In this document: positions 1 to 64,000 of the stretch, one piece after another | How the letters are laid out: each line of letters opens with the position of its first letter | Numbering within the stretch: the stretch's first letter is position 1 | Assembly (NCBI GenBank): GCA_013815775.1 | Contig: JACDFN010000001.1 | Coordinates: 109,883-173,882 of the forward strand | Direction of reading: 5' to 3' | DNA from: Candidatus Saccharimonadota bacterium | GTDB taxonomy: Bacteria > Patescibacteriota > Saccharimonadia > Saccharimonadales > UBA10212 | Length of the DNA stretch: 64,000 bases | Program-made: the position numbers and the translations under genes | The notes under the pieces: model-generated | The model's database searches: none | Told to the model about the DNA's origin: nothing | The model's input: only the letters and a program-made list of their open reading frames with translations

Positions 1-693
1 AGGTTGAACGAGCGGCTTGCCCAAGGCCGGCCGGATTTGTTCCGCAGGGACTTTCTAACAGTACTCCGGGTTATGATATGGATTATTCTGCCTCTGGCCG
101 TGATTACTTTCTTCGCCAGAGCATATTTGGCTCGATTAATCTTTAAGAACATAGCCCCTGACATTGCCTTAATCTTAGGTTTTTTTGTGGGTGCCATTAT
201 ATTTCGTACGATTTATGCCATAATCTCTCGCTACTTCTATGCATATAAGGACACCAGGACCCCGCTATTCGTTTCTTTATTCGCTATAGCTCTAAACATT
301 TACCTAGCGTTTACCCTGTCCAGGCCAAGCTCATACGGCTTAACAGGCCTAGCAATGGCGCAGTCAATAGTCGCCGCCTTTGAAGTGGTAGTATTGGTAC
401 TGCTAATTTACATTAGGGATAGGCAAATGTTTTCGGCGGACTTCTGGAGCGGAGTAATAAGAACAATATCTGTTACCGGGTTTACGGTTCTAACTACTTA
501 CATCATGGTATCGATGGTTCCTCTCCTGGCTACCGACAAGGGTTTCGTCACCCTAGGCGCTAAGCTACTGGCTATAGTTGTTCCAACCCTAGCGGTTCAT
601 TTTGCCGTGTCGTCTCTTTTTGGCCTCGAGGAAGTCCGACCTGTTACAAGGAAGATTAAGCAAATTATCCTTAAGCCCGTCCGCATCCAGTGA
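1..693 (+). CDS. murJ: Lipid II flippase MurJ/MviN family, C-terminal portion (5' end outside window)
   Basis: Frame open from base 1 to TGA 691-693; polytopic hydrophobic profile; MurJ-like block RYFYAYKDTRTP. Confidence 0.6.
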   Translation, partial: RLNERLAQGRPDLFRRDFLTVLRVMIWIILPLAVITFFARAYLARLIFKNIAPDIALILGFFVGAIIFRTIYAIISRYFYAYKDTRTPLFVSLFAIALNIYLAFTLSRPSSYGLTGLAMAQSIVAAFEVVVLVLLIYIRDRQMFSADFWSGVIRTISVTGFTVLTTYIMVSMVPLLATDKGFVTLGAKLLAIVVPTLAVHFAVSSLFGLEEVRPVTRKIKQIILKPVRIQ

Positions 694-820
694 GAACTTC
701 GCACCGCACCAGCCACTCGACCGGCACAGTCGGCTGCTCTGCTAGTGCTTCTGGCGCATCTCTGTGTCGAAAACTCCGGTGCTCACTCACCGTATATTAA
801 ATACTAAAAATAACCTCTGT

Positions 821-836
821 TATAATCTGTTAGATG
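821..836 (+). promoter_or_regulatory. -10 box TATAAT (821-826) 7 nt upstream of lepA ATG; candidate leaderless promoter
   Basis: TATAAT-ctgttag-ATG; no Shine-Dalgarno in the gap. Confidence 0.45.
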
Positions 837-2615
837 ACTCAGGAGCAAATTCGCAATTTTTGCATAATTGCCCATATTGACCACGGTAAGTCGACGCTTG
901 CTGACAGATTGCTTGAATTGACGGGCACGGTTGAAAAACGACAAATGAAAGCCCAAATATTAGACCGGATGGACTTGGAGCAAGAGAGAGGCATCACTAT
1001 CAAACTTGCGCCAGTTAGGATGGCTTACAAAGGCTACGAACTGAACCTGATTGATACACCCGGGCACGTAGACTTTAGCTATGAGGTAAGTCGATCACTA
1101 GAAGCTGTAGAGGGCGCAATACTTGTAGTTGATGCCACCCAGGGTGTACAGGCACAGACGCTGGCTAACGTTTACTTGGCACTTGCAGCGAACCTGAAAA
1201 TCATCCCTGTGCTTAATAAGATTGATCTGCCAGCAGCCGATGTTGAACGAGTAGGTAAAGAAGTAACTAGCTTGTTGGGCGGTAAGCCGGAAGATATTTT
1301 ACACGTTAGTGCAAAAACTGGAGCGGGCGTGGAGGAGATACTTAAATCTATGATCGAAGATGTACCTCCGCCGGAAGGCAGCGCAATGGCTGCCAGTCGG
1401 GCACTGATCTTCGACAGTTACTACGATGACTACAGGGGAGTAATTCTATATGTTCGAGTGGTTGACGGGGGTATTTCGAATGGTAACTCCATAAAGATGC
1501 TAGCCACTAATGCCACCGGTGTGGCGCTTGAAGTAGGTGCTCTTCGACCTGATATGACACCTTTGCACAAGCTGGATGCGGGTGAAATTGGCTATATAGT
1601 CACTAACTTAAAGAGCACGAGGGAAGCCAAAGTTGGTGACACAGTTACCTTGAGCGATAACCCGGCAATTCAGCAATTACCTGGCTACAAAGACGTTAGA
1701 CCATTTGTATACGCTGGTTTTTTTCCCGATAGTAACGAAAACTACCAGACTCTAAAAGACGCTATCGAAAAACTAGCTCTAAGTGATTCTGCTTTGCAAT
1801 ATGTTCCAGAAAATTCAATGGTACTAGGTTTTGGGTTAAGGCTCGGGTTTCTAGGTCTGCTTCATATGGATATAGTTCGCGAGAGACTAGAGCGGGAGTA
1901 TGGTTTAGAGCTAATTATTACTAACCCTTCCACCGATTACCTAGTTACTCTGACGTCTGGCCAAGAAATTTCTATTCGCTCAGCAGCGGAGCTCCCAGAC
2001 GCTGGCCAAGTGGCTCAAATTAAGGAGCCGTGGATTAAGGGCGAGATAGTTTGCCCCATTTTATATGTAGGCTCAGTTTTAAACTTAATCGTAAGTTCAC
2101 GAGGCCTCCAGAAACATATCAGCTACGTTGATGCACAATTGGCAGTTATAGATTTCGAAGCACCTCTTGCCAATCTTTTAACCGACTTTTATGATCAACT
2201 TAAAAGCGCCACAAGTGGCTACGGCTCTTTCAATTATGAACTGCAAGATTACCGCGCCGAAGATTTAGTGCGACTTGACTTCTACATAGCCACAGACAAA
2301 GTCGATGCTCTATCAGTAATGGTGCATAGAATCGAATCCGAAAAAGTAGCCAGAAGCACTGTCAAAAAACTTAAAGACGTTATCCCTAGGCAGCAGTTCA
2401 AGGTTAGCTTACAGGCAGCTATAGGTGGAAAATTTATTTCTCGCGAAGACATTAGTGCGTTTCGTAAAGATGTTACAACCGAGCTTTACGGCGGAGACGT
2501 GTCACGAAAGAAAAAGGTCTTAGCTAAACAAAAAAAAGGCAAGGAGCGAATGAAACGCTTTGGAAAAGTAGATATCCCAGCGGAGGCTTTCGCTGTCATG
2601 TTGCGTAGGGACTAA
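834..2615 (+). CDS. lepA: Translation elongation factor 4 (LepA)
   Basis: 593 aa; GTPase motifs AHIDHGKST, DTPGH, NKID; full-length LepA-type C-terminal region. Confidence 0.95.
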   Translation: MTQEQIRNFCIIAHIDHGKSTLADRLLELTGTVEKRQMKAQILDRMDLEQERGITIKLAPVRMAYKGYELNLIDTPGHVDFSYEVSRSLEAVEGAILVVDATQGVQAQTLANVYLALAANLKIIPVLNKIDLPAADVERVGKEVTSLLGGKPEDILHVSAKTGAGVEEILKSMIEDVPPPEGSAMAASRALIFDSYYDDYRGVILYVRVVDGGISNGNSIKMLATNATGVALEVGALRPDMTPLHKLDAGEIGYIVTNLKSTREAKVGDTVTLSDNPAIQQLPGYKDVRPFVYAGFFPDSNENYQTLKDAIEKLALSDSALQYVPENSMVLGFGLRLGFLGLLHMDIVRERLEREYGLELIITNPSTDYLVTLTSGQEISIRSAAELPDAGQVAQIKEPWIKGEIVCPILYVGSVLNLIVSSRGLQKHISYVDAQLAVIDFEAPLANLLTDFYDQLKSATSGYGSFNYELQDYRAEDLVRLDFYIATDKVDALSVMVHRIESEKVARSTVKKLKDVIPRQQFKVSLQAAIGGKFISREDISAFRKDVTTELYGGDVSRKKKVLAKQKKGKERMKRFGKVDIPAEAFAVMLRRD

Positions 2616-2645
2616 AAAATCTCAGCAGACTGCTAAACTATTAGC

Positions 2646-3359
2646 ATGGGAAAATTGGGTCAACAGGAGGACTTAGTATTATACGAGCCACCCCAAAGCA
2701 TCTTGGAGGCGCTTCCCAAGGTCCGGTTACGTGCCCTTGTCGGCCCGAGCGGAAGCGGCAAGAGTACCATAATAGATATTTTGCAAAAAAAGTGGCCCAC
2801 TAAGTATGCACAGGTAGTGGGTGATACTACCCGTCGCCCACGTAAGGGGGAAGTAGATGGTGCTACTTACAACTTCCGGGCTGAGGAAGAGATGATACAT
2901 GACTTACATGCCAGACGGTTCCTACAGGTCGTGCCAGGTTCGATGGGTAATTTCTACGCTACTCGCCCAGAGCAGTATCCTGCTAACAAGTTTGCGATTA
3001 TGGCTATACAGGCACGAGTAATGGAAAAATTCCAGAAGCTGAGATTTAAAGATATCAAATGGTTGCTGATAGTACCCTGTAGCGATAAAGACTGGCTGCG
3101 TTGGCAAGAATCCAATGCTCAAAGTGTGCAAGACAGAAAAGAGCGTGAAGCAGAAGCTATAGACTCTTATGCTCGTTCTCTTAGTAACCCTAATACTTAC
3201 TACATTCTCAACGATACGCCCGAAAACGCGGCCAGAAGAATAGTACAGGTTGATAGTAACCGTAGGCCCGACAATGAAATTTTGGCAAAACAAACGGCCA
3301 TCTGTAATCTAGAAGCGCTTAAGGCTCGGCTTGCACTAACGCATCGGGATAATGAATAA
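2646..3359 (+). CDS. Guanylate kinase-like P-loop kinase
   Basis: Walker A GPSGSGKST and GMP-binding block TTRRPRKGEVDGATYNF; N- and C-terminal extensions relative to a typical ~200-aa Gmk. Confidence 0.6.
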   Translation: MGKLGQQEDLVLYEPPQSILEALPKVRLRALVGPSGSGKSTIIDILQKKWPTKYAQVVGDTTRRPRKGEVDGATYNFRAEEEMIHDLHARRFLQVVPGSMGNFYATRPEQYPANKFAIMAIQARVMEKFQKLRFKDIKWLLIVPCSDKDWLRWQESNAQSVQDRKEREAEAIDSYARSLSNPNTYYILNDTPENAARRIVQVDSNRRPDNEILAKQTAICNLEALKARLALTHRDNE

Positions 3360-4107
3360 TAGGTCAATGCAAACAAACGGGCTTCAACGCTATAAGGAAT
3401 TTAAATTTGCGTTAGCAAGCTACAGGATATCCGAACGTGCTAAAAGTGAAATTACTGACTTACGGTTAGTACTATTAATTGCTCCAACATCGGGGGGTCG
3501 CAATACCATAATCCGTCGTTTACTTACCGATGGCGGATATCACTACATTGTCTCTGACACTACCCGCAAACCGCGAATTAACGATGGAATTCTTGAACAA
3601 AATGGCAGAGAGTATTGGTTTAGGACAGAGGAAGAAATGCTAGCAGATCTTCAAACCGGTGAATATCTGGAGGCTGAGCTTATACACGGCCAGCAAGTGT
3701 CAGGCATCAGTATTCGTGAGTTAAAAAAAGCAAAGAAGCAAAACAAAATTGGAATTACCGATATTGACCTTGACGGTGTCCATAACGTTATAAAAGTTAA
3801 ACCCGATACTATTATAATCATGATTTTGCCGCCAAGTTTTGATGAATGGCAGAGAAGGATAGCTCGAAGGGGGCATATGAGCGGGCAGGAGTATATAAGA
3901 AGACTTCAAACAGCCGACAAGATATTCTCTGACGGCATTAAGAACAACTTTTACCACTTCCTTATATCGGAAAATGTAGAACAATCAGCTTCAATTATCA
4001 ATTCAATAGTCGAGGGTGGGCGTAATCCCCACCAAGATCGAGGCCGCTCTTTACTGAGCCAACTTCAAAGTCATTTACAAGAAAAACTCCTTGAACCCAG
4101 TAAATAA
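3352..4107 (+). CDS. Guanylate kinase-like paralog with degenerate Walker A
   Basis: SDTTRKPRINDG..GREYWF and ITDIDLDG blocks of the Gmk fold; P-loop reads APTSGGRNT (no Lys); ATG 3352 overlaps upstream stop (ATGAATAA). Confidence 0.5.
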   Translation: MNNRSMQTNGLQRYKEFKFALASYRISERAKSEITDLRLVLLIAPTSGGRNTIIRRLLTDGGYHYIVSDTTRKPRINDGILEQNGREYWFRTEEEMLADLQTGEYLEAELIHGQQVSGISIRELKKAKKQNKIGITDIDLDGVHNVIKVKPDTIIIMILPPSFDEWQRRIARRGHMSGQEYIRRLQTADKIFSDGIKNNFYHFLISENVEQSASIINSIVEGGRNPHQDRGRSLLSQLQSHLQEKLLEPSK

Positions 4108-4108
4108 T

Positions 4109-4135
4109 TTGGCACTCTTGACACAGGAGTGCTAA
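4109..4135. promoter_or_regulatory. CIRCE operator (HrcA binding site)
   Basis: TTGGCACTC-N9-GAGTGCTAA versus consensus TTAGCACTC-N9-GAGTGCTAA (one mismatch), directly upstream of hrcA. Confidence 0.85.
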
Positions 4136-4147
4136 AAACTCTAAAAT
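4118..4147 (+). promoter_or_regulatory. hrcA operon promoter embedded in CIRCE
   Basis: -35 TTGACA 4118-4123 lies in the CIRCE spacer; -10 TAAAAT 4142-4147 (18-nt spacer). Confidence 0.55.
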
Positions 4148-4155
4148 AGTAGCAA

Positions 4156-4182
4156 CTAGCAGTAAGCTAGAGCGAGTGCTAA
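4156..4182. promoter_or_regulatory. Second, degenerate CIRCE-like inverted repeat abutting the hrcA ATG
   Basis: CTAGCAGTA-N9-GAGTGCTAA; right arm perfect, left arm 6/9; ends 1 nt before ATG 4183. Confidence 0.45.
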
Positions 4183-4893
4183 ATGACCGATAGACAATCT
4201 AAAATTCTTCAAGCTATCGTAGAGCAATATGCAGAGGTAGCAAGTCCAGTTGGCAGTAGTTTACTAGCCAAGGTTTTTGATGTTTCAAGTGCAACCGTAA
4301 GGGCGGACATGGCAGAATTGGAGAAACTGGGTTTTATAACTCAACCACATACAAGTGCTGGCCGAATACCAACCGATGCAGGTTATCGACACTATGTTAA
4401 CCAATTGGCGGGAGCTAGTTTAATAGAACCCTTAAACGAGCGTCGGGCACAACGAGCGCTTTCGGCTCGCGTGAGCGGTGGCGGACTTCCCGAAAATACC
4501 ATTCGTAACACTGTCGATACTCTAGTCGAACTAACCCACAATTTAGGTATGGCAACCATAGGCGATCAGCTTTATATGAGCGGGTTGTCCAACCTTTTTG
4601 GGCAGCCAGACTTTATGAGAGCCAATCAGGTTCGTGAAGTAGCCAGGCTTTTAGATAACTTACAACCTTGGTTGCATGAAACTGCACCTAATGAACCACT
4701 CAGCGTTTATATCGGCCGGGAAAATCCCATAGGCCGAGGAGCAGGTTGCAGTCTTATTATCAGCCGTTTTCGTAGTCCCTTTTCCGATAGAAGCTACATA
4801 GGAGTGCTTGGCCCAACTAGGCAGAGCTACAGGAGCGTGATGGATTTAGTAGAACGTGCAGGGCGAACCTTGGAGGAGGCACTTTATGTCTAA
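4183..4893 (+). CDS. hrcA: Heat-inducible transcription repressor HrcA (short, 236 aa)
   Basis: N-terminal wHTH typical of HrcA (GSSLLAK..VSSATVRADMAELEKLGFI..PHTSAGRIPT); CIRCE upstream; hrcA-grpE-dnaK-dnaJ order. Confidence 0.85.
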   Translation: MTDRQSKILQAIVEQYAEVASPVGSSLLAKVFDVSSATVRADMAELEKLGFITQPHTSAGRIPTDAGYRHYVNQLAGASLIEPLNERRAQRALSARVSGGGLPENTIRNTVDTLVELTHNLGMATIGDQLYMSGLSNLFGQPDFMRANQVREVARLLDNLQPWLHETAPNEPLSVYIGRENPIGRGAGCSLIISRFRSPFSDRSYIGVLGPTRQSYRSVMDLVERAGRTLEEALYV

Positions 4894-5359
4894 AAGCCCT
4901 AAAAAACTATCTGTCGCCCAACTCGAGAAGCAGGTTTCAGAGCTTACCGATGCCCTACAACGCGAACGTGCTGATGCCATTAATGTTAGACGTCGCGCCG
5001 AGCAGGAACGCGAAAAGCTAGCTGATTTTTATAAAGCAATGATAGTTCAGAAACTACTTCCGGCGATTGATAATCTCGAGCGGGCACTAAAACACGCTCC
5101 TAAGGATCTAGCAAAACATGAATACGTTAAGGGTGTTCAAAGCGTGGCCGAGCAATTTGAAAAAGTATTCGCCGATATTGGAGTTAAAAGGGTCAAGTCA
5201 GTAGGTGAGGAGTTTGATCCGCGTTATCATGAAGCAATAAGCATAGAAGACGATGGTGGCGAGCTCGAACTCGTTTCCGAAGAACTCGCACCCGGCTATA
5301 GAATTGAGGATGAAGTAATCCGTCACGCTATGGTTAGAGTAAAAAAGGACAAAAAATGA
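4886..5359 (+). CDS. grpE: Nucleotide exchange factor GrpE
   Basis: GrpE coiled-coil plus C-terminal block (FDPRYHEAIS..GYRIEDEVIRHAMV); ATG 4886 preceded by GGAGGAGG and overlapping hrcA stop (ATGTCTAA). Tracked start 4856 is less likely. Confidence 0.9.
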   Translation: MSKSPKKLSVAQLEKQVSELTDALQRERADAINVRRRAEQEREKLADFYKAMIVQKLLPAIDNLERALKHAPKDLAKHEYVKGVQSVAEQFEKVFADIGVKRVKSVGEEFDPRYHEAISIEDDGGELELVSEELAPGYRIEDEVIRHAMVRVKKDKK

Positions 5360-5429
5360 TGAAGGTGAAATTATTAACCCAGACCGGGATCACGACACTA
5401 GAATTAACTGAAAGCAAGGAGGAATAATT

Positions 5430-7373
5430 ATGGGAAGAATAATAGGTATTGATTTAGGAACAACCAACTCAGCTATGGCTGTTATGCAGTCGGGTAAGCC
5501 GGAGATAATTAGTAGCAGCGAAGGAAACCGAACTACTCCCAGCGTTGTCGCCATTAATAAAAATGGTGAACGCCTTGTGGGGCAAGTAGCAAATCGCCAG
5601 AGAGTAACCAACCCTACTAACACGATTTTTGGCGTAAAGCGGCTTGTTGGTCGCAAATTTGATGATAAGGAAGTCCAAAAAGATATTGAGCTGATGCCAT
5701 ACAAAATGGTTAAAGCAGGCACCGGCGTAAAAGTTGAAATGGCCGGAAAAGAGTACAGCCCTGAAGAGGTTAGCGGCATGATTTTATCGAAACTCAAAGC
5801 CGATGCTGAAGCTTTCCTGGGTGAGCCTGTTACGGAAGCAGTAATAACTGTACCTGCATACTTTAACGACTCTCAACGTCAAGCCACCAAAGACGCTGGT
5901 AAGATTGCCGGACTTGAGGTAAAGCGAATTATTAACGAACCTACTGCCGCTGCTCTTTCGTATGGGCTAGAGAAGTCAAAAGAGGAAAAAATTGCCGTTT
6001 ACGACCTTGGTGGAGGTACTTTTGATATCTCAATCTTGCAGCTTGGGGACGGTGTATTTGAAGTACTATCTACCAATGGAGACACTCATCTTGGTGGTGA
6101 AGATTTTGATATGCGCATAGTCAATCATTTCGTTGATGAGTTTAAGAAAGTTTCTGGCATTGATGTTAAGGGCGATAAGGCTGCGATGCAACGCCTAAAA
6201 GAGGAAGCCGAGAAGGCCAAAAAAGAGCTATCAACAACTGAAGTTGCCGACGTTAATTTGCCATTTCTAACAGCGGATGCTGATGGGCCCAAACACTTCG
6301 AGCACAAATTAACAAGGTCGAAGTTGGTGGAGCTAGTCCAGGACTTGATTGATAAAACGGAAGAACCGGTGAAGAAGGCTCTAAAAGATGCCAGCTTGGC
6401 ACCCTCCGACATTAATGAAATTGTCCTGGTAGGGGGGATGACCCGTATGCCGGCGGTTGTGGATAAAGTAAAAAAGGTGTTTGGCAAGGACCCTATGCAA
6501 GGTGTAAATCCAGACGAAGTTGTGGCCGTCGGAGCCGCCATCCAAGCCGGGGTGCTGCAAGGCGATGTTAAGGACGTGTTGCTCCTTGATGTTACGCCGC
6601 TTTCCTTAGGAATTGAAACTCTAGGCAGCGTTACGACTAAGTTAATAGAGCGCAATACCACAGTACCTACTAGCAAAAGCGAAACATTCTCTACAGCAGC
6701 CGATAACCAAAATAGCGTGGAGATTCATGTGCTGCAAGGCGAACGCGAGATGGCTTCTGATAATAAGAGTCTGGGACGGTTCATTCTTGACGGAATTCCA
6801 CCGGCCCCTCGCGGAGTACCTCAGGTTGAGGTTAGCTTCAATATTGACGCCAACGGTATCCTGAGCGTTTCAGCAAAAGATAAAGGAACCGGCAAAGAGC
6901 AAAGCATTACCATCAGCGGTAGCGGTAACTTGAGCAAAGAGGACGTAGAAAAAGCCGCCAAAGAAGCCGAAACGCACGCCGAAGAAGATAAAAAGAAACG
7001 CGGTGCCGCGGAAACTAAAAACCAGCTAGAGAATGCTATTTACCAAGCAGAAAAAATGAAAGCCGACTATGCAGACAAGTTATCTGATGAAGATTCGAAA
7101 TCCTTAGACGGTGCAATTGCCGAGGCTAAGAAATTTATAGAATCAACAGATAAGGACGAACTGGAAAAGGCTGTTAAAGACCTCAATGACCGCATAATGC
7201 CAATCGGCGCCAAGATGTATGAACATACTCAAAAAGAAGATAAGTCTGGCGCTGATGAGGCAAAGCCCGACGACCCAAAAACAGAAGCCGGTAAGGACGG
7301 CCCGATTGAAGGCGAAGTGGTAGATTCTCCAGTCGATGAAGGTCAAGAAAACAAAGACAAGCAAGAAGGCTAA
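5430..7373 (+). CDS. dnaK: Chaperone DnaK (Hsp70)
   Basis: 647 aa; signatures [28 protein letters not shown]; RBS AAGGAGG upstream. Confidence 0.97.
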
Positions 7374-7523
7374 ATGAAGCCTGCAACCATATTGCGCTAT
7401 ATTTTATTACCGGTAGTAGTTTTTACTGTCGGTGCTAAGGCTGGAGTTGAATATGCTAAGCATATATATGTGAGTCGAGATCGTGAGTTCATAGAAGGTA
7501 AAGTAATTACAAAAAATGGCTAA
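7374..7523 (+). CDS. Small ORF (49 aa) with one hydrophobic segment between dnaK and dnaJ
   Basis: Hand-translated [49 protein letters not shown]; ATG 1 nt after dnaK stop; its stop overlaps the dnaJ start. Below the ORF-track cutoff. Confidence 0.3.
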
Positions 7524-8616
7524 GGGTGATTACTATGAAATATTAGGGGTTGCTAAGTCCGCATCAGCGGATGAAATTAAAAAAGCTTTCCGCCGGTTGG
7601 CAGTTAAACACCACCCCGACCGTGGTGGTGATGAACTAAAGTTTAAGGAAGTAACTGAAGCCTACGAGGTTTTAAAGGATGTTGAAAAACGTAAGCGCTA
7701 TGACCAATTCGGTCATGCCGGAGTTGGTTCGGGGGCTTCAGGCGGCAACCCGTTCGGCGGATTTGGTCAGGGAGAAGAAATACATTTTGACTTCGGTGAC
7801 CTAGGGCTTGGTGACATTTTTGGTAGTTTTTTTGGCGGTGGAGCCAGTGGCCAACGAGGGCGCCGGCAGAATCGCGGTCGCGATGTAGAGACCGATATTG
7901 AGATTAACTTTGAGCAGGCGGTCTTTGGAACAGAAGAGAATTTACGCTTAAATTTAAGCGACACATGCGAACACTGCAAAGGAACCACTGTTGAACCCGG
8001 ACACGAACTCAAGAATTGCGAGGAGTGTAAAGGCTCGGGGCAAGTCAGCCGAGTAACACGAACTATATTCGGTAATATACAGCAAGCCACTACTTGTCCC
8101 AAGTGTGCAGGGCGCGGCAAAATTCCCGAAAAAATATGCAGTGTATGTCACGGTATGGGCACACGGCAAGCTCAGCAAACGGTTAAATTAAAAATACCGG
8201 CCGGGATTGATGACGGGGCTACCATTCGCCTTCGTGAACACGGAGAAGCCATTGCTCATGGCGCTAAAGGAGACCTCTACGTTAACATTCGTGTAAAGCC
8301 CCACAAGAAATTTACTCGTGAAGGTGAGCTAATTCTTTCTAGTGAGCATGTCAATATGGTTGATGCTGCATTGGGTACCGAAATAGAAGTGGATACCGTA
8401 GATGGTCCGGTGGGCATGAAGGTACCTATTGGCACACAGAGCGGGACGGACTTTAAATTATCAGGCCACGGCGTCCCACGTCTGCGAGGTGGTGCCAGGG
8501 GCTCTCATATTGTGACCATAGTCGTGGATACCCCCGCCAAACTTACAGCTAAGCAAAAAGAATTGCTTCAGCAGTTCAATAAAGACAGAGGTGGCAAGAG
8601 GAGTATTTTTCGTTAG
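7516..8616 (+). CDS. dnaJ: Co-chaperone DnaJ
   Basis: J domain with HPD, G/F-rich linker, four CxxCxGxG zinc-finger repeats. Confidence 0.95.
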
Positions 8617-8655
8617 GGTCTTTACAAAAAAATAAAAGCAGTAGCATAATAATCA

Positions 8656-8778
8656 ATGATGCAATCGCAAAATAAAAAAATTGCCGAACAAGGATTCATC
8701 CCTATGATGATTTTACTCATGGCTATACTCGTGGGTATCGTAGTCTTTGTTTATATGAGGGTAGAACGCGTGGGCTAA
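8656..8778 (+). CDS. Small ORF (40 aa), single predicted TM helix
   Basis: Hand-translated MMQSQNKKIAEQGFIPMMILLMAILVGIVVFVYMRVERVG; below the ORF-track cutoff; no clear RBS. Confidence 0.25.
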   Translation: MMQSQNKKIAEQGFIPMMILLMAILVGIVVFVYMRVERVG

Positions 8779-8802
8779 TATTTCTTTAGAAAAAAAACAA
8801 AA

Positions 8803-9369
8803 ATGAAAATACTTTTGGTAAACAACCACACACAGCATATGAATAGCCTAAAAACGGCTCTAAGGGGGCATGAAGTGGATGTTCAGTTATATGAGCCGGG
8901 AATAGAGTTCCGCCATCAAGGAAAAGACTTGATTATTTTATCAGGCGGCGGCGGCGAAGGGTTGGAGATCGATGACAAGTATAAGAAAGGAAAACTTTGG
9001 TACGAAGACCAGATGGATTTTGTCCTTAAGGCCAACAAACCTCTCTTGGGAATTTGTATGGGATTTGAAGTTATTTGCCGCGCCCATGGCTCAGATGTGC
9101 CTAAGATGCCTAAACTTCTGCTTGAACAGGTTACCTTCAACACTACCGCAAAAGGCCAGTCGTTGCTAGATGAAAAGCATCTTTCCCAGTTTGAGGCTCA
9201 TCAATGGCGCGTCGTTAAAAATCCTAAAGACTTTGATGTACTGGCATATTCTCAGCACGGAATTGAGGTAATCAAACACCGGAAAAAACCGATTTTAGCT
9301 ACTCAGTTTCATCCGGAAAAAACCGGGGGCACCCTAACTATAAAGTCCTTAATGGCTAAGCTAGTATAG
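8803..9369 (+). CDS. Stand-alone class I glutamine amidotransferase-like protein
   Basis: Nucleophile elbow LGICMGFE and QFHPE block typical of GATase1/peptidase C26 fold; no fused synthase domain. Confidence 0.7.
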   Translation: MKILLVNNHTQHMNSLKTALRGHEVDVQLYEPGIEFRHQGKDLIILSGGGGEGLEIDDKYKKGKLWYEDQMDFVLKANKPLLGICMGFEVICRAHGSDVPKMPKLLLEQVTFNTTAKGQSLLDEKHLSQFEAHQWRVVKNPKDFDVLAYSQHGIEVIKHRKKPILATQFHPEKTGGTLTIKSLMAKLV

Positions 9370-9448
9370 GATTAACTATACTTGCTTTATTGATATAATA
9401 ATGGTATAGTTATCTACAATTATTGTAAATTAACCAAGGACTGCAACT

Positions 9449-9940
9449 ATGGCTAGCCCTAAAACACTTATCGGACGTGTCGAGAAGATTCATCTTCCGG
9501 TACTTGGCGTTAAATATGTACCAGCAAAGATTGATACTGGCGCAGATTTTAGCGCAATTTGGGCTTCCCGCCTAGTTGAGAAAGCTGACGGTCTTCATGT
9601 AGTTTTTTTTGGCAAAAGCTCTAGTTTTTATAGTGGAGAAGCAGTAGTTTTTGCAAAAAATGAATATGAACAGACTATCATCAGCAATTCATTTGGACAC
9701 CGACAGAAAAGGTATAAAATTAAGCTCAAGGTTAAAGTTAAAGGACGGCAAATTATCTCTGGCTTTACTCTTGCCGATCGTTCTCAAAAACTTTATCCAA
9801 TCTTGTTGGGGCGTTCAATACTAAGAGGAAAATTTTTAGTCGACGTCGCCAAGGGCAGCCCCATGCACCTGGAAGAGAAAGACCGTAAACTTGAAATGAT
9901 CGAAGAACTGACATTGATTGGAAAGGCAGTTAAAAAATGA
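9449..9940 (+). CDS. Retropepsin-like protease of the RimK-associated family (DUF785, RimB-like)
   Basis: Aspartyl-protease motif KIDTGADFS; 4-nt overlap with downstream rimK. Confidence 0.65.
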   Translation: MASPKTLIGRVEKIHLPVLGVKYVPAKIDTGADFSAIWASRLVEKADGLHVVFFGKSSSFYSGEAVVFAKNEYEQTIISNSFGHRQKRYKIKLKVKVKGRQIISGFTLADRSQKLYPILLGRSILRGKFLVDVAKGSPMHLEEKDRKLEMIEELTLIGKAVKK

Positions 9941-10842
9941 ATATCGTTATTTTATCTAAGGGTTCGGCGAATTACACTACTAAACGACTAAAAGAAGTAG
10001 CTGTTGAGCGTGGCCACCGAGTACGAATTGTTAACTACGGTCAGTGCTATATGGCTGTTGAAAAAGGCAACCCCGTTGTTTATTACGAGGGTGAGAAGCT
10101 TAGTGATATCGATGCCATAATTCCTCGCATAGCACAGAGCTATACAAAATACGGCTCAGCGGTAGTCAGACAGTTTGAAATGCAAGGTGTTTACACTACT
10201 GCAAGCTCAATTGCCATTGTTAGGTCCCGGGACAAGCTTCGTGCTTATCAGCTTATGGCTAAAGCCGGTGTGGGAGTCCCAAAGACAGTTTTTGCCCTTG
10301 AGACGGCTAATTTCGAGGACGTTTTAGATCTTGTTGGCGGCGCTCCTGCAATCATCAAAGTTGCCAGAGGGACTCATGGAAATGGAGTCGTACTGGCCGA
10401 AACACGCAAAGCAGCAAAAGCAGTTATGCAAGCATTTTATGTAGAGGGCGTGAGCTTCTTAGTGCAGGAATATGTCGAAGAATCTGCCGGAACCGATATA
10501 AGGGCATTGGTGGTGGGGGGCCGGGTTGTTGCTAGCATTAAAAGGCAAAGCTTGGACGATGACTTTCGGTCTAATACGCACCAAGGCGGAATAGGCAAAG
10601 CAGTTAAATTAACCGAGGAAGAAGAGAAAACAGCTATTAAAGCAGCAAAGGCCATGGGCCTTCCTATTTGTGGTGTCGACATGATGCGTTCCAATCGTGG
10701 GCCGCTTGTCTTAGAAATTAATTCTTCGGCTAGTATAAAAACGCCTGAGTTAGTGACAAAGCGCGACGTGGCCGAAAAAATTATTGAGTATGTAGAGCAT
10801 AACGCCACACAAAGGCCCCGCAAAGATAAAGTGGGCGCTTAA
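9937..10842 (+). CDS. rimK: ATP-grasp alpha-L-glutamate ligase RimK
   Basis: 301 aa; ATP-grasp architecture and RimK-like blocks (SRDKLRAYQLMAKAGVGVP, GTHGNGVVL, CGVDMMRS..GPLVLEINSS). Confidence 0.85.
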   Translation: MNIVILSKGSANYTTKRLKEVAVERGHRVRIVNYGQCYMAVEKGNPVVYYEGEKLSDIDAIIPRIAQSYTKYGSAVVRQFEMQGVYTTASSIAIVRSRDKLRAYQLMAKAGVGVPKTVFALETANFEDVLDLVGGAPAIIKVARGTHGNGVVLAETRKAAKAVMQAFYVEGVSFLVQEYVEESAGTDIRALVVGGRVVASIKRQSLDDDFRSNTHQGGIGKAVKLTEEEEKTAIKAAKAMGLPICGVDMMRSNRGPLVLEINSSASIKTPELVTKRDVAEKIIEYVEHNATQRPRKDKVGA

Positions 10843-10932
10843 ATAAGTTAAGCTAAGACGAGCCTGCTTAATCCCCGACAAAACACTATTGGAATGCTTT
10901 TTATTGTAGTTCTCTAGTAGAATTAAGATAGA

Positions 10933-11391
10933 GTGAAATATCTGCGGTTCGTTATTATTGGCTTAGTGTTGACTCTTCCTATTGTTACCATCTATTTATC
11001 TGGATCAAAGTATTTTTCGTGTCAAGTATTTTACAGACCTGACGTTACTATCCAGACACCTGTGCGACCAATAACGGCTGAAGCTGCTCGGAGCCCAGCC
11101 GAGCACGAAAAAGGGCTGAGTGGCCGTGAGTGCATAGGCCGCAACAAGGCAATGTTATTTTTTCACCAAGAGCCTGGTCAGTTTGCTTACTGGATGAAAG
11201 ACATGAAGTTTTCGATTGATATTCTTTGGATTGGTGCTGATAAAAAGGTAGTCAAGCTAAAAACTCATGTCTCTCCGGATACATTTCCCAACAAATTCAC
11301 CAATGATGAGCCCGCAATGTATGTGCTTGAGCTTGGTGCTGGCGAGGCCGCAAGGCTAGGCCTTACTAAGGGCACGCAGATAAATTTTTAA
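10933..11391 (+). CDS. DUF192 family protein with N-terminal membrane anchor
   Basis: DUF192-like core (MLFFH..YWMKDMKFSIDILWI..YVLELGAGEA); GTG start. Confidence 0.55.
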   Translation: MKYLRFVIIGLVLTLPIVTIYLSGSKYFSCQVFYRPDVTIQTPVRPITAEAARSPAEHEKGLSGRECIGRNKAMLFFHQEPGQFAYWMKDMKFSIDILWIGADKKVVKLKTHVSPDTFPNKFTNDEPAMYVLELGAGEAARLGLTKGTQINF

Positions 11392-11402
11392 TATATAGCT
11401 CA

Positions 11403-11420
11403 TGCTAAAATTAGCTAATG
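11403..11420 (+). promoter_or_regulatory. Extended -10 box (TGcTAAAAT) 6 nt upstream of ATG 11418; candidate leaderless promoter
   Basis: TGCTAAAAT-tagcta-ATG; no SD. Confidence 0.4.
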
Positions 11421-11894
11421 ACTGACTTTATTCTCGGAGTTCTAATACTTGCTCCACTAGCACTTACCTTTTTTTTAAAGAGCAATGCCGGGCTTGGTTT
11501 TATGGCTCTTTGCACGGGGTTTGTGCTGAGCACTTCTGTTGTTGGGGATTTAAAACAACTACTTAACCAGATGGATTTGACTGTTACGGAGTCTAGTCTT
11601 GCAATAACTATTATCGTCTTGCCCTTTCTTCTAACATTGCTTCTAGTGCGCAGCTCATCTAAAAAGGGTATTTTTTTCATTCTACAACTAACCGCCGCCA
11701 TTTGCGCCGGGGGTCTACTGGCTCTTTCAATAAGCCCGCTAATTCCAGCATCATTAGAGTTTAATTTAAAATCTTCTAGTGTCTGGGACGTGCTCCAAGG
11801 TGCCCAAGCCGCTGTAATAGGGCTTGGTGCTCTATTTAGCTTCCTGGTGATTTGGCTGGGCGGATTCCAGCATAATCGCAAAAAAAAGCACTAA
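11418..11894 (+). CDS. Hypothetical integral membrane protein (158 aa)
   Basis: Four to five hydrophobic segments; antisense ORF 11411-11881 is considered spurious. Confidence 0.5.
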   Translation: MTDFILGVLILAPLALTFFLKSNAGLGFMALCTGFVLSTSVVGDLKQLLNQMDLTVTESSLAITIIVLPFLLTLLLVRSSSKKGIFFILQLTAAICAGGLLALSISPLIPASLEFNLKSSSVWDVLQGAQAAVIGLGALFSFLVIWLGGFQHNRKKKH

Positions 11895-11955
11895 TAATTA
11901 ATTAATATTTAAACACTTAGATGCTGCGTATAGCGGATTTAGTATTAATAAGCAT

Positions 11956-12016
11956 GGGCTTGGAAGAGCAGTGCCGGTTCGACAAAGTCGAGTCCCGATT
12001 AATTCGGGAAAGCACC
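11956..12016 (+). ncRNA. Orphan copy of the three-way-junction RNA element (not followed by a tRNA)
   Basis: GGAAGAGCAG box, P1 GTGC 11971-74/GCAC 12012-15, P2 TTCGAC-AAA-GTCGAG, P3 CCCGA-TTAAT-TCGGG. Same architecture as the elements at 52210 and 26941. Possible promoter TTAGAT-17-TAGTAT at 11917-11945. Confidence 0.4.
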
Positions 12017-12056
12017 ATAAGATACCCTGGAAGAGTGTCTCATAATGCGTGGCCGT

Positions 12057-12740
12057 TTATCGGCTCTGCATAGCATCTAGCAGAACGGCCATTACCATCC
12101 AGGCTCGCTCATCAAGAACATCTATCGCCCCTTCGTCTAAGTGAAGGGCGTAATGATCCCGAATGGTTGTAATCTTTGTGTACTCTCCTACAATCTTATC
12201 GCCGGACTTTACAGAAAAATGGAATTTAAGAGGGAAGGGCATAATCTCAGAGATAAAAGGAATAAATTCCCAGGCTCTCCTGGCGATTGCTATAGCAGGG
12301 CTTTTCTCGCTGATTGTAAACACAGTAGCTTTCATTTGTTTATCGTAGATAGTCCACGAACTTACCAGCAATGACTTTTTAAACTCCTTTTTTAATACTG
12401 CCAGTGGTTTCTGGTTATCATCAAATACATCAAAAGTCGGGCTAAGGTCCATTATTGAGCGAGCTTTAGATGCCACGAGAACTTGAGTCTGGGTTTCATC
12501 TCTAAAAATAGTGAACTGCTCTCGAAGAGCCAATCTTTTTTGCTTAGCGTAGCCGCAAACTTTTTGTTCTAAATCCTCATCCTTTAAAATCACATATTCA
12601 TTAGCGAGCATGGTGATTTTTTGGTGTACTTCAAATAGCTTCGTCATGTCCTCTAGTGTAACACCGCCAAAAAAGCGCCAAGTGTTATTTTCGCTTTTGT
12701 TTTCTGGGTTTGTCTGGTCGAATAAAGCGGTGATATCCAA
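12057..12740 (-). CDS. Hypothetical protein, possibly scramblase/LURP-one-like (tubby-like) fold
   Basis: 227-aa ORF. Family resemblance rests on weak pattern recognition only. Start may be internal (M32, 12647) because 12740 overlaps the upstream gene by 56 nt. Confidence 0.35.
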   Translation of the reverse strand: MDITALFDQTNPENKSENNTWRFFGGVTLEDMTKLFEVHQKITMLANEYVILKDEDLEQKVCGYAKQKRLALREQFTIFRDETQTQVLVASKARSIMDLSPTFDVFDDNQKPLAVLKKEFKKSLLVSSWTIYDKQMKATVFTISEKSPAIAIARRAWEFIPFISEIMPFPLKFHFSVKSGDKIVGEYTKITTIRDHYALHLDEGAIDVLDERAWMVMAVLLDAMQSR

Positions 12741-13173
12741 GGTACAGGGCCACGGCTAACCCAACCGTAACCACACCAAAGGTGTATTTACTATCTTCCG
12801 AGGCAAAACTTTTCCCTATGCTATAAATCAATGTAAATAAACCACCAAGCATTATGCCGTCCGCTATAATTTTTATCTTTTTTTCAAATATCAAACTTAC
12901 AGCCAGCAAAAGTACTGCAGCCGCAAGAGTAATAATTGATACGTTCCTGCTGTAGGGCTTCATTGCTTTTGAGTGCTGCTCAATCTCTTTGTTGAATTGT
13001 TTTTGTTTTGCTTCTTCCTCCGTACTTGGTTTTTCGGCGTAGCTATAGCCATTTTGCCATTCGGGCGCCTTAGGCGCTTCATAAAATGTGCTAATGCCAA
13101 CTCCAACAAAAATAGCTATTAGAAAACCCAGAAAAAACGTGTAGATAACTTTTAGTATTTTATTATCTTCCAT
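12685..13173 (-). CDS. Hypothetical membrane protein (162 aa, 4 TM)
   Basis: Two TM pairs flanking a charged loop; same strand and contiguous with 12057-12740. Confidence 0.5.
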   Translation of the reverse strand: MEDNKILKVIYTFFLGFLIAIFVGVGISTFYEAPKAPEWQNGYSYAEKPSTEEEAKQKQFNKEIEQHSKAMKPYSRNVSIITLAAAVLLLAVSLIFEKKIKIIADGIMLGGLFTLIYSIGKSFASEDSKYTFGVVTVGLAVALYLGYHRFIRPDKPRKQKRK

Positions 13174-13314
13174 CTTAGCTATTAAGTGTATGCCTGGTGG
13201 CTTAGTGATTCAATAGGAATAAAGTCTGAAGGTGTTGCGGTTTTACTAGACCCGGATTCACTTGTGGTATAAACCCCTGTTTTGGTATTATTAGTAAGCT
13301 CCACAAAAACAAAA

Positions 13315-15129
13315 ATGAACTATAAAAAATTTGCTCCTCGGTTTTTTCTATTCCTATTTACCGGTTGCCTTGCTACTGGTGTAGTTTTTCTTGGATTCTA
13401 TGAAAACCCAGCCTTAGCTCCTAAAGAACCCACCCATGCAGTAGTCAACAATGGCCCTATAAGCCTTAGCAATGAAAACTCTGACGATAAGGATAGAGCT
13501 CAATCAGGCTCAAGCCAACTCATAAATACGCCAATTTATAATTCAACCCCCCAGCTACCTTTTTCTGACTTTTCTGCTCCCCAGCGGCCTAAAACAACTG
13601 TTATTAATAATCAAGAGCAGCCTGTAAGAATCTACACCCCACAACTAGTGCCCAATGATCCGTTGGCCTCTCAGTGGTGGGAAAGCAACAGTCGCCTTCG
13701 TGAAGCTTGGGACATTCCTCCGGGCAACAACCCAACTCTCCTGGCCATAATTGATACAGGATTTGGCCTTAACCACGAAGAATTCAATAATCGTTGGTAT
13801 TCCAATTCAGGCGAATCTGGCAGTACGGTTGCCCAGCAGCCATCCACCCTAAATTGTACCGACCGGGGGCTAGCTGTTAGTGCCAGCTGCAATTTAATTG
13901 ACGACAATGGGGACGCGGTTGTTGACAATGAGACGGGGGCTGCAAACTACCAAAATCCTTCCCGCTTAAACTGCACAGACCAGTCAAAACCCATAACCCG
14001 GGACTGCAACCGGGTGGACGATGACGGCAACGGCTATATTGACGACTATCGGGGCTGGGATTTTATTAACTTCGATAACTCAGCCCAAGCAGGAGAGTTA
14101 AATCCAGGTGGCACGGGAATTTGGCACGGCACTGCGGTTGCCGGAGTAGCGGCTGCGACGGGAAATAATTCTAAGGGCATAGCAGGAGCAGACTGGAACA
14201 CTAAAATTTTACCTATTCAAGCGCTTGATGATGATTCATACGGTGATACGTTAAGTGTTGGAAGGGCAATTCTATATGCCGCCGCCCAAGGGGCGGATGT
14301 AATAAGCCTTAGCCTTGGCAGTGATTTACCAGATGATTATGTAAGGCAAGCCGTAGAGACTGCAACAGCATCGGGCAGTGTGGTTGTGGCAGCTAGCGGT
14401 AACGGGGGTTGTGGGTGTATGGTCTATCCTGCTAACTATCCCGAAGTTGTTGCCGTAGGAGCGTTGGGTACGGATAATCAACCGGCTAGTTTTAGCTCGT
14501 GGGGTTCAAATTTAGACATTTTAGCTCCCGGGACTCAGTTTACCGCGCCCAGCTGGTCGGCTGCACAGCCCACTAATGCTTATGTTTCCGGTATCAACGG
14601 TACCTCCTTTGCTACTCCATTAATAAGCGGCGTACTTACACGCTTAGCCGGGCGTCAGCCAACTGCTACGCCATTGCAGCTAATAGCAGCTCTAACAGAA
14701 AATGTTAATCGACTAGGACTACCCGTTACCACCCCTCATGATTCCAAGCTTGGTTACGGTAAACTAGACAGCTTTAAAGCTTTGCAAAGAATGGTATCTG
14801 CTCAAAGCTCAAGCCAATCCTACGGCTTTAACCCAGTTAGCAAGGGTGATTTTTATCGTTTTTCAAGAAGTGAGGTAGTTAATTCACAAGTTGTTCAGGC
14901 CTGCGAAAACGGAGCAGTTGGGACTACGCCGCTTTATGAATTCTATAAAGCCGGTTCAACTTTTTTCAGCATCAGCAAAATTGAGCTTAGAAAAGCACAG
15001 AATGCCGGCTATGCAACAGGCACAACCATGGGTTCGGCCTGTCTTCAGCAGCCCCATGATACACCCGGTAGTGTAAGGGCAATAAATCTTTTTAAAGAAT
15101 TTCGCAATTTAGACAAAGCTGTTCAGTAA
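13315..15129 (+). CDS. Secreted subtilisin-like serine protease (peptidase S8)
   Basis: Catalytic blocks IIDTGF (Asp), WHGTAVAGVAAATGNN (His), GTSFATPLISG (Ser); N-terminal anchor from ATG 13315; duplicated Cys-flanked Asp-rich insert (LNCTD..CN.[IV]DD.G). Confidence 0.85.
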   Translation: MNYKKFAPRFFLFLFTGCLATGVVFLGFYENPALAPKEPTHAVVNNGPISLSNENSDDKDRAQSGSSQLINTPIYNSTPQLPFSDFSAPQRPKTTVINNQEQPVRIYTPQLVPNDPLASQWWESNSRLREAWDIPPGNNPTLLAIIDTGFGLNHEEFNNRWYSNSGESGSTVAQQPSTLNCTDRGLAVSASCNLIDDNGDAVVDNETGAANYQNPSRLNCTDQSKPITRDCNRVDDDGNGYIDDYRGWDFINFDNSAQAGELNPGGTGIWHGTAVAGVAAATGNNSKGIAGADWNTKILPIQALDDDSYGDTLSVGRAILYAAAQGADVISLSLGSDLPDDYVRQAVETATASGSVVVAASGNGGCGCMVYPANYPEVVAVGALGTDNQPASFSSWGSNLDILAPGTQFTAPSWSAAQPTNAYVSGINGTSFATPLISGVLTRLAGRQPTATPLQLIAALTENVNRLGLPVTTPHDSKLGYGKLDSFKALQRMVSAQSSSQSYGFNPVSKGDFYRFSRSEVVNSQVVQACENGAVGTTPLYEFYKAGSTFFSISKIELRKAQNAGYATGTTMGSACLQQPHDTPGSVRAINLFKEFRNLDKAVQ

Positions 15130-15262
15130 AGCATGTTCATATAAAAATCAAAACAAGCGATGTAAGCAGCCTTTGCTAAGCAATCAGCTTAATCCTAATC
15201 ACCCATAAACAGCAATAAATACGGGCGTATTGTCGTGCAAAATTGTTCCGATAGTTGAAACT

Positions 15263-15339
15263 TGGAGGGCCCAGTGGGATTCGAACCCACGACACGTGGC
15301 TTAAAAGGCCACTGCTCTAACCGACTGAGCTATGGGCCC
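15263..15339 (-). tRNA. tRNA-Lys (anticodon TTT), CCA encoded
   Basis: Hand-folded cloverleaf: acceptor GGGCCCA/TGGGCCC, anticodon arm GTGGC-CTTTTAA-GCCAC, T loop GGTTCGAATCC. Confidence 0.9.
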
Positions 15340-15606
15340 TCGTCAAAGCGAACGCTTCTACGCTTCGCTTTGGTAATTTTACCAAAGCTTAGCCTTAAGC
15401 TACGCTTTTCCTCTCAGTTTTCCAAGCAGTCGAGTCGGCAAAGCCGCTCCTTGGCTTGAAAAACTGGTTTAGAAAAATTAACCGGTAAGCGCAAAAATCT
15501 GGATGTCCTAGCAATGAAATTAACTTCTTAGATTATGCTTATTTAAAGGGAAAAGTCAACCGCTAGCAATTAATCTTTTGACAACTTTATGCCATGATAA
15601 TTTCAA

Positions 15607-17040
15607 ATGAGGCGAGGTTTTCGGCGGACAACGCTAATAATTACATTTTGCATTGCTGTTTTGACTGGAATTGGTTTGTCGCGGAAAGTGAGTCTAGATA
15701 CCGGACTTTGGCTAATAGTTTTATTGCCAAGCGTTATTTTACTAAAACGTAAAAACACCACTGCCTTAATTTTGGCGATTATTTTGGGTTTAGCACTTGG
15801 TCTGTGGAGAGGGTCTATCTATATGCAGAAGCTCCAGGACATAAAGTTGCTGAGCGGTCAGAAAGTAGTCATCGAAGCCACAGCTCTGGCAGACTCAGTA
15901 TATGGTTATAGATATCAGATGGAATTTAATGCAGCCAGCGTTACGCTACTGGAGCCAAACCAAAAGTCACTTGCCGGCAGCATCAAGGTCAGTGGGTTCG
16001 GTGCACCTATGGTTTACAGGGGAGACAGGGTAAAGGTAGAGGGCAAGCTTTATCCTATGCGCGGCTCTAACCAAGCCCGAATAGCCTACGCTAAGCTAAC
16101 ACGGGTTGGGGCGGATAGCAGCTGGATTAACTCGTTAACCAGAAAATTTGGCGCTGGCGTACGTAATGCCTTGCCAGAGCCTGCTTCATCCCTGGGTTTG
16201 GGAATACTTATTGGGCAGAGAAATGGCCTGCCCAAAGAAATTACGGAACAACTCACCATTGTGGGGCTGGTGCATATTGTAGCTGTTTCGGGTTATAACG
16301 TGACTATCTTATCCCGTGCAGTAGCTCGGTTAAGACTTGGGTCTAAATATCAAAGACTAATGTTGTCGCTGTTTTTAATTAGCCTATTCGTTTTAGTAAC
16401 CGGCTTTAGCGCTTCGATTGTCCGGGCGGCGATAGTAGCAGGGCTGAGTCTGATTGCTTGGTATTTTGGTCGAAGAATTAGCGGGGTTACCCTAATTGCC
16501 TTTACTGCGGCCCTGACAGGTTTGGTTAAACCCTTTTACGTTTGGAGCGATTTGGGCTGGTATTTATCCTTTTTGGCGTTCTTCGGGGTGCTGGTCGTAG
16601 CGCCCCTGCTGGCTAGCCGTTTATTTAGTAGGCCGCCGAGGGTACTGGCGATGATTTTAATAGAAACCCTTTGCGCAGAGATTATGACCTTGCCGCTTAT
16701 TATAATGACCTTCACCCAGGTTTCACTTATTGGTCTGCTGGCTAATCTTCTAGTCGTACCATTGGTGCCGATTGCTATGCTGCTTTCTGCAGTGGCCGGA
16801 CTAGCTGGGGCGGCGATACCGGAATACGCCGGGTGGTTTGCTTGGCCTGCCAATCTGCTGCTGACATACATGCTCGACTTAGTAAGACTCTTAGCCGAGG
16901 TGCCCTTCGCATCCCTTAGAACCACCATTAGTCCGGCGCCAATGATTGGTCTGTACGGAGCAGTCCTTCTTTTAGTAATAATTCTTCAGCGTCGACTGCT
17001 CAAGTCAAAACATGATGTAAAAAACTGGCTTGGGGTATGA
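15607..17040 (+). CDS. comEC: ComEC/Rec2 family DNA internalization channel (no C-terminal metallo-beta-lactamase domain)
   Basis: 477 aa polytopic; competence-domain signature GLVHIVAVSGYNVTIL; N-terminal DUF4131-like OB region. Confidence 0.8.
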   Translation: MRRGFRRTTLIITFCIAVLTGIGLSRKVSLDTGLWLIVLLPSVILLKRKNTTALILAIILGLALGLWRGSIYMQKLQDIKLLSGQKVVIEATALADSVYGYRYQMEFNAASVTLLEPNQKSLAGSIKVSGFGAPMVYRGDRVKVEGKLYPMRGSNQARIAYAKLTRVGADSSWINSLTRKFGAGVRNALPEPASSLGLGILIGQRNGLPKEITEQLTIVGLVHIVAVSGYNVTILSRAVARLRLGSKYQRLMLSLFLISLFVLVTGFSASIVRAAIVAGLSLIAWYFGRRISGVTLIAFTAALTGLVKPFYVWSDLGWYLSFLAFFGVLVVAPLLASRLFSRPPRVLAMILIETLCAEIMTLPLIIMTFTQVSLIGLLANLLVVPLVPIAMLLSAVAGLAGAAIPEYAGWFAWPANLLLTYMLDLVRLLAEVPFASLRTTISPAPMIGLYGAVLLLVIILQRRLLKSKHDVKNWLGV

Positions 17041-17044
17041 GAAA

Positions 17045-17084
17045 CCCCCGAAGCTCGCAAAGAGCCGCGGGGGAATGCATTCCC
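17045..17084. terminator. Two adjacent GC-rich hairpins between convergent genes
   Basis: CCCCCG..(GCTC-GCAAA-GAGC)..CGGGGG followed by perfect palindrome GGGAATGCATTCCC; no U tract. Confidence 0.35.
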
Positions 17085-17101
17085 GTGTCGTAACCCAGCC
17101 T

Positions 17102-17599
17102 TCAAGCAACCACTCGGTAGCAGATGTCTTTCGACATCGACCAGGCCGGCGGTCCCTTTAGAAGGGCCGGGGATGCGTACACCGTGAGGCACCACATGCC
17201 AGCGCCTTTTGCGTCTGGCGGGACCTGCACAATGACGTTGAAGGTCAGCTTCTTGAACAAGCCCTTGCCAAGCGGTCCGGCTGCCCAGATGCTCAGGTCC
17301 CGCACAGGGTTAGTGAGCGGTTTGCTGGGGTTCATCGGCGGGTTGTTGACAGGAAAGCCGACTTCAAGCTTTTCAAGCTTGGTTGGGCCGATGTTGCGGA
17401 CAACGACTGTGATGGGCACGATAGTGCCCACCTTGAGGCTGCCGATCTTGGCAGTGCTTGTGACTTTGAGGTCAAGCGGAAAGCCAGAACTTGTGGTTGA
17501 AGTGGCTGCTTTCGCAGAGCCGTTGTATGCGAACGCCGCGTACAAGATCAACCCAAGAAGGACAACAACCAGCAATTTTCCGTACAATTTGCCTGGCAC
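17102..17599 (-). CDS. Secreted hypothetical protein on a GC-rich island
   Basis: GTG start 4 nt after AAAGGAG; signal peptide LLVVVLLGLILYAAFAYNGSAKA; local GC clearly above flanks. Confidence 0.55.
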   Translation of the reverse strand: MPGKLYGKLLVVVLLGLILYAAFAYNGSAKAATSTTSSGFPLDLKVTSTAKIGSLKVGTIVPITVVVRNIGPTKLEKLEVGFPVNNPPMNPSKPLTNPVRDLSIWAAGPLGKGLFKKLTFNVIVQVPPDAKGAGMWCLTVYASPALLKGPPAWSMSKDICYRVVA

Positions 17600-17974
17600 G
17601 GCACTCCTTTGGAGTTAGGTTTTGACACGAGTTGTGAGATGCGCCCCGCATGGGGTATAACACCTCACCAGGGTATCTATAATTATATCATAAACATAAT
17701 AAAAAAGCAATATCTATTTATCTCTTTCTTGCTGTATTTTTCTAAGGAGTATAACATCTCAAAAACTAGATTTAACACCTTAAAGATGCTAAAGTAACAC
17801 TATTAATCCACAGCTTCTCACTTGGATGTGCTGCTAGGCGCGGCCGAGGAACGGAGCAAAGCGTATGGAGGTATACGTTGAGTGAGTACCGCAGGCCAGT
17901 AACAACGCAGCACGCCAAGAGCATTGGCGGCATGTTGAGCTTTGCTCAACAACATGTCAATGCGGTGAGGAGGT

Positions 17975-18703
17975 GTGGTGTCGGGACATAGTAAATGGGC
18001 AACCATCAAACGCCAAAAAGGCGCCAACGACGCAAAACGCGGTGCTTTATTCACTAAGCTCGGCAACCAGCTAGCCGTAGCTGCTCGGGGCGGAACAGAC
18101 CCATCTACTAATTCCACATTGGCTATGGCTATAGAAAAAGCCAAGGCTGCCAACATGCCCACCGCCAACATTGACCGTTCTATACAGCGGGCTGCCGACA
18201 AAAACGCCGCTCAACTAGAGGAAGTAATGTACGAGGGCTATGGACCCGGTGGTGTGGCTATTATTGTGGAATGTGCAACCGATAATAAAAACCGAACCTA
18301 TCCAGAAGTGCGTTTGGCATTTACTAAAAACGGCGGCAACATGGCCGAGCCTGGCAGTGTGGCTTTTTTGTTCAACAGAAAAGGCGTCATACTCCTGAAA
18401 GGTGGGGGAGAGGATTTACTACTAGAAGTATTGGACGCCGGAGCTGAAGATGCACTTGAAGAAGACGGCGAAATGGTAATTTATACAGCTCCTAACCAAC
18501 TAGCGAAAGTAAGGGCCGCCCTGCAAGAAGCCGGCACTCAAGTTACCGATGCCGAGTTAACGTTCGTTCCTGGTAGTACTCTAGAAATTGCCGACCGCGA
18601 AACGGCTAGGAAAATAGTGAACCTCATGAATGCTCTTGAGGATTTGGACGACGTAACCGGCACTCACACCAATTTCGAAATCTCAGCCGGCGTAGAAATT
18701 TAA
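17975..18703 (+). CDS. yebC: YebC/PmpR family DNA-binding regulator
   Basis: SGHSKWATIKRQKG..KRGALFTKL signature; RBS GAGGAGG; start GTG 17975 or 17978. Confidence 0.9.
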   Translation: MVSGHSKWATIKRQKGANDAKRGALFTKLGNQLAVAARGGTDPSTNSTLAMAIEKAKAANMPTANIDRSIQRAADKNAAQLEEVMYEGYGPGGVAIIVECATDNKNRTYPEVRLAFTKNGGNMAEPGSVAFLFNRKGVILLKGGGEDLLLEVLDAGAEDALEEDGEMVIYTAPNQLAKVRAALQEAGTQVTDAELTFVPGSTLEIADRETARKIVNLMNALEDLDDVTGTHTNFEISAGVEI

Positions 18704-18714
18704 TTATTTTAATT

Positions 18715-19149
18715 ATGGTACCAGCAGAAAGAGCACCAGCCCACCCGGAAATTTTGCCCAGGCGGTTTAACCGCCAACAATTGCTCTCCAGTTTGACTGG
18801 AAGGGCGACAGAATTGAGACAAAACCTGGTTTTTAATAGGCCGGACCTCATTCCATATGCCGGGATTTTATCTTTGGCAACTGAGTTATCAAGTTTTGAC
18901 GACATAGGGCCAGCCGAGCATCGGCATTTAAGGAGAATGGCATCACTCGAAGCCCGGCGACTACCAAGAACTTCTAAGAACGCGGGTGACACCCGATTTT
19001 GGGAGACGGTCCAAGCAAGCGCCGGCACGGAATGGACAAAAGCCCAGGCTTTCGCAAAGGACTTAAACGATATACCCAAGTCTTGGCATCCCGCCCGAGA
19101 CGATTTACTGCTGTTGGGCCAATATCTGGATAGTAAGGCAAAGAACTGA
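18715..19149 (+). CDS. Hypothetical protein (144 aa)
   Basis: No recognisable motif; stop overlaps the next ATG by 1 nt (TGATG), which supports translation on this strand. Confidence 0.4.
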   Translation: MVPAERAPAHPEILPRRFNRQQLLSSLTGRATELRQNLVFNRPDLIPYAGILSLATELSSFDDIGPAEHRHLRRMASLEARRLPRTSKNAGDTRFWETVQASAGTEWTKAQAFAKDLNDIPKSWHPARDDLLLLGQYLDSKAKN

Positions 19150-19787
19150 TGCGGCTGTTTTTATCGTCATATAGAGCCGGGAATTATAGCAACAGACTTG
19201 TTGAGATTTTTGGCAAAGGAGTAAAAGTAGCGGTTATCACGAATGCAAAAGATTATAAATCCAAAGAGGAAAGAAAAGAAAGCGTTGATGAAGTGATAAA
19301 TTTTTTCTTGGAACTTGGACTTAAATCTACCGAAATTGATTTGAGAGACTATTTTAGCAAGACTAAAAACTTGGAACGTGAACTACGCAAATACCAGGCG
19401 GTCTGGCTGGCTGGGGGCAATACTTTCATTTTGCGAAGAGCCCTGAGCTACAGCGGAGCAGATAAAATTCTGAGCGATATGGCTCGAAAAAACGAAGTTG
19501 TGTTGGGGGGCGAAAGCGCCGGGGCTTGCGTTGTGGGCCCAACGTTGCGTGGCGTGGAACATGGCGACGACCCCGATATAGCACCAGCTGGCTACCAGTC
19601 TGAAATTATTTGGAGCGGATTGAATTTAGTGCGGTATAGCCTAATACCTCACTATGGTGCTGAGGCTTTTGCCGATGAGTCTCTGCGCATGGAGAATTAT
19701 TTGAAAACCAGCGGTTTACCGTATAAGACCTTAACCGATACCCAGGCCCTATTATTAAACGGTAGCAAAGAAGAATTTTTAAAGTGA
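19149..19787 (+). CDS. Peptidase S51 (dipeptidase E-like) family protein
   Basis: WLAGGNTFILRRAL and nucleophile block GGESAGACV typical of S51. Confidence 0.65.
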   Translation: MRLFLSSYRAGNYSNRLVEIFGKGVKVAVITNAKDYKSKEERKESVDEVINFFLELGLKSTEIDLRDYFSKTKNLERELRKYQAVWLAGGNTFILRRALSYSGADKILSDMARKNEVVLGGESAGACVVGPTLRGVEHGDDPDIAPAGYQSEIIWSGLNLVRYSLIPHYGAEAFADESLRMENYLKTSGLPYKTLTDTQALLLNGSKEEFLK

Positions 19788-20263
19788 GAATAATTGGCAT
19801 AGATCCAGGTACGGGAATTTTGGGTTTTGGGGTGATTGAAGTCCAAAAAAATGGAAAGAGTATTCTAGTTGACGGAGGTGTTATTCGTACACCGGCGCAT
19901 CAACCGCTAGACGAGCGACTGATTGAAATTTACCGTCACGTCGCAAGTGTAATATCCAAAACCAAGCCTAGTGTAATGGCTATTGAAAAGCTGTTTTTTG
20001 CTCAAAACGTAACTACGGCTATGAGCGTTAGCCATGCCCGGGGTGTGGTAATGCTGGCTGGAAAGCTGTCTGGACTGGAAATAGCTGAATATACACCACT
20101 GCAAATTAAACAGGCTTTGACGGGTTATGGCCGGGCCGATAAAAGGCAGATGCAGGAGATGGTGCGAGTAATACTCAACCTAAAAGAAGTCCCAAAACCA
20201 GACGACTGCGCCGATGCCTTGGCTGCTGCTATATGCCACTCTATGACTCTTTCGCTTAGTTAA
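19784..20263 (+). CDS. ruvC: Holliday junction resolvase RuvC
   Basis: MRIIGIDPGTGILGFGVIE N-terminus and C-terminal DDCADALAAAICH block. Confidence 0.9.
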   Translation: MRIIGIDPGTGILGFGVIEVQKNGKSILVDGGVIRTPAHQPLDERLIEIYRHVASVISKTKPSVMAIEKLFFAQNVTTAMSVSHARGVVMLAGKLSGLEIAEYTPLQIKQALTGYGRADKRQMQEMVRVILNLKEVPKPDDCADALAAAICHSMTLSLS

Positions 20264-20347
20264 ACTCCCCGCAGAATGTTACATAAAATTAACATATGTT
20301 TGTTTTGTGTATAATGCAGGGATTCAGCTTTAGAACACGCCTATCTG

Positions 20348-20365
20348 TGCGATAATTATGAAATG
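20348..20365 (+). promoter_or_regulatory. Extended -10 box (TGcGATAAT) 6 nt upstream of ruvA ATG; candidate leaderless promoter
   Basis: TGCGATAAT-tatgaa-ATG; no SD. Confidence 0.45.
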
Positions 20366-20938
20366 ATTGCTACTTTGGAAGGCGTAGTTGCTCAGAAGTC
20401 CGGTGACGTGGTGGTTGTGGAATGCAGCGGCATAGGCTACGGGTTGCTTGTGAGTTTCGAGGACCACGGTGTTCTTAAAACTGGAGAAAAAACCAAGCTT
20501 TATATTTACGAGCATATTCGGGAGAATGCTCATGACTTGTTTGGCTTCAGCAAAATGGAGGCCAAGATTTTATTTGAACAGCTCCTTTCGGTAAATGGCG
20601 TGGGACCCAAAATGGCACTGGCAATTTTAAGCATTGCCAGTCTGCAACATGTACGCCAGGCAATCGCCTCAGGCGACACTAAGTTTATTTCCCAAGCAGT
20701 TGGCGTAGGAAAACGTGTCGCGGAGAGAGTTGTGGTTGACCTGAAGGACAAAGTCGGATTAACTGTTAGTGAAGACGCTACTGGTTTCTTGACATCGCCG
20801 GCCGCTAACCCAGACGATGAAGCGCAACAAGGGCTCGTAGCACTAGGTTACTCGGTACAAGATGCCGCCGAAGCCTTAAAAAATATAGACACTAAGCTTT
20901 CTCCGGCCGAGCGCATAAAACAGGCTTTAAAAAATTAA
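20363..20938 (+). CDS. ruvA: Holliday junction DNA helicase subunit RuvA
   Basis: MIATLEG..V..GIGY N-terminal OB, HhH block LLSVNGVGPKMALAIL, C-terminal domain III. Confidence 0.9.
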   Translation: MIATLEGVVAQKSGDVVVVECSGIGYGLLVSFEDHGVLKTGEKTKLYIYEHIRENAHDLFGFSKMEAKILFEQLLSVNGVGPKMALAILSIASLQHVRQAIASGDTKFISQAVGVGKRVAERVVVDLKDKVGLTVSEDATGFLTSPAANPDDEAQQGLVALGYSVQDAAEALKNIDTKLSPAERIKQALKN

Positions 20939-20955
20939 TAAAGAAAGAAAAAAAA

Positions 20956-21156
20956 TTGTCACTAGAACAAGGCTACATTAGTTACATAAATGAAGATGGG
21001 GTCCAAATAAGAGGACCCGCTCAAGAATCTTTAGATGATTTAATGGCTCAAGCCCAAGCAGGAGCTAGAAATCAACTTGAAGCTCAATGGGAGGCACCCT
21101 CGAAAGAACCTAAAGCTATAGGAAAAATTGCTCTTGCCCATATGACGCCCGATTAG
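20956..21156 (+). CDS. Hypothetical small protein (66 aa, TTG start)
   Basis: ORF only; acidic, no motif. Confidence 0.3.
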   Translation: MSLEQGYISYINEDGVQIRGPAQESLDDLMAQAQAGARNQLEAQWEAPSKEPKAIGKIALAHMTPD

Positions 21157-21178
21157 CAAACTATTATAAAATAAAACT

Positions 21179-21928
21179 ATGACCGTCTCTAAGCCAAAAC
21201 AGGATGAAGCACTTTTTACTGTGCACGAGGGGGCCTATGGGCCTGTAATAAAGTATCCTTCCAGTGCTGAAGCGCCTCAAAAGGTAGAAATCAGGGTCAT
21301 GGATCAGGCTGAGCTTACCGCACGGGCGCTTGGAGATTTTGCCGTCAATAAAGCCCCAAGGGCTGAGTTAGAAACCAAGCACGAAAGGTTTAAGGAAAAA
21401 TTTACCCAGAACCCCTGGGTCCCTCGAACTCAATACGAGATGACCCTAGCTTTGCAGGGGTTACCTATCGCTATTGGTCACATTGCCGAAAAGATGGCCA
21501 GACGGAACCAACCAACCGCAAGAAATATGTATGAAAATGCTCAAAAGTATTATGCTCAGTCCAGCCGGGCCTTGATGGAACTCGATGACGCCTTTGTACT
21601 TGAAGGCGACAAAGATCCGTCAATCAGAAGAATAAGAGGGGAGTACCCAATTCGAATGATGTTGGCTGAGTATTTACTAGCAAAAGAATCTTTTAAAGAA
21701 TTAAAGTGGCTGCCGCGCAAAGCGGGCAAGGTTAATCCACGGGAACTACGCCTGCAAGTAATTATGAGAGACCTAGAACACAGAAAGCCAACGGAAGAAG
21801 TTTTGCAGGATTGGAACGAGGCTAGGCAGAGCGCAGAAAATGCAGCGGAGTTTTGGTACGGTCAGCTCATGAGCGTCCAAGATAACCAGCGTGTTGAGGA
21901 AATACAGCGCGAAAAGCTGCAACCTTGA
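21179..21928 (+). CDS. Hypothetical protein (249 aa)
   Basis: Long ORF with no recognisable motif; helical and charged. Confidence 0.5.
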   Translation: MTVSKPKQDEALFTVHEGAYGPVIKYPSSAEAPQKVEIRVMDQAELTARALGDFAVNKAPRAELETKHERFKEKFTQNPWVPRTQYEMTLALQGLPIAIGHIAEKMARRNQPTARNMYENAQKYYAQSSRALMELDDAFVLEGDKDPSIRRIRGEYPIRMMLAEYLLAKESFKELKWLPRKAGKVNPRELRLQVIMRDLEHRKPTEEVLQDWNEARQSAENAAEFWYGQLMSVQDNQRVEEIQREKLQP

Positions 21929-21930
21929 CT

Positions 21931-21946
21931 TATAATGTGAGGGATG
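21931..21946 (+). promoter_or_regulatory. -10 box TATAAT 7 nt upstream of dus ATG; candidate leaderless promoter
   Basis: TATAAT-gtgaggg-ATG. Confidence 0.4.
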
Positions 21947-22891
21947 ATTCTCAGGGAACTACCAAAGCCTTTTTTCGTATTGGCGCCAATGGACGATGTT
22001 ACGGACACCGTTTTTCGCCAAATAATCGCGGGCCTGTCACCGCCAGATCTCTACTTCACTGAGTTTGTGAATGTAGATGGCCTGCAAAGTCCCGGCCGGG
22101 AAAGGCTGCTGCCAAAACTGAGATTCACAAGCGAAGAACATCCAATTGTCGCCCAGCTTTGGGGCCTTAAGCCGGACAATTACTACAAAGTAACAAAAGA
22201 GCTTATTGAAATGGGCTTTGATGGGGTAGATATAAACATGGGCTGCCCCGTTAAGACAGTAGTTAAGAATGGGGCCTGCGCAGCACTTATTAATAACAGG
22301 GAACTGGCAGGGGAGATAATAGATGCAACCAAAGCGGCAGCCGGCGACCACTTCCCTGTTAGCGTAAAAACTCGTTTGGGCTTCGACAAAGTCGATATGT
22401 CTTGGATTGAATTTTTATTATCAAAAAAAATACTTAACATGTTAAGTATTCATGGACGCACAGCCAAAGAACTCTCCAAGGAACCGGCAAAATGGAATTT
22501 AATTGGTCAAGTTCGACAAATGCGCGATACGCTCTGCCCCTCTACCTTAGTTGTTGGTAACGGAGATGTTGCAAACCGCATGCATGGTCAGGAATTAGCC
22601 GCAAAGCATGGTCTTGATGGGATTATGATTGGCCGCGGTATTTTCAATGATCCGCTGGCATTTTCTAGGGATAGCAGTTGGAAAGACTGGACCCCAAAGC
22701 AGAAGGTGGCTTTATATATAAAACACATCGAACTTTTCGAAGAGTCATGGCAAAGCGGCGAACGGAGGATCGAAACACTCAATAAATTCTGCAAGATTTA
22801 TATCAACGGGTTCGACGGTGCCAAAGAACTGCGCGAAAATCTTATGAAACAGAAATCGACCAAGGACTTACTGGAAATATTAAAAAATTGA
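21944..22891 (+). CDS. dus: tRNA-dihydrouridine synthase
   Basis: LAPMDDVTDTVFRQ, DINMGCP (catalytic Cys), SIHGRT blocks of the Dus TIM barrel. Confidence 0.85.
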   Translation: MILRELPKPFFVLAPMDDVTDTVFRQIIAGLSPPDLYFTEFVNVDGLQSPGRERLLPKLRFTSEEHPIVAQLWGLKPDNYYKVTKELIEMGFDGVDINMGCPVKTVVKNGACAALINNRELAGEIIDATKAAAGDHFPVSVKTRLGFDKVDMSWIEFLLSKKILNMLSIHGRTAKELSKEPAKWNLIGQVRQMRDTLCPSTLVVGNGDVANRMHGQELAAKHGLDGIMIGRGIFNDPLAFSRDSSWKDWTPKQKVALYIKHIELFEESWQSGERRIETLNKFCKIYINGFDGAKELRENLMKQKSTKDLLEILKN

Positions 22892-23004
22892 TAGTTTATT
22901 ACAACAGATTATCCACAAGTTTTCACATTTGTTGTAAAAAATCTTACTGTTACTTAACAGCTTTGGGGAGTATAAATGTAATTAGACATTAGGAAGGGGC
23001 GAGT

Positions 23005-23133
23005 ATGTCGGATTCTGTTAAAGTCATACTAATTTTTTATGGCGGCTTTATACTCAGCCTACTGATCAGCAATATTCTGGTGGGAGTAATTTCTAGGTCA
23101 ATTAGGCTAATTAAAAAAATTAGAGTTAGCTAG
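23005..23133 (+). CDS. Small ORF (42 aa), single TM helix
   Basis: Hand-translated MSDSVKVILIFYGGFILSLLISNILVGVISRSIRLIKKIRVS; RBS AGGAAGGGG 5-6 nt upstream. Confidence 0.3.
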   Translation: MSDSVKVILIFYGGFILSLLISNILVGVISRSIRLIKKIRVS

Positions 23134-23137
23134 TCGG

Positions 23138-23698
23138 ATGGATAAGGTGGAGGAGGCTTTTTTGGCAACCCCGCGAGAAAATTTCGTTCCCCGGGAGCTG
23201 AAAAAGGATGCCTGGATTGACCACGCCCTGCCGATAGGATATGGCCAAACTATTAGTCAGCCAAGCACCGTAGAGATGATGCTTAGGTGGCTCCAGCCGC
23301 AGCCGGGTAATAAAGTTCTGGATATCGGTTCCGGCTCGGGCTGGACCGCTGCTCTGCTATCGCGCATTATTGGACCAAAGGGCAGGGTCTATGCTGTTGA
23401 GTTGATATCTGAGCTTGTAGAATTTGGTAGAAACAATAGCAGACGGCTGGGGATTAAGAACGCGAAGTTCTATAAGTCCGGTCAAGAACTGGGGCTGGCC
23501 AAGCACGCCCCTTATGACAGAATTTTGGTCAGCGCTGCTGCTGAGAAATTCCCAGATAGTCTGCTAGAACAGTTGAAACTAGAAGGAAAAATGATCGTTC
23601 CAGTCAAAAACGATATCATTGAAGTGAAAAAAGAAAAGAATGGACAGTTTGAAGCCACGGTTCACCAAGGTTTTGTTTTTGTACCCTTAATTGTCTAG
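23138..23698 (+). CDS. pcm: Protein-L-isoaspartate O-methyltransferase
   Basis: TISQPSTVEMML and SAM-binding VLDIGSGSGW blocks. Confidence 0.85.
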   Translation: MDKVEEAFLATPRENFVPRELKKDAWIDHALPIGYGQTISQPSTVEMMLRWLQPQPGNKVLDIGSGSGWTAALLSRIIGPKGRVYAVELISELVEFGRNNSRRLGIKNAKFYKSGQELGLAKHAPYDRILVSAAAEKFPDSLLEQLKLEGKMIVPVKNDIIEVKKEKNGQFEATVHQGFVFVPLIV

Positions 23699-23961
23699 TC
23701 TTCTTCTGGAGCCAACCAATTTTCGTAAGGCTGGTTGGGTTCATCTTGGTTCATCAGCGCCACCTGTTCACTCCGTGCCTGTAGTTCATCAATTGTTTTA
23801 AAATCTTGTCCAGACGGGAAAGATCGGTAGAACTCTTCTACAGTAAAATCACTGCCTTCTTCTATGGCTAATTCTACAAGTTCCTCGGATGATACCGGAT
23901 AGCCTGGCACCTTATCTATTAATGCGAATAAGTCCGTTAGACGTGGCTGAATTTTAACCAT
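23695..23961 (-). CDS. Hypothetical small acidic protein, possibly DUF2795-like
   Basis: 88-aa ORF converging on pcm (4-nt overlap); weak resemblance only. Confidence 0.35.
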   Translation of the reverse strand: MVKIQPRLTDLFALIDKVPGYPVSSEELVELAIEEGSDFTVEEFYRSFPSGQDFKTIDELQARSEQVALMNQDEPNQPYENWLAPEED

Positions 23962-24082
23962 AAATACTCCCTACTTCACGCCTCATTTTATAGCTGATAG
24001 CATACGGGGCAGTAATATATATCACACTGTAGTTACTATTACCGCAAAAACCTTAAATATCATCTGATATACTTTTTTAAGA

Positions 24083-24158
24083 GGGGATGTAGCTCAGTGG
24101 TTAGAGCAGTCGGCTCATAACCGATTGGTCCCTGGTTCAAATCCAGGCATCCCCACCA
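24083..24158 (+). tRNA. tRNA with anticodon CAT (elongator Met or lysidine-dependent Ile2), CCA encoded
   Basis: Acceptor GGGGATG/CATCCCC (G1-C72, so not an initiator); anticodon arm GTCGG-CTCATAA-CCGAT. Confidence 0.9.
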
Positions 24159-24178
24159 CCGCACAGGCACCACTGCGC

Positions 24179-24193
24179 TATAATAAGTTCATG
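24179..24193 (+). promoter_or_regulatory. -10 box TATAAT 6 nt upstream of ftsB ATG; candidate leaderless promoter
   Basis: TATAAT-aagttc-ATG, 21 nt after the tRNA 3' end. Confidence 0.4.
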
Positions 24194-24655
24194 CAATTTG
24201 GCGGAAAAGTGAATCTTAATAAAGAGCTGATAAGCAGGATTACAGACGTCCGAAATATTGCTCTTTACGTATTTATCATAATTGTTCTGGCTATTACTTG
24301 GAGCGGTGTACGGGCGGTGCAGACTAACTACGAACTGCAAAAAAAAGCATCGGCTCTCCGCCAGAAGAATACAGTTCTTAGGCTTGAAAATGAAAATGCT
24401 GCATTGGAAAATAAGTATCTGGAGACTGACCAGTATTTAGAACTAGCAGCAAGGCAAAACTTGGGTCTTGCTGCACCGGGGGAAAAAGTACTATTAGTGC
24501 CCAAAGCGGTGGCACTTAAGTATGTGGACAGCTCTCTTATTGCCAGTGGAACCGATAAAGAGAAAACCAGAATAAAAGATAACCGGCCAAGCTATATTAA
24601 AAATCTAGAAGATTGGCGAGATTTTTTGCTTGGACGCAAACTCTTCGATGACTAG
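24191..24655 (+). CDS. Septum formation initiator family protein (FtsB/DivIC-like)
   Basis: N-terminal TM plus coiled coil plus LELAARQNLGLAAPGEKVL block. The tracked start 24125 overlaps the tRNA, so ATG 24191 is preferred. Confidence 0.65.
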   Translation: MQFGGKVNLNKELISRITDVRNIALYVFIIIVLAITWSGVRAVQTNYELQKKASALRQKNTVLRLENENAALENKYLETDQYLELAARQNLGLAAPGEKVLLVPKAVALKYVDSSLIASGTDKEKTRIKDNRPSYIKNLEDWRDFLLGRKLFDD

Positions 24656-24685
24656 ATCATTGCCGTAAGTAGCAGGTCATTATTT

Positions 24686-25174
24686 TTAGGAGTTGTGCAT
24701 TTCCTTGTGTCTTAGGCCGCCAGGGCCCGCTTTAACACCGCCGAACTGTAAGTATTCCTTGGGGATGTTATTATCTACCGCCCACTTCCTTAGCTCGATT
24801 TTTTTAGCTTCCATGAGTTCGTGTTTTTCTTCACGGGGTTTATCTTTTATCGATTCAAAGTATGTCTTCAGTTCTTTTTGTTTGGCAATAATCTTGCTTT
24901 TCTGTTCCGATGTTATCTTCCCGTCAGTAACAGCTTGGTTTAGGCGCTGTTCAAAAGATTTCTCTCTTTCAGCTTTTTGAGCAGCCTTATGTTCGTCGAA
25001 AACGGCCTTGACGTCGTCCTCATTTAAATTAAATTTTTGAGCAATTTTTGTAATAATACCGTCTTGCTTTGGTGTAGCTGATGTCTCAGCCCAAACCGAG
25101 CCCGCTGTCGCCAGGCCTACAATCGCAAGAGTAGAAGCGCTAAATGCAATCAAAGTCTGCTTTTTTAAATTCAT
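24686..25174 (-). CDS. Secreted hypothetical protein (162 aa, Lys/Glu-rich)
   Basis: Signal peptide LIAFSASTLAIVGLATAGSVWA; no catalytic motif. Confidence 0.5.
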   Translation of the reverse strand: MNLKKQTLIAFSASTLAIVGLATAGSVWAETSATPKQDGIITKIAQKFNLNEDDVKAVFDEHKAAQKAEREKSFEQRLNQAVTDGKITSEQKSKIIAKQKELKTYFESIKDKPREEKHELMEAKKIELRKWAVDNNIPKEYLQFGGVKAGPGGLRHKEMHNS

Positions 25175-25555
25175 AAACTCTCCTTAATACTTAATTTAAT
25201 TTTGCCTGAATAACTCAAACTGCTGAAAGACTAGCCCTATTAAATGAGAAGCAACTGATAATAAGTTGAAAATAAACTGAACAGAAGTTGTTAAAAGAAT
25301 TAATAAAAAGTCTAAATAAAAAAACATTGATCGATTTAGAGATTAGCTGCTTAAGTAGTTAGCCATAAGCATTTAAAAAGCATTTTGACATATTTACAAC
25401 AAAGCATTACAGATGGAGACTTGACATATATTTTACGACCTGTACGATGGACTTTGTGTCTTTTACTCGTGAGGTGGAAGCACAATTTAAACTCATTTTG
25501 AAATTACCTAAATAATAATAATTATTAAGAAAACTTAAGCTCATTGCTTAGGTGA

Positions 25556-26227
<672 letters not shown>

Positions 26228-26398
26228 ATAAGTCCATTCAATTCGAAAAAGCCCCCGAAGAGGCTCTTAAATCTCACTTGGTAGCCCAAGTACATTCGAA
26301 TTGAACAGTTTCGGGACAGAGTTAGCCAGATGGAAAGCTCTATCTAGAGAGAGTAACCTGTCAGCTAGCTCTACCGTGCAGCAGAGGAACCTGGCCAA

Positions 26399-26731
26399 TT
26401 ACATTGAAGGGACTGGCATAAGCTCGAAGACTTCGACGCTAAATTTGCCAGTCTTATCGCTCAAGAAAGGATGGTCTTGTACGAGCTCGACTGCTTTATC
26501 CATGCTCTCGGCTTGAATAATCGAGTAGCCGCTCAGTTCTAGTGCTGGCTTCTCAGAACCATCATCGACTATGGCCTGGCCAGGAGCCATTGGCTGACCC
26601 ATATCGAGCATATCGCTGCCGACTTTTTCCATCCAGGTTTTCCAGTCGCCCATAATTTTTTGCATCAGCTCAGGAGTCATTTGCTCCGGGGGTGTTGCTG
26701 GTCCGTTATATAGAATAATAAATTTTTTCAT
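26399..26731 (-). CDS. YciI/DGPF-like small protein
   Basis: 110 aa; MKKFIILY..., dimeric alpha-beta-barrel-like pattern with C-terminal DHPF; pattern recognition only. Confidence 0.4.
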   Translation of the reverse strand: MKKFIILYNGPATPPEQMTPELMQKIMGDWKTWMEKVGSDMLDMGQPMAPGQAIVDDGSEKPALELSGYSIIQAESMDKAVELVQDHPFLSDKTGKFSVEVFELMPVPSM

Positions 26732-26859
26732 ACTTACCCTTCTGGTTAATCGTCACTAGTATTGTACTACGATGAGTATGGGAGTCTCTCATTGCAGCAA
26801 GAGATGAGTATGAATTAATAAAAATGACTCCAGTTTCCTGAAGCCATAATGCTTATGCT

Positions 26860-26934
26860 TGGTAGCGGGGACAGGACTCGAACCTGCGACCTCGTGGTTA
26901 TGAGCCACGCGAGCTGCCACTGCTCCACCCCGCG
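26860..26934 (-). tRNA. Initiator tRNA-fMet (anticodon CAT), CCA encoded
   Basis: 5' CGCGGGGTGGAGCAG as in bacterial initiators; position 1:72 unpaired (C1 x U72); anticodon arm CGTGG-CTCATAA-CCACG. Confidence 0.85.
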
Positions 26935-26940
26935 ACAAAC

Positions 26941-27041
26941 TTTGAAGGACAACCAAGGTTTTCCTTCAACGCCGCTTCTGGAATGAATCCAGATTCGCCT
27001 AGCGGCGAACCGCGACTGCTACCTTTCCTTATAGCGATAGC
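26941..27041 (-). ncRNA. Three-way-junction RNA element forming the 5' leader of tRNA-fMet
   Basis: Read on the minus strand: GCTATC..GGTAGC hairpin, AGCAG, P1 GTCGC/GCGGC, P2 TTCGCC-GCTA-GGCGAA, P3 CTGGA-TTCAT-TCCAG, P4 TTGAAGGA..TCCTTCAA ending 7 nt before the tRNA. Confidence 0.5.
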
Positions 27042-27055
27042 TAAGGCAAGGAGGT

Positions 27056-27084
27056 ATTTTAATCTGTTATAAGGTGATTGTCAA
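27056..27084 (-). promoter_or_regulatory. Promoter of the leader-tRNA-fMet transcript
   Basis: Minus strand TTGACA (27084-27079), 17 nt, TAAAAT (27061-27056). Confidence 0.6.
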
Positions 27085-27116
27085 CAAAGCGGGGCAGATT
27101 AAAACCATAAACATTA

Positions 27117-27144
27117 TTGACATATATATAAAAACGTGTATAAT
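27117..27144 (+). promoter_or_regulatory. Consensus sigma-70-type promoter of a short stand-alone transcript
   Basis: TTGACA 27117-27122, 16-nt spacer, TATAAT 27139-27144. Confidence 0.65.
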
Positions 27145-27201
27145 AAGAAATACAATCAGTCAAATAAAAAGATTGTAAAACAAAAACAAAAAGGACAAAA
27201 A

Positions 27202-27282
27202 ATGTTTAACGAACTAGGTTTCATATTGGTTCCAACCTCCGATGAGCGGGTGATAGCAGTAGACTCACTTATGGACGACTAG
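27202..27282 (+). CDS. Micro-ORF (26 aa) inside the short promoter-terminator unit; may instead be a non-coding sRNA
   Basis: Hand-translated MFNELGFILVPTSDERVIAVDSLMDD; only a weak AAGGA upstream. Confidence 0.2.
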   Translation: MFNELGFILVPTSDERVIAVDSLMDD

Positions 27283-27290
27283 TTGTAAAA

Positions 27291-27317
27291 CAGCCTACCC
27301 CGCTAGGCTGTTTTCTT
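27291..27317 (+). terminator. Rho-independent terminator
   Basis: CAGCCTA-ccccgc-TAGGCTG followed by TTTTCTT. Confidence 0.65.
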
Positions 27318-27365
27318 AGTAGGTTCTCATCTGTTAATGTGCTATAATTCCAGCGTTAAAAGCAC

Positions 27366-27442
27366 GGCAGCGTAGCTCAGTTGGTTAGAGCGCAGGACTC
27401 ATAAGCCTGAGGTCGCAGGTTCGATCCCCGCCGCTGCTACCA
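27366..27442 (+). tRNA. tRNA with anticodon CAT (elongator Met or Ile2), CCA encoded
   Basis: GGCAGCG-TA-GCTCAGTTGGTTAGAGC..CTCATAA..GGTTCGATCC; my hand fold shows G1-U72, A31-G39 and one T-stem mismatch. Confidence 0.8.
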
Positions 27443-27443
27443 T

Positions 27444-27472
27444 AAAAAGCCTACAACTTGTGTAGGTTTTTT
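27444..27472. terminator. Bidirectional rho-independent terminator
   Basis: AAAAAG-CCTACA-acttg-TGTAGG-TTTTTT between the tRNA and the convergent gene ending at 27478. Confidence 0.7.
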
Positions 27473-27477
27473 AATTT

Positions 27478-28125
27478 CTATAAGTCCTTATATATAAGTT
27501 TCCAGGTCTTGGTGGCAATACCTGTGAGAACAAAAAATATCTGTACCAATATAGCAGTAGTAACCAAGTATCCAACCAGCTTCAAGCTGCTAAGAACAAT
27601 TTCAAAGTCTTTGAAGGCAAGGTACGTAAGATCGGCCAGAGTGGCCACAAGTTTTAAGCCGGAGTAGATGTAGGCGGCTAGAATGACCAAGATACTAACA
27701 AAAAATATTTTACGGGAGAATATAGACCCCCAGTAACCAGCCCTTTTATAGGAGGTAGGATGCAAATACTCGTCAGCGACTATATCGTTTCTGATGTTCG
27801 TAAAGAAGTTACCAACAATCCAAATCAATATATAGACTATACAGCCAACGAAGAGCCAAAACAGGACCTGTATAAATCTGCCATGGGCTAAGTTACCTAA
27901 GACCCCCTCGATAGCGGGTGCTTTCTCACTTATTAAACTCCCTAAGTCTAGCTGGGAATCGGCGGTTATACCGGTAGTAAAAAAATGCCAAATTGCACGG
28001 GCGTTTAATGTGGCAAGTAAGAGAATGGAAACAATAAAATCCAGAAAAATCTGTGTGCCGTCAGGAACGAATTGGCTAAGGCTAGTGTTAAGGCGGCTAT
28101 TATATGAACGGGTGTTACTTTTCAT
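27478..28125 (-). CDS. Hypothetical integral membrane protein (215 aa)
   Basis: About five TM segments; no motif. Confidence 0.5.
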   Translation of the reverse strand: MKSNTRSYNSRLNTSLSQFVPDGTQIFLDFIVSILLLATLNARAIWHFFTTGITADSQLDLGSLISEKAPAIEGVLGNLAHGRFIQVLFWLFVGCIVYILIWIVGNFFTNIRNDIVADEYLHPTSYKRAGYWGSIFSRKIFFVSILVILAAYIYSGLKLVATLADLTYLAFKDFEIVLSSLKLVGYLVTTAILVQIFFVLTGIATKTWKLIYKDL

Positions 28126-28190
28126 TGTTTGACTCTATTTTATACTAAATGTTGACTTAAGCGTTTTGTTAAGCGATTATTGTAAGTAAA

Positions 28191-29468
28191 GTGAAGCGAA
28201 TTCTGCATTTCTTATCAGTTGGGCTCATTGTAGCCGTGCCCCTAATGTCTCGGCCTGTTTACGCAGCCTCAGCTACGCTTTCTTTATCCCCAGGATCAAG
28301 TAACGTAGCCCAGGGCGCTACACTAACTGTAACTATCAAGGTAAATGCCGACGAGCCAGTCAATGGCGTGCAGGCAAACTTGAGTTATCCAGCCAATTTG
28401 CTGGACTTTTTGAGTATTGGTTCATCTTCAGCTTTCTCGGTAGTAGCTCAAAACTCGGGCGGAGGTGGATCGGTACAGATAGGACGTGGAGCCCTTCCTC
28501 CGGTATCCGGTAGTCAGACGGTAGCAACTGTTAGGTTTAAAGCTAAAACTAACGCCGGAACAGCCACAATTAACTTTGTCGGCGGCTCTCAGGTAATTAG
28601 TGCGTCAAGTAACAAGGACATTATGACAGGCTCTGTCGGGGGTAATTACACATTAAAACCGCCCGCTGCGCCTACTCCGACAGCTCCTGCGGCACCCAAA
28701 GACACCATCCCGCCAACACTTAGCGGTGTCAACAGCGGCAACATTCTAGTTACTGGCTCTACTATAACCTGGACCACATCGGAGCCTTCGACTTCAGAAG
28801 TGTTTTACGGGTTTGATCAAAACTACGGGATAGTACAGGTAGACCCGGCGCTTGTTACAGAGCACAAGGTGGTCCTTAACTCGGCCCTAATAAGACCAGG
28901 CACAACATACCACTTCATGGTTAAAAGCGTAGATCCCTCAGGAAACGCTGCTTCTAGCCCTGACAACACCTTTACCACTAAAGGAGGAGCTCTGGCGATT
29001 ACAGTAGTTAACAAGAAGAATAAGCCCGTCTCAGGCGCCAAAGTTAACTTTAATGAGCGCAAGGGAACGACTAATAAAAAAGGCCAGGTACTCTTAAAAG
29101 ACTTTCCGCTTGGTAAAAACTTCGGAGCTATAGAATATAGAGGTAAAACCACACTCGTAAACGTAGTTGTAAGTTCTATCGACGAAACAAAGCCCCAGGC
29201 TGTCACTTTCAAGATAGATGCTCCTGTAAGTCCCATATGGATCTTACTGCTACCATTAATTGCCCTTGGAGCACTTGCAGTCTATTTGGCAAGGCGCGGT
29301 AAGGGTAGAGGCGGTGGTGGACCAGGCCTAGGGCGTTTCAGTAAGCGTTTTAGTGGGTCTGGATCTGGAAACAACCCCAATGTATCGTCAACTGGCAGTT
29401 CTAACGTTACATCACAACCTGACCCCCCAATCATTAGGCCCAGCGTGCCCCGTGGACCGGACCTGTAA
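28191..29468 (+). CDS. Cell-surface protein: cohesin-like domain, FN3-like domain, carboxypeptidase-regulatory-like domain, TM anchor, Gly-rich tail
   Basis: Signal peptide; LSLSPGSS..NGVQANLSYPANLLDF cohesin-like module; ITWTTSEPSTSEVFYG FN3-like; VVNKKNKPVSGAKV; C-terminal TM followed by RRGKGRGGGG. Confidence 0.6.
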   Translation: MKRILHFLSVGLIVAVPLMSRPVYAASATLSLSPGSSNVAQGATLTVTIKVNADEPVNGVQANLSYPANLLDFLSIGSSSAFSVVAQNSGGGGSVQIGRGALPPVSGSQTVATVRFKAKTNAGTATINFVGGSQVISASSNKDIMTGSVGGNYTLKPPAAPTPTAPAAPKDTIPPTLSGVNSGNILVTGSTITWTTSEPSTSEVFYGFDQNYGIVQVDPALVTEHKVVLNSALIRPGTTYHFMVKSVDPSGNAASSPDNTFTTKGGALAITVVNKKNKPVSGAKVNFNERKGTTNKKGQVLLKDFPLGKNFGAIEYRGKTTLVNVVVSSIDETKPQAVTFKIDAPVSPIWILLLPLIALGALAVYLARRGKGRGGGGPGLGRFSKRFSGSGSGNNPNVSSTGSSNVTSQPDPPIIRPSVPRGPDL

Positions 29469-29493
29469 TAGCTTCGTAATAAATAAGCTAAAA

Positions 29494-30294
29494 GTGATCA
29501 CATTATCCAAAACTTTATTTGCCACACTAGTGGCATTAATCTCCTTTTCATTATTAGGCGGTAAGGCTTCTGCAGCTATGGCTAGCATGTATTTGTCTCC
29601 AGGCTCAGCAACTCTAAGCCAAGGCGAAACATTATCAATACAAGTTCGTGAGAATAGCGGCGAAGAACCAGTAAACGGAGTACAAGCCAATCTTTCCTAT
29701 CCGGCTAACTTATTAGATCTGATTACCATAGATACATCAGGGTCAAGTTTTGGCATAGAGGCTCAGAATCAAGGCGCTGACGGTGTTATAAAAATTGGCA
29801 GAGCAACTATTTCCCCGGTCAAAGGTGACCAGTCGGTTGCAACAATAACGTTTAAGGCTAAAACCAATGATGCCGTTGCTGCGGTTAGCTTTACTGAAGG
29901 TTCGCAAATAACGAGTTCTAATACCTTCACCAATATAATGACCTCCAGTAATGGTGGAAACTATACGCTCAAAGCAGCCCCCCCGACCCCCAAGCCAGTA
30001 GAGCCGCCTCCGAAGCCGATAATCGCACCTGTCGTACCCGCTACACCCCCTGTTGAGCCTAAGGCTACAAGCTCCGTTGCTTCCGCTAATAAAAAAGTGT
30101 CTATATCTATAACTACCCCGAATACCCGAAGGGAAAAGACGCAGTCCTCTGTTGGTTTTTGGGTTCCCCTCATAGTCCTTGTGACTACTCTGGCGGTGTC
30201 CACATTGGTTACCAAGGGTTACAACACACGAGGCATTCGCCGGCATTTTCTTTTTCTTTTTCCTCATAAATTCAAAAAATATCACCATATATAA
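29494..30294 (+). CDS. Paralogous cohesin-like surface protein with Pro-rich stalk and TM anchor
   Basis: Same module (YLSPGSATL..NGVQANLSYPANLLDL); GTG 29494 gives a signal peptide. The tracked start 29353 overlaps the upstream gene and is rejected. Confidence 0.55.
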   Translation: MITLSKTLFATLVALISFSLLGGKASAAMASMYLSPGSATLSQGETLSIQVRENSGEEPVNGVQANLSYPANLLDLITIDTSGSSFGIEAQNQGADGVIKIGRATISPVKGDQSVATITFKAKTNDAVAAVSFTEGSQITSSNTFTNIMTSSNGGNYTLKAAPPTPKPVEPPPKPIIAPVVPATPPVEPKATSSVASANKKVSISITTPNTRREKTQSSVGFWVPLIVLVTTLAVSTLVTKGYNTRGIRRHFLFLFPHKFKKYHHI

Positions 30295-30330
30295 GTGGAA
30301 TAATCTGCTTTAGCTTACTAAAGAGCGGAC

Positions 30331-30348
30331 TGATAAAATTTAGTTATG
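30331..30348 (+). promoter_or_regulatory. Extended -10 box (TGaTAAAAT) 6 nt upstream of tilS ATG; candidate leaderless promoter
   Basis: TGATAAAAT-ttagtt-ATG. Confidence 0.45.
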
Positions 30349-31245
30349 GATCTTACAATAAACAAAGGGCTGTATGTTGTTGCAGTTTCAGGAGGCGTGG
30401 ATTCGATGGTACTTTTGGATATACTGCGCAAAAAACCTGGCTTAGAGCTAGTAATCGCTCATTTTAATCACGGGATACGCGGTGACGCTATCAAAGACGA
30501 AACCTTAGTGGTCAAAACTGCAACTAAGTATAGTCTAAAGCATGAAATAGGCCATGGCATGTTAGGAAGTGGAACAAGCGAAGCCAAAGCGCGCCACGCC
30601 AGGTATGACTTCCTGATATCAACACGTAAAAAATACAATGCCAAAGTCATTATTACCGCTCATCATCAGGATGATTTAATTGAGACCGCACTAATCAGTG
30701 TTTTTAGGGGCACTGGCAGAAGTGGCCTGGTATCTATGATTCATAACAAAGAAGTCCTTCGGCCATTAATCAATATTCCCAAGAGAAGCCTCATTAAGTA
30801 TGCCGAAAACAACAATATCGTCTGGTCAGAGGATTCAACTAACGACGATGATATTTACTTAAGAAACTATATTAGACGTCACATACTTAATAATGCAATA
30901 GACTCGGATAAAGTTAAATTACTTCGTGAGATAGATAAAGTCGCAATAATCGGAAATAAAATCGATAATATAATTGCGACAATATCACAGAATGTAATTA
31001 AAGAAGGCTTAGTAAGTAGAGATACATTTATTAAACTACCTTCAGAAATTGCGGATGAGCTAATGATTTACTGGCTTAAAAAACTTGGTCTTAATAGCTT
31101 CAACCGTAAAACAGTGGCTAGACTATCAAATGCTATAAAAACTGGTCTTCACGGTACAAAACATGAAGTATTTCAGGGATATAAACTTGAAATAGGGCAA
31201 TTTACTGCGCAGTTCAGTAACGGAGTATCTAGCCGCCTGCTATAA
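30346..31245 (+). CDS. tilS: tRNA(Ile)-lysidine synthase
   Basis: PP-loop VAVSGGVDSMVLL; HHQDD block; typical tilS-ftsH adjacency. Confidence 0.85.
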   Translation: MDLTINKGLYVVAVSGGVDSMVLLDILRKKPGLELVIAHFNHGIRGDAIKDETLVVKTATKYSLKHEIGHGMLGSGTSEAKARHARYDFLISTRKKYNAKVIITAHHQDDLIETALISVFRGTGRSGLVSMIHNKEVLRPLINIPKRSLIKYAENNNIVWSEDSTNDDDIYLRNYIRRHILNNAIDSDKVKLLREIDKVAIIGNKIDNIIATISQNVIKEGLVSRDTFIKLPSEIADELMIYWLKKLGLNSFNRKTVARLSNAIKTGLHGTKHEVFQGYKLEIGQFTAQFSNGVSSRLL

Positions 31246-31255
31246 TGTTTTTTGT

Positions 31256-33133
31256 ATGGAGAAGAAACAGTTTCGATTAGGTGGCGGATCGGGGGGCCCA
31301 GAAGGCCGCCGCAACCGTTTTAAAAATGCTGGTTTTATAGCTTTACTAGTATTGTTCGGATTGATTTCATTTGCCGCTTTTAATCAGCCAAGCCAACTCA
31401 AGGAAGTGCCTTTTTCGCAAGTTATCAGTGACGCCAATGAAGGTAAAACTAAGCAGATAACAGTTAAGGGCGGTACTGAGCTTGAAGTTACTCCTAAAGG
31501 CGAGAACAAGGCTACTCAGCAGTCCTATAAGGAGCTAAGCTCTAGTATTTATGAGCAGGGGCTAAAGCAAGGCAAAACAACTGTAGTAAACAAACCCTCT
31601 AGCAACAGCAATAACTTATGGTTAGGGCTTCTTACCGGAGTTTTACCAGTGCTAATTATTGCTTTTATATTGATAATTATGTTTAGAAGCGCACAAGGGC
31701 AAGGTAACCAAGCTCTTAGTTTCGGAAAAAGTAAAGCTCGGCTTTATGGTAATGAGAAGGATAGCATTAACTTCAAAGATGTGGCCGGAAACGATGAGGC
31801 GAAGATTGATCTGCAAGAGGTTGTAGAATTTCTAAAGTTTCCTAAGAAATTTGAAGGAATCGGGGCTAAAATTCCCAAAGGAGTTCTCCTTATTGGCCCG
31901 CCGGGGACAGGTAAAACACTCCTTGCCCGAGCCGTTGCCGGAGAGGCAAATGCCCCATTCTTCAGCATAAGTGGTTCGGAATTTGTTGAAATGTTTGTTG
32001 GCGTTGGAGCCAGCAGGGTACGAGATTTATTTAATAAAGCAAAAAAGAACGCACCCTGCATAATCTTCATCGATGAAATAGACGCAGTGGGACGACGTCG
32101 AGGCAGCGGAATGGGCGGCGGCCATGACGAGCGTGAGCAAACATTGAACCAAATTTTAGTAGAAATGGACGGCTTTGAGCAGGGTGTAAATGTCATAGTG
32201 CTGGCCGCAACTAATCGTTCTGATGTATTAGATCCGGCACTTCTTCGTCCGGGACGGTTTGATCGCAGGGTGACTATTGATTTACCGGATCGCAAAGACC
32301 GAAAAGCAATCTTAAAAGTTCATTTTGCTGAAAAGCCGGTTAGCAAAGATGTTGACCTAGATTCGCTGGCTGCAAAAAGTGCAGGCAGCAGCGGAGCCGA
32401 TCTTGCCAATATTGCTAACGAAGCCGCTATCGTAGCTGCGCGCAATAACCGAAAAGTTATTGAGAACGAAGACGTAGTTGCGGCATTTGAGAAAGTAGCC
32501 ATCGGACCGGAACGAAAGAGTAAAATTATGAGTGATAAGGAAAAAGAGCTTACCGCTTACCATGAGGCCGGCCACGCCTTAGTCGGGCATGTATTACCGG
32601 ACAGTGACATGGTACACAAGGTTACTATTATTCCTCGTGGATCAACTGGTGGTGTGACATGGTTTATACCTCCTGAAGACAAGAGCTACCACAGTATAAT
32701 CGAATATAAGGATGTACTTGCTCGTATGTTAGGGGGTAGGGTAGCAGAAGAGCTGGTTTATGGACCAGACAGAGTAACCACCGGTGCTGGGTCTGACCTA
32801 CAAAAAGCTGCTGAGTTGGCCCGTGAAATGGTTATTAATCAGGGCATGGGAGACAAGTTACGTAATCAAGTGTTCCACACCGAAGATGGAATGATGATGG
32901 ACAGGCTAATGCACGAACGTCAATATTCAGACGATACAGCCAAAGTCATTGATAATGAGGTTGAAAACCTAATAACAGAGGCTGCTGTGCGAGCCAGGGT
33001 AGTTATCAAGGCCAATATGGAAAAATTAGAAGGGCTGAAAAAGATTTTGCTGGAAAAAGAGTCGGTAGAAGCCGAACAAGTGATCAAGATTCTTCATGGC
33101 TCGCATATGCCCAAAGCGGCAGCTTTATACTAA
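31256..33133 (+). CDS. ftsH: ATP-dependent zinc metalloprotease FtsH
   Basis: Two N-terminal TMs, Walker [12 protein letters not shown] region, HEAGH zinc site. TATAAT 31241-31246 lies 9 nt upstream of the ATG. Confidence 0.97.
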
Positions 33134-33147
33134 GAATTATTTCTGAA

Positions 33148-33165
33148 TGCTAGAATACTCTTATG
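33148..33165 (+). promoter_or_regulatory. Extended -10 box (TGcTAGAAT) 6 nt upstream of ruvB ATG; candidate leaderless promoter
   Basis: TGCTAGAAT-actctt-ATG. Confidence 0.45.
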
Positions 33166-34191
33166 GCGATTGAGAGGATTGTAAATACGTCCGGGAAGGA
33201 TGACCCGGTCGAAGAAGAGTTACAGCAAACTTTGCGACCGCGCGATTTCAAGAGCTATATTGGGCAGGAAAGACTTAAAAGCAATCTAAGACTAACTATC
33301 GGAGCCGCTCAAAAACGCGGTGAGCCCATTGACCATATTTTACTTCACGGTCCGCCGGGGTTAGGTAAGACCACTATGGCTAGCGTTATTGCCAACGAAA
33401 TGGGAGCACAGATGCGGATTACCTCGGGACCGGCGATTGAGCGGGCCGGAGACTTAGCTAGTTTACTCACTAATCTAGCCGACGGGGATATTTTATTTAT
33501 TGATGAGATACATCGCTTGCACCGGGTAGTAGAGGAAGTTCTTTATTCAGCCATGGAAGATTTTAAGCTGGATATTATGCTCGGGAAAGGACCCAGTGCT
33601 CGTTCTTTACGGTTAGATTTGCCGAAGTTTACAATAATTGGAGCGACCACTAGGACTGGGGCTCTGGCTGCTCCCCTCCGGGATCGCTTCGGCATGATTC
33701 ATAGACTGGAGTTTTATACGCCCGAAGAGGTAGCGAAAATTATCCGGCGCTCAGCTACTATTTTGAAAGTACCAATAGATACAGAGGCTGCGACTCTTCT
33801 GGCGGGGAGAGCTCGTCTTACACCGAGAATTGCAAACCGGCTCTTAAAGCGGGTGAGGGATTACGCAGATATGAACGGTGACGGGACCATCGATAGCAAG
33901 TTGGCGATAACGGCTCTAGGGCTGCTTGAAATTGATGAGTTGGGGTTAGACCCGGCCGACCGACATCTCTTGAGAGCAATTATCGAGCACCATGATGGAG
34001 GACCTGTTGGGGTTGAAACACTTGCCGCACTTACCGCCGAAGAACGCTCAACAATCGAAGATTTTTATGAACCGTACTTAATGCAAATAGGACTACTAGA
34101 ACGAACCCCCCGGGGTCGTAAAGTTACACCGCGGGCTTGGAAACACCTTGGAAAAACACCTTCGGCCAAGGCTCAAGCTAGCTTGCTATAA
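33163..34191 (+). CDS. ruvB: Holliday junction DNA helicase RuvB
   Basis: LRPRDF..YIGQ, Walker [10 protein letters not shown], Walker [17 protein letters not shown]. Confidence 0.95.
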
Positions 34192-34201
34192 TCAAATTAT
34201 G
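34184..34201 (+). promoter_or_regulatory. Extended -10 box (TGcTATAAT) 6 nt upstream of ATG 34199; candidate leaderless promoter
   Basis: TGCTATAAT-caaatt-ATG, inside the ruvB 3' end. Confidence 0.45.
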
Positions 34202-34789
34202 CAGCCCAACGCCAATCAACCCCCCGCCACGCCACCTCCCGTCGCTTCACCTCCCTTGCCCAGTTCAACAATGCTGCAGTCTGGCGAGAGCGTGCTCACT
34301 GTAATAAAGCGCCACCCTATCGGTCTAGTATTAATTTATCTACAGGCTATTGCGGCCGTGGCAGCTATGATCTTTATACTTGCAATTTTGACTCCTGGCT
34401 TCTTCGGGGGTTTATCTGGTCAGACATATAGCATAGTGACAATCGTTTCTTTCTTGCTTCTTGTCCTTCTTGTTTTTGTTCTTATATTGGTCACCTCTAT
34501 TTACTGGCAAAATAAGCTAATACTTACCGATAGAGCGGTTATACAGATACTACAAACCGGTCCTTTCCAGCAAAAGGTATCCAGGCTATCGTTTGCTGAT
34601 ATTGAAGATGTAACTAGTGAACAAAAGGGCTTGATTCCGACTATTTTTAACTACGGCATATTACACATTGAAACATCGGGTGAATTAAAGAACTTTGCCT
34701 TTCGCTATACTCCTGACTCGAATAAATATGCCTCAGCGGTCATTAATGCCCGACATCAGTTTACCGCGGCTGAAAAGTCCAGTAATTAG
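34199..34789 (+). CDS. Membrane protein with bacterial PH (YdbS/YdbT-like, DUF304) domain
   Basis: Pro-rich N-terminus, two TMs, then a PH-like region (LILTDRAVIQI..GILHIETSG). Confidence 0.5.
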   Translation: MQPNANQPPATPPPVASPPLPSSTMLQSGESVLTVIKRHPIGLVLIYLQAIAAVAAMIFILAILTPGFFGGLSGQTYSIVTIVSFLLLVLLVFVLILVTSIYWQNKLILTDRAVIQILQTGPFQQKVSRLSFADIEDVTSEQKGLIPTIFNYGILHIETSGELKNFAFRYTPDSNKYASAVINARHQFTAAEKSSN

Positions 34790-34813
34790 AAAACTTAAAC
34801 TTTTATCATTAAG

Positions 34814-35113
34814 TTATTCTTGGAAGGGATTATTGCGGGCTTCATTAAATAGACTTCGAACTTCGCTATTGTTTTCCTCTAACTTCAATATCTGCTCAAC
34901 AGCTTTTTTATTTACCCGAGGGATGTTATTTGTAGTTGATGTTTCAGATTCGGCAGAAGGTTCTGCTGTGGCCAGAGAACTTATTCGCCAAACCACGAGA
35001 AGGTAAGTTAGTAGGATTACAATTATTACTATAAAAGTCGCATGAGTAGAAGCCAGCCGAGTGTATCTATTTAGTTTAGTGCTGAGTGATTTAATATTTA
35101 TGCTAGTTTTCAT
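34814..35113 (-). CDS. Small single-TM protein, last gene of the pilus operon
   Basis: 99 aa; 4-nt overlap with the pilO-like gene. Confidence 0.35.
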   Translation of the reverse strand: MKTSINIKSLSTKLNRYTRLASTHATFIVIIVILLTYLLVVWRISSLATAEPSAESETSTTNNIPRVNKKAVEQILKLEENNSEVRSLFNEARNNPFQE

Positions 35114-35772
35114 GGCTTTATAAAAATATTAAGGTCGAGACTGAAGTTTATAACTTTAGTGGTCTCGGATGTTTTTGGCTGGATACCTACGGTTGTTATT
35201 TGGGCAGTACGGCGATTACGCTCTATACGCTGAAGGAAATCCAACATTTTAGCATAGGTTACTTGCTTGTTTGGCGGTAAGCCCAAACTAATATCCGGCG
35301 TTATAGTTACCTTTAGACTATACAGTCCTTTAATTCCTGCCACTGGCTTGGCCTGGCTTATCGCAGCAGAGGTACTGCTTGTTATGGGAGGAGTGCTGGG
35401 TGCTGCCCCTGCTACGGGGGCGGAACCTGATGATCCCCCTAATGTACTCGCTGGGAAAATAATGCTTTGTAAGGATATACCCGATTCATTAGCCATTCTT
35501 ACAATATCAAGCACTGCTTGTGCTTGGTCCTTGTCGTTTGGTATTACTGACTTAGCTACGTCTTTAAAATAACTATATTGTTCGGCTTCTTTCTTGGCTA
35601 GGGACAAGCTTTCCAGTTGAGCGTCTAGAGATTTACTTTCACTTCTCAAGTCAACCATGTTCTGGCTCTTCTTGCTCAGCAGCGACATGCCTACTATATA
35701 GGTACCGAGAAAACCGAGGGATAGAACTGCAATACTGATTAGCAGAATTAAGCGTAGGCGTTTGCTGCTCAT
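35110..35772 (-). CDS. pilO: Type IV pilus assembly protein PilO-like
   Basis: N-terminal TM, coiled coil, position after pilM-pilN. Confidence 0.55.
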   Translation of the reverse strand: MSSKRLRLILLISIAVLSLGFLGTYIVGMSLLSKKSQNMVDLRSESKSLDAQLESLSLAKKEAEQYSYFKDVAKSVIPNDKDQAQAVLDIVRMANESGISLQSIIFPASTLGGSSGSAPVAGAAPSTPPITSSTSAAISQAKPVAGIKGLYSLKVTITPDISLGLPPNKQVTYAKMLDFLQRIERNRRTAQITTVGIQPKTSETTKVINFSLDLNIFIKP

Positions 35773-36368
35773 GGAGTTTTCTCCTTAGCTACGCTTAAGT
35801 AGCGGCCTTGGGCGCTCTTGCTGAAGAGGGCTTTGAAGGTAGCTGCGCATTTATATTCTCCGATATCTCTCCCCGAACTACAGTTGATATTAACGATATC
35901 TACCTTATCAAACAGTGCGTTTTTGGGATCGTTTAAATTTACTGCAATCTGAGCGGCTGACTGGTAATCTCTTGAGCTTGCACTAAGATCTATTGCACCT
36001 GCAACTTTACTAAGGGTTAATGATGCAAGCACAGTCCCGCCAGGCATGACCTTACCAATATCTTGGATTAAGGCGGAGAATCGTATCTCTTGGCTCAATA
36101 CTTGGTTTATTGTTTTAATACTATCGTTCAGTTCGGTAGCATCTTTTTTAACTTTATCTAAGTCTTGCACATCAAGTTGTTGCTTAGCGGAGACTGTTTT
36201 ACGCTCCAAGTCACTGGATTGCTGGTCTATATAAAGCCAGCCGAGCACCATGACAACCATAAGTCCGGCAATAGCCAGCAATAACGCTATTAGCCAACGG
36301 CGCAGCCCAGTGTTTATTCGGCCGTACTTGATGTTATCGGCGTGTGCCGGGGGTAGGAGATTGATCAT
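35769..36368 (-). CDS. pilN: Type IV pilus assembly protein PilN-like
   Basis: MINLLPP N-terminus typical of PilN; single TM; coupled to pilM. Confidence 0.65.
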   Translation of the reverse strand: MINLLPPAHADNIKYGRINTGLRRWLIALLLAIAGLMVVMVLGWLYIDQQSSDLERKTVSAKQQLDVQDLDKVKKDATELNDSIKTINQVLSQEIRFSALIQDIGKVMPGGTVLASLTLSKVAGAIDLSASSRDYQSAAQIAVNLNDPKNALFDKVDIVNINCSSGRDIGEYKCAATFKALFSKSAQGRYLSVAKEKTP

Positions 36369-37435
36369 GTGAAAATCTCCTTAGGATTCAATAGAGCTTC
36401 GCCTGCCACAGTGATATACATAGATCGCTCTATATCGTCAGGTAGAGCCAGGTTACCAAAATCTATTTTATGCCAAGGCTCTAGCATTTTAGCGGGCATT
36501 TGAAGTTGCGTAGACAAATAGGCACTAAGGCCGGGCATATTGGCCCCGCCCCCCATGGTTACTATCTGGCCAATCTTCTTTTGGTTCTGCACTTTTCTTT
36601 CATCATAATAGCGTATGATTTTTTGAATCTCTTTAACTAGGTTATTGAGTATTGGTTCAATAGCTGTTTGAATTTCACCACGTTTTTCGCTTACCCCGAT
36701 GCCGTAATTATTCTTCAGGGCGTAGGCTTCCTCTTGGTTTACGCCCAATCTCTGCGAGATCATTAGGGTAATATCATTCCCGCCACCTACAATCGTGCTA
36801 TTAACGAACATTGTCTTATCGAATAGCGCTAAATCTACCGAAACTGACCCAAAATCTATTAATATCGACGGTTCATCGTGTGAAGTGTCGGCAACGGCGA
36901 ATACTCGCGCCGAGGCATTCATTGTGGGCTCAAAGGCAACTACCTCCAAGCCTGCGGACTCTAGCAGACTCACGTGAGAATCTATAATGCTTTTAGGAGT
37001 GGCTACAACTAGAAGTTCAGTGCCCTCGCTGTCTTTCCGGGAAACGTCATAATCGATATAAAGACTCGCAGAAGAGATGGGGATGTACTGTTCCGCTTCC
37101 AGATGAACTGCCTCAGTTATATCTTCATCGCTCATGGGGGGTAATCTCATTGGTCGACTATAAGTCCGTGATGTCGGGATAGTACAGGCAACTCTTCTGG
37201 TGCTTATTGACCCAACAAGGTGACTGGTAAATAAATTATGCAAGGATTTAGCCACCGCAGATGGATTAATTACAGAGCCGTCTTTAACAGCATCTGGCGG
37301 GTAATCAATAATTCCATAGCCTAAAACCTTTGGTGCTTTGCCTGCTTCACTTGCCAGCTGCATCACCTTGATCGTAGAGTGACCAAAGTCAAGTCCAAAC
37401 AAAGGTTGGTCGTGGTAAAAATTTAGAGACCGCAT
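36365..37435 (-). CDS. pilM: Type IV pilus assembly ATPase-like protein PilM
   Basis: Actin-like fold blocks (FGLDFGHSTIKV, IDFGSVSVDL, GGGANMPGL). Confidence 0.85.
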   Translation of the reverse strand: MRSLNFYHDQPLFGLDFGHSTIKVMQLASEAGKAPKVLGYGIIDYPPDAVKDGSVINPSAVAKSLHNLFTSHLVGSISTRRVACTIPTSRTYSRPMRLPPMSDEDITEAVHLEAEQYIPISSASLYIDYDVSRKDSEGTELLVVATPKSIIDSHVSLLESAGLEVVAFEPTMNASARVFAVADTSHDEPSILIDFGSVSVDLALFDKTMFVNSTIVGGGNDITLMISQRLGVNQEEAYALKNNYGIGVSEKRGEIQTAIEPILNNLVKEIQKIIRYYDERKVQNQKKIGQIVTMGGGANMPGLSAYLSTQLQMPAKMLEPWHKIDFGNLALPDDIERSMYITVAGEALLNPKEIFT

Positions 37436-37523
37436 GTTGATATTGGTTATCCTTAATTAAAAGTATATCACTTAAAGGGTTAAAAGCCAGACTGTTACTT
37501 GTGTACGATTTAAGGCTTAACTA

Positions 37524-38954
37524 TTAATTGTAAACTCTCATATAGCCACGCTTAACCCACGTAGTTTTTAGGTTACTGCTGCCAGGCACTGATGAAGTAA
37601 AGTTAATCACCGCATTGTTGCCAAGCTCGATGGACTGCCCCGCAACGGCCCCTATGGCACCATTGTTAGACACTCTGACTCTTGACCACCGGGCATATAA
37701 GATGCTGCCGGGGGCGCTGCCGTTATTTTCAAGGTTAATTCGCACCTGGTCCTGGCTATTCTTTAAATCCGTTCCAACAAGACTGGTGCAGTCTGGTGAG
37801 CATGAGCTATTGCTCCAGTAGGCTATGAAATACACGCCTGTACCGGAGGAGTTTGCTTGCGTTGTGCCATTATTGCCAATCACGAGACCTTCCGAACCGT
37901 CCACCATTATCACTGGTGTAGTTGTACCGGCCGAGCTCGGTACGATCATTTTGGAATTGTTGCCAAACGTCAGATTACCGGTAATCCAGACATTCCCGGA
38001 AAGATTGATTGTGCAATTATTACCCATGGTAATATTGCCGGTGATTTTAAGATTTGCTGGCCAGGTTTTAGTTTGGTTATTACCACAAGCAACTGTTGAA
38101 TCGGTGGGAGCTATCGTAGTGACCACGGCGGCTTTTTGGGCATCACGATCATAGTCTGGTAGGGTAGTAGGAGGTACTGTTTGATTGGGAATGAGGCCAG
38201 GGTTAAACATTCGTGAGCCATTTGTTTGGTTAGTCGCTTGTACGTTGGCGTAAATATACCCAGTAGTCCCCACAGTGATTGGTTCGCCGTTTTCACCGTT
38301 TGCGCAGACTCTTGGATAGGTGGCATCTGCCGGACTGGGACAATTGGTATGAGCAACTCTGATGTTGACCGCATTGGCTTCTGGTGTGGATGAAAGGCCG
38401 ATTTGGGCGTTATTATTTACTGTAATAGTGCCGTTGACCACTACATCTCCCCCTGTAATTTTAGAATTGCTATTTAGTAATAGGCCACCTACACCGGTTA
38501 CTACTGATGTAATGCCGACACCAGAAGTTACGGCTTTAATATCTAAGTCGTATTTGCGAGTGGCGGTTGGCGTGGCATTCGTTGAGGGAAAGTAGGTCCG
38601 GGCCGTGACAGTCAGAGTTTTCTTAGTTGAATCAGAGCCATCCGTTACTACTACCTGGTAGGTGGTCTTAATTTTTTGAGCGACGTCGTCCATCAGTGTA
38701 ATTTCTCCACCAGTGCCAGTCCAGTCGGGCACCGTATTCATTTGATTCATACCATAATCTAGGCCAGCATCGGCAGCCAGCTGGGCATTTACGCGGTGGT
38801 TTCCTTTTACGGATACGTTTTTATTGGTAACAGTGGCGCTGGAGATGGCTATTATCATAAGTACAATCATAACTCCAGTAATTAGCAGTACTGGGAGTAT
38901 AAAGCCTTTCTCTTCCTTGATTTTATTCTCTTTGATTTGAAGATTAATTATCAT
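37524..38954 (-). CDS. Large PilX-like minor pilin or pilus-associated protein with beta-helix-like repeats
   Basis: N-terminal hydrophobic helix GFILPVLLITGVMIVLMIIAISS; repeated NITMGNNCTINLSGNVWITGNLTFGNN-type segments; sits between pilM and the minor pilins. Confidence 0.5.
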   Translation of the reverse strand: MIINLQIKENKIKEEKGFILPVLLITGVMIVLMIIAISSATVTNKNVSVKGNHRVNAQLAADAGLDYGMNQMNTVPDWTGTGGEITLMDDVAQKIKTTYQVVVTDGSDSTKKTLTVTARTYFPSTNATPTATRKYDLDIKAVTSGVGITSVVTGVGGLLLNSNSKITGGDVVVNGTITVNNNAQIGLSSTPEANAVNIRVAHTNCPSPADATYPRVCANGENGEPITVGTTGYIYANVQATNQTNGSRMFNPGLIPNQTVPPTTLPDYDRDAQKAAVVTTIAPTDSTVACGNNQTKTWPANLKITGNITMGNNCTINLSGNVWITGNLTFGNNSKMIVPSSAGTTTPVIMVDGSEGLVIGNNGTTQANSSGTGVYFIAYWSNSSCSPDCTSLVGTDLKNSQDQVRINLENNGSAPGSILYARWSRVRVSNNGAIGAVAGQSIELGNNAVINFTSSVPGSSNLKTTWVKRGYMRVYN

Positions 38955-38962
38955 AAGGCGCC

Positions 38963-39625
38963 CTATTGGTTACGTAGTGTTATTCGAGTTGCATTACTTA
39001 AGGTCACATTTTTACCAAAGGCTTTTTTAGCCATATCAATATTTAAAGTAACAGAACGAGCCTGACTTGCATCTGCTGTAGTCACGTTTGAGCTGTCGTA
39101 GAAGGTAAAACTTACATTGCTGACCAGGTTACTCAAAAGCCTATCCGGAGGGCAGGAGGGGGTTGCTAAGGCTGTAGGACAGGTTGTAACCGCCGTGTTG
39201 CCTGTAGCTGCTGTGTTGGCTAGCACACGTTTGTACATATTATTTCCAGAGGTGAAATATATGTATTCATTTCTATATGGAAAACCGGTATCTGGGTCAA
39301 ATATTATATCTCTAGCGGATGTAACTGCCGGACTTTCGATTATTAGAATGTTACTTGGATCGTTTGTGGCCCATCCTCCGCCCGGTTGGTTGGCGTCGGC
39401 TAAAAGGTTTGTACTTGCGATGGCATCCGCCAGGCGAATATCGTCAGTCATTTGCGCCAAAATGCTTTGCGACCCCAAAGCCATTTCGGTCGATACTTCT
39501 GATTGAATTACGTTGGCATAATAATAAAAAGTAACAATAAAAAGTATTGCAGCCAAAAAGCCTGCAATGGTTACTGAAATAGTTAGTTCAGTGATCGTAA
39601 AGCCACCTTCTTCGCGCTTGGTCAT
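38963..39625 (-). CDS. Prepilin-type minor pilin (PilW-like)
   Basis: Class III signal G|FTITELTISVTIAGFLAAILF. Confidence 0.65.
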   Translation of the reverse strand: MTKREEGGFTITELTISVTIAGFLAAILFIVTFYYYANVIQSEVSTEMALGSQSILAQMTDDIRLADAIASTNLLADANQPGGGWATNDPSNILIIESPAVTSARDIIFDPDTGFPYRNEYIYFTSGNNMYKRVLANTAATGNTAVTTCPTALATPSCPPDRLLSNLVSNVSFTFYDSSNVTTADASQARSVTLNIDMAKKAFGKNVTLSNATRITLRNQ

Positions 39626-40047
39626 TGCCCAACTCCAAGTTCGCTTATGTAGGTTCGGAATGCAACAGTTCGGCTAACCTTATATTCTGTAAATGTGATA
39701 CTGACATCAATTTGTTTAAGGCCGGTTTGAGGCGTAGTTATAGTGTAGGTTGCGCTTTTTGGACCTCCAACAGTACCGGGAATTTCGGATGTAAAAGCTG
39801 TTGTCCCGTTGTTGATGCTGTTATAGCCGAAACTTCGGAGCGTCTCAACCTTGTTTTGAGCAAGGGTGTTTACTAAAACTAAGTTTCGGGATTGGTAATT
39901 AATCACCGCTAAATTGGTTATTCCAATTGCAACAGCCGGAATAATTATACCCATCAGTACAATAGTGATGATAAGTTCAACTATTGTGAATCCCACTGAA
40001 TTTCCATAGCGGTTTGGTGGATTAAAAGACTCTATATTACACTTCAT
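39622..40047 (-). CDS. Prepilin-type minor pilin (PilV-like)
   Basis: G|FTIVELIITIVLMGIII N-terminal methylation motif. Confidence 0.65.
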   Translation of the reverse strand: MKCNIESFNPPNRYGNSVGFTIVELIITIVLMGIIIPAVAIGITNLAVINYQSRNLVLVNTLAQNKVETLRSFGYNSINNGTTAFTSEIPGTVGGPKSATYTITTPQTGLKQIDVSITFTEYKVSRTVAFRTYISELGVGQ

Positions 40048-40085
40048 ACCATTTATGGTTAATTTTAATCTGTTTAGTTGAATTT

Positions 40086-40125
40086 AAAAAGGCTCTTCCC
40101 GAAAACCAGGAGGAGCCTTTTTATT
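40086..40125 (-). terminator. Rho-independent terminator just downstream of pilA
   Basis: GGCTCCTCC-tggttttcg-GGAAGAGCC (9 bp, minus strand) followed by TTTTT. Confidence 0.65.
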
Positions 40126-40138
40126 TTACTATCGTTGT

Positions 40139-40603
40139 TTAGTTTAGACTGTCCTTAGATTTAACTGCTGAAGTTTTCTCTTCAAAGTAGTAAATCTTGA
40201 ACTTAGCACAAGGGTTAGCAGTACATGCTGTTGTACCATCTGCCTCTAGTGGCGTGTAGCCGTATTGGTTCTTAGTTGGTGTTGCGGAGTTGACCATTGA
40301 GTTAGCAGCGAGGTTTGGTGCCCGCCAAGCATTTAAGTCCGCTCCTTTGAGGTTAGCCGTAATCCAGGAGTCGGTGTTAACTTCTCCAGTGAACACAGGA
40401 TAACCAGCGTTATCGGTGTAATAAACTTCCAGCTGCGTAGCAACCGAGTTGGTGTCCGTGCGACGTTCTGTATCACGAGCTCGCTCTTGAACTCCTCTAA
40501 AGCTGTTTAGTACCAGTGCTGCCAAGATACCAATAACAACGATTACAATCAAAAGCTCAACGATTGTAAAGCCTTGATTATTCTTTTTTATATTAAACTT
40601 CAT
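40139..40603 (-). CDS. pilA: Major type IV pilin
   Basis: QG|FTIVELLIVIVVIGILAAL prepilin motif with Glu5; own promoter, strong RBS AAAGGAGGGTGG and own terminator. Confidence 0.8.
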   Translation of the reverse strand: MKFNIKKNNQGFTIVELLIVIVVIGILAALVLNSFRGVQERARDTERRTDTNSVATQLEVYYTDNAGYPVFTGEVNTDSWITANLKGADLNAWRAPNLAANSMVNSATPTKNQYGYTPLEADGTTACTANPCAKFKIYYFEEKTSAVKSKDSLN

Positions 40604-40667
40604 GTCTTGCCACCCTCCTTTAAGGTTTTGTCTTTGCGTGAAGTTAAGCTAATGCTTAATGCTAATG

Positions 40668-40696
40668 ATTATCTATAATCGATATTCACTTGTCAA
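40668..40696 (-). promoter_or_regulatory. pilA promoter
   Basis: Minus strand TTGACA (40696-40691), 17 nt, GATAAT (40673-40668). Confidence 0.55.
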
Positions 40697-40697
40697 C

Positions 40698-41912
40698 CTA
40701 TTGAATATTATTAGCAAGGCCGCTAATTGGTCCGATAACACTTGCGGCGATTAAGCCAACCATGCTGCCCATTACTACTATCATGACCGGTTCCAGTATT
40801 GAGCTTAATCCGTTAACTAGAGCATCCACTTCTTCCTCATAGAAATCTGCAACTTTTACCAAAGTTGTAGCAGTTTGTCCTGTTTCTTCTCCCACGGCAA
40901 GCATTTGGCTAACAATAGGTGGGAATACCTGGCTTTTACTGAGCTGAGCAGACAACTGTTTGCCGTTTTTAACCTCATTTGAGGCATCTAGAAGTTCAGT
41001 CTGAATAACGTAGTTGCCAAGAGATTTTGCAGTAACTTCCAAGGATTGTAAAACGGGAACTCCGGCAGCCATTAAGGAAGCAAAGATACGGGCAAACCTG
41101 GCAATTGCTACCTTGGTAACAACTGTCTTTATAACCGGAACTTTTAGCAAAAAAGCATCAAATCTTTGCTTACCCTTTGTAGTCTTGCGCCAACGGTTAA
41201 AAATAATTGGCCCACCAATAAAAATGCCTGCGACGATAAACCATTTTGTTCGTATAAAGCTACTAAGGGCTAGCATAGCGGCAGTCTGAGGTGGCAGTTT
41301 TGCGTCCGGGCCGCCAAGAGAGGTGACCAAGGTACCAATTTTAGGAACTACAAAAATTGTTAGAACAAAGAACGCCATAACCGTAATCACCAAAAGCACA
41401 AGAGGGTAGGTAGTGGCACTTTTAATCTTTGCTCGAATAGCTGCATCCTTCTCCTGCTGCTGAGCTAGTTTCTTTAAAATATCGTCGAGTATACCACCAG
41501 TTTCACCGGCTCGAATCATATTGACGTAAATAGGGGAGAAGGTTGAAGGGTGTTTCTCTAGAGAGTCTGCCAAATTAACACCGCTCTCTATATCCTTAAC
41601 AACAGTAGATAGTTGTTCCTTGAGTTTTTTACTGCTTGTTTGAGCCTGTAATACGGATATTGATCTGGTAAGCGGGATACCAGCATTAATCATGGTGGAT
41701 AGTTGGCGGGTAAAAATTACTAGGTCACGCGCTTTAACTTTGCGAGAGCCAAAACCGGAATGAGATTTCTTAGAGCTTACTTCTTTTACATTTATTGGCT
41801 TTATGTTCTGTTGATTTAAAGTTTGAATCGCAGCTGCTCTTGACGGTGCAGTAATAGTCCCGTTATTTGGCTGGCCGCTGACTCCGAGAGCTGTATAGCT
41901 AAACTGTGCCAT
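40698..41912 (-). CDS. pilC: Type IV pilus platform protein PilC (GspF family)
   Basis: 404 aa; duplicated GspF domains, three TMs. Confidence 0.9.
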   Translation of the reverse strand: MAQFSYTALGVSGQPNNGTITAPSRAAAIQTLNQQNIKPINVKEVSSKKSHSGFGSRKVKARDLVIFTRQLSTMINAGIPLTRSISVLQAQTSSKKLKEQLSTVVKDIESGVNLADSLEKHPSTFSPIYVNMIRAGETGGILDDILKKLAQQQEKDAAIRAKIKSATTYPLVLLVITVMAFFVLTIFVVPKIGTLVTSLGGPDAKLPPQTAAMLALSSFIRTKWFIVAGIFIGGPIIFNRWRKTTKGKQRFDAFLLKVPVIKTVVTKVAIARFARIFASLMAAGVPVLQSLEVTAKSLGNYVIQTELLDASNEVKNGKQLSAQLSKSQVFPPIVSQMLAVGEETGQTATTLVKVADFYEEEVDALVNGLSSILEPVMIVVMGSMVGLIAASVIGPISGLANNIQ

Positions 41913-43714
41913 TATTTTTCAGTGGTTACTCTCATTACCTCTTCAAGAGTTGTTTGGCCGCGAAGAGCTTTAATAAAACCGTCATTTTGCATCGTAATCA
42001 TACCCTCAGCAATGGCTTGTTCTTGGATTGGCTCGCTGGCGGAATTGCTAATGATCAACTTTTGCAGGGTTGGAGTCATTGGCAGGACTTCGTAAATACC
42101 GACTCGTCCCCTAAAAGCACCGATGGGGTTACTGGAACCACTTACCCTCCAAAGCCTTTCGATGGTAGATTCTGTAGTAGAGGGCTTTGCTGAGTCCGGA
42201 ATCGGTTTTCCGTCAGCAGACAGTTGTCCTATAGATCCCTCTATAGCTTGAAGCTCAAGCTCGTGTACGTGTTTCATCTTCTCTGCTGAGTCAACTGAGA
42301 ATGCCTTCCCAATTCTCCTGAGAGTTGCCTCGTCAGGTCGAAATATCTCAGTACTCTCAGGCACTAGTTTTCTAACTAGGCGTTGCCCAACTACTGCACG
42401 TACGGTACTGGCAATTAAGAAAGGCTCTATGCCCATATCCAGAAGGCGCGGCAGGCAAGTCGCTGCATTATTTGTGTGCAGGGTGCTGAAAACTAAGTGC
42501 CCGGTCAATGCTGCCTGAACTGCAAGATTGGCGGTTTCGGCATCCCTAATCTCACCCACCATAATAATGTTAGGATCTTGCCTGAGCAAAGCGCGGAGTG
42601 CATTAGGAAAAGTCATACCAGCCACCGGATTTACCTGAACTTGGTTAACTCCAGGGATTCTATATTCCACGGGGTCTTCAACCGTACTAATGTTTACGGA
42701 TGGTTGATTTAGACGACTTAATATACTAAATAAGCTGGTACTTTTGCCAGAGCCCGTGGGGCCGGTGAATAAAATCATTCCGTGGGGCCGGGTTAGGGCT
42801 TGTTCAAGGTTTTCCAAGCTGGTGCCCCAAAATCCAAGTTCTTGCAAAGTAGAAGGTTTACTTGATTCATTTAGAATACGCATGACTACTTTTTCACCAT
42901 CAACAATTGGCAAGGTACTAACACGAAGAGCATACTGCCCACTGCCCACAACAACCTTAAATCGTCCGTCTTGGGGGACACGTCTTTCGTCTATTTTTAG
43001 GTTGCTCAAGATTTTAATACGACTCACCAGCGGGGCAAGCATCTTCTTAGGCAGTCGGTTGGTTTCTTTGAGCTGTCCGTCGATACGGTACCGAATACTT
43101 ACGTAATCATCTCTTGGCTCAATGTGAACATCGCTAGCACTCTGCTTAATAGCGTATTCCACTATCAAGTTCACCGATTTTGCGACTGGACTATCTTCAG
43201 CGACATCTTCTTCGCGGATTTTTTCATCGGCCTCGGCAGTTTCACTACTAGCAACAGCTTGGGTAAGTTCGCCGCCTATATTGGTTCGGTACTGGTCGAT
43301 GGCCGATAAAATATTCGACCTGGGCGCAATATAGACCTTTACGTTCGTACCGAGCTGTTTTTGCAAGAAGTTAAGGGCTTGCACATCGTCAGGGTCTTCC
43401 ATTGCGAGGTGGGGATTACCGTCTTTTTGAACCTCAAACACCACGGCATTATATTGACGGGCTATGCGCTCGGGAATTAGCTTGAGGGCATCTTTGCCGA
43501 TATTGCGCGGGTTAATCTCCACAAATGGCACATCAATTTGCTCTGCGTATAGCTGGGTTAAATCTTTCTCAGATAAGAGGTTATTTCTGACGGCGACGTC
43601 TTGAAGCGGCCGCTTCTCAGTCTTATGCTGCTCAAGCAAAACCTTGAGCTGGTCGTCATTAATTTTTTTACTCTGTTTTAAGAGTTCAATGACAAGGCTG
43701 TCACTAATACGCAT
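41912..43714 (-). CDS. pilB: Type IV pilus assembly ATPase PilB (GspE family)
   Basis: Walker A GPTGSGKST, Asp box, Walker B, His box; N-terminal MshEN-like domains. Confidence 0.92.
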   Translation of the reverse strand: MRISDSLVIELLKQSKKINDDQLKVLLEQHKTEKRPLQDVAVRNNLLSEKDLTQLYAEQIDVPFVEINPRNIGKDALKLIPERIARQYNAVVFEVQKDGNPHLAMEDPDDVQALNFLQKQLGTNVKVYIAPRSNILSAIDQYRTNIGGELTQAVASSETAEADEKIREEDVAEDSPVAKSVNLIVEYAIKQSASDVHIEPRDDYVSIRYRIDGQLKETNRLPKKMLAPLVSRIKILSNLKIDERRVPQDGRFKVVVGSGQYALRVSTLPIVDGEKVVMRILNESSKPSTLQELGFWGTSLENLEQALTRPHGMILFTGPTGSGKSTSLFSILSRLNQPSVNISTVEDPVEYRIPGVNQVQVNPVAGMTFPNALRALLRQDPNIIMVGEIRDAETANLAVQAALTGHLVFSTLHTNNAATCLPRLLDMGIEPFLIASTVRAVVGQRLVRKLVPESTEIFRPDEATLRRIGKAFSVDSAEKMKHVHELELQAIEGSIGQLSADGKPIPDSAKPSTTESTIERLWRVSGSSNPIGAFRGRVGIYEVLPMTPTLQKLIISNSASEPIQEQAIAEGMITMQNDGFIKALRGQTTLEEVMRVTTEK

Positions 43715-43726
43715 ACGCTTAGTATA
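43712..43726 (-). promoter_or_regulatory. -10 box TATACT 6 nt upstream of pilB ATG; candidate leaderless promoter
   Basis: Minus strand TATACT-aagcgt-ATG. Confidence 0.4.
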
Positions 43727-43871
43727 GCGTACTGCAAGGGTATCACTAGGGTTAAATTATTTAAAAATTTTGGTGAAAAAATTACTAAGCATCAACATTT
43801 TTATAGGGTTCGTAAGCTTGCTATACTTTAATGTATAAGGCGCACGGGCGCATTTTTACTAGGAGGTGTTT

Positions 43872-44897
43872 ATGGCTAAGGGTGATGTGGCTAAGGTGTC
43901 GGGTTCGGCTAAAGATGGTAAGAAAGAAGCTCTGAATCTGGCGATGAGCCAAATTGAGAAGCAGTTTGGCAGGGGTTCCATAATGCGGTTGGGGGAAGCC
44001 CAGCATGCCGATATAGCAACTACGCCAACCGGTAGCATTAGTTTAGACCTAGCACTCGGGGGAGGAATTCCTAAAGGTCGAATCATTGAAATTTACGGTC
44101 CGGAAAGTTCTGGAAAAACTACACTAAGCCTACATATAGTAGCCGAAGTTCAAAAAGGTGGCGGTACAGCAGCGTATGTTGATGCCGAGCATGCACTTGA
44201 TCCGGCATATGCTAAGCGCATTGGAGTAAACACTGATGAATTGCTGCTCAGCCAACCCGACAGCGGAGAGCAGGCGTTAGAGGTAGTAGAGACTCTAGTT
44301 CGCAGCAATGCTGTGGATATTATCGTTGTTGATTCAGTTGCCGCTCTAGTACCCCAGGCAGAGATAGAGGGCGATATGGGTGATGCTCATATGGGCTTGC
44401 AAGCTCGGCTTATGAGCCAAGCCCTACGTAAGCTTACTGGGGTAATCAGTAAAACCAACTGTACCGTTATTTTTGTAAACCAACTTAGGATGAAAATTGG
44501 TATTATGTTCGGTAACCCCGAAACAACAACAGGCGGAAACGCGCTTAAGTTCTACGCCACGGTTAGGATGGATATCCGGCGAACGAGTCAGCTAAAATCA
44601 GGCGACCGGGTAATTGGTAATCATTGCCGAGTCAAGGTTGTTAAGAATAAAGTGGCTCCTCCTTTCCGAGAGGCCGAATTTGACATCATGTATAACGAAG
44701 GTATTAGCCGAGAGGGAGACATCATAGACCTTGCGGCCCTCCATGAAGTAGTGATAAAGAGCGGTGCCTGGTACGAGTATGAAGGCCAGAAAATTGCCCA
44801 GGGCAGGGAAGCCGCCAAGAAGTATTTAAGGGACAATCCTAAAGTACTGGAAAAAGTGGCTAAACAGACAATAGAAGCTGCTTTAAAAACTGAGTAG
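43872..44897 (+). CDS. recA: Recombinase RecA
   Basis: GPESSGKTT Walker [11 protein letters not shown]2 loop; ATG 43872 lies 5 nt after AGGAGG (tracked GTG 43866 is less likely). Confidence 0.97.
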
Positions 44898-44911
44898 AGT
44901 AAATTCATCAT

Positions 44912-45364
44912 ATGATAGCAATTAATCACGCTCTAACAGGCGGAATCGTTGCCATTTCTGTTAGCAAACCGATATTAGCTTTGCCTGCGGCACTGGCAAG
45001 TCATTTTTTTTTAGATATGCTGCCCCACTGGGACTATAAGGTTCCAAGTGCTATAAAATATCGTCCACTTATTATCGGCATGGACATACTGGTCAGTACT
45101 ATAGCCATCTTATTCTTAGGATTATTTCTTGATGTTGAGTATTGGCTTTTTGCGCTTGGTGCGTTACTTGGTGTACTTCCAGATATTATGTGGTTGCCAT
45201 ATATATTCTTCGGTCGACCGACGCCTTATGACAAAAAAAACATCCTTCATACCCTAAGGCGTTTCCATTTTAGAATTCAGTGGAGTGAGTCTGCGAGCGG
45301 CCTTTTCGTAGAGTTAGGATGGCTTTTTATGCTTGTGGTCTTGCTGGTTAATCTGGGCAAGTAA
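44912..45364 (+). CDS. Membrane protein, possibly YdjM/DUF457-like metal-dependent hydrolase
   Basis: His/Asp-containing motifs at helix ends (INHALTGG, SHFFLDMLPHWD, LPDIMW); weak assignment. Confidence 0.35.
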   Translation: MIAINHALTGGIVAISVSKPILALPAALASHFFLDMLPHWDYKVPSAIKYRPLIIGMDILVSTIAILFLGLFLDVEYWLFALGALLGVLPDIMWLPYIFFGRPTPYDKKNILHTLRRFHFRIQWSESASGLFVELGWLFMLVVLLVNLGK

Positions 45365-45365
45365 A

Positions 45366-45977
45366 ATGAAAATTACGGCTATTAAGCATCAGGTCAAAAA
45401 CTTAGATAGGGTGAGCGTATTTGTAGATGGCAAGTACGGTTTTTCTCTAAGTCTAGATGAGCTACTTTCTCAGCAGATTAAAAATAATGATGATATAGAC
45501 GGAGTACACCTAAAAAAACTGAAAAAATTGTCCGAAGATGGAAAGCTGAGAGCGCGGGCGTTGGAGTGGCTCTTTGGCCGGCCACATTCGATAAAAGAAT
45601 TTAAGGATTATATGTGGCGGAAAAAGGCCGACTCAGAATTAACCGAAAAACTTATCTTAGAGTTTACCCATAAAAAATATTTAGATGATATTGGGTTCGG
45701 GGTTTGGCTTGTAGAGATGCGACAGCGGTCGGGCAAGAGCAACCGTCAAATCAAAAGCGAGTTATTCAGTAAGGGTTTATCGAAAGAAGATGCAGATGCT
45801 GTATTGGAAGGCCAGCCGGAAACTGAGCAGGATAGATTGAAGAACCTCATAAATAAAAAAAGCAAAATACCACGCTACCGTGATGACTCAGCAAAACTAG
45901 CAAAATATCTTGTAGGCCAAGGATTTTCTTGGGGAGATGTAAAACAAGCACTTGCTCTTAGGGAGTTCGAAGACTAG
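45366..45977 (+). CDS. recX: RecA regulator RecX
   Basis: MKITAIK..DRVSVFVDGKYGFSL N-terminus and three-helix repeats; ATG 45366 preferred over tracked 45333. Confidence 0.8.
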   Translation: MKITAIKHQVKNLDRVSVFVDGKYGFSLSLDELLSQQIKNNDDIDGVHLKKLKKLSEDGKLRARALEWLFGRPHSIKEFKDYMWRKKADSELTEKLILEFTHKKYLDDIGFGVWLVEMRQRSGKSNRQIKSELFSKGLSKEDADAVLEGQPETEQDRLKNLINKKSKIPRYRDDSAKLAKYLVGQGFSWGDVKQALALREFED

Positions 45978-46495
45978 GCCGGTGCTGTGGCACCTGAAAG
46001 TTCTTCCTGGGTGGCGTGAATCTCGTTGTCACGTACTAATATGTGGTGATCTGTGACCTCCAATATTTGAGTACGATCTACGATGACAGTATCTTCTGAG
46101 GAGAAAACTTTAATTAACGACCTTACAACATATAGTTTCTGCACGAATAGTCCGTCGTTGTAGCTGTAATCACTAACTTTACCCAGCTTCTGATTTTTAG
46201 TCTTTACTGGCTTATCCAGAAGTTGAAAGCGGATATCTAGAACTTCGCGGTGTCGTACTAAATCTTCGGGAGCGGTTAACTCATCGACATCGTTTACTAT
46301 CAACCCATTGGCATCAATTTCTCGCAAGTTCTCAGCCAGCAAAACTAACTGCCCGTTCCCTGGGCTTTTGCACCACCAACCCAATATTTTTAAGTTGTGT
46401 GGGTTTATTATTGGCTCTAAAGCCACGGCAATCTGTGTTCCGCTGTGCAGACTAAGTACTGGTTGATTGCGCAAGCTGCCGCTCATTCTAAGCAT
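45974..46495 (-). CDS. Hypothetical protein with two PRC-barrel-like repeats
   Basis: 173 aa; pattern recognition only. Confidence 0.35.
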   Translation of the reverse strand: MLRMSGSLRNQPVLSLHSGTQIAVALEPIINPHNLKILGWWCKSPGNGQLVLLAENLREIDANGLIVNDVDELTAPEDLVRHREVLDIRFQLLDKPVKTKNQKLGKVSDYSYNDGLFVQKLYVVRSLIKVFSSEDTVIVDRTQILEVTDHHILVRDNEIHATQEELSGATAPA

Positions 46496-46679
46496 AACAA
46501 CTTAAGTATATCCTAAGTATTGCGGGGGCGCAGTAATTATTAGGGAGTTGAAAAAACTAATGCTTTATGTTAATATAATCAACTTCTAGGGCTGTTTTAA
46601 TAGCTACGTCTTAGAAGTGCACAAGGGGTCACAAGACCCTAAAACAGGCCGTAGACGGCCTTAACAATCTGGAGGAAAA

Positions 46680-47132
46680 GTGTTTATATTTGAAGCACTG
46701 GAGTCGCTATCGAAGTTCGACTTCGTTGCCTTGATGGTTGCTGCCGCGGTGTTCATCGTCGTCAGCCACTCGGTGTTCAATATCATCGGCATCATCAACG
46801 ACGCAAAGCATCCCGACATGCGCTTCCATAGGCGGCGCAACCCAAACCCGTACTACTTCCGAGTCATGGCGGCCATGTTTGGCGTGTGCTTTGTCGGCGC
46901 CATCGACATTGGTCTGCACATCGGGTATTTCCGGGGAGTATATCCCTTCCTGGCTTACCCGTTTTTCGAGTTCTTGGTATTTCTCGGCACTGTCGCCATC
47001 GGCGCCATTGTGTCATTCGGCATCGTCATGGTCGCCAAGGCCGTTGCGCGCCGTCATGGGCTTGGGTCCATGGCGCAGATCCACTACATCAATGGTGACA
47101 ATCGACGTACCAGACGCTCGACGGGCCGCTAG
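46680..47132 (+). CDS. Hypothetical membrane protein on a GC-rich island (GTG start)
   Basis: GGAGG 6 nt upstream of GTG; 4 TM segments. The overlapping alternative-frame ORFs are a consequence of high GC. Confidence 0.4.
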   Translation: MFIFEALESLSKFDFVALMVAAAVFIVVSHSVFNIIGIINDAKHPDMRFHRRRNPNPYYFRVMAAMFGVCFVGAIDIGLHIGYFRGVYPFLAYPFFEFLVFLGTVAIGAIVSFGIVMVAKAVARRHGLGSMAQIHYINGDNRRTRRSTGR

Positions 47133-47168
47133 AGCTGTCCTCTATTTTCGTTTTTCCTCCAGTTCACC

Positions 47169-47197
47169 GCGGGAGCGGCGGCATGCGCCGCTCCCGC
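47169..47197. terminator. 12-bp perfect GC hairpin at the island's right edge
   Basis: GCGGGAGCGGCG-gcatg-CGCCGCTCCCGC; no clear U tract. Confidence 0.45.
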
Positions 47198-47239
47198 CTT
47201 AAACAAAGTCTTTAAATTTTGAAGGTTTTGTTTAAGATT

Positions 47240-47443
47240 TTATTGATCCAACTTGTCTTGAATGTCGTTAGCTCGGTTCTTCACATCCTGTGTTTGGTCC
47301 TGTAGGTTCTCAGCTTGTTCTATGGCATTGACGGTGCCGTCTTTAATCTGGGTGACGTCTTCAGCGCGTGAAACATAAAAATAAGCGGCAAGCACTATAC
47401 CAAGCACTAGCACCAGAAGAAAAGGGATTCTTAATATTGCCAT
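47240..47443 (-). CDS. Small membrane-anchored coiled-coil protein (67 aa)
   Basis: N-terminal TM then a Gln/Asp-rich helix. Confidence 0.4.
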   Translation of the reverse strand: MAILRIPFLLVLVLGIVLAAYFYVSRAEDVTQIKDGTVNAIEQAENLQDQTQDVKNRANDIQDKLDQ

Positions 47444-47572
47444 CTCGCACTTAATTCTACAGCACTAGTGTTTCAACTTTAAAAAGCTACCGCTGAGTTA
47501 AATAAAATCTACAACATATTTATTTCCATAATCACTTTTCATAAAGAAGTCGCTGAATATAATAGAAACTAA

Positions 47573-48967
47573 ATGAAGCGGCCCATAGCCAATCTATGGG
47601 TGGGAACACTCTCCTTGCTGCTGTGCTTAACCAGCTTCTCATCCTTAGTATCGGCTCAAGCATTTAGCCCTCAAGAACTAACTTTAATAGAAGTTAAAAT
47701 GACCAGCTCGGAAACAGTGGTTATTCAAAATACCAGTAGTGTAGAGCTGAACCTGAGCAACTACCTTGTCCAGTACTTCAACAAACATAACCCGGCGTCT
47801 TTGAGTGTACCAACCGACGCCCAACAATTGCCGGACATGGTTCTGGCCCCAAAACAGACGATTTTATTAAACAGTGACAGCGCCGCTACCTGTGGAGCTG
47901 CAGCGGTAGCTGAGTTGGATTTTACGCTCAGTGATAGTAGTGGGTATTTGATGCTAGTTAAAGTTGAACCCCAGAGCGATGGCAGCTTTATATATCGCCC
48001 TCAGGACCGAGTAAACTGGACATCCACAACTTCCGGTGCGGATTTGCTTAAAGTACCATCAGCCACAGCCGACGCCAAAGCGGTGTGGTATAGAAAAATA
48101 GTTGATGGCTCTTGGCAGCAGGCTCAGTTAGGTAATGACTGCAGCCTTCTTATGCCTGCGATAGAGCCAGCCAATACCCCTACCTACCTACAGTGGGCTA
48201 CCGGCGAGGAACCGCCAGCCACTATTGTTAGTGCGACGGCCACTAGCTCCGCAGAATCGATTATCCCCCCTGCCAATATTGGCCTGCCAGGACCGGTGGT
48301 TACTGAGCTCTTACCAAATACTGCCCAGGGGCAAACTGATTCAGAAGACGAGTTCATCGAGCTTTATAATGGAGGCTCTAAGCCATATGAGCTCAGCGGC
48401 TACATCCTAGAGGTTGGTCTGACCACTAAGCGGGTTTATAAAATCCCTGGCGGTACAACAATTGCCGCCAAAAGCTTCAAAACTTTTTTCTCTAGCGATA
48501 CCGGCCTAGCTCTGTCCAATACTGGCAGCCAGGCGAGCCTGCTTGACCCGCTGGGCAATGTAGTGAGTCGGGCAGCCGATTATTCTAGCGCTAAGGACGG
48601 ACATAGCTGGGCACTAGCCAACGGTAAATGGTACTGGAGCACAAGTCCGACGCCCAGCTTGGCCAACGTCATAAAACAGCCGGTGGCTAAAATGTCGTCC
48701 GCTACCAAAAAATCTACTTTAAATAAATCCAGCGCCGGTGTGGTCAGGGCTGCGTCCACCACAAATACAAGCGGTTCAGCTGGAGTAAGCAGTTCGCTTG
48801 ACCCTACTGGCAACGCTCCGGGTAAGGTTCATCCATTGGTGCTTGCGGGGGTAGGCGGTCTGGCCTTACTATATGCTGGTTATGAGTACCGTCATGATGT
48901 GGCAAACCAGTTCTACCGGCTACGCCGATACCGAGCGGCTAGGCGAGAGCCTGGGCCAACTGCTTAA
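47573..48967 (+). CDS. Surface protein with lamin-tail domains (LTD) and C-terminal anchor
   Basis: Signal peptide; LTD signature VVTELLPN..DEFIELYNGGSKPYELSGYIL..LSNTGSQASLLDPLGNVV; C-terminal hydrophobic segment plus Arg-rich tail. Confidence 0.7.
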   Translation: MKRPIANLWVGTLSLLLCLTSFSSLVSAQAFSPQELTLIEVKMTSSETVVIQNTSSVELNLSNYLVQYFNKHNPASLSVPTDAQQLPDMVLAPKQTILLNSDSAATCGAAAVAELDFTLSDSSGYLMLVKVEPQSDGSFIYRPQDRVNWTSTTSGADLLKVPSATADAKAVWYRKIVDGSWQQAQLGNDCSLLMPAIEPANTPTYLQWATGEEPPATIVSATATSSAESIIPPANIGLPGPVVTELLPNTAQGQTDSEDEFIELYNGGSKPYELSGYILEVGLTTKRVYKIPGGTTIAAKSFKTFFSSDTGLALSNTGSQASLLDPLGNVVSRAADYSSAKDGHSWALANGKWYWSTSPTPSLANVIKQPVAKMSSATKKSTLNKSSAGVVRAASTTNTSGSAGVSSSLDPTGNAPGKVHPLVLAGVGGLALLYAGYEYRHDVANQFYRLRRYRAARREPGPTA

Positions 48968-49382
48968 GGGAGGGGAAGTGCTAGAGCTATGCGCCGACCT
49001 TGGTGGCGGAAAAACCACCTTTACCCGCGGGTTGGCACGAGGGTTAGAAAGTCAAGACACTGTTTCCAGCCCCACCTTTACACTAAAAAAAATTTACAAG
49101 GGCAGGGCAGGACTGGAAATTCACCACTTCGATTTCTACCGGTTAAATGAACCCGGCATAGTTGCCGACCAACTGGCTGAGTCGTTGAAAGACCTAAAAG
49201 TTGTTACCGTCGTTGAGTGGAGTGACAGCATTAGGGATGTATTGCCTGAAGAAAGACTTTGTATTGAGTTTCATCCAACCTCAGACGTTGCAGAAAAGCG
49301 GACCATGCACATTCACTATCCAGAGTCTAAAGCAGCTCTTATTAAAGAGTTAGAAACAAACCTAACTGAGGTAGAACCATGA
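48897..49382 (+). CDS. tsaE: tRNA t6A biosynthesis ATPase TsaE
   Basis: ADLGGGKTTFTRGLARGL P-loop, SPTF, H.D.YR blocks; start uncertain (48873-48897) and overlaps the upstream gene's 3' end. Confidence 0.8.
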   Translation: MWQTSSTGYADTERLGESLGQLLKGGEVLELCADLGGGKTTFTRGLARGLESQDTVSSPTFTLKKIYKGRAGLEIHHFDFYRLNEPGIVADQLAESLKDLKVVTVVEWSDSIRDVLPEERLCIEFHPTSDVAEKRTMHIHYPESKAALIKELETNLTEVEP

Positions 49383-49771
49383 TAATCCTAACCATAAGAA
49401 CCGACCGGGAAGTAGCAGAAGTAGGTGTCTATGATAGCCAAAACCAACTTGCCTATGACAGCTGGCAAGCCCACCGAGCCCTTTCCACAACTTTAAATAA
49501 GAAGATATTAGAAATACTTAACAAGTTAAGTATTTCTAGGGAAGAAGTGCAGGGGATTGTTGTATTTAAAGGTCCGGGCAGTTTTACAGGTCTGCGTATT
49601 GGGATGACTGTAGCCAACGCCCTAGCCTACGGTCTAAACCTTCCAATTGTATCCCACGGCGGTGAGCAGTGGTTAACACAGGGGGTCAAAGCCCTAGAAG
49701 CCGGAGAAAATGAGAAAATAGCCCTGCCCGAATATGGTTCACCAGCTAAGACGACCGCTCCCCGAAGCTAG
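49379..49771 (+). CDS. tsaB: TsaB-like protein (short, N-terminal ASKHA domain only)
   Basis: GPGSFTGLRIGMTVANALAY block; 130 aa; coupled to tsaE (ATGA overlap). Confidence 0.7.
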   Translation: MIILTIRTDREVAEVGVYDSQNQLAYDSWQAHRALSTTLNKKILEILNKLSISREEVQGIVVFKGPGSFTGLRIGMTVANALAYGLNLPIVSHGGEQWLTQGVKALEAGENEKIALPEYGSPAKTTAPRS

Positions 49772-50239
49772 TTAGGTGCTCCAATGCTTGGTGTGTCGGA
49801 AGTAAAGAAGCATGAGAGTATAAAGTACCAAAGTCGATACTCCCAGTATTGCCTCGTGGGTAATTAAGGTGGCTTCGCTGCCATTGGTAAACCTAAAGGA
49901 GCTGTTTAATTGAAATCTGATTTGCTGAAGCATTGTGAAGGTTAGTAAGCCAGAAGAGGCAATTACTATATTTTCAAAAAGTATGGGCAGGTTCAGCCGC
50001 TTACCCTTCGGGTTTAAAAAATAAACAACAACAAAAAATAGCAGCGGCAGCAATATGGAGGTAAAAGTAATCCAGTAAATAATATATGAGCTTGACCCGT
50101 AGCCTACATGCTCAAAGAATCCCTTAATAGTGATTAGCTGAATAATTGCCATTGTGGAAAAAACGCCCAGCACAGCCAGGACAAAGACTCTTTGAAAAAA
50201 GCTTGGAACTTGAGTTTTTTGATTTTGATTTTTTTTCAT
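49772..50239 (-). CDS. Hypothetical integral membrane protein (155 aa)
   Basis: Four TM segments. Confidence 0.5.
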   Translation of the reverse strand: MKKNQNQKTQVPSFFQRVFVLAVLGVFSTMAIIQLITIKGFFEHVGYGSSSYIIYWITFTSILLPLLFFVVVYFLNPKGKRLNLPILFENIVIASSGLLTFTMLQQIRFQLNSSFRFTNGSEATLITHEAILGVSTLVLYTLMLLYFRHTKHWST

Positions 50240-50444
50240 TATACTTATGCTAACTATACTCTCGTTGACTAGGGGCCTTCAATAGTTTTATATTAGTGAT
50301 AGGATTTTCTTTGTTTTGGGAGAGTCCAAACACATTTTTCTATAAATATTTGATCGCACCGTAACCGCCAAAACCTTGAACTAATGAAGTGATAGTGATT
50401 GTTCTTAGGATAGGCGGCTGGTTGCCCTTAGAAAGGGGTAAATT

Positions 50445-51959
50445 ATGTTAGCACTATACATTGCGCTGGCAATTGCTGGCGTGTTTGCTGGGGCTGGTGG
50501 AACTTATGCCTACACCCGCCGAAGTGGTTCTGTTGCCGCAGAAGCTGCAAAGAAAGAATTGGCGAAAGCTAAAAAGGAAGCCGAAGCCTTAGTAAAAAAA
50601 GCCCAAGAAGAAGCTGAAGGTCGGGTTGATGAGGCCCGTAAAGAAGAGAAGAAACGACGAGACGAAATTAAAGACATAGAACAACGGTTGCTAAACCGCC
50701 AAGAGTCTTTAGACAAAAAACTTGATGACCTAGATAAGCGGGCCGATGGTCTAAGAAAAGCCGAAGACGAAGTCGAGGGCTTAAAGAATGAAATTAGGGA
50801 AATTCGGGCTAAACAACAAGATAAGTTAGAGAAAATTGCCAAACTTACCAAGGCTGACGCGGCCGAGAAGCTGATGCAAATGACCGAGCGAGACATTAAG
50901 AATGACCTTGTTGGGCTAGTTGTTAAGTTGCAAAATGACGCAAAGGACCAGGCCGAAGAATTATCTGCCATGATCTTAGCCACTACCATGGAGAGAATGG
51001 CCAGTGAAGTAACCTCGGAGCGTACCGTTACGGCAGTCCGGCTAGAAGATGAAGAAATGAAGGGGCGGATTATCGGTAAAGAGGGCCGTAACATTCAAGC
51101 TTTGCAACGGGCTACTGGGGTCGATATTTTAGTAGACGAAACCCCAGGTATGATAATTCTATCTAGCTTTGATCCCGTACGCCGTGAAGTAGCGCGGCAG
51201 GCCATGGAGATGCTACTAAAAGACGGTCGGGTACATCCTGGACGCATCGAAGAAGTAGTCGAAAAAGCTCAAAAGCAAGTACAAAAAGACACAGTTCGAG
51301 CTGGTGAGGACTCTGCCCGCGAAGTCGGTGTAATAGGCATGCCCAAAGAACTTTTACAACTGCTTGGTGAACTTAAGTACCGTACCAGTTACGGCCAAAA
51401 TGTTCTGAAGCACAGCGTTGAGATGGCTCAGCTGGCTGGCGTACTGGCCGATGAGCTTGGTGCGGATGTAAAAACCGCAAAATACGCCGCGCTGATGCAC
51501 GATGTAGGTAAGGCTCTGAGCCATAAAGTAGAAGGCAAGCACCACCACATTAGCGGGGAGATGCTACGTAAATACGGAGCCCCTGAAGCAGTGGCACATG
51601 CCGCCGAAGCCCACCACGATGACATGGAAGCCACTACCGTTGAAGCTTTAGTGGTTCGGGTAGTGGATGCTATTTCAGGTGCCCGCCCCGGTGCCCGTAA
51701 TATTAGTGCCGAAAATTTTGCAGAACGTATGAAAGACTTGGAAAACACTGCTCTTGGCTTTGACGGAATTGAAAAAGCTTACGCCATTTCCGCTGGCCGT
51801 GAAGTTCGAGTGTTTGTGCAGCCGAAAGATATAAACGATCTTCAAGCTATTAAGCTGGCTCGCGATATTGCTAATAAAATTGAATCTACAATGCAGTACC
51901 CCGGCACAATTAAGGTCAATGTTATCCGCGAAACCCGAGCTATTGAGTTCGCCAAGTAG
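50445..51959 (+). CDS. rny: Ribonuclease Y
   Basis: N-terminal TM, long coiled coil, KH domain (GRIIGKEGRNI), HD domain (HSVEMA..LMHDVGK). Confidence 0.93.
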   Translation: MLALYIALAIAGVFAGAGGTYAYTRRSGSVAAEAAKKELAKAKKEAEALVKKAQEEAEGRVDEARKEEKKRRDEIKDIEQRLLNRQESLDKKLDDLDKRADGLRKAEDEVEGLKNEIREIRAKQQDKLEKIAKLTKADAAEKLMQMTERDIKNDLVGLVVKLQNDAKDQAEELSAMILATTMERMASEVTSERTVTAVRLEDEEMKGRIIGKEGRNIQALQRATGVDILVDETPGMIILSSFDPVRREVARQAMEMLLKDGRVHPGRIEEVVEKAQKQVQKDTVRAGEDSAREVGVIGMPKELLQLLGELKYRTSYGQNVLKHSVEMAQLAGVLADELGADVKTAKYAALMHDVGKALSHKVEGKHHHISGEMLRKYGAPEAVAHAAEAHHDDMEATTVEALVVRVVDAISGARPGARNISAENFAERMKDLENTALGFDGIEKAYAISAGREVRVFVQPKDINDLQAIKLARDIANKIESTMQYPGTIKVNVIRETRAIEFAK

Positions 51960-52175
51960 CCAGAACTTTGCACCGCCTACCCCTGCTGCCTGGCTGAGCC
52001 AGACACCCGGCTAGGCTTTTGGACGAATTACTGCGTCAGAAACTGCGTTGCTCGTTCGCAGTATTCTAATACAGCTCACTGCGCTACTTATTTCTTCCTT
52101 GTACTGCATCCAAATGCAGAGCTCTGGCTACATCATCTATCTTTCCAAACGCGTAGCTAGTTGTTCGCGCTAGGA

Positions 52176-52204
52176 TTGGTAGTATATTTGTCGTCTGCTA
52201 TAAT
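52176..52204 (+). promoter_or_regulatory. Promoter of the leader-tRNA-Pro(UGG) transcript
   Basis: TTGGTA 52176-52181, 17 nt, TGcTATAAT ending 52204. Confidence 0.6.
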
Positions 52205-52209
52205 TACCC

Positions 52210-52317
52210 CTGTTGCAGTTCTTTTTTAGGGAAAGGTAGCAGCCGCGGTCCGCCATAGGCGGATTCGGATTCATTCCGAAAGCGGCGTTGAAGGAAACCC
52301 GCATGGTTGTCCTTCAA
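52210..52317 (+). ncRNA. Three-way-junction RNA element forming the 5' leader of tRNA-Pro(UGG)
   Basis: P0 CTGTTGC/GTAGCAG; P1 GCCGC 52242-46/GCGGC 52282-86; P2 TCCGCC-ATA-GGCGGA 52249-63; P3 TCGGA-TTCAT-TCCGA 52265-79; P4 TTGAAGGA 52288-95/TCCTTCAA 52310-17. Confidence 0.5.
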
Positions 52318-52324
52318 GGTAGTT

Positions 52325-52401
52325 CGGGGTGTAGCGCAGTTGGCTAGCGCACCGCGTTTGGGACGCGGGGGTCGAAGGTTCGAGTCCTTTCACCCCGACC
52401 A
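52325..52401 (+). tRNA. tRNA-Pro (anticodon TGG), CCA encoded
   Basis: Acceptor CGGGGTG/CACCCCG; anticodon arm CCGCG-TTTGGGA-CGCGG. Confidence 0.92.
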
Positions 52402-52445
52402 TAAAAATTTACGCCGCATAACGTACATTGCTATAAACTTGTTAT

Positions 52446-53273
52446 ATGCCTTTTGAAAAGACCATTCGGTCACTTCCGAAAGCCGCTAGAAATGCCTCAT
52501 CAGCAGCCCGCCAGGGTCTTGGCGCGCTAAGAAGTGATAAAGCAATAGTGGTTTATCCATTGTTTGTTTTTATATTGGTTCTGGGAAGTTTAGCTGTTGT
52601 CAACGACTTGATATCATCAGCTACAACCTCTCTTGCTCAAGAATCGTTGTTTGGGCCAGAGCAGTATCTTGCGTTTTTATTTTTCGGAATTACTTCGATT
52701 ATATTATTTTATATATATCTAGCGGTTATGACCGGTTGCTTTACCTGCGTGGTGGCCGCCTCGGTTATGGCTCAGCTGGACGGACATCCAACACCACTAC
52801 TTCGGGGAATAAAAGTGGTTTTAAATCGATTGCCACGGATAGCCGCGTTTTCAGCCTTATCGATTTTTTTTATCCCGCTTGGGTTGATAGCCCAACGAAG
52901 TAAAGTACAAAGAAAACCACACGATGCAATTGGCAGCTCCTTTTCTTTAAACATGGCTCAACTAGCTCCTGCCATACTTTCGGGTAATAAAGGGGTGTTT
53001 GAAACAATCAGACATTCCGTTAACGTCATGGGAGAAGCCTGGAAAGAAAATCTTATGATTAAAGCATCGATGTATGGATTTATAATTTTTCTAGGATTGG
53101 TCAGTTTTCTACCGGGTTACATTGAGCGAAATTGGTTCGATAAAACTTCTGCTGGCACCATTAGCTGGCTGGTAAGCGTAATTTTATTAATATCATTTCT
53201 GATCATGACCAGAGTATTGGCTAGTGTGTTCACCGCCACCCTTTACTGGAGACTGACTAAAAGTAGAACATAA
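52446..53273 (+). CDS. Hypothetical integral membrane protein (275 aa)
   Basis: Six or so TM segments; TATAAA 52432-52437 lies 8 nt upstream of the ATG. Confidence 0.5.
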   Translation: MPFEKTIRSLPKAARNASSAARQGLGALRSDKAIVVYPLFVFILVLGSLAVVNDLISSATTSLAQESLFGPEQYLAFLFFGITSIILFYIYLAVMTGCFTCVVAASVMAQLDGHPTPLLRGIKVVLNRLPRIAAFSALSIFFIPLGLIAQRSKVQRKPHDAIGSSFSLNMAQLAPAILSGNKGVFETIRHSVNVMGEAWKENLMIKASMYGFIIFLGLVSFLPGYIERNWFDKTSAGTISWLVSVILLISFLIMTRVLASVFTATLYWRLTKSRT

Positions 53274-53360
53274 ATGGCGCACTCGGTGAATCCAGTTTAG
53301 AATCTCTTCCAACTGCCCGAATGCGCCAATTAAAAAGTGATTATGCAAAACTGTTTTCGC

Positions 53361-53419
53361 CCAAAACCGGCTTTGCGTCTCTGCGGGCGCCCGCCATCGC
53401 CCGCAGTCGGCTCAAAGCC
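53361..53419 (-). terminator. Compound hairpin terminator downstream of tRNA-Pro(CGG)
   Basis: Minus strand GGCTTTG..CTGCGGGCG-atggcggg-CGCCCGCAG..CAAAGCC followed by GGTTTTGGG. Confidence 0.45.
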
Positions 53420-53438
53420 GAAATTGAAAATTCTCTTT

Positions 53439-53516
53439 TGGTCGGGGTGAGAGGACTCGAACCTCCGACCTCAGCGTCCCGAACGCTGCGCGCTAGCCTG
53501 GCTGCGCTACACCCCG
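53439..53516 (-). tRNA. tRNA-Pro (anticodon CGG), CCA encoded
   Basis: Acceptor CGGGGTG/CACCCCG; anticodon arm CAGCG-TTCGGGA-CGCTG; short unstructured leader, unlike the UGG isoacceptor. Confidence 0.92.
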
Positions 53517-53548
53517 TGCGTGGCTAGATTGTAACAAAATAATATACA

Positions 53549-54205
53549 ATGGTTATAATGCTTGCGGTTATTGCCAGCCTGGTCGTTATCTCAGTCATCT
53601 TGGCAGTAGCCGAAATCCTTTGGCGTAAGAAGATATTAAAAGGCGAAAACCAAAGAAAATTTGTGCACATCAGTATAGGCACATTTGCTGCTTTTTGGCC
53701 CTGGCTGATGAGTTGGGAGGCTATCCAGCTGCTAGGGCTAATAATGACCGTGGGAGTACTCCTTAATAGACACCGAACTTTTCTACACTACCTGGGTAAC
53801 ATCCGTATAACGCACAATTACGGTGATGTATTTTTGCCAATAGCAATTGTTATTGCCAGCCTTGTTACAACTAATAAGATTTTCTTTGCCATCGCAATTT
53901 TGCATGTTTCTCTAGCCGATGGGCTCGCCGCTGTAGTCGGCAAGAACCTAGGCAGGCACTGGAAGTATAAGATTTTTAAACATAGTAAGACGGTAGTTGG
54001 CTCAATGACTTTTTGGCTTGTTTCAGTATGTATATTGGGGGTAGGAATCCTGGCTGCGCATGATTCCTTCTCTTACGATCAGTATTCGTTATTGCTACTT
54101 ACCCTTCCACCTATGCTAATGATAATTGAAAACGTAGTTGGATTTGGGATGGACAATATAGCAGTGCCAGCTGCTGTTTTAGTTGCCCTAAACCTGGCAG
54201 TCTAG
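53549..54205 (+). CDS. Polyprenol/dolichol/phytol kinase-type membrane protein (CTP-dependent kinase / CdsA superfamily)
   Basis: QRKFVHISIG, LADGLAAVVGKNLG, KTVVGSMTF blocks. Confidence 0.5.
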   Translation: MVIMLAVIASLVVISVILAVAEILWRKKILKGENQRKFVHISIGTFAAFWPWLMSWEAIQLLGLIMTVGVLLNRHRTFLHYLGNIRITHNYGDVFLPIAIVIASLVTTNKIFFAIAILHVSLADGLAAVVGKNLGRHWKYKIFKHSKTVVGSMTFWLVSVCILGVGILAAHDSFSYDQYSLLLLTLPPMLMIIENVVGFGMDNIAVPAAVLVALNLAV

Positions 54206-54224
54206 AACATAAGCTACCAATCTC

Positions 54225-54698
54225 CTAAGATTGGCCAATCAGAATACCGGAAATAAACACTAGTGCGCCGCCCACAACTACTTGTAAAACTGATAACCAA
54301 AATTTCATTTTAAAGAAATGGTAACGAATGTAAGCGATAGCTATCAGCTCTATTCCTACAACAAGATAAGCAATAGTTAGGGCAGTGTCTAAGTCTGATA
54401 TCAAAAACGGTATAGTGTGGAAAATTCCACCCAAAAAAGTGGTAATCCCAACTATAACTCCGCGCCTTATTGGGTGGCCGCGCCCCGTAAGTTTTCCGTC
54501 ATCGCTCATTCCTTCGGAAAAGCCCATGCTGATAGCCGCACCAACTGCTGCCGAGGTGCCAATCAAAAATGCAACCCGAGGGTCTTTAGTGGCAAAAGCG
54601 GCAGCAAAGAGGGGCGCCAACGTGGATATAGAACCATCCATAAGACCCAGAAGAGCAGGCTGTACGGTCTGCAGGACAAATTTATTATCTTCTTTCAT
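54225..54698 (-). CDS. VIT1/CCC1 family (Fe/Mn) transporter-like protein, short form
   Basis: LGLMDGSISTLAPLF, AISMGFSEGMSDDG, TTFLGGIFHTIPFL blocks. ATG 54698 is chosen because the tracked start 54749 lies inside tRNA-His. Confidence 0.6.
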   Translation of the reverse strand: MKEDNKFVLQTVQPALLGLMDGSISTLAPLFAAAFATKDPRVAFLIGTSAAVGAAISMGFSEGMSDDGKLTGRGHPIRRGVIVGITTFLGGIFHTIPFLISDLDTALTIAYLVVGIELIAIAYIRYHFFKMKFWLSVLQVVVGGALVFISGILIGQS

Positions 54699-54704
54699 AA
54701 AAAA

Positions 54705-54782
54705 TGGGGCGAATGATGGGTCTTGAACCCACGACCTTCGGGACCACAACCCGACGCTCTAACCAACTGAGCTACATCCGCC
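54705..54782 (-). tRNA. tRNA-His (anticodon GTG) with encoded G-1 and CCA
   Basis: G-1 + GCGGATG/CATTCGC + C73; anticodon arm TCGGG-TTGTGGT-CCCGA. Confidence 0.92.
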
Positions 54783-54788
54783 GTAAAA
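54766..54788. repeat. 23-bp direct repeat, copy 1 (tRNA-His 5' end plus 6 nt of leader)
   Basis: ACTGAGCTACATCCGCCGTAAAA, identical to 56855-56877. Confidence 0.9.
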
Positions 54789-54858
54789 TACGGGTTAATT
54801 TTAACCTGTTTTAGGTGAAAAAACCAGATGCAGTGTTGGGGTTCAAGCTAGAAATTGT

Positions 54859-56583
54859 TTACTGCAGGGTGGAGCCGCAAACGGCTGGAGGCTGTACGAT
54901 TGAGTAGGACTGTGATTGTTGTGGGCCAAGGGTCATTACCTGCATATTGCCGTATAAGCTTGGCGGCATATACGCATATGTTACATCGCCCCAAGGGTAG
55001 GTTATATTACTGAATATATCTGACTTCGGGTCCAGAGCATACAGGGTCAAGCCACCCCCTCTGTCGCCTAAGTACATTCCGTAAGTTTGCATGGCCTTAG
55101 CGATTATTTTTTGCCAGCTGTTTAGGCCCAGGCTGTTTAAGTCCAAGGCCGGGTTAAGCCGTACTCTTGCTCCTTCAGGTATCGTACCCGCCGCTGTACT
55201 TTGACCATCGCTGGTATATGAAGGCAAGACGGGCCCGCCGCCCTTAACGTACTGTGCGTCCATACTGAAGACTAGGGCGTGGTTTATCACCCCAGCTGCC
55301 ATTTCACTTGGCAAAATCAAACCGCCGCCCAGCGCGAAGCTAGAGCCACGGGTGGGGATAGCCGGCTTGATGAAGGTGCCGGTTTCAGTTTTTAGTAGTG
55401 CGTTAGCAACCCCGGCTGACCATGCTCCGGTGCTCGATTTGGCGGCTTTCCAAAAGTCGTACTCGCAGTTGGTCGACTTATCTATTATTAACATGTGAGC
55501 ATCTGTGCCGTTAGCGGGAACGGCATTGGCTGGGATAGGTACGTTTAAGAACTTAGTCGCCCCGCCATTGTAGTTAGTGGTAAAGCTAACTGTGGTTCGA
55601 GGGGTGTTAGCATCGGCATAATACGCCGCTACCGAATAGGATTTAACCGCGATAGGCGTACCAGCACTTGAGTTAGCGGAGCCTAAGAGGCTTTGTACCA
55701 TGGCGGAAGAATTGGGGTCTATTGTCGCTGTAGAAGGAATAGGCAAGTTCCAAAAACTTGACGCTGAGTAAAAGAATGCACTACTTGGAGGCGGAGGTGG
55801 CGGTGGAGGCGTAGCAGCAGTAACCGTAACGGTGGTACTAGCATTGGCACTGCCCCCACTCCCACTGCAGCTCAAGGTATAGGTGCTGGTAGTATTTAGA
55901 GCTCCGGTAGAGACTGAACCACTAGTTGGCTGAGCTCCACTCCAAGCCCCACTGGCACTGCAGCTAGTAGCATTGGTAGAGTTCCAGGTCAGCGTAGAGG
56001 GTGATCCCGCACTCACCGAGGTTGGTGTAGCGCTCAACGAGATTGTTGGCGCTGGTGTACCTACCGATACTCCGTAAAACCGACTAACATCTAGGTAAAG
56101 ATCAGTTGTGCAGGCACTACCGCCGGTGTAGCTAATATATACGTTACGGTTACCACTAGCTGCATTGCTACTAGCACTGTAGGTAGTCCAACCGCTGGAG
56201 GAAACGGTAGTACTAATAAGTTGAACTCCACTCAGTTCAACTCTCATGGATGGCCATTTACCATGGCACTTGGTGGCTTTAGCCACTAGGCTATAACTAC
56301 TAAGCGATGACGGCAGTGAAACAATACCCTGAATTACACCAGAACCCCTCAACCTAACAGCCTTACCGCTACTGGCGTAAGTATCGGTGATAATACTGCC
56401 CCCACTAGGCAGGCTCATTTGCTCTGCTTCTAAACTAGCCACCAAAGGCCCAGCTGCAAAAGTCCTATATAGAAAAAAGCCCCCAATGACCGCAAACAAC
56501 ACAGCGAATACAATCATCCGACGCTTAGAGAAGGAAGGATTACTATTTAATAGTTTTGTTTTTAACATTCGTAGTCTCTTCAT
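54859..56583 (-). CDS. Secreted protein: N-terminal anchor, CBM-like domain, Ig-like module, poly-Pro linker, unknown C-terminal domain
   Basis: 574 aa; anchor FAVLFAVIGGFFLYRTFAAGP; LEAEQMSL..SGKAVRL lectin/CBM-like; Ig-like module shared with 57017-59260; PPPPPPPPP. Confidence 0.6.
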   Translation of the reverse strand: MKRLRMLKTKLLNSNPSFSKRRMIVFAVLFAVIGGFFLYRTFAAGPLVASLEAEQMSLPSGGSIITDTYASSGKAVRLRGSGVIQGIVSLPSSLSSYSLVAKATKCHGKWPSMRVELSGVQLISTTVSSSGWTTYSASSNAASGNRNVYISYTGGSACTTDLYLDVSRFYGVSVGTPAPTISLSATPTSVSAGSPSTLTWNSTNATSCSASGAWSGAQPTSGSVSTGALNTTSTYTLSCSGSGGSANASTTVTVTAATPPPPPPPPSSAFFYSASSFWNLPIPSTATIDPNSSAMVQSLLGSANSSAGTPIAVKSYSVAAYYADANTPRTTVSFTTNYNGGATKFLNVPIPANAVPANGTDAHMLIIDKSTNCEYDFWKAAKSSTGAWSAGVANALLKTETGTFIKPAIPTRGSSFALGGGLILPSEMAAGVINHALVFSMDAQYVKGGGPVLPSYTSDGQSTAAGTIPEGARVRLNPALDLNSLGLNSWQKIIAKAMQTYGMYLGDRGGGLTLYALDPKSDIFSNITYPWGDVTYAYMPPSLYGNMQVMTLGPQQSQSYSIVQPPAVCGSTLQ

Positions 56584-56796
56584 AGATTAGAGTTATATAT
56601 TCAATAATTATTGTTATGTTTATTAGGGGGCGTGTCAATAGGGAGGGGAGTCTCGCAAGCTGCCAGTATTATACTTATAAGGCTTATAGGTGCTTACGAA
56701 CCAAATTATCAGTCGGCCCAATATAAAAACTTTGATTATCACACTTAAGAATATATATGAAGAACATGTACCTAATCCTGAGCTTGTCGAAGGACG

Positions 56797-56871
56797 GTAC
56801 CCCAGGAGGGATTCGAACCTCCGGCCTTGACGTTAGAACCGTCTTGCTCTATCCACTGAGCTACATCCGCC
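56797..56871 (-). pseudogene. Chimeric tRNA-like gene: tRNA-His 5' end fused to a decayed tRNA-Arg(TCT)-like body
   Basis: 5' GGCGGATGTAGCTCAGT identical to tRNA-His; anticodon loop GTTCTAA; T arm and 3' acceptor (GGTTCGAATCCCTCCTGGGGTACC) resemble the genuine tRNA-Arg at 61791; 5' GCGGATG cannot pair with 3' CTGGGGT; no CCA. Confidence 0.6.
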
Positions 56872-56877
56872 GTAAAA
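56855..56877. repeat. 23-bp direct repeat, copy 2
   Basis: ACTGAGCTACATCCGCCGTAAAA, identical to 54766-54788; 2089 bp apart. Confidence 0.9.
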
Positions 56878-56885
56878 CAGCTAGT

Positions 56886-56914
56886 ATTATACTTTTTAAC
56901 AGATGATGTAGCAA
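56886..56914 (-). promoter_or_regulatory. Near-consensus promoter driving the chimeric tRNA-like gene
   Basis: Minus strand TTGCTA (56914-56909), 17 nt, TATAAT (56891-56886), about 8-nt leader. Confidence 0.6.
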
Positions 56915-57016
56915 ATACCGATCTTTGCGTTTAAACATTGACAGCAATAAGCTTTCAGTATAATAATTATGCTTAAGTATAAAATAATCATGCAACCAAG
57001 CGATCAAGGAAACTCA

Positions 57017-59260
57017 ATGACACAAAAAACACCTAATCGACGGATTAAGGAATTTAAAAGTAGAATTCCATTTTCCAGTCGTCAACTTATTATCTTCGCC
57101 CTAATCTTCGCAGCCATTGGAAGTTACGTCTTATATAGGAGTTTTGCGGCCAGCCCGGCTGGCACAGCTCACGTTTTCGTCTCCCCGAGCGGCTCTGATT
57201 CAGGTACTAACTGTAAGCGTTACGCCACACCCGTTGCTTACCCTGGTGGCGCTGTCTGCGCCAGCATTACTAAGGCCTACCAGCTTGCCCAAGGGGGTGA
57301 CACTATCGATGTTCAAGGCGGTACATACTCTGGCTACGAAACGCTAGCTAATGATGCCAGTAAGAACTCTACACCCATAACTATCCGTGGCGCCCAAGGC
57401 TCTACCGTAACCCATAACAATGGTATAGCGTTCGGCAACGACCAGACTAATACAAATTCCGCCGACAATGTAGTCCTCCAAGATATGACTTTTAAGGGCA
57501 CCATAACCCTATGGAGCACAGCCGACAATGTCCAATTAGTTAACCTTAAAGCCGACATCTTCGATATCTTCGGCGGCAATGGCAGTGGCGTAAAGGGCGG
57601 TGACTACGGCCCATGTCAGGCACCAGCCCAAGGCTCTTGTCTAGCTAGGATTATCGGCAACAACATAACTGTAGACGGTACCGCCATCCACCATATGTCT
57701 TCCACCGACTTAGTTAACTACCACGTAGACGGCATGTTCGTCCGCGGCTGCACTAACTGCACAGTTAAGAACACTGACTTCTGGGGCAATATGATTACCA
57801 ACATCAGGGTCCAAAACTGCTGTCAGCTGCCAGCTAACACCAACCTCACTCTTGAGAATAACTGGTTTGGTGTACCGATAGAGGGCGATAATGTAACAGG
57901 GCGGGGCAATGCACTCGACATAGACAATGATGTGCCTGGACTAAGAATTAAATACAATACCTTCCATCCCCAAACCGGAATAAGTATCTGCGGTGCTTGG
58001 GCGTGTAATCCGGCTGACGGCGGCTGGACCGCTACCGATACCCAGATTATTGGTAATCTTTTCTCCCGGGCATTCTGTGCTTCCGGTGCGGTATATCGCA
58101 ATAACGTCTATCGAGCTTTCAGTGAGTATGCCGGTTCCGAGTCCTGTGGCACTGGCGAGAAACTAGTAACTGACTTTGGACTGGTAAATTCTGGCCCATA
58201 CAGTAATACGCCCAGCAGTCCAGACTTTCACCTGACATCTAGCTCACCAGCCATTGGAGCAGGTGACCCCACCAACTACACAGCTACTGACTATGACGGC
58301 CAACCCCGCCCCCAGGGCACTGCTCCAGATGCCGGCGCCGACGAATACTCCACTGGTACTACACCACCTCCACCTCCTCCCACAGCACCAACAGTCTCTC
58401 TCTCCTCTAGTCCTACTTCTGTAGCTTCCGGCTCTGCCTCTACACTAACCTGGAGTTCCACAAACGCTACATCATGTACCGCCTCCGGATCCTGGAGTGG
58501 GGCTAAAGCAACTTCCGGATCACAGTCCACTGGTAACCTAACCTCTAGCTCTACTTACAGCCTAGCTTGTACCGGCACTGGTGGCAGTGCTTCTGCTAGT
58601 ACTACGGTTACGGTCAGCGGTACTTCTGCCGACACCACTCCACCCTCCATTCCTACCGGCTTAGGTCACACCACAACTACCGACTCTTCACTCAGTTTGG
58701 TATGGAATGCATCGAGTGACAATGTTGGCGTAAAGGGCTACAAGCTCTACCGTAACAACGCTTTGATAACTTCACCTACCAGCACCTCATATGTCGACAG
58801 CGGCTTAAGCGCTGGTACTAGCTATAGTTACGCTGTTTCAGCATTCGATGCAGCTGGAAATGAAAGTGCTAAGAGTGCTACTGTTAGCTTTACAACGGCG
58901 ACAAGTACAAGTATCCTGCCGCTTCCACCGCCCAATGACACCGTAGCTCCGAGCACTCCAGACGGATTTAAAGTAACAAGTAGCGGTAAAACCAGCGTAT
59001 CCTTAGCCTGGAACGCCAGTACCGATATCGGTGGCTCTGGCTTAGCCGGATACAAGCTTTACCGGGGTAGTACTCTTGTTTATACTGGGCCTAACTTAAG
59101 CTTTAACAGCACAGGTCTCAGTTCAAAAAGCAGCTATACGTACACAGTGCACTCCTATGACAAAGCTGGCAATATGTCCAATTCAAGCATTAAAATCTGT
59201 GTTAGCAAGTTTGGCTTCTGGAGCAACATTACACGCAGCCGTGGCTGGGAATATTGTTAA
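57017..59260 (+). CDS. Secreted protein: N-terminal anchor, right-handed beta-helix, poly-Pro, Ig-like module, two FN3 domains
   Basis: Anchor FALIFAAIGSYVLYRSFAASP; beta-helix repeats (NIRVQNCC, GNNITVDG); FN3 (PPSIPTGL..YKLYRN; PSTPDGF..YKLYRG). ATG 57017 follows AAGGA; the ORF is open from 56969. Confidence 0.65.
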   Translation: MTQKTPNRRIKEFKSRIPFSSRQLIIFALIFAAIGSYVLYRSFAASPAGTAHVFVSPSGSDSGTNCKRYATPVAYPGGAVCASITKAYQLAQGGDTIDVQGGTYSGYETLANDASKNSTPITIRGAQGSTVTHNNGIAFGNDQTNTNSADNVVLQDMTFKGTITLWSTADNVQLVNLKADIFDIFGGNGSGVKGGDYGPCQAPAQGSCLARIIGNNITVDGTAIHHMSSTDLVNYHVDGMFVRGCTNCTVKNTDFWGNMITNIRVQNCCQLPANTNLTLENNWFGVPIEGDNVTGRGNALDIDNDVPGLRIKYNTFHPQTGISICGAWACNPADGGWTATDTQIIGNLFSRAFCASGAVYRNNVYRAFSEYAGSESCGTGEKLVTDFGLVNSGPYSNTPSSPDFHLTSSSPAIGAGDPTNYTATDYDGQPRPQGTAPDAGADEYSTGTTPPPPPPTAPTVSLSSSPTSVASGSASTLTWSSTNATSCTASGSWSGAKATSGSQSTGNLTSSSTYSLACTGTGGSASASTTVTVSGTSADTTPPSIPTGLGHTTTTDSSLSLVWNASSDNVGVKGYKLYRNNALITSPTSTSYVDSGLSAGTSYSYAVSAFDAAGNESAKSATVSFTTATSTSILPLPPPNDTVAPSTPDGFKVTSSGKTSVSLAWNASTDIGGSGLAGYKLYRGSTLVYTGPNLSFNSTGLSSKSSYTYTVHSYDKAGNMSNSSIKICVSKFGFWSNITRSRGWEYC

Positions 59261-59316
59261 GAGTACTTCTTTACTGAAACATTATAAACACAAAACTATA
59301 GTTAAGAATGCATCTT

Positions 59317-59375
59317 AGAGATGCATCTGCCGAAACGCCACTAGTTACTTGCACGAAAAGATGATGTAGCAAACT
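59317..59375. repeat. Degenerate third copy of the tRNA 5'-end/leader/promoter segment
   Basis: Exact 15-mer AGATGATGTAGCAAA (59359-59373 = 56900-56914) plus flanking partial identity (GAGATGCATCTGCCGAAAC..CTAGT versus GAGCTACATCCGCCGTAAAAC..CTAGT). Confidence 0.4.
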
Positions 59376-59582
59376 CTTGGGTCGGGTTTATGCTACCCAG
59401 CTGAAAGTATTCTAGTATAAACCAATACGCTAATGCTTACTATTGACAAATATTATAAACAGTGATAGAATGCGCTGGTAACTTCTGTGAGAGGGAATGT
59501 ATATCAACTAATTAACGTTTCATGCGTTACGGGTTGTCGGTTCATTGTAAATGCCCGACACTCGAAATAGAGGTAGGTTTAT

Positions 59583-60437
59583 ATGAGCAGAAAAAACTTT
59601 ATCAACTTAGTAGGTGCCGTCATACTTGGCGTGTCTAGCATATTTTGGGCTAGTTCGGCAGTATCGGCCCAGACGAATAGCGACCTCGAAAAGGTGACGA
59701 TCTGCCATCGCACCAATAGCGTAACAAATCCATATCGACAAATAACTGTAGATAAATCAGCCGTTGATGGCCATGGTGAAAATGACCACACACAGCACAC
59801 TGGACCAGTAGCCACTTCGCAAGAAGTTGCCCAAGGACTTAAGGACGAAAAAAAGAAATGGGGCGATATCATACCTCATGGCCTTAACTGGACGACTGTT
59901 GGTATGGCAGTATATAACAACGGCTGCCAACCTCTACACGCTCCAGAAGATCCACCAGTACATCAAACCCGTGTAAAAATCTGTCATGCCACTGGCTCTG
60001 AGAGTAATCCCTACGTGGAAATAACTCTTAACGCCAGAGGGGTAATTAACGGGCATGTTGGCCATGACCATCAAAACGGTGAAGATATCATCCCACCTTT
60101 TGAGTACATGGATAAAAATAAAGAAACAAAGAACTTCCCTGGTCAAAACTGGAACACTAACGGACAGGCAATCTACAATAATCACTGCAAGAAGCCTGTA
60201 CATGTTGTAGTGCAACCTCCTACACCACCCCCAACTCCCCCAGCTGGCCACGTAAATGGTGCCTCAACCACCACCACTGGCGTTGTACTCGGAGCTCAAG
60301 TTCAAGCACCAGTTGGAGCTGTTAGCGCAGGAGCCGGTGGAGCTGTCGGTACAAGCATGGGTGCTATATTCGGACTTTCTAGCTCTCTTGGTGTACTTGG
60401 CCTAGGACTTCGCCAAATGCGCAAGTTCGGTCTCTAA
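59583..60437 (+). CDS. Secreted protein with two Cys/His-rich repeats and a sorting-signal-like C-terminus
   Basis: Signal peptide ..SSAVSA|Q; repeats KVTICHRTNSVTNPYRQITV..GHGENDH and RVKICHATGSESNPYVEITL..GHVGHDH; Pro-rich stalk; C-terminal hydrophobic stretch plus RQMRKFGL. Confidence 0.55.
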   Translation: MSRKNFINLVGAVILGVSSIFWASSAVSAQTNSDLEKVTICHRTNSVTNPYRQITVDKSAVDGHGENDHTQHTGPVATSQEVAQGLKDEKKKWGDIIPHGLNWTTVGMAVYNNGCQPLHAPEDPPVHQTRVKICHATGSESNPYVEITLNARGVINGHVGHDHQNGEDIIPPFEYMDKNKETKNFPGQNWNTNGQAIYNNHCKKPVHVVVQPPTPPPTPPAGHVNGASTTTTGVVLGAQVQAPVGAVSAGAGGAVGTSMGAIFGLSSSLGVLGLGLRQMRKFGL

Positions 60438-60471
60438 GCAGTAAATAAAAGTAAAATAGCGTTAGTTGAAT

Positions 60472-61392
60472 ATGAGCGCTAATAAAAAAACACTATCCAA
60501 AACAAGAAAGCCGGCGAGCAGCCGGCTTTCTTTACATGCAGCTCAAAAAAAGCAGCAAAAGCCTAAGACTTCGCGGGTTAAGTATTTACATGTTCCCCTC
60601 ACTACTTCGCGTGTTTTACTTATCTCACTTAGACAGTTTAGAACCAGCAAAGCTAAGCGCTCAAAGCGCTACAAGCAGATTGTTATTACCACTCACTTCT
60701 TACCGTATAAAGAAATAGCCATTGTTCAACGGCGTGGCAAAAGAACCGCAAAAAAATCACGAAAGGTCTTATTTAATCGCCAAACTGCTGCAGCCTTACT
60801 ATTAATAATTTCCGGAATTGCAGGAGCTATATACTTTAGCCTGAACCTAAGTAAAGCTCCCAATCTAGAGCTTAGCTCTAACCCAGTACCTACTTCCGCA
60901 GTCGTTCAGCCTCCCCAACCAACTCTCCCGAGTACGCTACCCAAATCAGAACCTACTCGCGTACGTATTGCCCGGCTCGAAATTAACACCACTCTAATGC
61001 CAGTTGGGCGTAATTCTGACGGAACAATGGAAGTACCTACCCGTTACGATATTGCCGGCTGGTATAATTTAGCTCCAACACCCGGAGAACGGGGGCCGGC
61101 TATTATAGTAGGGCATGTTGACAGCCCACGCGGACCAGCCATTTTTTGGCGCCTCAGGGAGCTTACACCGGGCGATATCGTAGAAGTTGATCGTGCCGAT
61201 GGTACAACTGTTAAGTTTAAGGTAGACAGTGTTCAACAATACCCCCAGGCCAGTTTTCCAACGCAGGAGGTATATGGGAACATTGATAATGCAGGGATAA
61301 GACTAATCACTTGTGGTGGGGTATTTGACAGGAATATTCATAAGTACAGCCATAACACCGTAGTTTTCGGCTCTATGCTTACAGAACAGTAA
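60472..61392 (+). CDS. Sortase (class F-like) with long basic N-terminal region and TM anchor
   Basis: RIARLEINTTLMPVG, GPAIIVGHVDS (His), RLITCGG (catalytic Cys); ATG 60472 (TTG 60466 also possible). Confidence 0.8.
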   Translation: MSANKKTLSKTRKPASSRLSLHAAQKKQQKPKTSRVKYLHVPLTTSRVLLISLRQFRTSKAKRSKRYKQIVITTHFLPYKEIAIVQRRGKRTAKKSRKVLFNRQTAAALLLIISGIAGAIYFSLNLSKAPNLELSSNPVPTSAVVQPPQPTLPSTLPKSEPTRVRIARLEINTTLMPVGRNSDGTMEVPTRYDIAGWYNLAPTPGERGPAIIVGHVDSPRGPAIFWRLRELTPGDIVEVDRADGTTVKFKVDSVQQYPQASFPTQEVYGNIDNAGIRLITCGGVFDRNIHKYSHNTVVFGSMLTEQ

Positions 61393-61465
61393 CGTCAACA
61401 TATAAGAGAATATTTTGGTACAGCTTAGTTACGAAGTTAGAACTGCGTTACTGTGCAAGTAGGTA

Positions 61466-61759
61466 CTAGGCGTACCAAGTTATTATCCCAACACCTCTTA
61501 ATAAGTGAAAAGTAAAAAAGACCAATAGCCCCAAGGCATTAGAAAAAAAACAGAGCCTTATGAATGTATTTGTATCGTATTTTTTTAAGTACCTTATAGT
61601 GCCAAGAAATACTACTATTACCGCGAGTAACCCTGTTAAAACAAACATCGACCAGTCCAAAGGGAATATGCCAGAATCTCCCCAATGGATTATGCCGACA
61701 ACCACTGCTACTACTTGTAAGGCAAAGAGGGCCATGATGGAATTAGCGATAAATTTCAT
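61466..61759 (-). CDS. Hypothetical small membrane protein (97 aa, 3 TM)
   Basis: ORF plus hydrophobic profile only. Confidence 0.45.
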   Translation of the reverse strand: MKFIANSIMALFALQVVAVVVGIIHWGDSGIFPLDWSMFVLTGLLAVIVVFLGTIRYLKKYDTNTFIRLCFFSNALGLLVFFTFHLLRGVGIITWYA

Positions 61760-61790
61760 TTAAGTATCATAGCATTCATAACTTTTACAT

Positions 61791-61867
61791 TGGTACCCCG
61801 GGAGGGATTCGAACCCCCAACCTAGTGGATAGAAGCCACTCGCTCTAATCCATTGAGCTACCGGGGC
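61791..61867 (-). tRNA. tRNA-Arg (anticodon TCT), CCA encoded
   Basis: Acceptor GCCCCGG/CCGGGGT; anticodon arm AGTGG-CTTCTAT-CCACT. Confidence 0.92.
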
Positions 61868-61868
61868 T

Positions 61869-61943
61869 TGGTGCGGGATACCGGAGTCGAACCGGTCTCC
61901 TCAGTTTGGAAAACTGATATATTAGCCGATATACGAATCCCGC
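61869..61943 (-). tRNA. tRNA-Gly (anticodon TCC), CCA encoded
   Basis: Acceptor GCGGGAT/ATCCCGC; anticodon arm TCAGT-TTTCCAA-ACTGA; 1 nt from tRNA-Arg; TATAAT 12 nt upstream. Confidence 0.9.
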
Positions 61944-62004
61944 ATAACAGGGGTGATTATAACAGATATATATTCAAAGTCTAAAGCCACTAAATAAAAA
62001 GCCA

Positions 62005-62040
62005 AAACAAAACGCACCAGTTACCTGGTGCGTTTTAGCT
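62005..62040. terminator. Bidirectional rho-independent terminator
   Basis: AAAA-CGCACCAG-ttac-CTGGTGCG-TTTT; on the minus strand followed by TTTTGTTTTGGCTTTTT. Confidence 0.65.
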
Positions 62041-62064
62041 TTTACTAAAATTTAAGGCTTAAAA

Positions 62065-62238
62065 TTAAGCGCTAAAAATTCTAGCTGCTACAGTTCGAGC
62101 TAAAGTGATAACTGTAATAGCTACCCCTAAAGTCAAAATAGCTAGCGTTATTGCTATAGATAGCTTGCTACCGCCAGTGCTAGGCAGTACAGCAACTGAA
62201 CCAGCTGCTATTGAAGTACCGAGTACGGATCCATACAT
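62065..62238 (-). CDS. 57-aa ORF consisting essentially of an LPSTG cell-wall sorting signal
   Basis: Hand-translated MYGSVLGTSIAAGSVAVLPSTGGSKLSIAITLAILTLGVAITVITLARTVAARIFSA; RBS AAAGGAG 7 nt upstream; own terminator; below the ORF-track cutoff. Confidence 0.5.
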   Translation of the reverse strand: MYGSVLGTSIAAGSVAVLPSTGGSKLSIAITLAILTLGVAITVITLARTVAARIFSA

Positions 62239-62368
62239 ATGCTAACTCCTTTCTCTAGCTAAATTAAAGCACATTGTTAGTTATATGTAAATAGATAATA
62301 AAATATAATTGCATAAGCAGTATGATTATGCTATAGTATATATGTTATTAAAGCTTAGGGAGTCATAG

Positions 62369-63586
62369 ATGATCTTAGGTGTTTACTCGCCACCTTCTAT
62401 TATTGTTTTTATAACCGCAATTACGGTTATTTTAGCTTTAACCTCAGTCTTTTACGAATACAGGAAGGCCAAAGCACTTAAACTTCTTCCACATAAAGAC
62501 TACCTTTATAAAAAGGTGTCTAAGGTAGCGGTGTTAATAGCTTCCAAGGATGGCGAAAAAACAATTACTCGAACAGTAAAAGCAGCTATTGCCAATAGAT
62601 GTACCGTTTATGTTGTTTCCGACGGAAGCAGCGATAAAACCGTCAGGGAGGCTCGCGCCGCAGGGGCACAAGTGTTGGGCTTAAAAAAGAATATTGGCAA
62701 GCCCGCTGCCCTACACCGAGCCTATAAACACTTTAAACTTGGACAAAATTACAGCGCCATAGCAATTCTGGATGATGACGTCATGGTTGAAAAAGACTTT
62801 ATTAGACATGCTAAGAAATCGATGGGTAGAGACTGCGCTATTACAGTGGGAAAGAATTTAACTGATTGGCCGAACCATAAAAGGTGGAATGTTTGGTTGG
62901 CTTCCCGTACCTATAGTTACTGGGCTTACCAGATAACCCTACGTACCATACAAAGCACTTATAACGTAATGAATTGTATATCAGGTTCAAATTCACTTTA
63001 TCGCACAGAAGTTCTCGACCGTGTATTAACAGGAGACACTCCATACATTGTTGACGACACCTATTGGACGCTTGAAACTCATAGATTAAAACTTGGAAAG
63101 ATTAAATACTCTCCAAAAGCTCGGGCGTGGCTACAAGACCCAATCAACTTCCGTGATTGGTACAGTCAAAACTTACGCTGGATGTGGGGGACCTTTCAAG
63201 GCATTATCGGCCATCGAGTTGGCACAAAGGCAAACAAGTTCCACCTATCTTACCTCGCAATTATGTTCGAGTGGATAATCTATATATTCAGCGGACCATT
63301 AACACTGTTTGTCATTTGGCAGGCCGGGTTGGACAGTTTAGCTCTAGAGCTACTTTTGCTCTGCACCGGCTATGCAGTCTTAGTGACAATAGCAGCAATC
63401 GCACTTAAGTTACCTCGATTGCTGCTATTTGTTCCTGTCATTGTAGTAACAGACTTTCTCTTTCGTTGGGTTATGCTCCATGGCCTATTTAAGGCTATTC
63501 GTCAAAAAACAGTAGCATCCTGTGTTTGGAATTCCCCGGAGCGTTTTGATACTCGTGGTTCTACCCTAGGGCAAAAGGCAGGATAA
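62369..63586 (+). CDS. Processive family-2 glycosyltransferase (membrane-embedded polysaccharide synthase type)
   Basis: N-terminal TM, SDGSSDKT, ILDDDV (DxD), QNLRW (QxxRW) followed by multiple TMs. Promoter TTGCAT-17-TATAGT upstream. Confidence 0.8.
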   Translation: MILGVYSPPSIIVFITAITVILALTSVFYEYRKAKALKLLPHKDYLYKKVSKVAVLIASKDGEKTITRTVKAAIANRCTVYVVSDGSSDKTVREARAAGAQVLGLKKNIGKPAALHRAYKHFKLGQNYSAIAILDDDVMVEKDFIRHAKKSMGRDCAITVGKNLTDWPNHKRWNVWLASRTYSYWAYQITLRTIQSTYNVMNCISGSNSLYRTEVLDRVLTGDTPYIVDDTYWTLETHRLKLGKIKYSPKARAWLQDPINFRDWYSQNLRWMWGTFQGIIGHRVGTKANKFHLSYLAIMFEWIIYIFSGPLTLFVIWQAGLDSLALELLLLCTGYAVLVTIAAIALKLPRLLLFVPVIVVTDFLFRWVMLHGLFKAIRQKTVASCVWNSPERFDTRGSTLGQKAG

Positions 63587-63587
63587 A

Positions 63588-64000
63588 ATGGCAAAGAAAA
63601 AAGAACAATTTAAAAATGTAAAAGATGCCCAAAAGTCCCTGGGAAAATTTGGAATACAAGGAATAAGGCTAGCCGCAAGACACCTATGGTTATTTACCGG
63701 CGCTGCTTTAATTGGTGTCGGCCTTTTGAGTGGCGGCTTCGATTTAATTAAAAGCTTGGGGGTAGATAAAAACACTCAGGCTCATGCCCTTACAAGCAAC
63801 GTACCTGTCCAAACTCCAATCCCTTTAATATCAGGTACCCCAGTTCATATATCAATTCCGGATGTAAGCATAGACCTAAATGTTGTTCCGGGTTTCTACA
63901 ACCCGGATAAGAAAAGTTGGACATTAAGTTTAAAGAATGCTCACTTTGCAACAATTACTTCAAAGTCTAACAACAAAGAAGGCAACACTTTTATCTATGC
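63588..64000 (+). CDS. Second sortase-like protein, N-terminal part (runs off the window)
   Basis: Hand-translated MAKKKEQF..; TM anchor; PVHISIPDVSIDLNVVPGF..NAHFAT..EGNTFIYA resembles the sortase beta-barrel up to the His region; ATG 1 nt after the GT2 stop. Confidence 0.55.
   Translation, partial: MAKKKEQFKNVKDAQKSLGKFGIQGIRLAARHLWLFTGAALIGVGLLSGGFDLIKSLGVDKNTQAHALTSNVPVQTPIPLISGTPVHISIPDVSIDLNVVPGFYNPDKKSWTLSLKNAHFATITSKSNNKEGNTFIY

Follow-up and report, generated by a model that had tools for sequence, protein, structure and literature searches.

The spacer between two convergent genes, at 11895-12056 of the window (the whole 64,000-nt stretch of DNA from a Candidatus Saccharimonadota bacterium that we analyzed), holds what is, judging from its sequence, a complete free-standing paralog of a structured RNA module. 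The RNA family that it represents appears to be undescribed so far. Two other copies of the module in the window lie in the leaders of tRNA genes, and we refer to the copy in the spacer as the orphan. That the orphan belongs to this structured RNA family is close to certain. As to what the module does, we favor a composite explanation, to which we give a probability of about 55%: the module would be self-contained, its leader copies would be released from the precursors that carry them, and the orphan would be transcribed by read-through.

Membership in the family was assessed with a covariance model (R2) that was built from 22 copies of the module in other Saccharibacteria genomes and from no sequences of the window. 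The orphan matches R2 over its full length with a score of 58.2 bits (E = 3.7e-14, a rough value, as are all of our E-values, because the calibration of the models was shortened). Under R1, a second covariance model of the module that we defined in this analysis, it scores 57.7 bits. Outside the three copies, the window reaches at most 13.8 bits under R2; the antisense strand of the orphan gives a partial match of 12.6 bits; and loci that fit the sequence pattern by chance reach at most 28 bits under R1. Because the score of the orphan is far above these controls, we assign it to the family. A previous examination of this DNA (the sequence-only reading) had proposed that the orphan is a diverged homolog of the two tRNA-linked copies whose helices have been kept, and a score so distinct from the controls, in the window and at the chance loci alike, bears this out. 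Also, the pattern AGCAG-N4-GG-...-T-NNNNN-TTNAT-NNNNN-AA occurs at three sites in the 64-kb window, versus 0.05 expected by chance, and the three-way junction is the minimum-energy structure in all three of the window's copies (z of about -3). The window may contain more than three copies of the module.

Two other regions of the window were considered. The region 5' of the tRNA-Lys gene, at 15340-15420 on the minus strand, is structured but scores only 12-16 bits; it is the positional counterpart of the tRNA-Lys-linked copies in the loci L090, L129, and L133. A weak match to R1 at 62009-62097 on the minus strand was rejected: it is an intrinsic terminator followed by the promoter of a tRNA-Gly gene and not a copy of the module. 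The coordinates of the three copies, and of the parts and neighbors of the orphan, are given in Table 1.

Table 1. The orphan, its parts and its neighbors, and the two tRNA-linked copies of the module in the window
Feature	Position	Strand	Remarks
Upstream same-strand gene, 158-aa membrane protein	11418..11894	+	orthologs in L130-L133
Candidate promoter TTAGAT-17-TAGTAT	11917..11945	+	weak, probably no promoter; best 7/12, not called by scanner
Left arm of 21-nt imperfect inverted repeat around the orphan	11918..11938	.	76% complementary to 12059-12079
Whole orphan: tail, three-way junction, linker, P4	11961..12043	+	R2 58.2 bits, model positions 1-86
Orphan 5' purine tail GGAAGAGCA	11962..11970	+	AGCA(G) part invariant family-wide
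Orphan P1, 5' strand GUGC(C)	11971..11975	+	partner 12011-12015, (A)GCAC; innermost pair is a C.A mismatch
Orphan junction J1/2, GG	11976..11977	+	
Orphan P2 hairpin UUCGAC-AAA-GUCGAG	11978..11992	+	pair 1 is a U.G wobble
Orphan junction J2/3, U	11993	+	
Orphan P3 hairpin CCCGA-UUAAU-UCGGG	11994..12008	+	
Orphan junction J3/1, AA(A), then P1 3' strand GCAC	12009..12015	+	family G85 changed to A
Orphan P1-P4 linker, C	12016	+	G in 21/22 other copies (among matches listed)
Orphan P4, AUAAGA-U-ACCCU-GGA-AGAGU-G-UCUCAU	12017..12043	+	pair 3 is an A.C mismatch (family G94 changed to A)
Convergent LOR/YxjI gene, 196 aa, PF04525	12057..12647	-	stop codon 13 nt past P4
Right arm of the inverted repeat	12059..12079	.	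final LOR/YxjI codons (minus strand)
Family copy, leader of initiator tRNA-Met gene (tRNA 26860-26934)	26942..27028	-	R2 82.8 bits
Family copy, leader of tRNA-Pro(UGG) gene (tRNA 52325-52401)	52230..52317	+	R2 79.8 bits

The module is about 85 nt long and consists of a purine tail that ends in AGCAG, a three-way junction of helices P1 to P3, and, behind a linker of one base, the hairpin P4. The earlier description of the orphan's layout, from GGAAGAGCAG through P1 (GUGC/GCAC), GG, P2, U, and P3 to AAA, is accurate and corresponds to 11962-12016. The AGCAG lies at 11967-11971, and its last G opens P1 as the pair G11971-C12015. Across P1-P3, 15 of the 16 pairs form, with junctions GG, U, and AA(A). 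On the other hand, the sequence-only reading saw no P4 hairpin behind the junction; P4 is present and aligns to the P4 of the family. The 3' strand of the orphan's P4 (UCUCAU) is intact, but the linker is a C and AUGAG has become AUAAG, which gives an A.C mismatch. The location between a plus-strand gene and a convergent minus-strand gene was also correctly identified (Table 1), as was the absence of a tRNA behind the orphan: neither ARAGORN, the Rfam tRNA model (RF00005), nor a scan with Rfam found a tRNA or any other RNA 3' of it. The orphan lies 65 nt after the stop codon of the membrane-protein gene. The predicted product of the LOR gene is 100% identical to an NCBI protein (locus tag H0X09_00620).

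To define the family, we scanned the GTDB species genomes with a sequence pattern, which yielded at least 116 loci. Eighteen of these passed a filter for pairing in P2 and P3, and among the matches listed, all 18 come from Saccharibacteria or from Saccharimonadales metagenome-assembled genomes (MAGs). The remaining pattern matches in the GTDB species genomes look like chance, and scanning viral contigs with the pattern gave chance matches only. The module is known, among the matches listed, only from Saccharibacteria (Saccharimonadales) genomes. Since the pattern required certain bases, the apparent invariance of GG, U, UUNAU, and AA is partly imposed by the search. Other common features were not asked for: the purine tail GGGAA(AA)G before AGCAG, and P4 after P1 (CG-AUGAGAAA...GUCUCAU).

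When 17 copies were aligned with MAFFT, 92% of the cells paired and 16 pairs had changed on both sides; none of 500 shuffled alignments equaled this. A model-based alignment of the 22 copies from outside the window gave a similar picture: 96.6% of the cells are paired and 22 of the 27 pairs have double changes, as compared to 0 of 500 shuffles that did as well and to a pairing of 32-49% when the columns were slid. The covariation in P1 and P4 is independent evidence because neither helix was used in the selection filter. The RNA family is real, and its sense-strand structure is under purifying selection.

The sequence-only reading took the three-way junction to be the conserved unit. However, the arms of the junction are the least constrained part of the module, while AGCAG, P1, the linker, and P4 are the best conserved. 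Across the 22 copies (among the matches listed), alignment columns 9-13 are A in 22, G in 22, C in 21, A in 22, and G in 22. Besides this AGCAG, near-invariance extends to the G-C pair that opens P1, to the G of the linker (in 21 of 22), and to AUGAG/CUCAU at the base of P4 (in about 21 of 22). P4 is present in every copy among the matches listed, the orphan included; it has long insertions in L014, L016, and L105, and in the fMet-type copies its base is swapped, with compensation, for UUGAAGG/CCUUCAA. In two tRNA-Lys-linked copies (L129 and L133), the junction bases, the loops, and the P2 and P3 arms are altered, and in the minus-strand copy of L120, a single hairpin replaces both P2 and P3. 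Given this variation in the arms and the junction, we consider the conserved unit to be the tail, P1, the linker, and P4. Two additional elements were rejected as features of the family. A helix between the purine tail and upstream pyrimidines (P0) is strong in L012, L105, and L064 but inconsistent elsewhere (the median control fraction was 0.26, and the value for the orphan was 0.94), and a closing stem that joins the flanks is confined to the orphan (z = -2.15 for its flank-to-flank duplex) and a few other copies.

The pattern of conservation bears on whether the module could be a new class of riboswitch aptamer or self-cleaving ribozyme. In favor of this, the junction is compact, the ends of the helices carry invariant nucleotides, the module is, like many small ribozymes, both multicopy and intergenic, and it does not match a known family. 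But the junction bases and the arms vary in L129 and L133, and the arms are replaced altogether in L120, which makes it less plausible that the junction holds a ligand pocket. Furthermore, we saw neither an expression platform nor a terminator nor a sequestered ribosome-binding site, and there was no match to an Rfam ribozyme or riboswitch at E ≤ 10. We consider this role highly improbable. We also considered and rejected a hammerhead core (CGAUGAG resembles CUGAUGA): the bases in question covary as pairs of P4, reading UUGAAGG/CCUUCAA in the window copies, and there is no match to an Rfam ribozyme.

It had been suggested that almost every pair in the orphan was changed in a compensatory way. 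Compensation is real, but its extent was overstated, as about one-third of the pairs are double-changed. When the orphan is compared to the fMet-linked copy, 11 of the 27 pairs are identical, 2 have one-sided changes, 10 have two-sided changes, and 3 do not pair in the orphan; of the 16 pairs in P1-P3, only 5 or 6 have double changes. The orphan is just 52% identical to each of the other two copies in its own genome. Its nearest relative among the matches listed is the free-standing plus-strand copy in L120, or L120(+), at 73% identity, and it is 65% identical to another free-standing copy (L016), which is tied with the 5S-linked copy in L111. The orphan, L120(+), and L016 have in common the short tail GGAAGAGCAG and the form of P3 (YCCGA/UCGGR). 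That the orphan is nearest to other free-standing copies hints at a separate free-standing subfamily.

Three substitutions in the orphan, G85A, G90C (in the linker), and G94A, are uncompensated changes at near-invariant G positions, which are conserved in 19/21 to 21/22 copies (among the matches listed). Because of these changes, the orphan may be a weakened copy and perhaps no longer functional. It might even be a decaying, nonfunctional duplicate, the product of a harmless chance insertion that is now drifting. Such an origin would fit with its having the second-lowest R2 score of 25 copies (among the matches listed), with its lack of a promoter and of a downstream partner, and with the absence of the element from this spacer in five relatives. 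However, the orphan keeps 24 of its 27 pairs at 52% identity to the copies in its own genome and 73% identity to its nearest relative, as compared to the much lower pairing of slid columns. Also, AGCAG, GG, U, AA, and the CUCAU strand of P4 are all intact, and RNA helices can tolerate A.C mismatches. Decay of a nonfunctional duplicate is a real possibility, but we lean against it.

We then classified the genomic contexts of the 25 copies with E < 1e-4 (among the matches listed). The sample is small, and the proportions are biased because the copies came from a single sequence pattern with at least 116 loci. Twelve of the copies precede tRNA genes, on the same strand and 3-10 nt before the mature 5' end. 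These tRNAs are fMet (three copies), another tRNA with the anticodon CAU, Pro, Asn (two), Lys (three), His, and one truncated tRNA that was recognized from its sequence. One copy (L111) is in a 23S-5S spacer, 13 nt before the 5S rRNA. Five are in the mraZ-rsmH spacer and are followed by about 250 nt of conserved noncoding sequence without an Rfam match. Six, including the orphan, are free-standing, with the 3' end of a convergent gene within 6-41 nt. The remaining copy (L014) is near the end of its locus.

The other five free-standing copies (L016, L057, L058, L064, and L120(+)) are from other Saccharibacteria genomes. They retain the consensus intact and score 76-101 bits under R2 (among the matches listed). 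The genes beside the free-standing copies are unrelated to each other (dnaE, atpC, groEL, mraZ, and LOR). In L120, two copies lie back to back in inverted orientation. The sequence-only reading had left to be checked whether homologs elsewhere are tRNA-linked or free-standing, and they are of both kinds; its idea that the module can exist without a tRNA is strengthened by the five additional copies. Because these five members are also free-standing, a downstream processed RNA is a common feature of the family but not a defining one.

The many copies that precede stable RNAs might instead indicate that the module is a cis-acting leader that aids transcription or processing, whether by positioning RNase P, by protecting the precursor, or by antitermination; the orphan would then be the relic of a lost tRNA gene. 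For 13 of the 25 copies, the distance from the module to the mature 5' end of a tRNA or 5S rRNA is 3-13 nt, always on the same strand, and the copies linked to tRNA or 5S rRNA are promoter-proximal. Linkage is also conserved across genomes for fMet (the window, L117, and L118), Lys (L090, L129, and L133), and Asn (L051 and L076). However, most tRNAs of the window do not have the module, and orthologous tRNAs differ in carrying it: the window's tRNA-His and third tRNA-Met (CAU) lack the module, whereas their counterparts in L113 and L117, respectively, carry it. Behind six copies, there is no RNA at all. As for the relic, the spacer has zero length in relatives, so a tRNA gene would need to have been gained and then cleanly lost. 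We consider this explanation unlikely.

The history of the spacer can be traced by comparison to relatives. In four of them (L130-L133, whose LOR proteins are 66-70% identical to that of the window), the LOR and membrane-protein genes abut or overlap, with a gap of -4 to +5 nt, and there is no element between them. A fifth relative (L128) has a different gene at that spacer. In L129 and L133, the sole copy near LOR is the leader of tRNA-Lys, upstream of the LOR gene. Because the flanking genes abut in four relatives, without the element, the orphan is, by this comparison, apparently a lineage-specific gain of about 160 bp. Homology between copies of the module ends at the edges of the element, and the flanks are not shared. 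We found no target-site duplication at the orphan, and the 21-nt inverted repeat that brackets it was not seen at the other copies that we examined.

A gain of this kind raises the question of whether the module might belong among the small mobile or dispersed repeats, similar to REP or MITE elements, that land in harmless transcribed sites. The presence of multiple copies, the lineage-specific gain of the orphan, the inverted pair in L120, the preference of the free-standing copies for convergent spacers, and the imperfect inverted repeat around the orphan are all compatible with it. But copies within the same genome are only 52% identical and their helices are compensated, the linkage to particular tRNAs is conserved between genomes, and the copies have neither shared flanks nor target-site duplications, with the bracketing repeat being peculiar to the orphan. 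We think that a mobile repeat is very unlikely.

Alternatively, the module could form the 3' end of the transcripts of one or both convergent genes, as a terminator or as a barrier to exonucleases. The orphan's position, shortly after one stop codon and shortly before the other, is like that of a terminator, and the other five free-standing copies are placed similarly. However, no intrinsic terminator was called by the scanner on either strand of 11895-12056, no run of T follows P3 or P4, and no U-tract lies behind any of the orphan's helices on either strand. Also, the same module is found in 5' leaders, where termination would be harmful, and the relatives' two genes do without any spacer. 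A role as a 3'-end structure is quite unlikely.

To compare promoters, we counted matches to the -35 and -10 hexamers, out of 12, and considered a site with at least 9 matches to be sigma-70-like. Such sites are present before 9 of the 12 tRNA-linked copies but before only 1 of the 6 free-standing copies (among the matches listed). Where a tRNA-linked copy has a clear promoter, this ends 22-48 nt upstream of the element; in the window, the promoter of the fMet-linked copy (TTGACA-17-TAAAAT) ends 27 nt upstream and that of the Pro-linked copy (TTGGTA-17-TATAAT) ends 25 nt upstream. Most copies of the module, then, are the 5' leader of a precursor RNA behind a strong predicted promoter. Before the copies in the mraZ-rsmH spacer, a possible boxA (CTTTAACAA) was rejected because it fits a -35 hexamer better (TTAACA-16/17-TAnAAt).

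The sequence-only reading had placed a possible promoter about 10 nt before the orphan, with the same spacing as in the other copies. The best match has only 7 of 12 positions (TTAGAT or TAGATG, 16 or 17 nt, and TAGTAT), with 2-3 of 6 in the -35 part; the scanner did not call it, and its end lies 16 nt upstream of the element, as compared to 25-27 nt for the other copies in the window. The idea that the orphan might be expressed alone lacks good support.

If that promoter were genuine, the orphan would be an independent small-RNA gene, transcribed from just upstream, and the three-way junction RNA would act in trans. The intact free-standing copies in other genomes are consistent with this, as is the orphan's closer relationship to L120(+) and L016 than to the copies in its own genome. 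In addition, -10-like hexamers (TAGTGT or TAGTAT) lie 4-16 nt upstream of the element in L057, in L064, and at the orphan. But five of the six free-standing copies have no site with 9 or more matches, there is no terminator behind the element, and in L120, the 8 nt upstream run into the inverted copy. An independent small-RNA gene seems doubtful.

We return to the composite explanation, which we prefer. We propose that the module forms an RNA domain complete in itself, which most likely serves as a protein-binding handle or is a stable by-product RNA. It would act through its AGCAG / P1 / G / AUGAG-CUCAU core and would not need the tRNA. We place the function in the module itself because intact copies persist without a downstream RNA and because the module comes and goes at orthologous tRNAs. 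What makes the orphan and its free-standing counterparts informative is that in them the module is uncoupled from its usual partner, and they argue that the function lies within the module. When RNase P, or the 5S-maturing nuclease, makes the mature 5' end, a leader copy would be freed as a discrete RNA some 85-100 nt long. That the module is released and acts in trans is something we infer, and it is the weakest part of the explanation. The uniformly short distance to the mature 5' ends of tRNAs would fit a cis role in processing too.

For the orphan, the composite explanation implies a lineage-specific insertion into a convergent spacer that has zero length in the relatives. Because there is no convincing promoter and no terminator, transcription of the orphan would most likely come from read-through of the membrane-protein gene upstream, whose 3' UTR it would form. 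One observation that runs against read-through is that L120(+) has no upstream gene on the same strand. It is also conceivable that the module represents a new class of autonomous functional RNA in Saccharibacteria, for example a small RNA that processes itself or the RNA component of an abundant ribonucleoprotein. Its copies would borrow the promoters and RNase P sites of stable RNAs, and the free-standing copies would be stand-alone genes or genes borne in 3' UTRs. We regard this as possible but rather unlikely.

Comparison to known RNAs did not reveal an equivalent. No Rfam 15 family matched the module at its gathering score, either in the window, where only tRNAs were found, or in 18 related loci; the families covered include the hammerhead, twister, pistol, and hatchet ribozymes, riboswitches, SRP, and 5S. 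Nothing relevant was found in Rfam for the orphan region (11800-12200) at E ≤ 10, and permissive Rfam scans of five copies gave only sub-threshold matches that did not recur. We did not find a description of the module in the literature, and it is absent from the 224 motifs of a 2017 survey in which TM7 was covered. A leader of ribosomal protein S4 was considered because of a match in L051 to the S4-Fusobacteriales leader (RF03133). In that family, P1 also encloses two hairpins, with very short junctions, and is followed by CGAnGA. However, at just 20.6 bits (E = 0.11), the match falls far below the family's gathering score (48.8), four other copies, the orphan among them, did not reproduce it, and the module is not upstream of rpsD. 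Three cases of possible mimicry were also rejected: of the 530 loop of 16S rRNA (AGCAGCCGCGGU in the tRNA-Pro copy), of 5S rRNA, and of the GGAA-AGCAG motif of the signal recognition particle RNA. The letters in common lie within P1, which covaries freely in other copies; there is also no Rfam match, and the element is multicopy.

Three other known systems are similar to the module in some respects. Like the boxB/boxA/boxC elements in the leaders of rRNA operons, the module is often a promoter-proximal element of stable-RNA transcripts, but it has no boxA, and it also occurs in 3' UTR positions and in a 23S-5S spacer. REP and BIME elements are also multicopy and structured and are frequent between convergent genes. 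In contrast to these, copies of the module are highly diverged but compensated, they have a fixed orientation and a conserved linkage to tRNAs, and they do not have a conserved terminal motif, a target-site duplication, or a shared flank.

Functionally, the nearest analog is the third system, the expression of small RNAs via tRNA genes, as in the dicistronic tRNA-C/D-box sRNA transcripts of Nanoarchaeum equitans and plants or 3'ETS-leuZ in E. coli; the likeness lies in the mode of working and not in family membership. As in these systems, a small structured RNA is carried on a tRNA transcript, and the module would owe one of its ends to the nucleases that process tRNAs; N. equitans likewise has a very small genome. 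The module differs in that it is 5' of the tRNA, in that one family is found before many tRNAs, before 5S rRNA, and before an mRNA leader, and in that it has no guide-RNA boxes; also, we only infer its release and its action in trans. Saccharibacteria are ultra-small episymbionts, and to our knowledge, very few of their regulators have been identified and almost nothing has been reported about their RNA biology. For a genome of about 1 Mb, three clear copies in 64 kb of a covarying module of about 85 nt amount to a sizeable investment. If the module is released and stable, it would provide a handle on a new RNA-binding protein or activity in Saccharibacteria, and bacteria would have an equivalent of the tRNA-linked expression of small RNAs in Nanoarchaeum.

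The free-standing copy of the structured RNA element in the window (the orphan) is flanked on both sides by an imperfect 21-nt inverted repeat, whose arms are 76% complementary. The right arm coincides with the final codons of the convergent LOR/YxjI gene, which makes the left arm look like a duplicate of this gene end in inverted orientation. No such bracketing repeat was seen at the other copies of the family; around the orphan, it could be an insertion footprint or a closing stem. Within the orphan, the 8-nt tail TGGAAGAG recurs exactly in the apical part of its own P4 hairpin; about 0.5 such repeats would be expected by chance in this stretch.

We also considered the LOR locus of a relative (L128), whose LOR protein is 69% identical to that of the window. 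There, the spacer that holds the orphan in the window is filled by a gene for a 176-amino-acid secreted protein, and upstream of LOR lies a large serine recombinase gene that runs into a tRNA-like 3' fragment. The LOR locus appears to be insertion-prone.

Elsewhere in the window, a strongly structured leader (z = -3.2) precedes tRNA-Lys(UUU). This leader has the same position as the Lys-linked copies of three loci from other Saccharibacteria genomes (L090, L129, and L133) but scores only 12-16 bits with the family models; it may be a copy that has diverged far or degenerated. A weak model match 5' of tRNA-Gly was rejected as a copy: it corresponds to an intrinsic terminator (AAAACGCACCAGG-UAA-CUGGUGCGUUUUGUUUU) with a promoter downstream of it, although the site starts with UAGCAG. 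Another site was identified as a tRNA by Rfam (36.7 bits; gathering score, 29) but not by ARAGORN.

In five other loci, the element lies in the mraZ-rsmH spacer, and a stretch of conserved non-coding sequence, about 250 nt long and without an Rfam match, follows it on the 3' side. Within this stretch, the blocks GGUUAGCUAAUUGGCAGUCAGCC, AACACCUCCCAAAACUCCACCUCACAAAGUCUCUCA, ACAAAAACAAAAAC, and AAAAAGCUGRCUGCUGAUUAGGUGACCUUG are nearly invariant, and GGCAGUCAGC can pair with GCUGACUGCU. This stretch may be a structured 5' UTR of rsmH. One of these spacers (L120) contains two copies back to back, inverted and 7 nt apart; in the minus-strand copy, a single hairpin replaces P2 and P3. In three copies, the P4 loop is enlarged by a structured insert of about 30 nt (CCAAGCCGGAGG...CCGCG...GGGUG), which the covariance models truncate. 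Finally, one Saccharibacteria MAG (L051) contains a LOOT RNA (Rfam RF03000, 77 bits) at a distance of about 2 kb from a copy of the element.

Coordinates of the features discussed (L-numbers, loci from other Saccharibacteria genomes)
Feature	Source	Position	Strand
21-nt inverted repeat	window	11918-11938 and 12059-12079	
8-nt repeat	window	11961-11968 and 12028-12035	
tRNA-Lys(UUU) leader	window	15340-15420	-
tRNA by Rfam	window	56798-56870	-
Site 5' of tRNA-Gly	window	61944-62090	-
Features near LOR	L128	984-2708 and 3767-4297	+ and +
Conserved mraZ-rsmH stretch	L093	5587-5865	
Conserved mraZ-rsmH stretch	L084	5651-5950	
Conserved mraZ-rsmH stretch	L012	3734-4040	
Conserved mraZ-rsmH stretch	L105	5860-6169	-
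Conserved mraZ-rsmH stretch	L120	4880-5171	-
Inverted pair of copies	L120	5172-5245 and 5253-5336	- and +
Copy with P4-loop insertion	L014	74-187	-
Copy with P4-loop insertion	L016	3817-3931	+
Copy with P4-loop insertion	L105	6170-6288	-
LOOT RNA	L051	917-1032	-

Follow-up and report, generated by a model that had tools for sequence, protein, structure and literature searches.

Within the 64-kb window (the whole stretch of DNA analyzed here), a tRNA-Met(CAT) gene that very probably encodes the initiator tRNA lies on the minus strand behind a leader of ~115 bases, which comprises a promoter-proximal stretch and a folded module of ~90 nt. Read in the direction of transcription, the locus contains the following features.

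27079..27084 (-): -35 hexamer TTGACA of the tRNA-fMet promoter; a homologous promoter is found at locus L019, which has no element
27056..27061 (-): -10 hexamer TAAAAT of the same promoter, after a 17-nt spacer; 11 of 12 consensus positions
27030..27055 (-): variable promoter-proximal stretch of the leader, ACCTCCTTGCCTTAGCTATCGCTATA, not conserved between the window copies
27029-26942 (-): conserved element, fMet copy
27016..27029 (-): block A, AGGAAAGGTAGCAG, purine rich and nearly invariant
26971..27016 (-): three-way junction, P1 around P2 and P3, with compensatory changes in all three helices
27016-27012 / 26975-26971 (-): helix P1, 5 bp
27011 and 26977-26976 (-): junction nucleotides G and AA, respectively, with none between P2 and P3
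27010-26993 (-): hairpin P2
26992-26978 (-): hairpin P3, loop UUCAU
26942..26969 (-): hairpin P4, UUGAAGGAAAACC / GGUUGUCCUUCAA, 12 bp with an A-G mismatch
26935..26941 (-): 7-nt tail AGUUUGU from P4 to tRNA +1, the putative RNase P site
26860..26934 (-): tRNA-Met(CAT), very probably the initiator, called by ARAGORN and Rfam
26824..26847 (-): terminator-like hairpin and T-run 3' of tRNA-fMet

The predicted promoter (TTGACA-ATCACCTTATAACAGAT-TAAAAT) lies where the initial annotation had placed it (27084-27056, minus strand). A promoter scan of the 800-nt tRNA-fMet region returned three promoter-like sites, versus 1.6 expected from shuffled sequences. The element had been described as starting within about 8 nt of the -10 hexamer, but the stretch common to both type A copies of the window begins at 27029-27031, 26 nt past it, and the intervening nucleotides (27055-27030) differ between copies. 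This variable part would contain the transcription start and, in our structural model, may include the 5' strand of a weak candidate helix, P0, whose mate is block A. The reported 7-nt gap between the element and tRNA-fMet holds when it is counted from the end of P4 (26942); conserved sequence (CAAAG) extends to 26940. Tails after P4 measure 4 to 13 nt in the other copies.

The tRNA (26934-26860) combines a C1xU72 mismatch, an A11:U24 pair, an encoded A73-CCA, and two of the three canonical G-C pairs of the anticodon stem, with U29-A41 in third place, and its very probable identity as the initiator is based on these features. No terminator-like site was found between element and tRNA, either here or in the tRNA-Pro(TGG) copy of the window, which indicates that element and tRNA form one transcript.

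Facing away from the tRNA-fMet promoter is a plus-strand promoter (27117-27144, TTGACA-16-TATAAT, 12/12 consensus), which precedes another tRNA(CAT) gene, at 27366, by some 220 nt. A hairpin (AAACAGCCTA...TAGGCTGTTT) plus T-run lies between this promoter and that gene, so that a separate small transcript may exist. The second tRNA(CAT) (27366-27442, plus strand) is conserved at L012 (1565-1641) and L013 (59-135). Because of this conservation, and because its L012 counterpart is located immediately 5' of tilS, it is probably tRNA-Ile2 (read after lysidine modification) and not elongator tRNA-Met.

Copies of the element and their settings

A BLAST search of the leader against the window retrieved a copy at 52227-52340 (plus strand) in the leader of tRNA-Pro(TGG), with 80.9% identity over 115 nt (E=2e-24). 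The two copies lie 25 kb apart in the same layout, and the 18-mer AAGCGGCGTTGAAGGAAA occurs twice in the window, versus 0.02 occurrences expected. A search with the structural model added a third copy.

52176..52204 (+): promoter TTGGTA-17-TATAAT (with TG) of the second copy; 10 of 12 consensus positions
52210..52324 (+): second (type A) copy with tail, running into tRNA-Pro(TGG)
52210-52216 (+): 5' strand of P0, CTGTTGC
52228-52242 (+): block A
to 52317 (+): junction and P4
52318-52324 (+): 7-nt tail, GGTAGTT
52325-52401 (+): tRNA-Pro(TGG)
11961..12046 (+): third, diverged (type B) copy without a downstream tRNA; 37 bits, E about 1e-6

The type B copy occupies a 162-nt spacer between convergent genes, after the LOR gene; the same spacer is 0 to 1 nt long in relatives. 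No promoter above the scan threshold accompanies this copy. A weak model match at 62005-62091 (15 bits) was taken as noise. Immediately 3' of the type B copy (12048-12096, plus strand), intergenic CGTGGCCGTT forms a 9-bp hairpin with the last codons of the convergent LOR/YxjI gene, followed by ACCA. A tRNA-like acceptor minihelix ending in ACCA was considered and rejected, as ACCA and one strand are set by conserved LOR codons, and the likeness is probably a coincidence.

Further copies were found by pattern scans and by look-ups of neighboring genes. A metagenome scan with the pattern AAGGTAGCAG..TTCAT..GTTGAAGG gave nine loci, two of them real, and a genome scan with GAAAGGTAGCAG..GATTCATTC gave two loci. 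These patterns were too strict (the L016 copy carries GGTAGTAG, and type B diverges more), so that the total sample of nine copies underestimates both distribution and copy number. The copies outside the window are as follows.

L013: tRNA-fMet leader of another Saccharibacteria genome
L004: tRNA-Pro(TGG) leader
L016: tRNA-Pro(CGG) leader
L014: start only, at a contig end, downstream of RNase Y
L023/L024: diverged, without P2, before tRNA-Pro(CGG)
L012: without a tRNA, beginning directly after the ftsH stop codon on the opposite strand
L003: 3' end of a group I intron in the 23S rRNA gene

The initial annotation had pointed to one promoter-element-tRNA architecture at unlinked loci serving two tRNAs (fMet and Pro[TGG]). 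The same layout recurs in L013, L004, L016, and L023 with no terminator between element and tRNA, and a promoter lies directly upstream of the element in every tRNA setting. In L012, the ftsH-ruvB spacer that holds the element is ~376 nt long, versus 32 nt in the window, and the copy has a weak promoter of its own (TTAACT-18-TACAAT, 9/12). Neither stand-alone copy (L012 and window 11961) is followed by a terminator.

The group I intron of L003 is recognized by its Rfam model (E=1.6e-5) through the conserved GAAGAUAUAGUCC and P9, up to position 4005. The element fills the 125 nt between the end of the model and the 23S exon GAACGUGCGUGAGACAG; the exon sequence directly after it, GAACGUGCGUGAGACAGUUCGG, belongs to the peptidyl-transferase region. 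As the closest named homologues of one L003 protein are from TM7/Saccharimonadales, the host appears to be a Saccharibacterium as well. The L003 copy (4000-3880, minus strand) is bracketed by a direct repeat of 7 nt, AAAGCTT, that is self-complementary as well. The two repeats can pair to give an 8-bp stem that closes the element beside the 3' splice site, and the repetition creates two candidate AAAG/CUU splice sites.

The downstream flanks of all nine copies begin with CG followed by a G-rich run, within 4 to 13 nt of P4. RNase Y and other proteins encoded in the window carry the annotation Candidatus Saccharibacteria / Saccharimonadales. All copies sampled so far come from Candidatus Saccharibacteria, and they fall into at least two subtypes (A and B). 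No match to the element was found in viral contigs (two patterns), a phage collection, or a plasmid collection.

The element is a folded RNA under selection

Single-sequence folds of the fMet and tRNA-Pro(TGG) copies of the window take the same shape (z = -3.3 and -4.0, respectively), in which a purine-rich block, (A/G)GGAAAGGUAGCAG, stands 5' of P1 and one G separates the three-way junction from P4. In most other copies, block A forms the 3' strand of P0 and pairs with CUGUUrC, the short leader normally found 3' of stable-RNA promoters in this clade. These promoters have a common TATAAT-yACCCCTGTTnn directly 5' of the tRNA and an ATCTGTT motif that recurs upstream or downstream of the -10 hexamer (window 61944-61975, 52199-52216, and 27320-27365; L016, L014, L004, and L013).

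When the seven type A copies are aligned, pairing is retained at 95.5% of pair positions, P1 to P3 contain 10 compensatory pairs, and no shuffled alignment scored as high. An alignment of all nine copies gave 94.5% paired positions and compensatory changes in 21 of 29 pairs, distributed over all four helices. The nine copies were fitted to the model, which favors the structure, and the decisive control is therefore the sliding of registers by 1 to 3 columns, on which pairing falls to 35 to 55%. P4 does not vary among type A copies, and type B copies show covariation in it. On the tRNA strand, G-U pairs outnumber A-C mismatches 10:1, which identifies this strand as the one that folds. In three copies (L003, with 8 bp, L004, and the tRNA-Pro copy of the window), the nucleotides immediately upstream of the element could base-pair with its 3' tail.

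Type A copies from fMet leaders, Pro leaders, the intron, and a stand-alone site all carry block A, GGAUUCAUUC, and P4 unchanged, and these segments stay fixed where the adjoining tRNA-Pro genes are down to 76% identical. Since the helices are compensated while these blocks are unchanged, selection acts on the RNA, and the copies are not a dead insertion in decay. Compensatory changes in four helices, the invariant blocks, and unalignable flanks also bear out the earlier view that the fMet copy is not the remnant of a local duplication.

The element failed the tests for every named family tried and belongs to a family undescribed so far. Only tRNAs reach the gathering score of Rfam 15 in the window, and at E values up to 10 nothing credible was found on either type A copy or on the type B copy of the window. 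Known small self-cleaving ribozymes (hammerhead, twister, twister-sister, pistol, hatchet, hairpin, and HDV-like) gave no match within the same limit. A degenerate tRNA or tRNA-like structure was dismissed because ARAGORN and RF00005 matches begin only at 26934 and 52325, and a T-box or terminator-type leader switch because there is neither a T-box match nor a terminator before the tRNA. The window copies are not introns interrupting a gene: the downstream tRNAs are complete, a promoter and not an exon lies upstream, and the group I core (RF00028, P3-P8) has no match in the window. In L003, that core lies upstream, apart from the element. Resemblances to SRP RNA, RNase P RNA fragments, and an L11-binding-site mimic are short and without a model match. 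Protein coding was rejected, as most frames contain stops, no frame is open in all of the copies, and the copies differ in length by numbers not divisible by 3. None of the literature searched describes the element. Two recent studies on introns and rRNA insertions of this phylum do not mention it (PMC13011429, PMC11270868), and its sequence is absent from the rRNA-insertion supplement.

Element-free sites and the relation to tRNA

The tRNA-fMet of L019 is identical to that of the window at all 75 positions and is preceded by a homologous promoter (TTGACA-AAAACCCGATAACAGAT-TAGAAT), but the distance from the -10 hexamer to the tRNA is 20 nt and there is no element, as judged by direct reading against element-bearing leaders. 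In L013, the element starts directly after CGACGA, the sequence that abuts tRNA +1 in L019; as CGACGA is common to both, the two loci differ by a clean indel at the leader/tRNA boundary. Short element-free leaders also precede tRNA-Pro genes in L015, L017, and L025 to L028, the TGG gene in L016, and the window's own CGG gene. With filters off, 90 kb from five other Saccharibacteria loci contained no copy, versus three in the 64-kb window.

The element is thus dispensable for the tRNA, and a need for it in cis is disfavored because an identical tRNA-fMet exists without it. The initial annotation had regarded the element as a functional module in tRNA transcripts and had counted orthologous loci that lack it within conserved surroundings as evidence against this proposal. 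L019, with its homologous promoter and identical tRNA, is such a locus, and the element-free tRNA-Pro loci and the tRNA-less copies (L003, L012, and 11961) also speak against a module serving tRNA transcripts as such. A selected, folded RNA is what survives of the functional module; an obligatory tRNA-serving role does not.

Nevertheless, all seven leader copies, of both subtypes, precede tRNA-Pro or tRNA-fMet, and in the window two of three C1 tRNAs carry the element versus none of the six others. tRNA-Pro and tRNA-fMet are the two kinds of tRNA in bacteria that start with C1 (C1:G72 or a C1 mismatch), and their 5' halves are very similar. The restriction reflects either a function tied to these tRNAs or recombination channeled by similarity. 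Resemblance among copies tracks neither locus nor host, as the window fMet copy is nearest to the tRNA-Pro copy of L004 (88%), with tRNA-Pro genes 76% identical. This pattern, patchiness, and filled and empty sites are the behavior of something copied between sites.

In the tRNA-Pro/RNase Y neighborhood (window 52325-53516, L015, L016, L017, L023, L025, and L027), the order and orientation of tRNA-Pro(TGG), tRNA-Pro(CGG), and a 275-aa membrane ORF by RNase Y vary among close relatives, and, depending on the genome, the element precedes either the TGG or the CGG gene. This variation indicates repeated rearrangement or conversion between tRNA-Pro genes. Two other unusual tRNA-like sequences were encountered. 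At 56798-56870 (minus strand) of the window, a sequence scoring 36.7 bits in Rfam and not called by ARAGORN has a 5' half like tRNA-His, a 3' half like tRNA-Arg(TCT), unpaired acceptor strands, and a TATAAT promoter of its own; it resembles a chimeric tRNA pseudogene or recombination scar. In L017 (4724-4920, minus strand), a partial tRNA-Pro (5' two-thirds), preceded by TATAAT-CCTATCTGTTGC, lies upstream of tRNA-Pro(TGG), and its T-loop holds an unrelated, structured-looking insert of ~110 nt with no match to the element model.

Function, alternatives, and nearest known systems

The reading that we favor, tentatively and with somewhat less than even confidence, is a self-contained folded RNA module of about 90 to 120 nt that resides in the discarded parts of stable-RNA precursors, is freed by RNase P, and functions as the released RNA. 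At 27055-26935, the module would account for almost the entire 5' leader of the precursor of initiator tRNA. It would be transcribed from the tRNA's own strong predicted promoter, and RNase P cutting at tRNA +1, 7 nt past P4, would yield a discrete small RNA of ~115 nt. The tRNA-Pro copy would be released in the same way, and the L003 copy would exit 23S rRNA with the group I intron. The leader copies have the layout expected for RNase P release, with their own promoter, a tRNA directly downstream, and no terminator between. The freed fragment would accumulate and act in trans, most likely by binding a protein or another RNA via the invariant block A, P3 loop, and P4. A co-produced small RNA had been among the roles initially suggested and is still the best reading, with release deduced from the layout. 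The element is independent of the tRNA, given the element-free L019 and the tRNA-less copies at L012 and window 11961-12046. Its patchy presence (0 copies in 90 kb of other loci) is unexpected for a host-useful RNA, and if the module is purely a passenger, its restriction to tRNA-Pro and tRNA-fMet has to be put down to history or to recombination between their similar 5' halves.

Patchiness of this kind would be natural for a selfish repeat, a small nonautonomous mobile or duplicative element without host benefit, whose fold (as RNA or single-stranded DNA) serves its own spread and which survives in harmless sites such as tRNA leaders, an intron tail, and the spacers of convergent genes. We regard this as unlikely, though it is the alternative that deserves most weight. 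It fits the filled and empty sites at four kinds of locus (fMet leader, tRNA-Pro leaders, ftsH-ruvB spacer, and post-LOR spacer), the contrast between 3 copies in 64 kb and 0 in 90 kb of relatives, the similarity of copies that matches neither locus nor host, and conservation that is strongest at both ends of the element. However, four helices kept by compensatory change imply long-term selection in place instead of neutral decay. The 7-nt direct repeat AAAGCTT around the L003 copy could be a target-site duplication; none was seen at the other copies, and there is no consistent target motif. The insertions at L012 and window 11961 also exceed the element in size. A miniature inverted-repeat transposable element (MITE) would be multicopy with filled and empty orthologous sites, as here, but the complementarity of the ends is no better than in shuffled controls in any of the nine copies. 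No transposase or OrfB/TnpB domain was found in 20 of the larger ORFs of the window or among the genes called at the comparison loci, and the phage, plasmid, and viral-contig collections lack the element.

Alternatively, the element could be a cis-acting leader that aids C1-starting tRNAs by presenting C+1 to RNase P, protecting the 5' end, or preventing misfolding of the G-rich acceptor strand. RNase P relies more on leader contacts for pre-tRNA-fMet. The confinement of all seven leader copies to tRNA-fMet and tRNA-Pro, with none before other tRNAs seen, the short constant tail to +1 (7 to 9 nt), and the pairing of P0 with the standard CUGUU leader are consistent with such a role. It is nonetheless improbable, given the identical tRNA-fMet of L019, the window tRNA-Pro(CGG), and many orthologues that do without the element, as well as copies that have no tRNA (L003, L012, and window 11961). 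Moreover, recombination via similar tRNA 5' halves could yield the bias without any function.

Quite improbable, in our estimate, is a mobile structured RNA of a new kind, catalytic or guide-like, that places itself at RNA-processing boundaries, namely, the -1/+1 junction of C-starting tRNAs (Pro and fMet) and, in a group I intron, the 3' splice junction.

The intron setting raises a further, very doubtful origin, in which the element derives from a 3'-terminal peripheral domain of a group I intron or from a guide scaffold of the IStron or IS605/IS607 type, and the leader copies are relics or reused scaffolds. In the guide version, the scaffold would end at the exon boundary and the flank would be the guide. 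The L003 element fills exactly the 125 nt from P9 (4005) to the 23S exon, the 3' end of IStrons also carries an omega-RNA scaffold (10.1101/2023.11.20.567912), and the pairing of 5' flank with 3' tail (8 bp in L003; also in L004 and the window tRNA-Pro copy) has a place in this scheme. On the other hand, there is a single intron case, the window copies have no intron core, the 5' flank has no conserved motif, and compensatory changes would not persist in a relic. No tnpB, tnpA, or homing-endonuclease gene was found near any copy or among the 20 larger window ORFs scanned.

A new class of self-cleaving ribozyme, liberating the RNA that follows, is extremely unlikely. The compact multihelix fold with invariant unpaired nucleotides, the position beside RNA ends that must be generated, the patchy multicopy distribution typical of small ribozymes, and the precedent of tRNA-adjacent theta ribozymes (PMC10879173) are compatible with it, but no Rfam ribozyme matches at E values up to 10, the junctions are nearly without unpaired nucleotides, and nucleotides past P4 are not conserved. 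RNase P, in addition, already accounts for the tRNA 5' end.

Saccharibacteria are ultrasmall episymbionts whose strongly reduced genomes contain hardly any spare DNA. Given such reduction, junk is an unlikely explanation for an RNA of 100 nt that is kept folded, multiplied, and placed behind the strongest promoters. Should the released leader work as a small RNA, it would rank among the earliest regulatory or structural RNAs to be defined in the candidate phyla radiation (CPR) and would be a bacterial case of a second RNase P product from a tRNA gene. A selfish element, for its part, would reveal the places in a minimal genome where such sequences can hide. The placement of leader copies before tRNA-Pro and tRNA-fMet alone and the association with the tail of a group I intron provide testable handles on tRNA 5' processing in the phylum, and the covariance model can be used to annotate loci that now read as unexplained long leaders.

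Several known systems share features with the element. Correia/NEMIS, ERIC, RUP, and BOX are transcribed intergenic repeats that fold as RNA and consist of long imperfect palindromes with terminal inverted repeats. Like them, the element is ~100 nt long, multicopy, present or absent between relatives, and cotranscribed with its neighbors, whereas its three-way junction plus hairpin, lack of inverted ends, and structural selection set it apart. The P9.1/P9.2 extensions of group I introns (RF00028) occupy exactly the place of the L003 element, between P9 and the 3' exon. In contrast to these extensions, the window copies have no catalytic core and do not lie inside a gene, and the element is far more conserved than the usual peripheral intron helix.

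In IStrons, the 3' end of the intron holds an omega-RNA scaffold of consecutive stem-loops with a pseudoknot to the scaffold 3' end (10.1101/2023.11.20.567912). The series of stem-loops ending at the boundary between element and flank resembles omega-RNA scaffolds of IS605/IS607 elements and IStrons, but the element has no TnpB/TnpA gene nearby, no left end, and no adjacent motif. Theta (HDV-like) ribozymes, which lie downstream of phage tRNAs and trim their 3' ends (PMC10879173), are likewise small structured RNAs abutting tRNA genes. The element differs from them in its position upstream of the tRNA and in having neither an HDV-like fold nor an Rfam match.

Small RNAs cut from tRNA precursors, with RNase P ending the upstream RNA, include MALAT1/mascRNA, bacterial tRNA spacer-derived RNAs, and the products of plant tRNA-snoRNA genes. 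As in these cases, a structured non-tRNA RNA shares the promoter and transcript of a tRNA, and its end would be set by tRNA processing. Those RNAs come from single loci and are tied to their tRNA, whereas the element is multicopy, is optional, and occurs also without a tRNA. By analogy, the module would work most like the small RNAs that share a tRNA transcript and are ended by tRNA processing.

Follow-up and report, generated by a model that had tools for sequence, protein, structure and literature searches.

The 64,000-nucleotide window, by which we mean the whole stretch of DNA that was analysed, holds a tRNA-shaped sequence with a TCT anticodon that stands behind a complete promoter, inside a spacer bordered by an intact tRNA-Arg(TCT) gene on one side and an intact tRNA-His(GTG) gene on the other. 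Its two ends look as if they belong to different tRNAs, and the question raised is whether such a sequence is a working tRNA, the scar of a recombination at sequence shared by two tRNA genes, or a tRNA-derived RNA with a role outside translation, the last two being the alternatives offered by the initial annotation. We conclude, with a probability of about 75%, that the chimera is a non-functional hybrid His/Arg tRNA pseudogene, ordinary in kind, in which a second tRNA-Arg gene was disabled when its 5' end was exchanged for one derived from tRNA-His. The features on which the argument draws are the following, with minus-strand features that are read in sequence given from their higher coordinate.

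50445 to 51959: RNase Y, by which the window is assigned to Candidatus Saccharibacteria.
54705 to 54781, minus strand: resident intact tRNA-His(GTG), called by ARAGORN and scoring 66.6 bits in Rfam; source or twin of the 23-nt block below.
54782 to 61790, no strand: variable spacer from tRNA-Arg to tRNA-His, 7,009 bp, which holds the chimera (from ORFs and domains).
56657 to 56676, minus strand: further copy of the -10 region, AAGTATAATACTGGC, found 218 nt further downstream, between the trailer and the gene for a 574-aa protein (from the repeat search).
56703 to 56794, minus strand: trailer that follows the pseudo-tRNA immediately, non-coding and conserved, with 86% identity to assembly L015 (about 3299 to 3203) across 92-97 nt.
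56795 to 56854, minus strand: positions 17-76, specific to Arg(UCU) and 'standard' in type among Patescibacteria.
56795 to 56870, minus strand: tRNA-shaped pseudogene of 76 nt, with a His-type 5' acceptor strand, an Arg(UCU)-type D loop, anticodon arm, variable loop, T arm and 3' acceptor strand, and the end ACCG.
56855 to 56877, minus strand: 23-nt block identical to tRNA-His, TTTTACGGCGGATGTAGCTCAGT, made up of 7 nt of leader including G-1 and positions 1-16.
56876 to 56914, minus strand: promoter of the tRNA class, with -35 TTGCTA (56914 to 56909), a 17-nt spacer, -10 TATAAT (56891 to 56886), five nucleotides and CTGTT (56880 to 56876).
61791 to 61943, minus strand: resident intact tRNA-Gly(TCC)-tRNA-Arg(TCT) pair (ARAGORN, Rfam), which borders the variable spacer on its upstream side.

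Read on the minus strand from 56914 to 56795, the locus runs TTGCTA-17-TATAAT-ACTAG-CTGTT-TTACG and then into the 76-nt tRNA-shaped sequence (56870 to 56795), GCGGATG TA GCTC AGTGGATA GAGC A AGACG GTTCTAA CGTCA AGGCC GGAGG TTCGAAT CCCTC CTGGGGT A CCG. The TCT anticodon lies, as first annotated, in this body, at 56837 to 56835. The two acceptor strands GCGGATG and CTGGGGT, described at the outset as unable to pair, form three of seven pairs (G1-U72, C2-G71 and G7-C66), and the Rfam alignment counts four non-pairs in the acceptor stem, one in the anticodon stem and one in the T stem. The last of these is the single T-stem mismatch that had been noted before, A51-C63, in which C63 is unchanged. 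The 3' end is ACCG, with CCG for CCA, whereas CCA is present in all nine of the other tRNAs called in the window, again as the initial annotation had it.

The initial annotation expected tRNA finders to return a pseudogene call or a low score for the chimera. ARAGORN calls nine tRNAs in the window and passes over the chimera at both its default and its relaxed (-ps) setting, and the score against Rfam RF00005 is 36.7 bits (gathering score 29) compared with 56-77 bits among the nine genuine genes. With thresholds lowered to 80%, ARAGORN returns only a 92-nt fold in which ATACTAG, borrowed from the -10 box, serves as the acceptor strand, and this fold is not credible as a tRNA. A fully paired acceptor stem that the first reading might have missed was sought by inspecting leader and trailer, by folding 76- and 106-nt versions and by relaxed ARAGORN, and no credible partner strand was found. 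When the sequence is folded singly, its minimum-free-energy structure is not a cloverleaf (z = -0.34), while an intact relative does fold as one. An Rfam scan of 56700-57000 for other RNA families gave mir-4079, snoRNAs and ssNA-helicase, all far under their gathering scores. The chimera thus lacks each of the marks of a working tRNA that we considered, namely a 7-bp acceptor stem, a tRNA-finder score in keeping, and a five-pair T stem with CCA. With a new 5' strand that is unable to pair with the 3' strand of the Arg type, there would be no acceptor stem and no normal substrate for RNase P, and neither charging nor use in translation would be expected.

The sequence is instead composed of two contiguous segments from different tRNA genes, joined within a stretch that both share. 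The 5' end and leader were correctly recognised as identical to tRNA-His, and the identity is exact over 23 nt: a repeat search matches TTTTACGGCGGATGTAGCTCAGT at 56877 to 56855 with 100% identity to 54788 to 54766, that is, to the leader and 5' end of the resident tRNA-His. Thirteen of these 23 nt fall outside the generally conserved D stem, and the run is the longest that the chimera has in common with any tRNA of the window, the next best being 16 nt with Met1. The 'ttacg' leader is restricted to the His genes of the clade (window, L003, L044 and L049). The His identity ends in the 10-nt GTAGCTCAGT (positions 7-16), which is common to tRNA-His and tRNA-Arg, and the 40-mer that spans the junction is GGCGGATGTAGCTCAGTGGATAGAGCAAGACGGTTCTAAC.

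From this point on the chimera is of the Arg type. Its anticodon arm, AGACGGTTCTAACGTCAAGG, was scanned against 185,579 species-representative genomes. The arm AGACGGTTCTAACGTC with anticodon TCT marks the tRNA-Arg(UCU) family of Patescibacteria, and the chimera has this 20-mer unaltered. The scan with AGACGGTTCTAACGTCAAGG returned 38 loci, almost all in Saccharibacteria and a few in other Patescibacteria phyla, and every one of the 38 is an intact tRNA-Arg(TCT) gene with an acceptor stem of the GCCCCRG/CYGGGGT type and, in nearly all, an encoded CCA. The arm A-AGACG-GUUCUAA-CGUCA is identical between the chimera and these intact genes, including G32 and the A27-A43 mismatch that the initial annotation had counted among the defects. 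Since A27-A43 and G32 are common to 38 intact genes of the family, they are native to it and not decay, and that part of the earlier description has to be withdrawn.

The D loop and T loop are also Arg-type, and over positions 7-75 the chimera is 88-96% identical to the Patescibacteria tRNA-Arg(UCU) family. Counted from alignment column 8 on, 66 of 69 positions are identical to L015 and 65 to L009, compared with 55 of 70 to the resident tRNA-Arg. The 3' acceptor strand CTGGGGT fits the GCCCCAG subtype found in L009, L015 and L038, so that the intact counterpart of the body is the gene form GCCCCAG...CTGGGGTACCA. The resident tRNA-Arg has the anticodon loop CTTCTAT, as do the genes at the Gly-Arg position of the relatives L003, L047 and L049. 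The likeness to the resident gene at 61791, to which the first reading had drawn attention, is therefore real and moderate, and the standard Patescibacteria type is the closer match; from the 66/69 identity to L015 as against 55/70 to the resident gene, the Arg partner would be a second gene and not the resident tRNA-Arg. When the chimera is set beside 37 aligned standard genes, its odd bases are those at positions 3-5 (with T at 6), C47, A51 and G76. The bases at positions 3-5 are present in at most one of the 37, C47 is also seen in L009, and A51 and G76 are derived. The chimera is thus like the family in its anticodon arm, body and 3' acceptor strand and differs from it by a His-type 5' strand, the unpaired A51 and the CCG end, as a derivative of the family and no functional member of it.

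The surroundings are variable. The relatives, and Saccharibacteria widely, keep the order Gly(TCC)-Arg(TCT)-spacer-His-VIT1, and RecA and type IV pilus genes belong to the conserved neighbourhood. The spacer of the Gly-Arg-[spacer]-His arrangement, found in more than 20 Saccharibacteria, ranges from 96 bp (L038) to 4.25 kb (L022) and its cargo is unrelated: the Arg-His interval of Saccharibacteria is hypervariable. In the window it carries genes for a 574-aa secreted protein (p574, minus strand), a 763-aa fn3 protein (p763, plus), a 284-aa protein (p284, plus) and a class F sortase (plus), together with a 97-aa ORF (minus). The chimera lies between p574 and p763, two divergently transcribed and partly paralogous secreted-protein genes whose products share a signal-anchor region and an Ig-like domain, 43% identical. 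The best non-self match of p574 is a 53% paralogue on its own contig, the matches of p284 are partial and at most 64% identical, some of them in Actinobacteria, and a search for the donor locus by way of these two neighbour proteins found none. No tRNA-like sequence is present in the Arg-His spacer of any of the four relatives searched (L003, L044, L047 and L049).

The non-coding trailer that follows the tRNA-shaped part, and which carries TCCTTCGACAAGCTCAGGATTAGGTACATG, is unrelated to the trailer of the resident tRNA-Arg and matches L015 with an E value of about 1e-17 to 1e-26. In L015 the same block is preceded by a tRNA-Arg remnant with deletions (..GGTTCTAAC..GGTTCAG..ACCA) that is more decayed than the chimera; an intact tRNA-Arg is found 1.2 kb upstream of the remnant, with a 21-nt copy of the tRNA 3' end in the interval. 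In two unrelated assemblies, the window and L015, the Arg copy attached to this trailer therefore appears to be dead while an intact copy stands upstream. These observations bear directly on the possibility that the hybrid arose in situ, by unequal crossover between sister chromosomes of the resident tRNA-His and tRNA-Arg, which as direct repeats with a shared D stem would have given a tandem duplication of the spacer with the hybrid between the copies. The topology predicted by such an exchange is the one seen, with intact Arg, spacer, His5'/Arg3' hybrid, spacer and intact His on one strand, and the domains shared by the flanking p574 and p763 are in keeping with a duplicated spacer. However, the hybrid's Arg portion has 79% identity with the resident tRNA-Arg as against 96% with the foreign type, its trailer is that of L015, and the resemblance to the sequence upstream of the resident His is limited to 7 nt. 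Furthermore, p574 and p763 are divergent and not tandem, no other repeats join the two halves, and the relatives have no such hybrid. We consider an origin by crossover between the resident genes very unlikely.

Part of the spacer (56.8-61.8 kb) can also be viewed as an island that an integrase inserted in tRNA-Arg, with the chimera as the displaced old target copy on the attR side. This view accommodates the direct repeat of the Arg 3' part (56 nt, 79% identical, 4,996 bp apart), which brackets the sortase/fn3 block, as well as the displaced-looking copy with its 'ancestral' standard body and a trailer as in L015, where tRNA-Arg 3' repeats are serial, and small elements visibly target the 3' ends of tRNA-Arg and tRNA-His in other Saccharibacteria. 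It is at odds with the domain content of the spacer ORFs, in which Pfam and NCBIfam searches found no recombinase or integrase, but fn3, class F sortase and a weak CBM60 match alone, and with cargo that consists of ordinary surface-protein and sortase genes. Nor does the repeat, at 79% identity, have an exact core, the longest exact run between the chimera and the resident tRNA-Arg being 15 nt, GGTTCGAATCCCTCC, and an attR fragment would not bring its own promoter, a full D arm and a His-type 5' strand. The chimera is in our view very unlikely to be a relic of this kind.

A separate observation, made in other genomes, concerns the tRNA 3' end, of which exact copies 16-22 nt long recur some 160-200 nt past the gene, after tRNA-Arg(TCT) in nine genomes and after tRNA-His in three. 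In eight genomes the unit in between is a structured and conserved element, about 140 nt long. It is built from the 5' strand of the cognate T stem, three hairpins that replace the T loop, and then the 3' half of the cognate T loop, the 3' strands of the T stem and acceptor stem, and CCA. Compensatory changes are seen in 19 of 42 predicted pairs, and a covariance model of the element (R1) finds nine strong copies, at 121-150 bits, always adjoining tRNA-Arg or tRNA-His and in one genome as a tandem pair. The window has no match to model R1, the element matches no Rfam family and its core is absent from the viral contigs. The element, which is undescribed, may be an RNA gene or else a miniature integrative element that targets tRNAs, and may be of more interest than the chimera itself.

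The remaining feature that sets the chimera apart is its promoter, which the initial annotation had described as near-consensus. TTGCTA-17-TATAAT is indeed found at 56914 to 56886, and the site scores 10/12 in a promoter scan. It is nevertheless more than a sigma-70 look-alike, as it carries the motif TATAAT-N5-CTGTT, which occurs at three sites in the 64 kb (the chimera, tRNA-Pro(TGG) and the Gly-Arg pair) against 0.07 expected by chance, and also ahead of many tRNA genes in other Saccharibacteria. Because the motif sits before tRNA genes both in the window and in relatives, we assign the promoter of the chimera to the tRNA class. Its best local match is the tRNA-Arg(TCT) promoter of L011, TATAATACCAGCTGTT, with a score of 29, while some 150 other tRNA upstream regions score 25 or less; it is also similar to the His promoters of L044 and L001. 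Given that it resembles promoters of both kinds, the upstream part could be His-derived, in which case the chimera would be a true junction of two genes and not a short patch, and the L011 match appears too weak to choose between an Arg and a His origin. The more specific idea that the upstream region is the ancestral promoter of tRNA-His was ruled out, as the sequence upstream of the resident His is the ortholog of that upstream of tRNA-His in L003, and the similarity of the chimera to it ends after 7 nt.

From the predicted promoter, which is intact, a transcript is probably made. No terminator-like site was found between the chimera and the gene for the 574-aa protein, so the putative transcript may continue into that gene. 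The second copy of the -10 region, which lies in the same interval, is followed by a promoter-like TTGACA-17-AACAAT at 56638 to 56610 on the minus strand. The chimera may also be viewed as a functional tRNA-like RNA outside translation: either a decoy or sensor that, no longer chargeable itself, would engage ArgRS or tRNA-modifying enzymes through its anticodon, D and T arms, or a structured leader of the mRNA for the 574-aa surface protein. If the latter were true, expression of the surface protein would be coupled to the growth-rate control of stable-RNA promoters. The intact tRNA-class promoter, the nearly complete D, anticodon and T arms and the lack of a terminator-like site ahead of the 574-aa gene would all suit such an RNA, and few substitutions in the body together with an intact promoter are expected of a selected functional RNA too, not of recent decay alone. 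The trailer divergence of about 14% would predict some five neutral substitutions in the body against the 2-3 seen, a difference that is not significant. On the other hand, the junction occurs nowhere else in the collections searched and is absent in the four relatives, the fold is no more stable than that of shuffled sequence, tRNA is the sole Rfam match, and the defects in T stem and CCA look like decay. The non-translational role proposed at the outset thus finds neither conservation nor an alternative fold in its support, and we regard it as very unlikely.

YrlA-type Y RNAs, which contain a tRNA-like module, and tRNA-derived regulatory RNAs recur from species to species and adopt a stable, defined fold. 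The chimera would share with such tRNA-like non-coding RNAs the possession of tRNA-like arms without decoding, but it is a singleton, has no stable fold and shows no match to YrlA in Rfam.

Searches for the chimera elsewhere were negative throughout. The junction pattern gave no match in the JGI metagenomes, the pattern of promoter plus body gave none, the anticodon-arm 20-mer gave none in viral contigs, and among the 38 carriers of the anticodon arm there are no chimeric forms. The intact ancestral tRNA-Arg that the initial annotation expected in related genomes does exist as a type, in 38 genomes, but no donor genome for the Arg part of the chimera was identified among the collections searched. 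A further possibility is an assembly artefact, in which the tRNA-His contig of one strain was joined to the tRNA-Arg contig of another. The source is a metagenome assembly, and the independent Logan assembly of SRR11719867 has a break to either side of the region, its contigs ending near 52,400 and resuming near 58,450, with the junction uncovered. A misjoin of this sort is nonetheless extremely unlikely: normal tRNA-Arg and tRNA-His share 10 nt here, far under the k-mer or overlap length of an assembler; the sequence upstream of the 23-nt block is not that of tRNA-His, as a misjoin would need; and similar tRNA-Arg debris is found beside the same trailer in the unrelated assembly L015.

The reading of the chimera as a hybrid pseudogene suggests the following course of events. 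The variable Arg-His spacer would first have received a second tRNA-Arg(UCU) gene, standard in type, together with its trailer, most likely with foreign Saccharibacterial DNA. Saccharibacteria are naturally competent (PMC10633639), and competence would provide a route for such DNA into the spacer, in keeping with the RecA and type IV pilus genes of the conserved neighbourhood. The imported copy would have been redundant with the resident tRNA-Arg. Recombination or template switching with the tRNA-His 2 kb away on the same strand may then have replaced the last 7 nt of the leader and the 5' acceptor strand, with the right-hand end of the swap within GTAGCTCAGT, common to both tRNAs. At its left end the His-identical block is not flanked by homologous sequence, so that the swap cannot be taken as gene conversion of the classical, homology-driven sort. 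The substitutions G51A, which breaks the T stem, and A76G, which turns CCA into CCG, would have followed or accompanied the loss of function. The few substitutions and the intact promoter point to an inactivation that is probably recent. The original proposal of a recombination scar at shared D-arm sequence is therefore well supported, by a His block that ends in the shared stretch, by a hypervariable spacer, by absence in four relatives and by a junction found nowhere else, and needs two amendments: the partner of tRNA-His was not the resident tRNA-Arg but would have been a second gene with a trailer of its own, and A27-A43, listed among the defects, is native.

Comparable hybrids have been described. 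In Rickettsia peacockii a chimeric tRNA gene stands at a junction of laterally acquired DNA, bordering a tra cluster (PMC2791219). That case and the present one are alike in that the halves come from different tRNA genes, at the edge of strain-specific DNA by tRNA genes, and the resulting tRNA is unusable. They differ in that here there are no integrase or conjugation genes, the junction is in the D stem and not at the usual att core in the 3' half, and a complete tRNA-class promoter has been kept. With the tRNA-gene att sites of islands and prophages (Williams 2002, as cited in PMC2791219) the chimera has in common a partial second tRNA copy some kilobases away, in direct orientation and at a variable locus; unlike those sites as cited there, it has no exact core or integrase, and is full-length with a foreign 5' strand where a 3' fragment would be typical. 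Hybrid tRNA pseudogenes at the borders of acquired DNA are already known, and what is unusual here is the junction in the D stem combined with retention of the full tRNA promoter.

Taken alone the chimera matters little, other than that annotators should flag it as a tRNA pseudogene and not as a second tRNA-Arg. For the family as a whole, A27-A43 and G32 should not be scored as defects in Patescibacteria tRNA-Arg(UCU). The chimera indicates in addition that conserved tRNA sequence can act as a joining point, and it would serve as a dated marker of the Arg-His interval as a hotspot into which foreign Saccharibacterial DNA, here encoding surface proteins and a sortase, is spliced.

Loci of related genomes, mostly Saccharibacteria (numbered with L below), carry a structured element, roughly 140 nt long and hitherto undescribed, behind tRNA-Arg(TCT) or tRNA-His, and the copies listed here score 121-150 bits with R1, the covariance model built for it.

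R1 copies, by locus, coordinates, strand and position
L043 5142-5281, minus strand, after tRNA-Arg(TCT)
L013 4895-5034, plus strand, after tRNA-Arg(TCT)
L027 1449-1593 and 1265-1409, minus strand, two copies in tandem after tRNA-Arg(TCT)
L018 1961-2102, minus strand, after tRNA-Arg(TCT)
L037 5199-5340, minus strand, after tRNA-Arg(TCT)
L035 5956-6094, plus strand, after tRNA-His
L012 4458-4597, minus strand, after tRNA-His
L019 4510-4645, minus strand, after tRNA-His

The element lies about 20-60 nt behind the tRNA, preceded by a terminator-like hairpin. It is made up of the 5' strand of the cognate tRNA T-stem, three conserved hairpins where the T loop would be, and an exact 19-22 nt repeat of that tRNA's 3' end, CCA included. 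Compensatory changes are seen in 19 of its 42 predicted pairs. No Rfam family matched it, neither viral contigs nor the 64-kb window yielded a copy, and no integrase-like ORF stood out near the copies when ORF starts were looked over. Possible identities for the element are a miniature mobile element that targets tRNAs and an RNA gene.

Five further inserts of about 160-220 nt, with weak or no kinship to R1, likewise end in an exact repeat (16-21 nt) of the tRNA-Arg 3' end.

Inserts with a terminal tRNA-Arg 3'-end repeat
L008 852-1032, minus strand
L015 4310-4527, minus strand
L044 10911-11098, minus strand
L031 396-573, minus strand
L030 4347-4520, minus strand

Those of L008 and L015 contain an inverted T-arm copy (GGGAGGATTCGAAC), which could pair with the terminal repeat.

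L015 also holds a decayed tRNA-Arg remnant (3203-3330, minus strand), reduced to its anticodon loop, a portion of the T loop and ACCA and followed by the same 92-nt trailer that stands behind the window's hybrid His/Arg pseudo-tRNA; an intact tRNA-Arg lies 1.2 kb upstream, separated from the remnant by an M23-peptidase-like ORF. The closest relatives have a third tRNA-Arg(TCT) variant (GGAGA CTTCTAA GCTCA; L001 13243-13296 and L044 11099-11175, both minus strand) with anticodon-stem mismatches at 27-43 and 31-39. Among genomes with RNase Y proteins 85-92% identical to the window's, the Arg(UCU) body takes three different forms, which suggests repeated replacement of this gene.

Within the window, the 14-mer TTGCTACATCATCT, which contains the -35 box of the hybrid, has three sites (0.49 expected): 56901-56914 (-), an exact second copy between the 763-aa and 284-aa genes (59359-59372, -), and, some 60 nt ahead of the tRNA-Pro(TGG) promoter's -10 box, a third that differs at one position (52125-52138, +). 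The hybrid's -10 region (AAGTATAATACTRGC, 56875-56894, -) recurs 218 nt downstream (56657-56676, -), right behind the conserved trailer and before the 574-aa gene, a duplication that could mark the edges of an inserted tRNA-plus-trailer fragment. Separately, a hairpin-forming leader (GCGGCGTTGAAGGAAA..GGTTGTCCTTCAA) immediately precedes both tRNA-Met (26934) and tRNA-Pro(TGG) (52325), at 26960-26975 (-) and 52282-52297 (+); these two exact copies, against 0.05 expected, may represent a processing or regulatory hairpin that the two tRNA leaders share.

At 59583-61392 (+), the window's Arg-His spacer also encodes a function-unassigned 284-aa protein adjoining a class F sortase. Since this protein has homologues in Actinobacteria (Pseudarthrobacter, Arthrobacter, Leucobacter), a group of typical Saccharibacteria hosts, there is a hint of host-to-epibiont gene transfer into this spacer.
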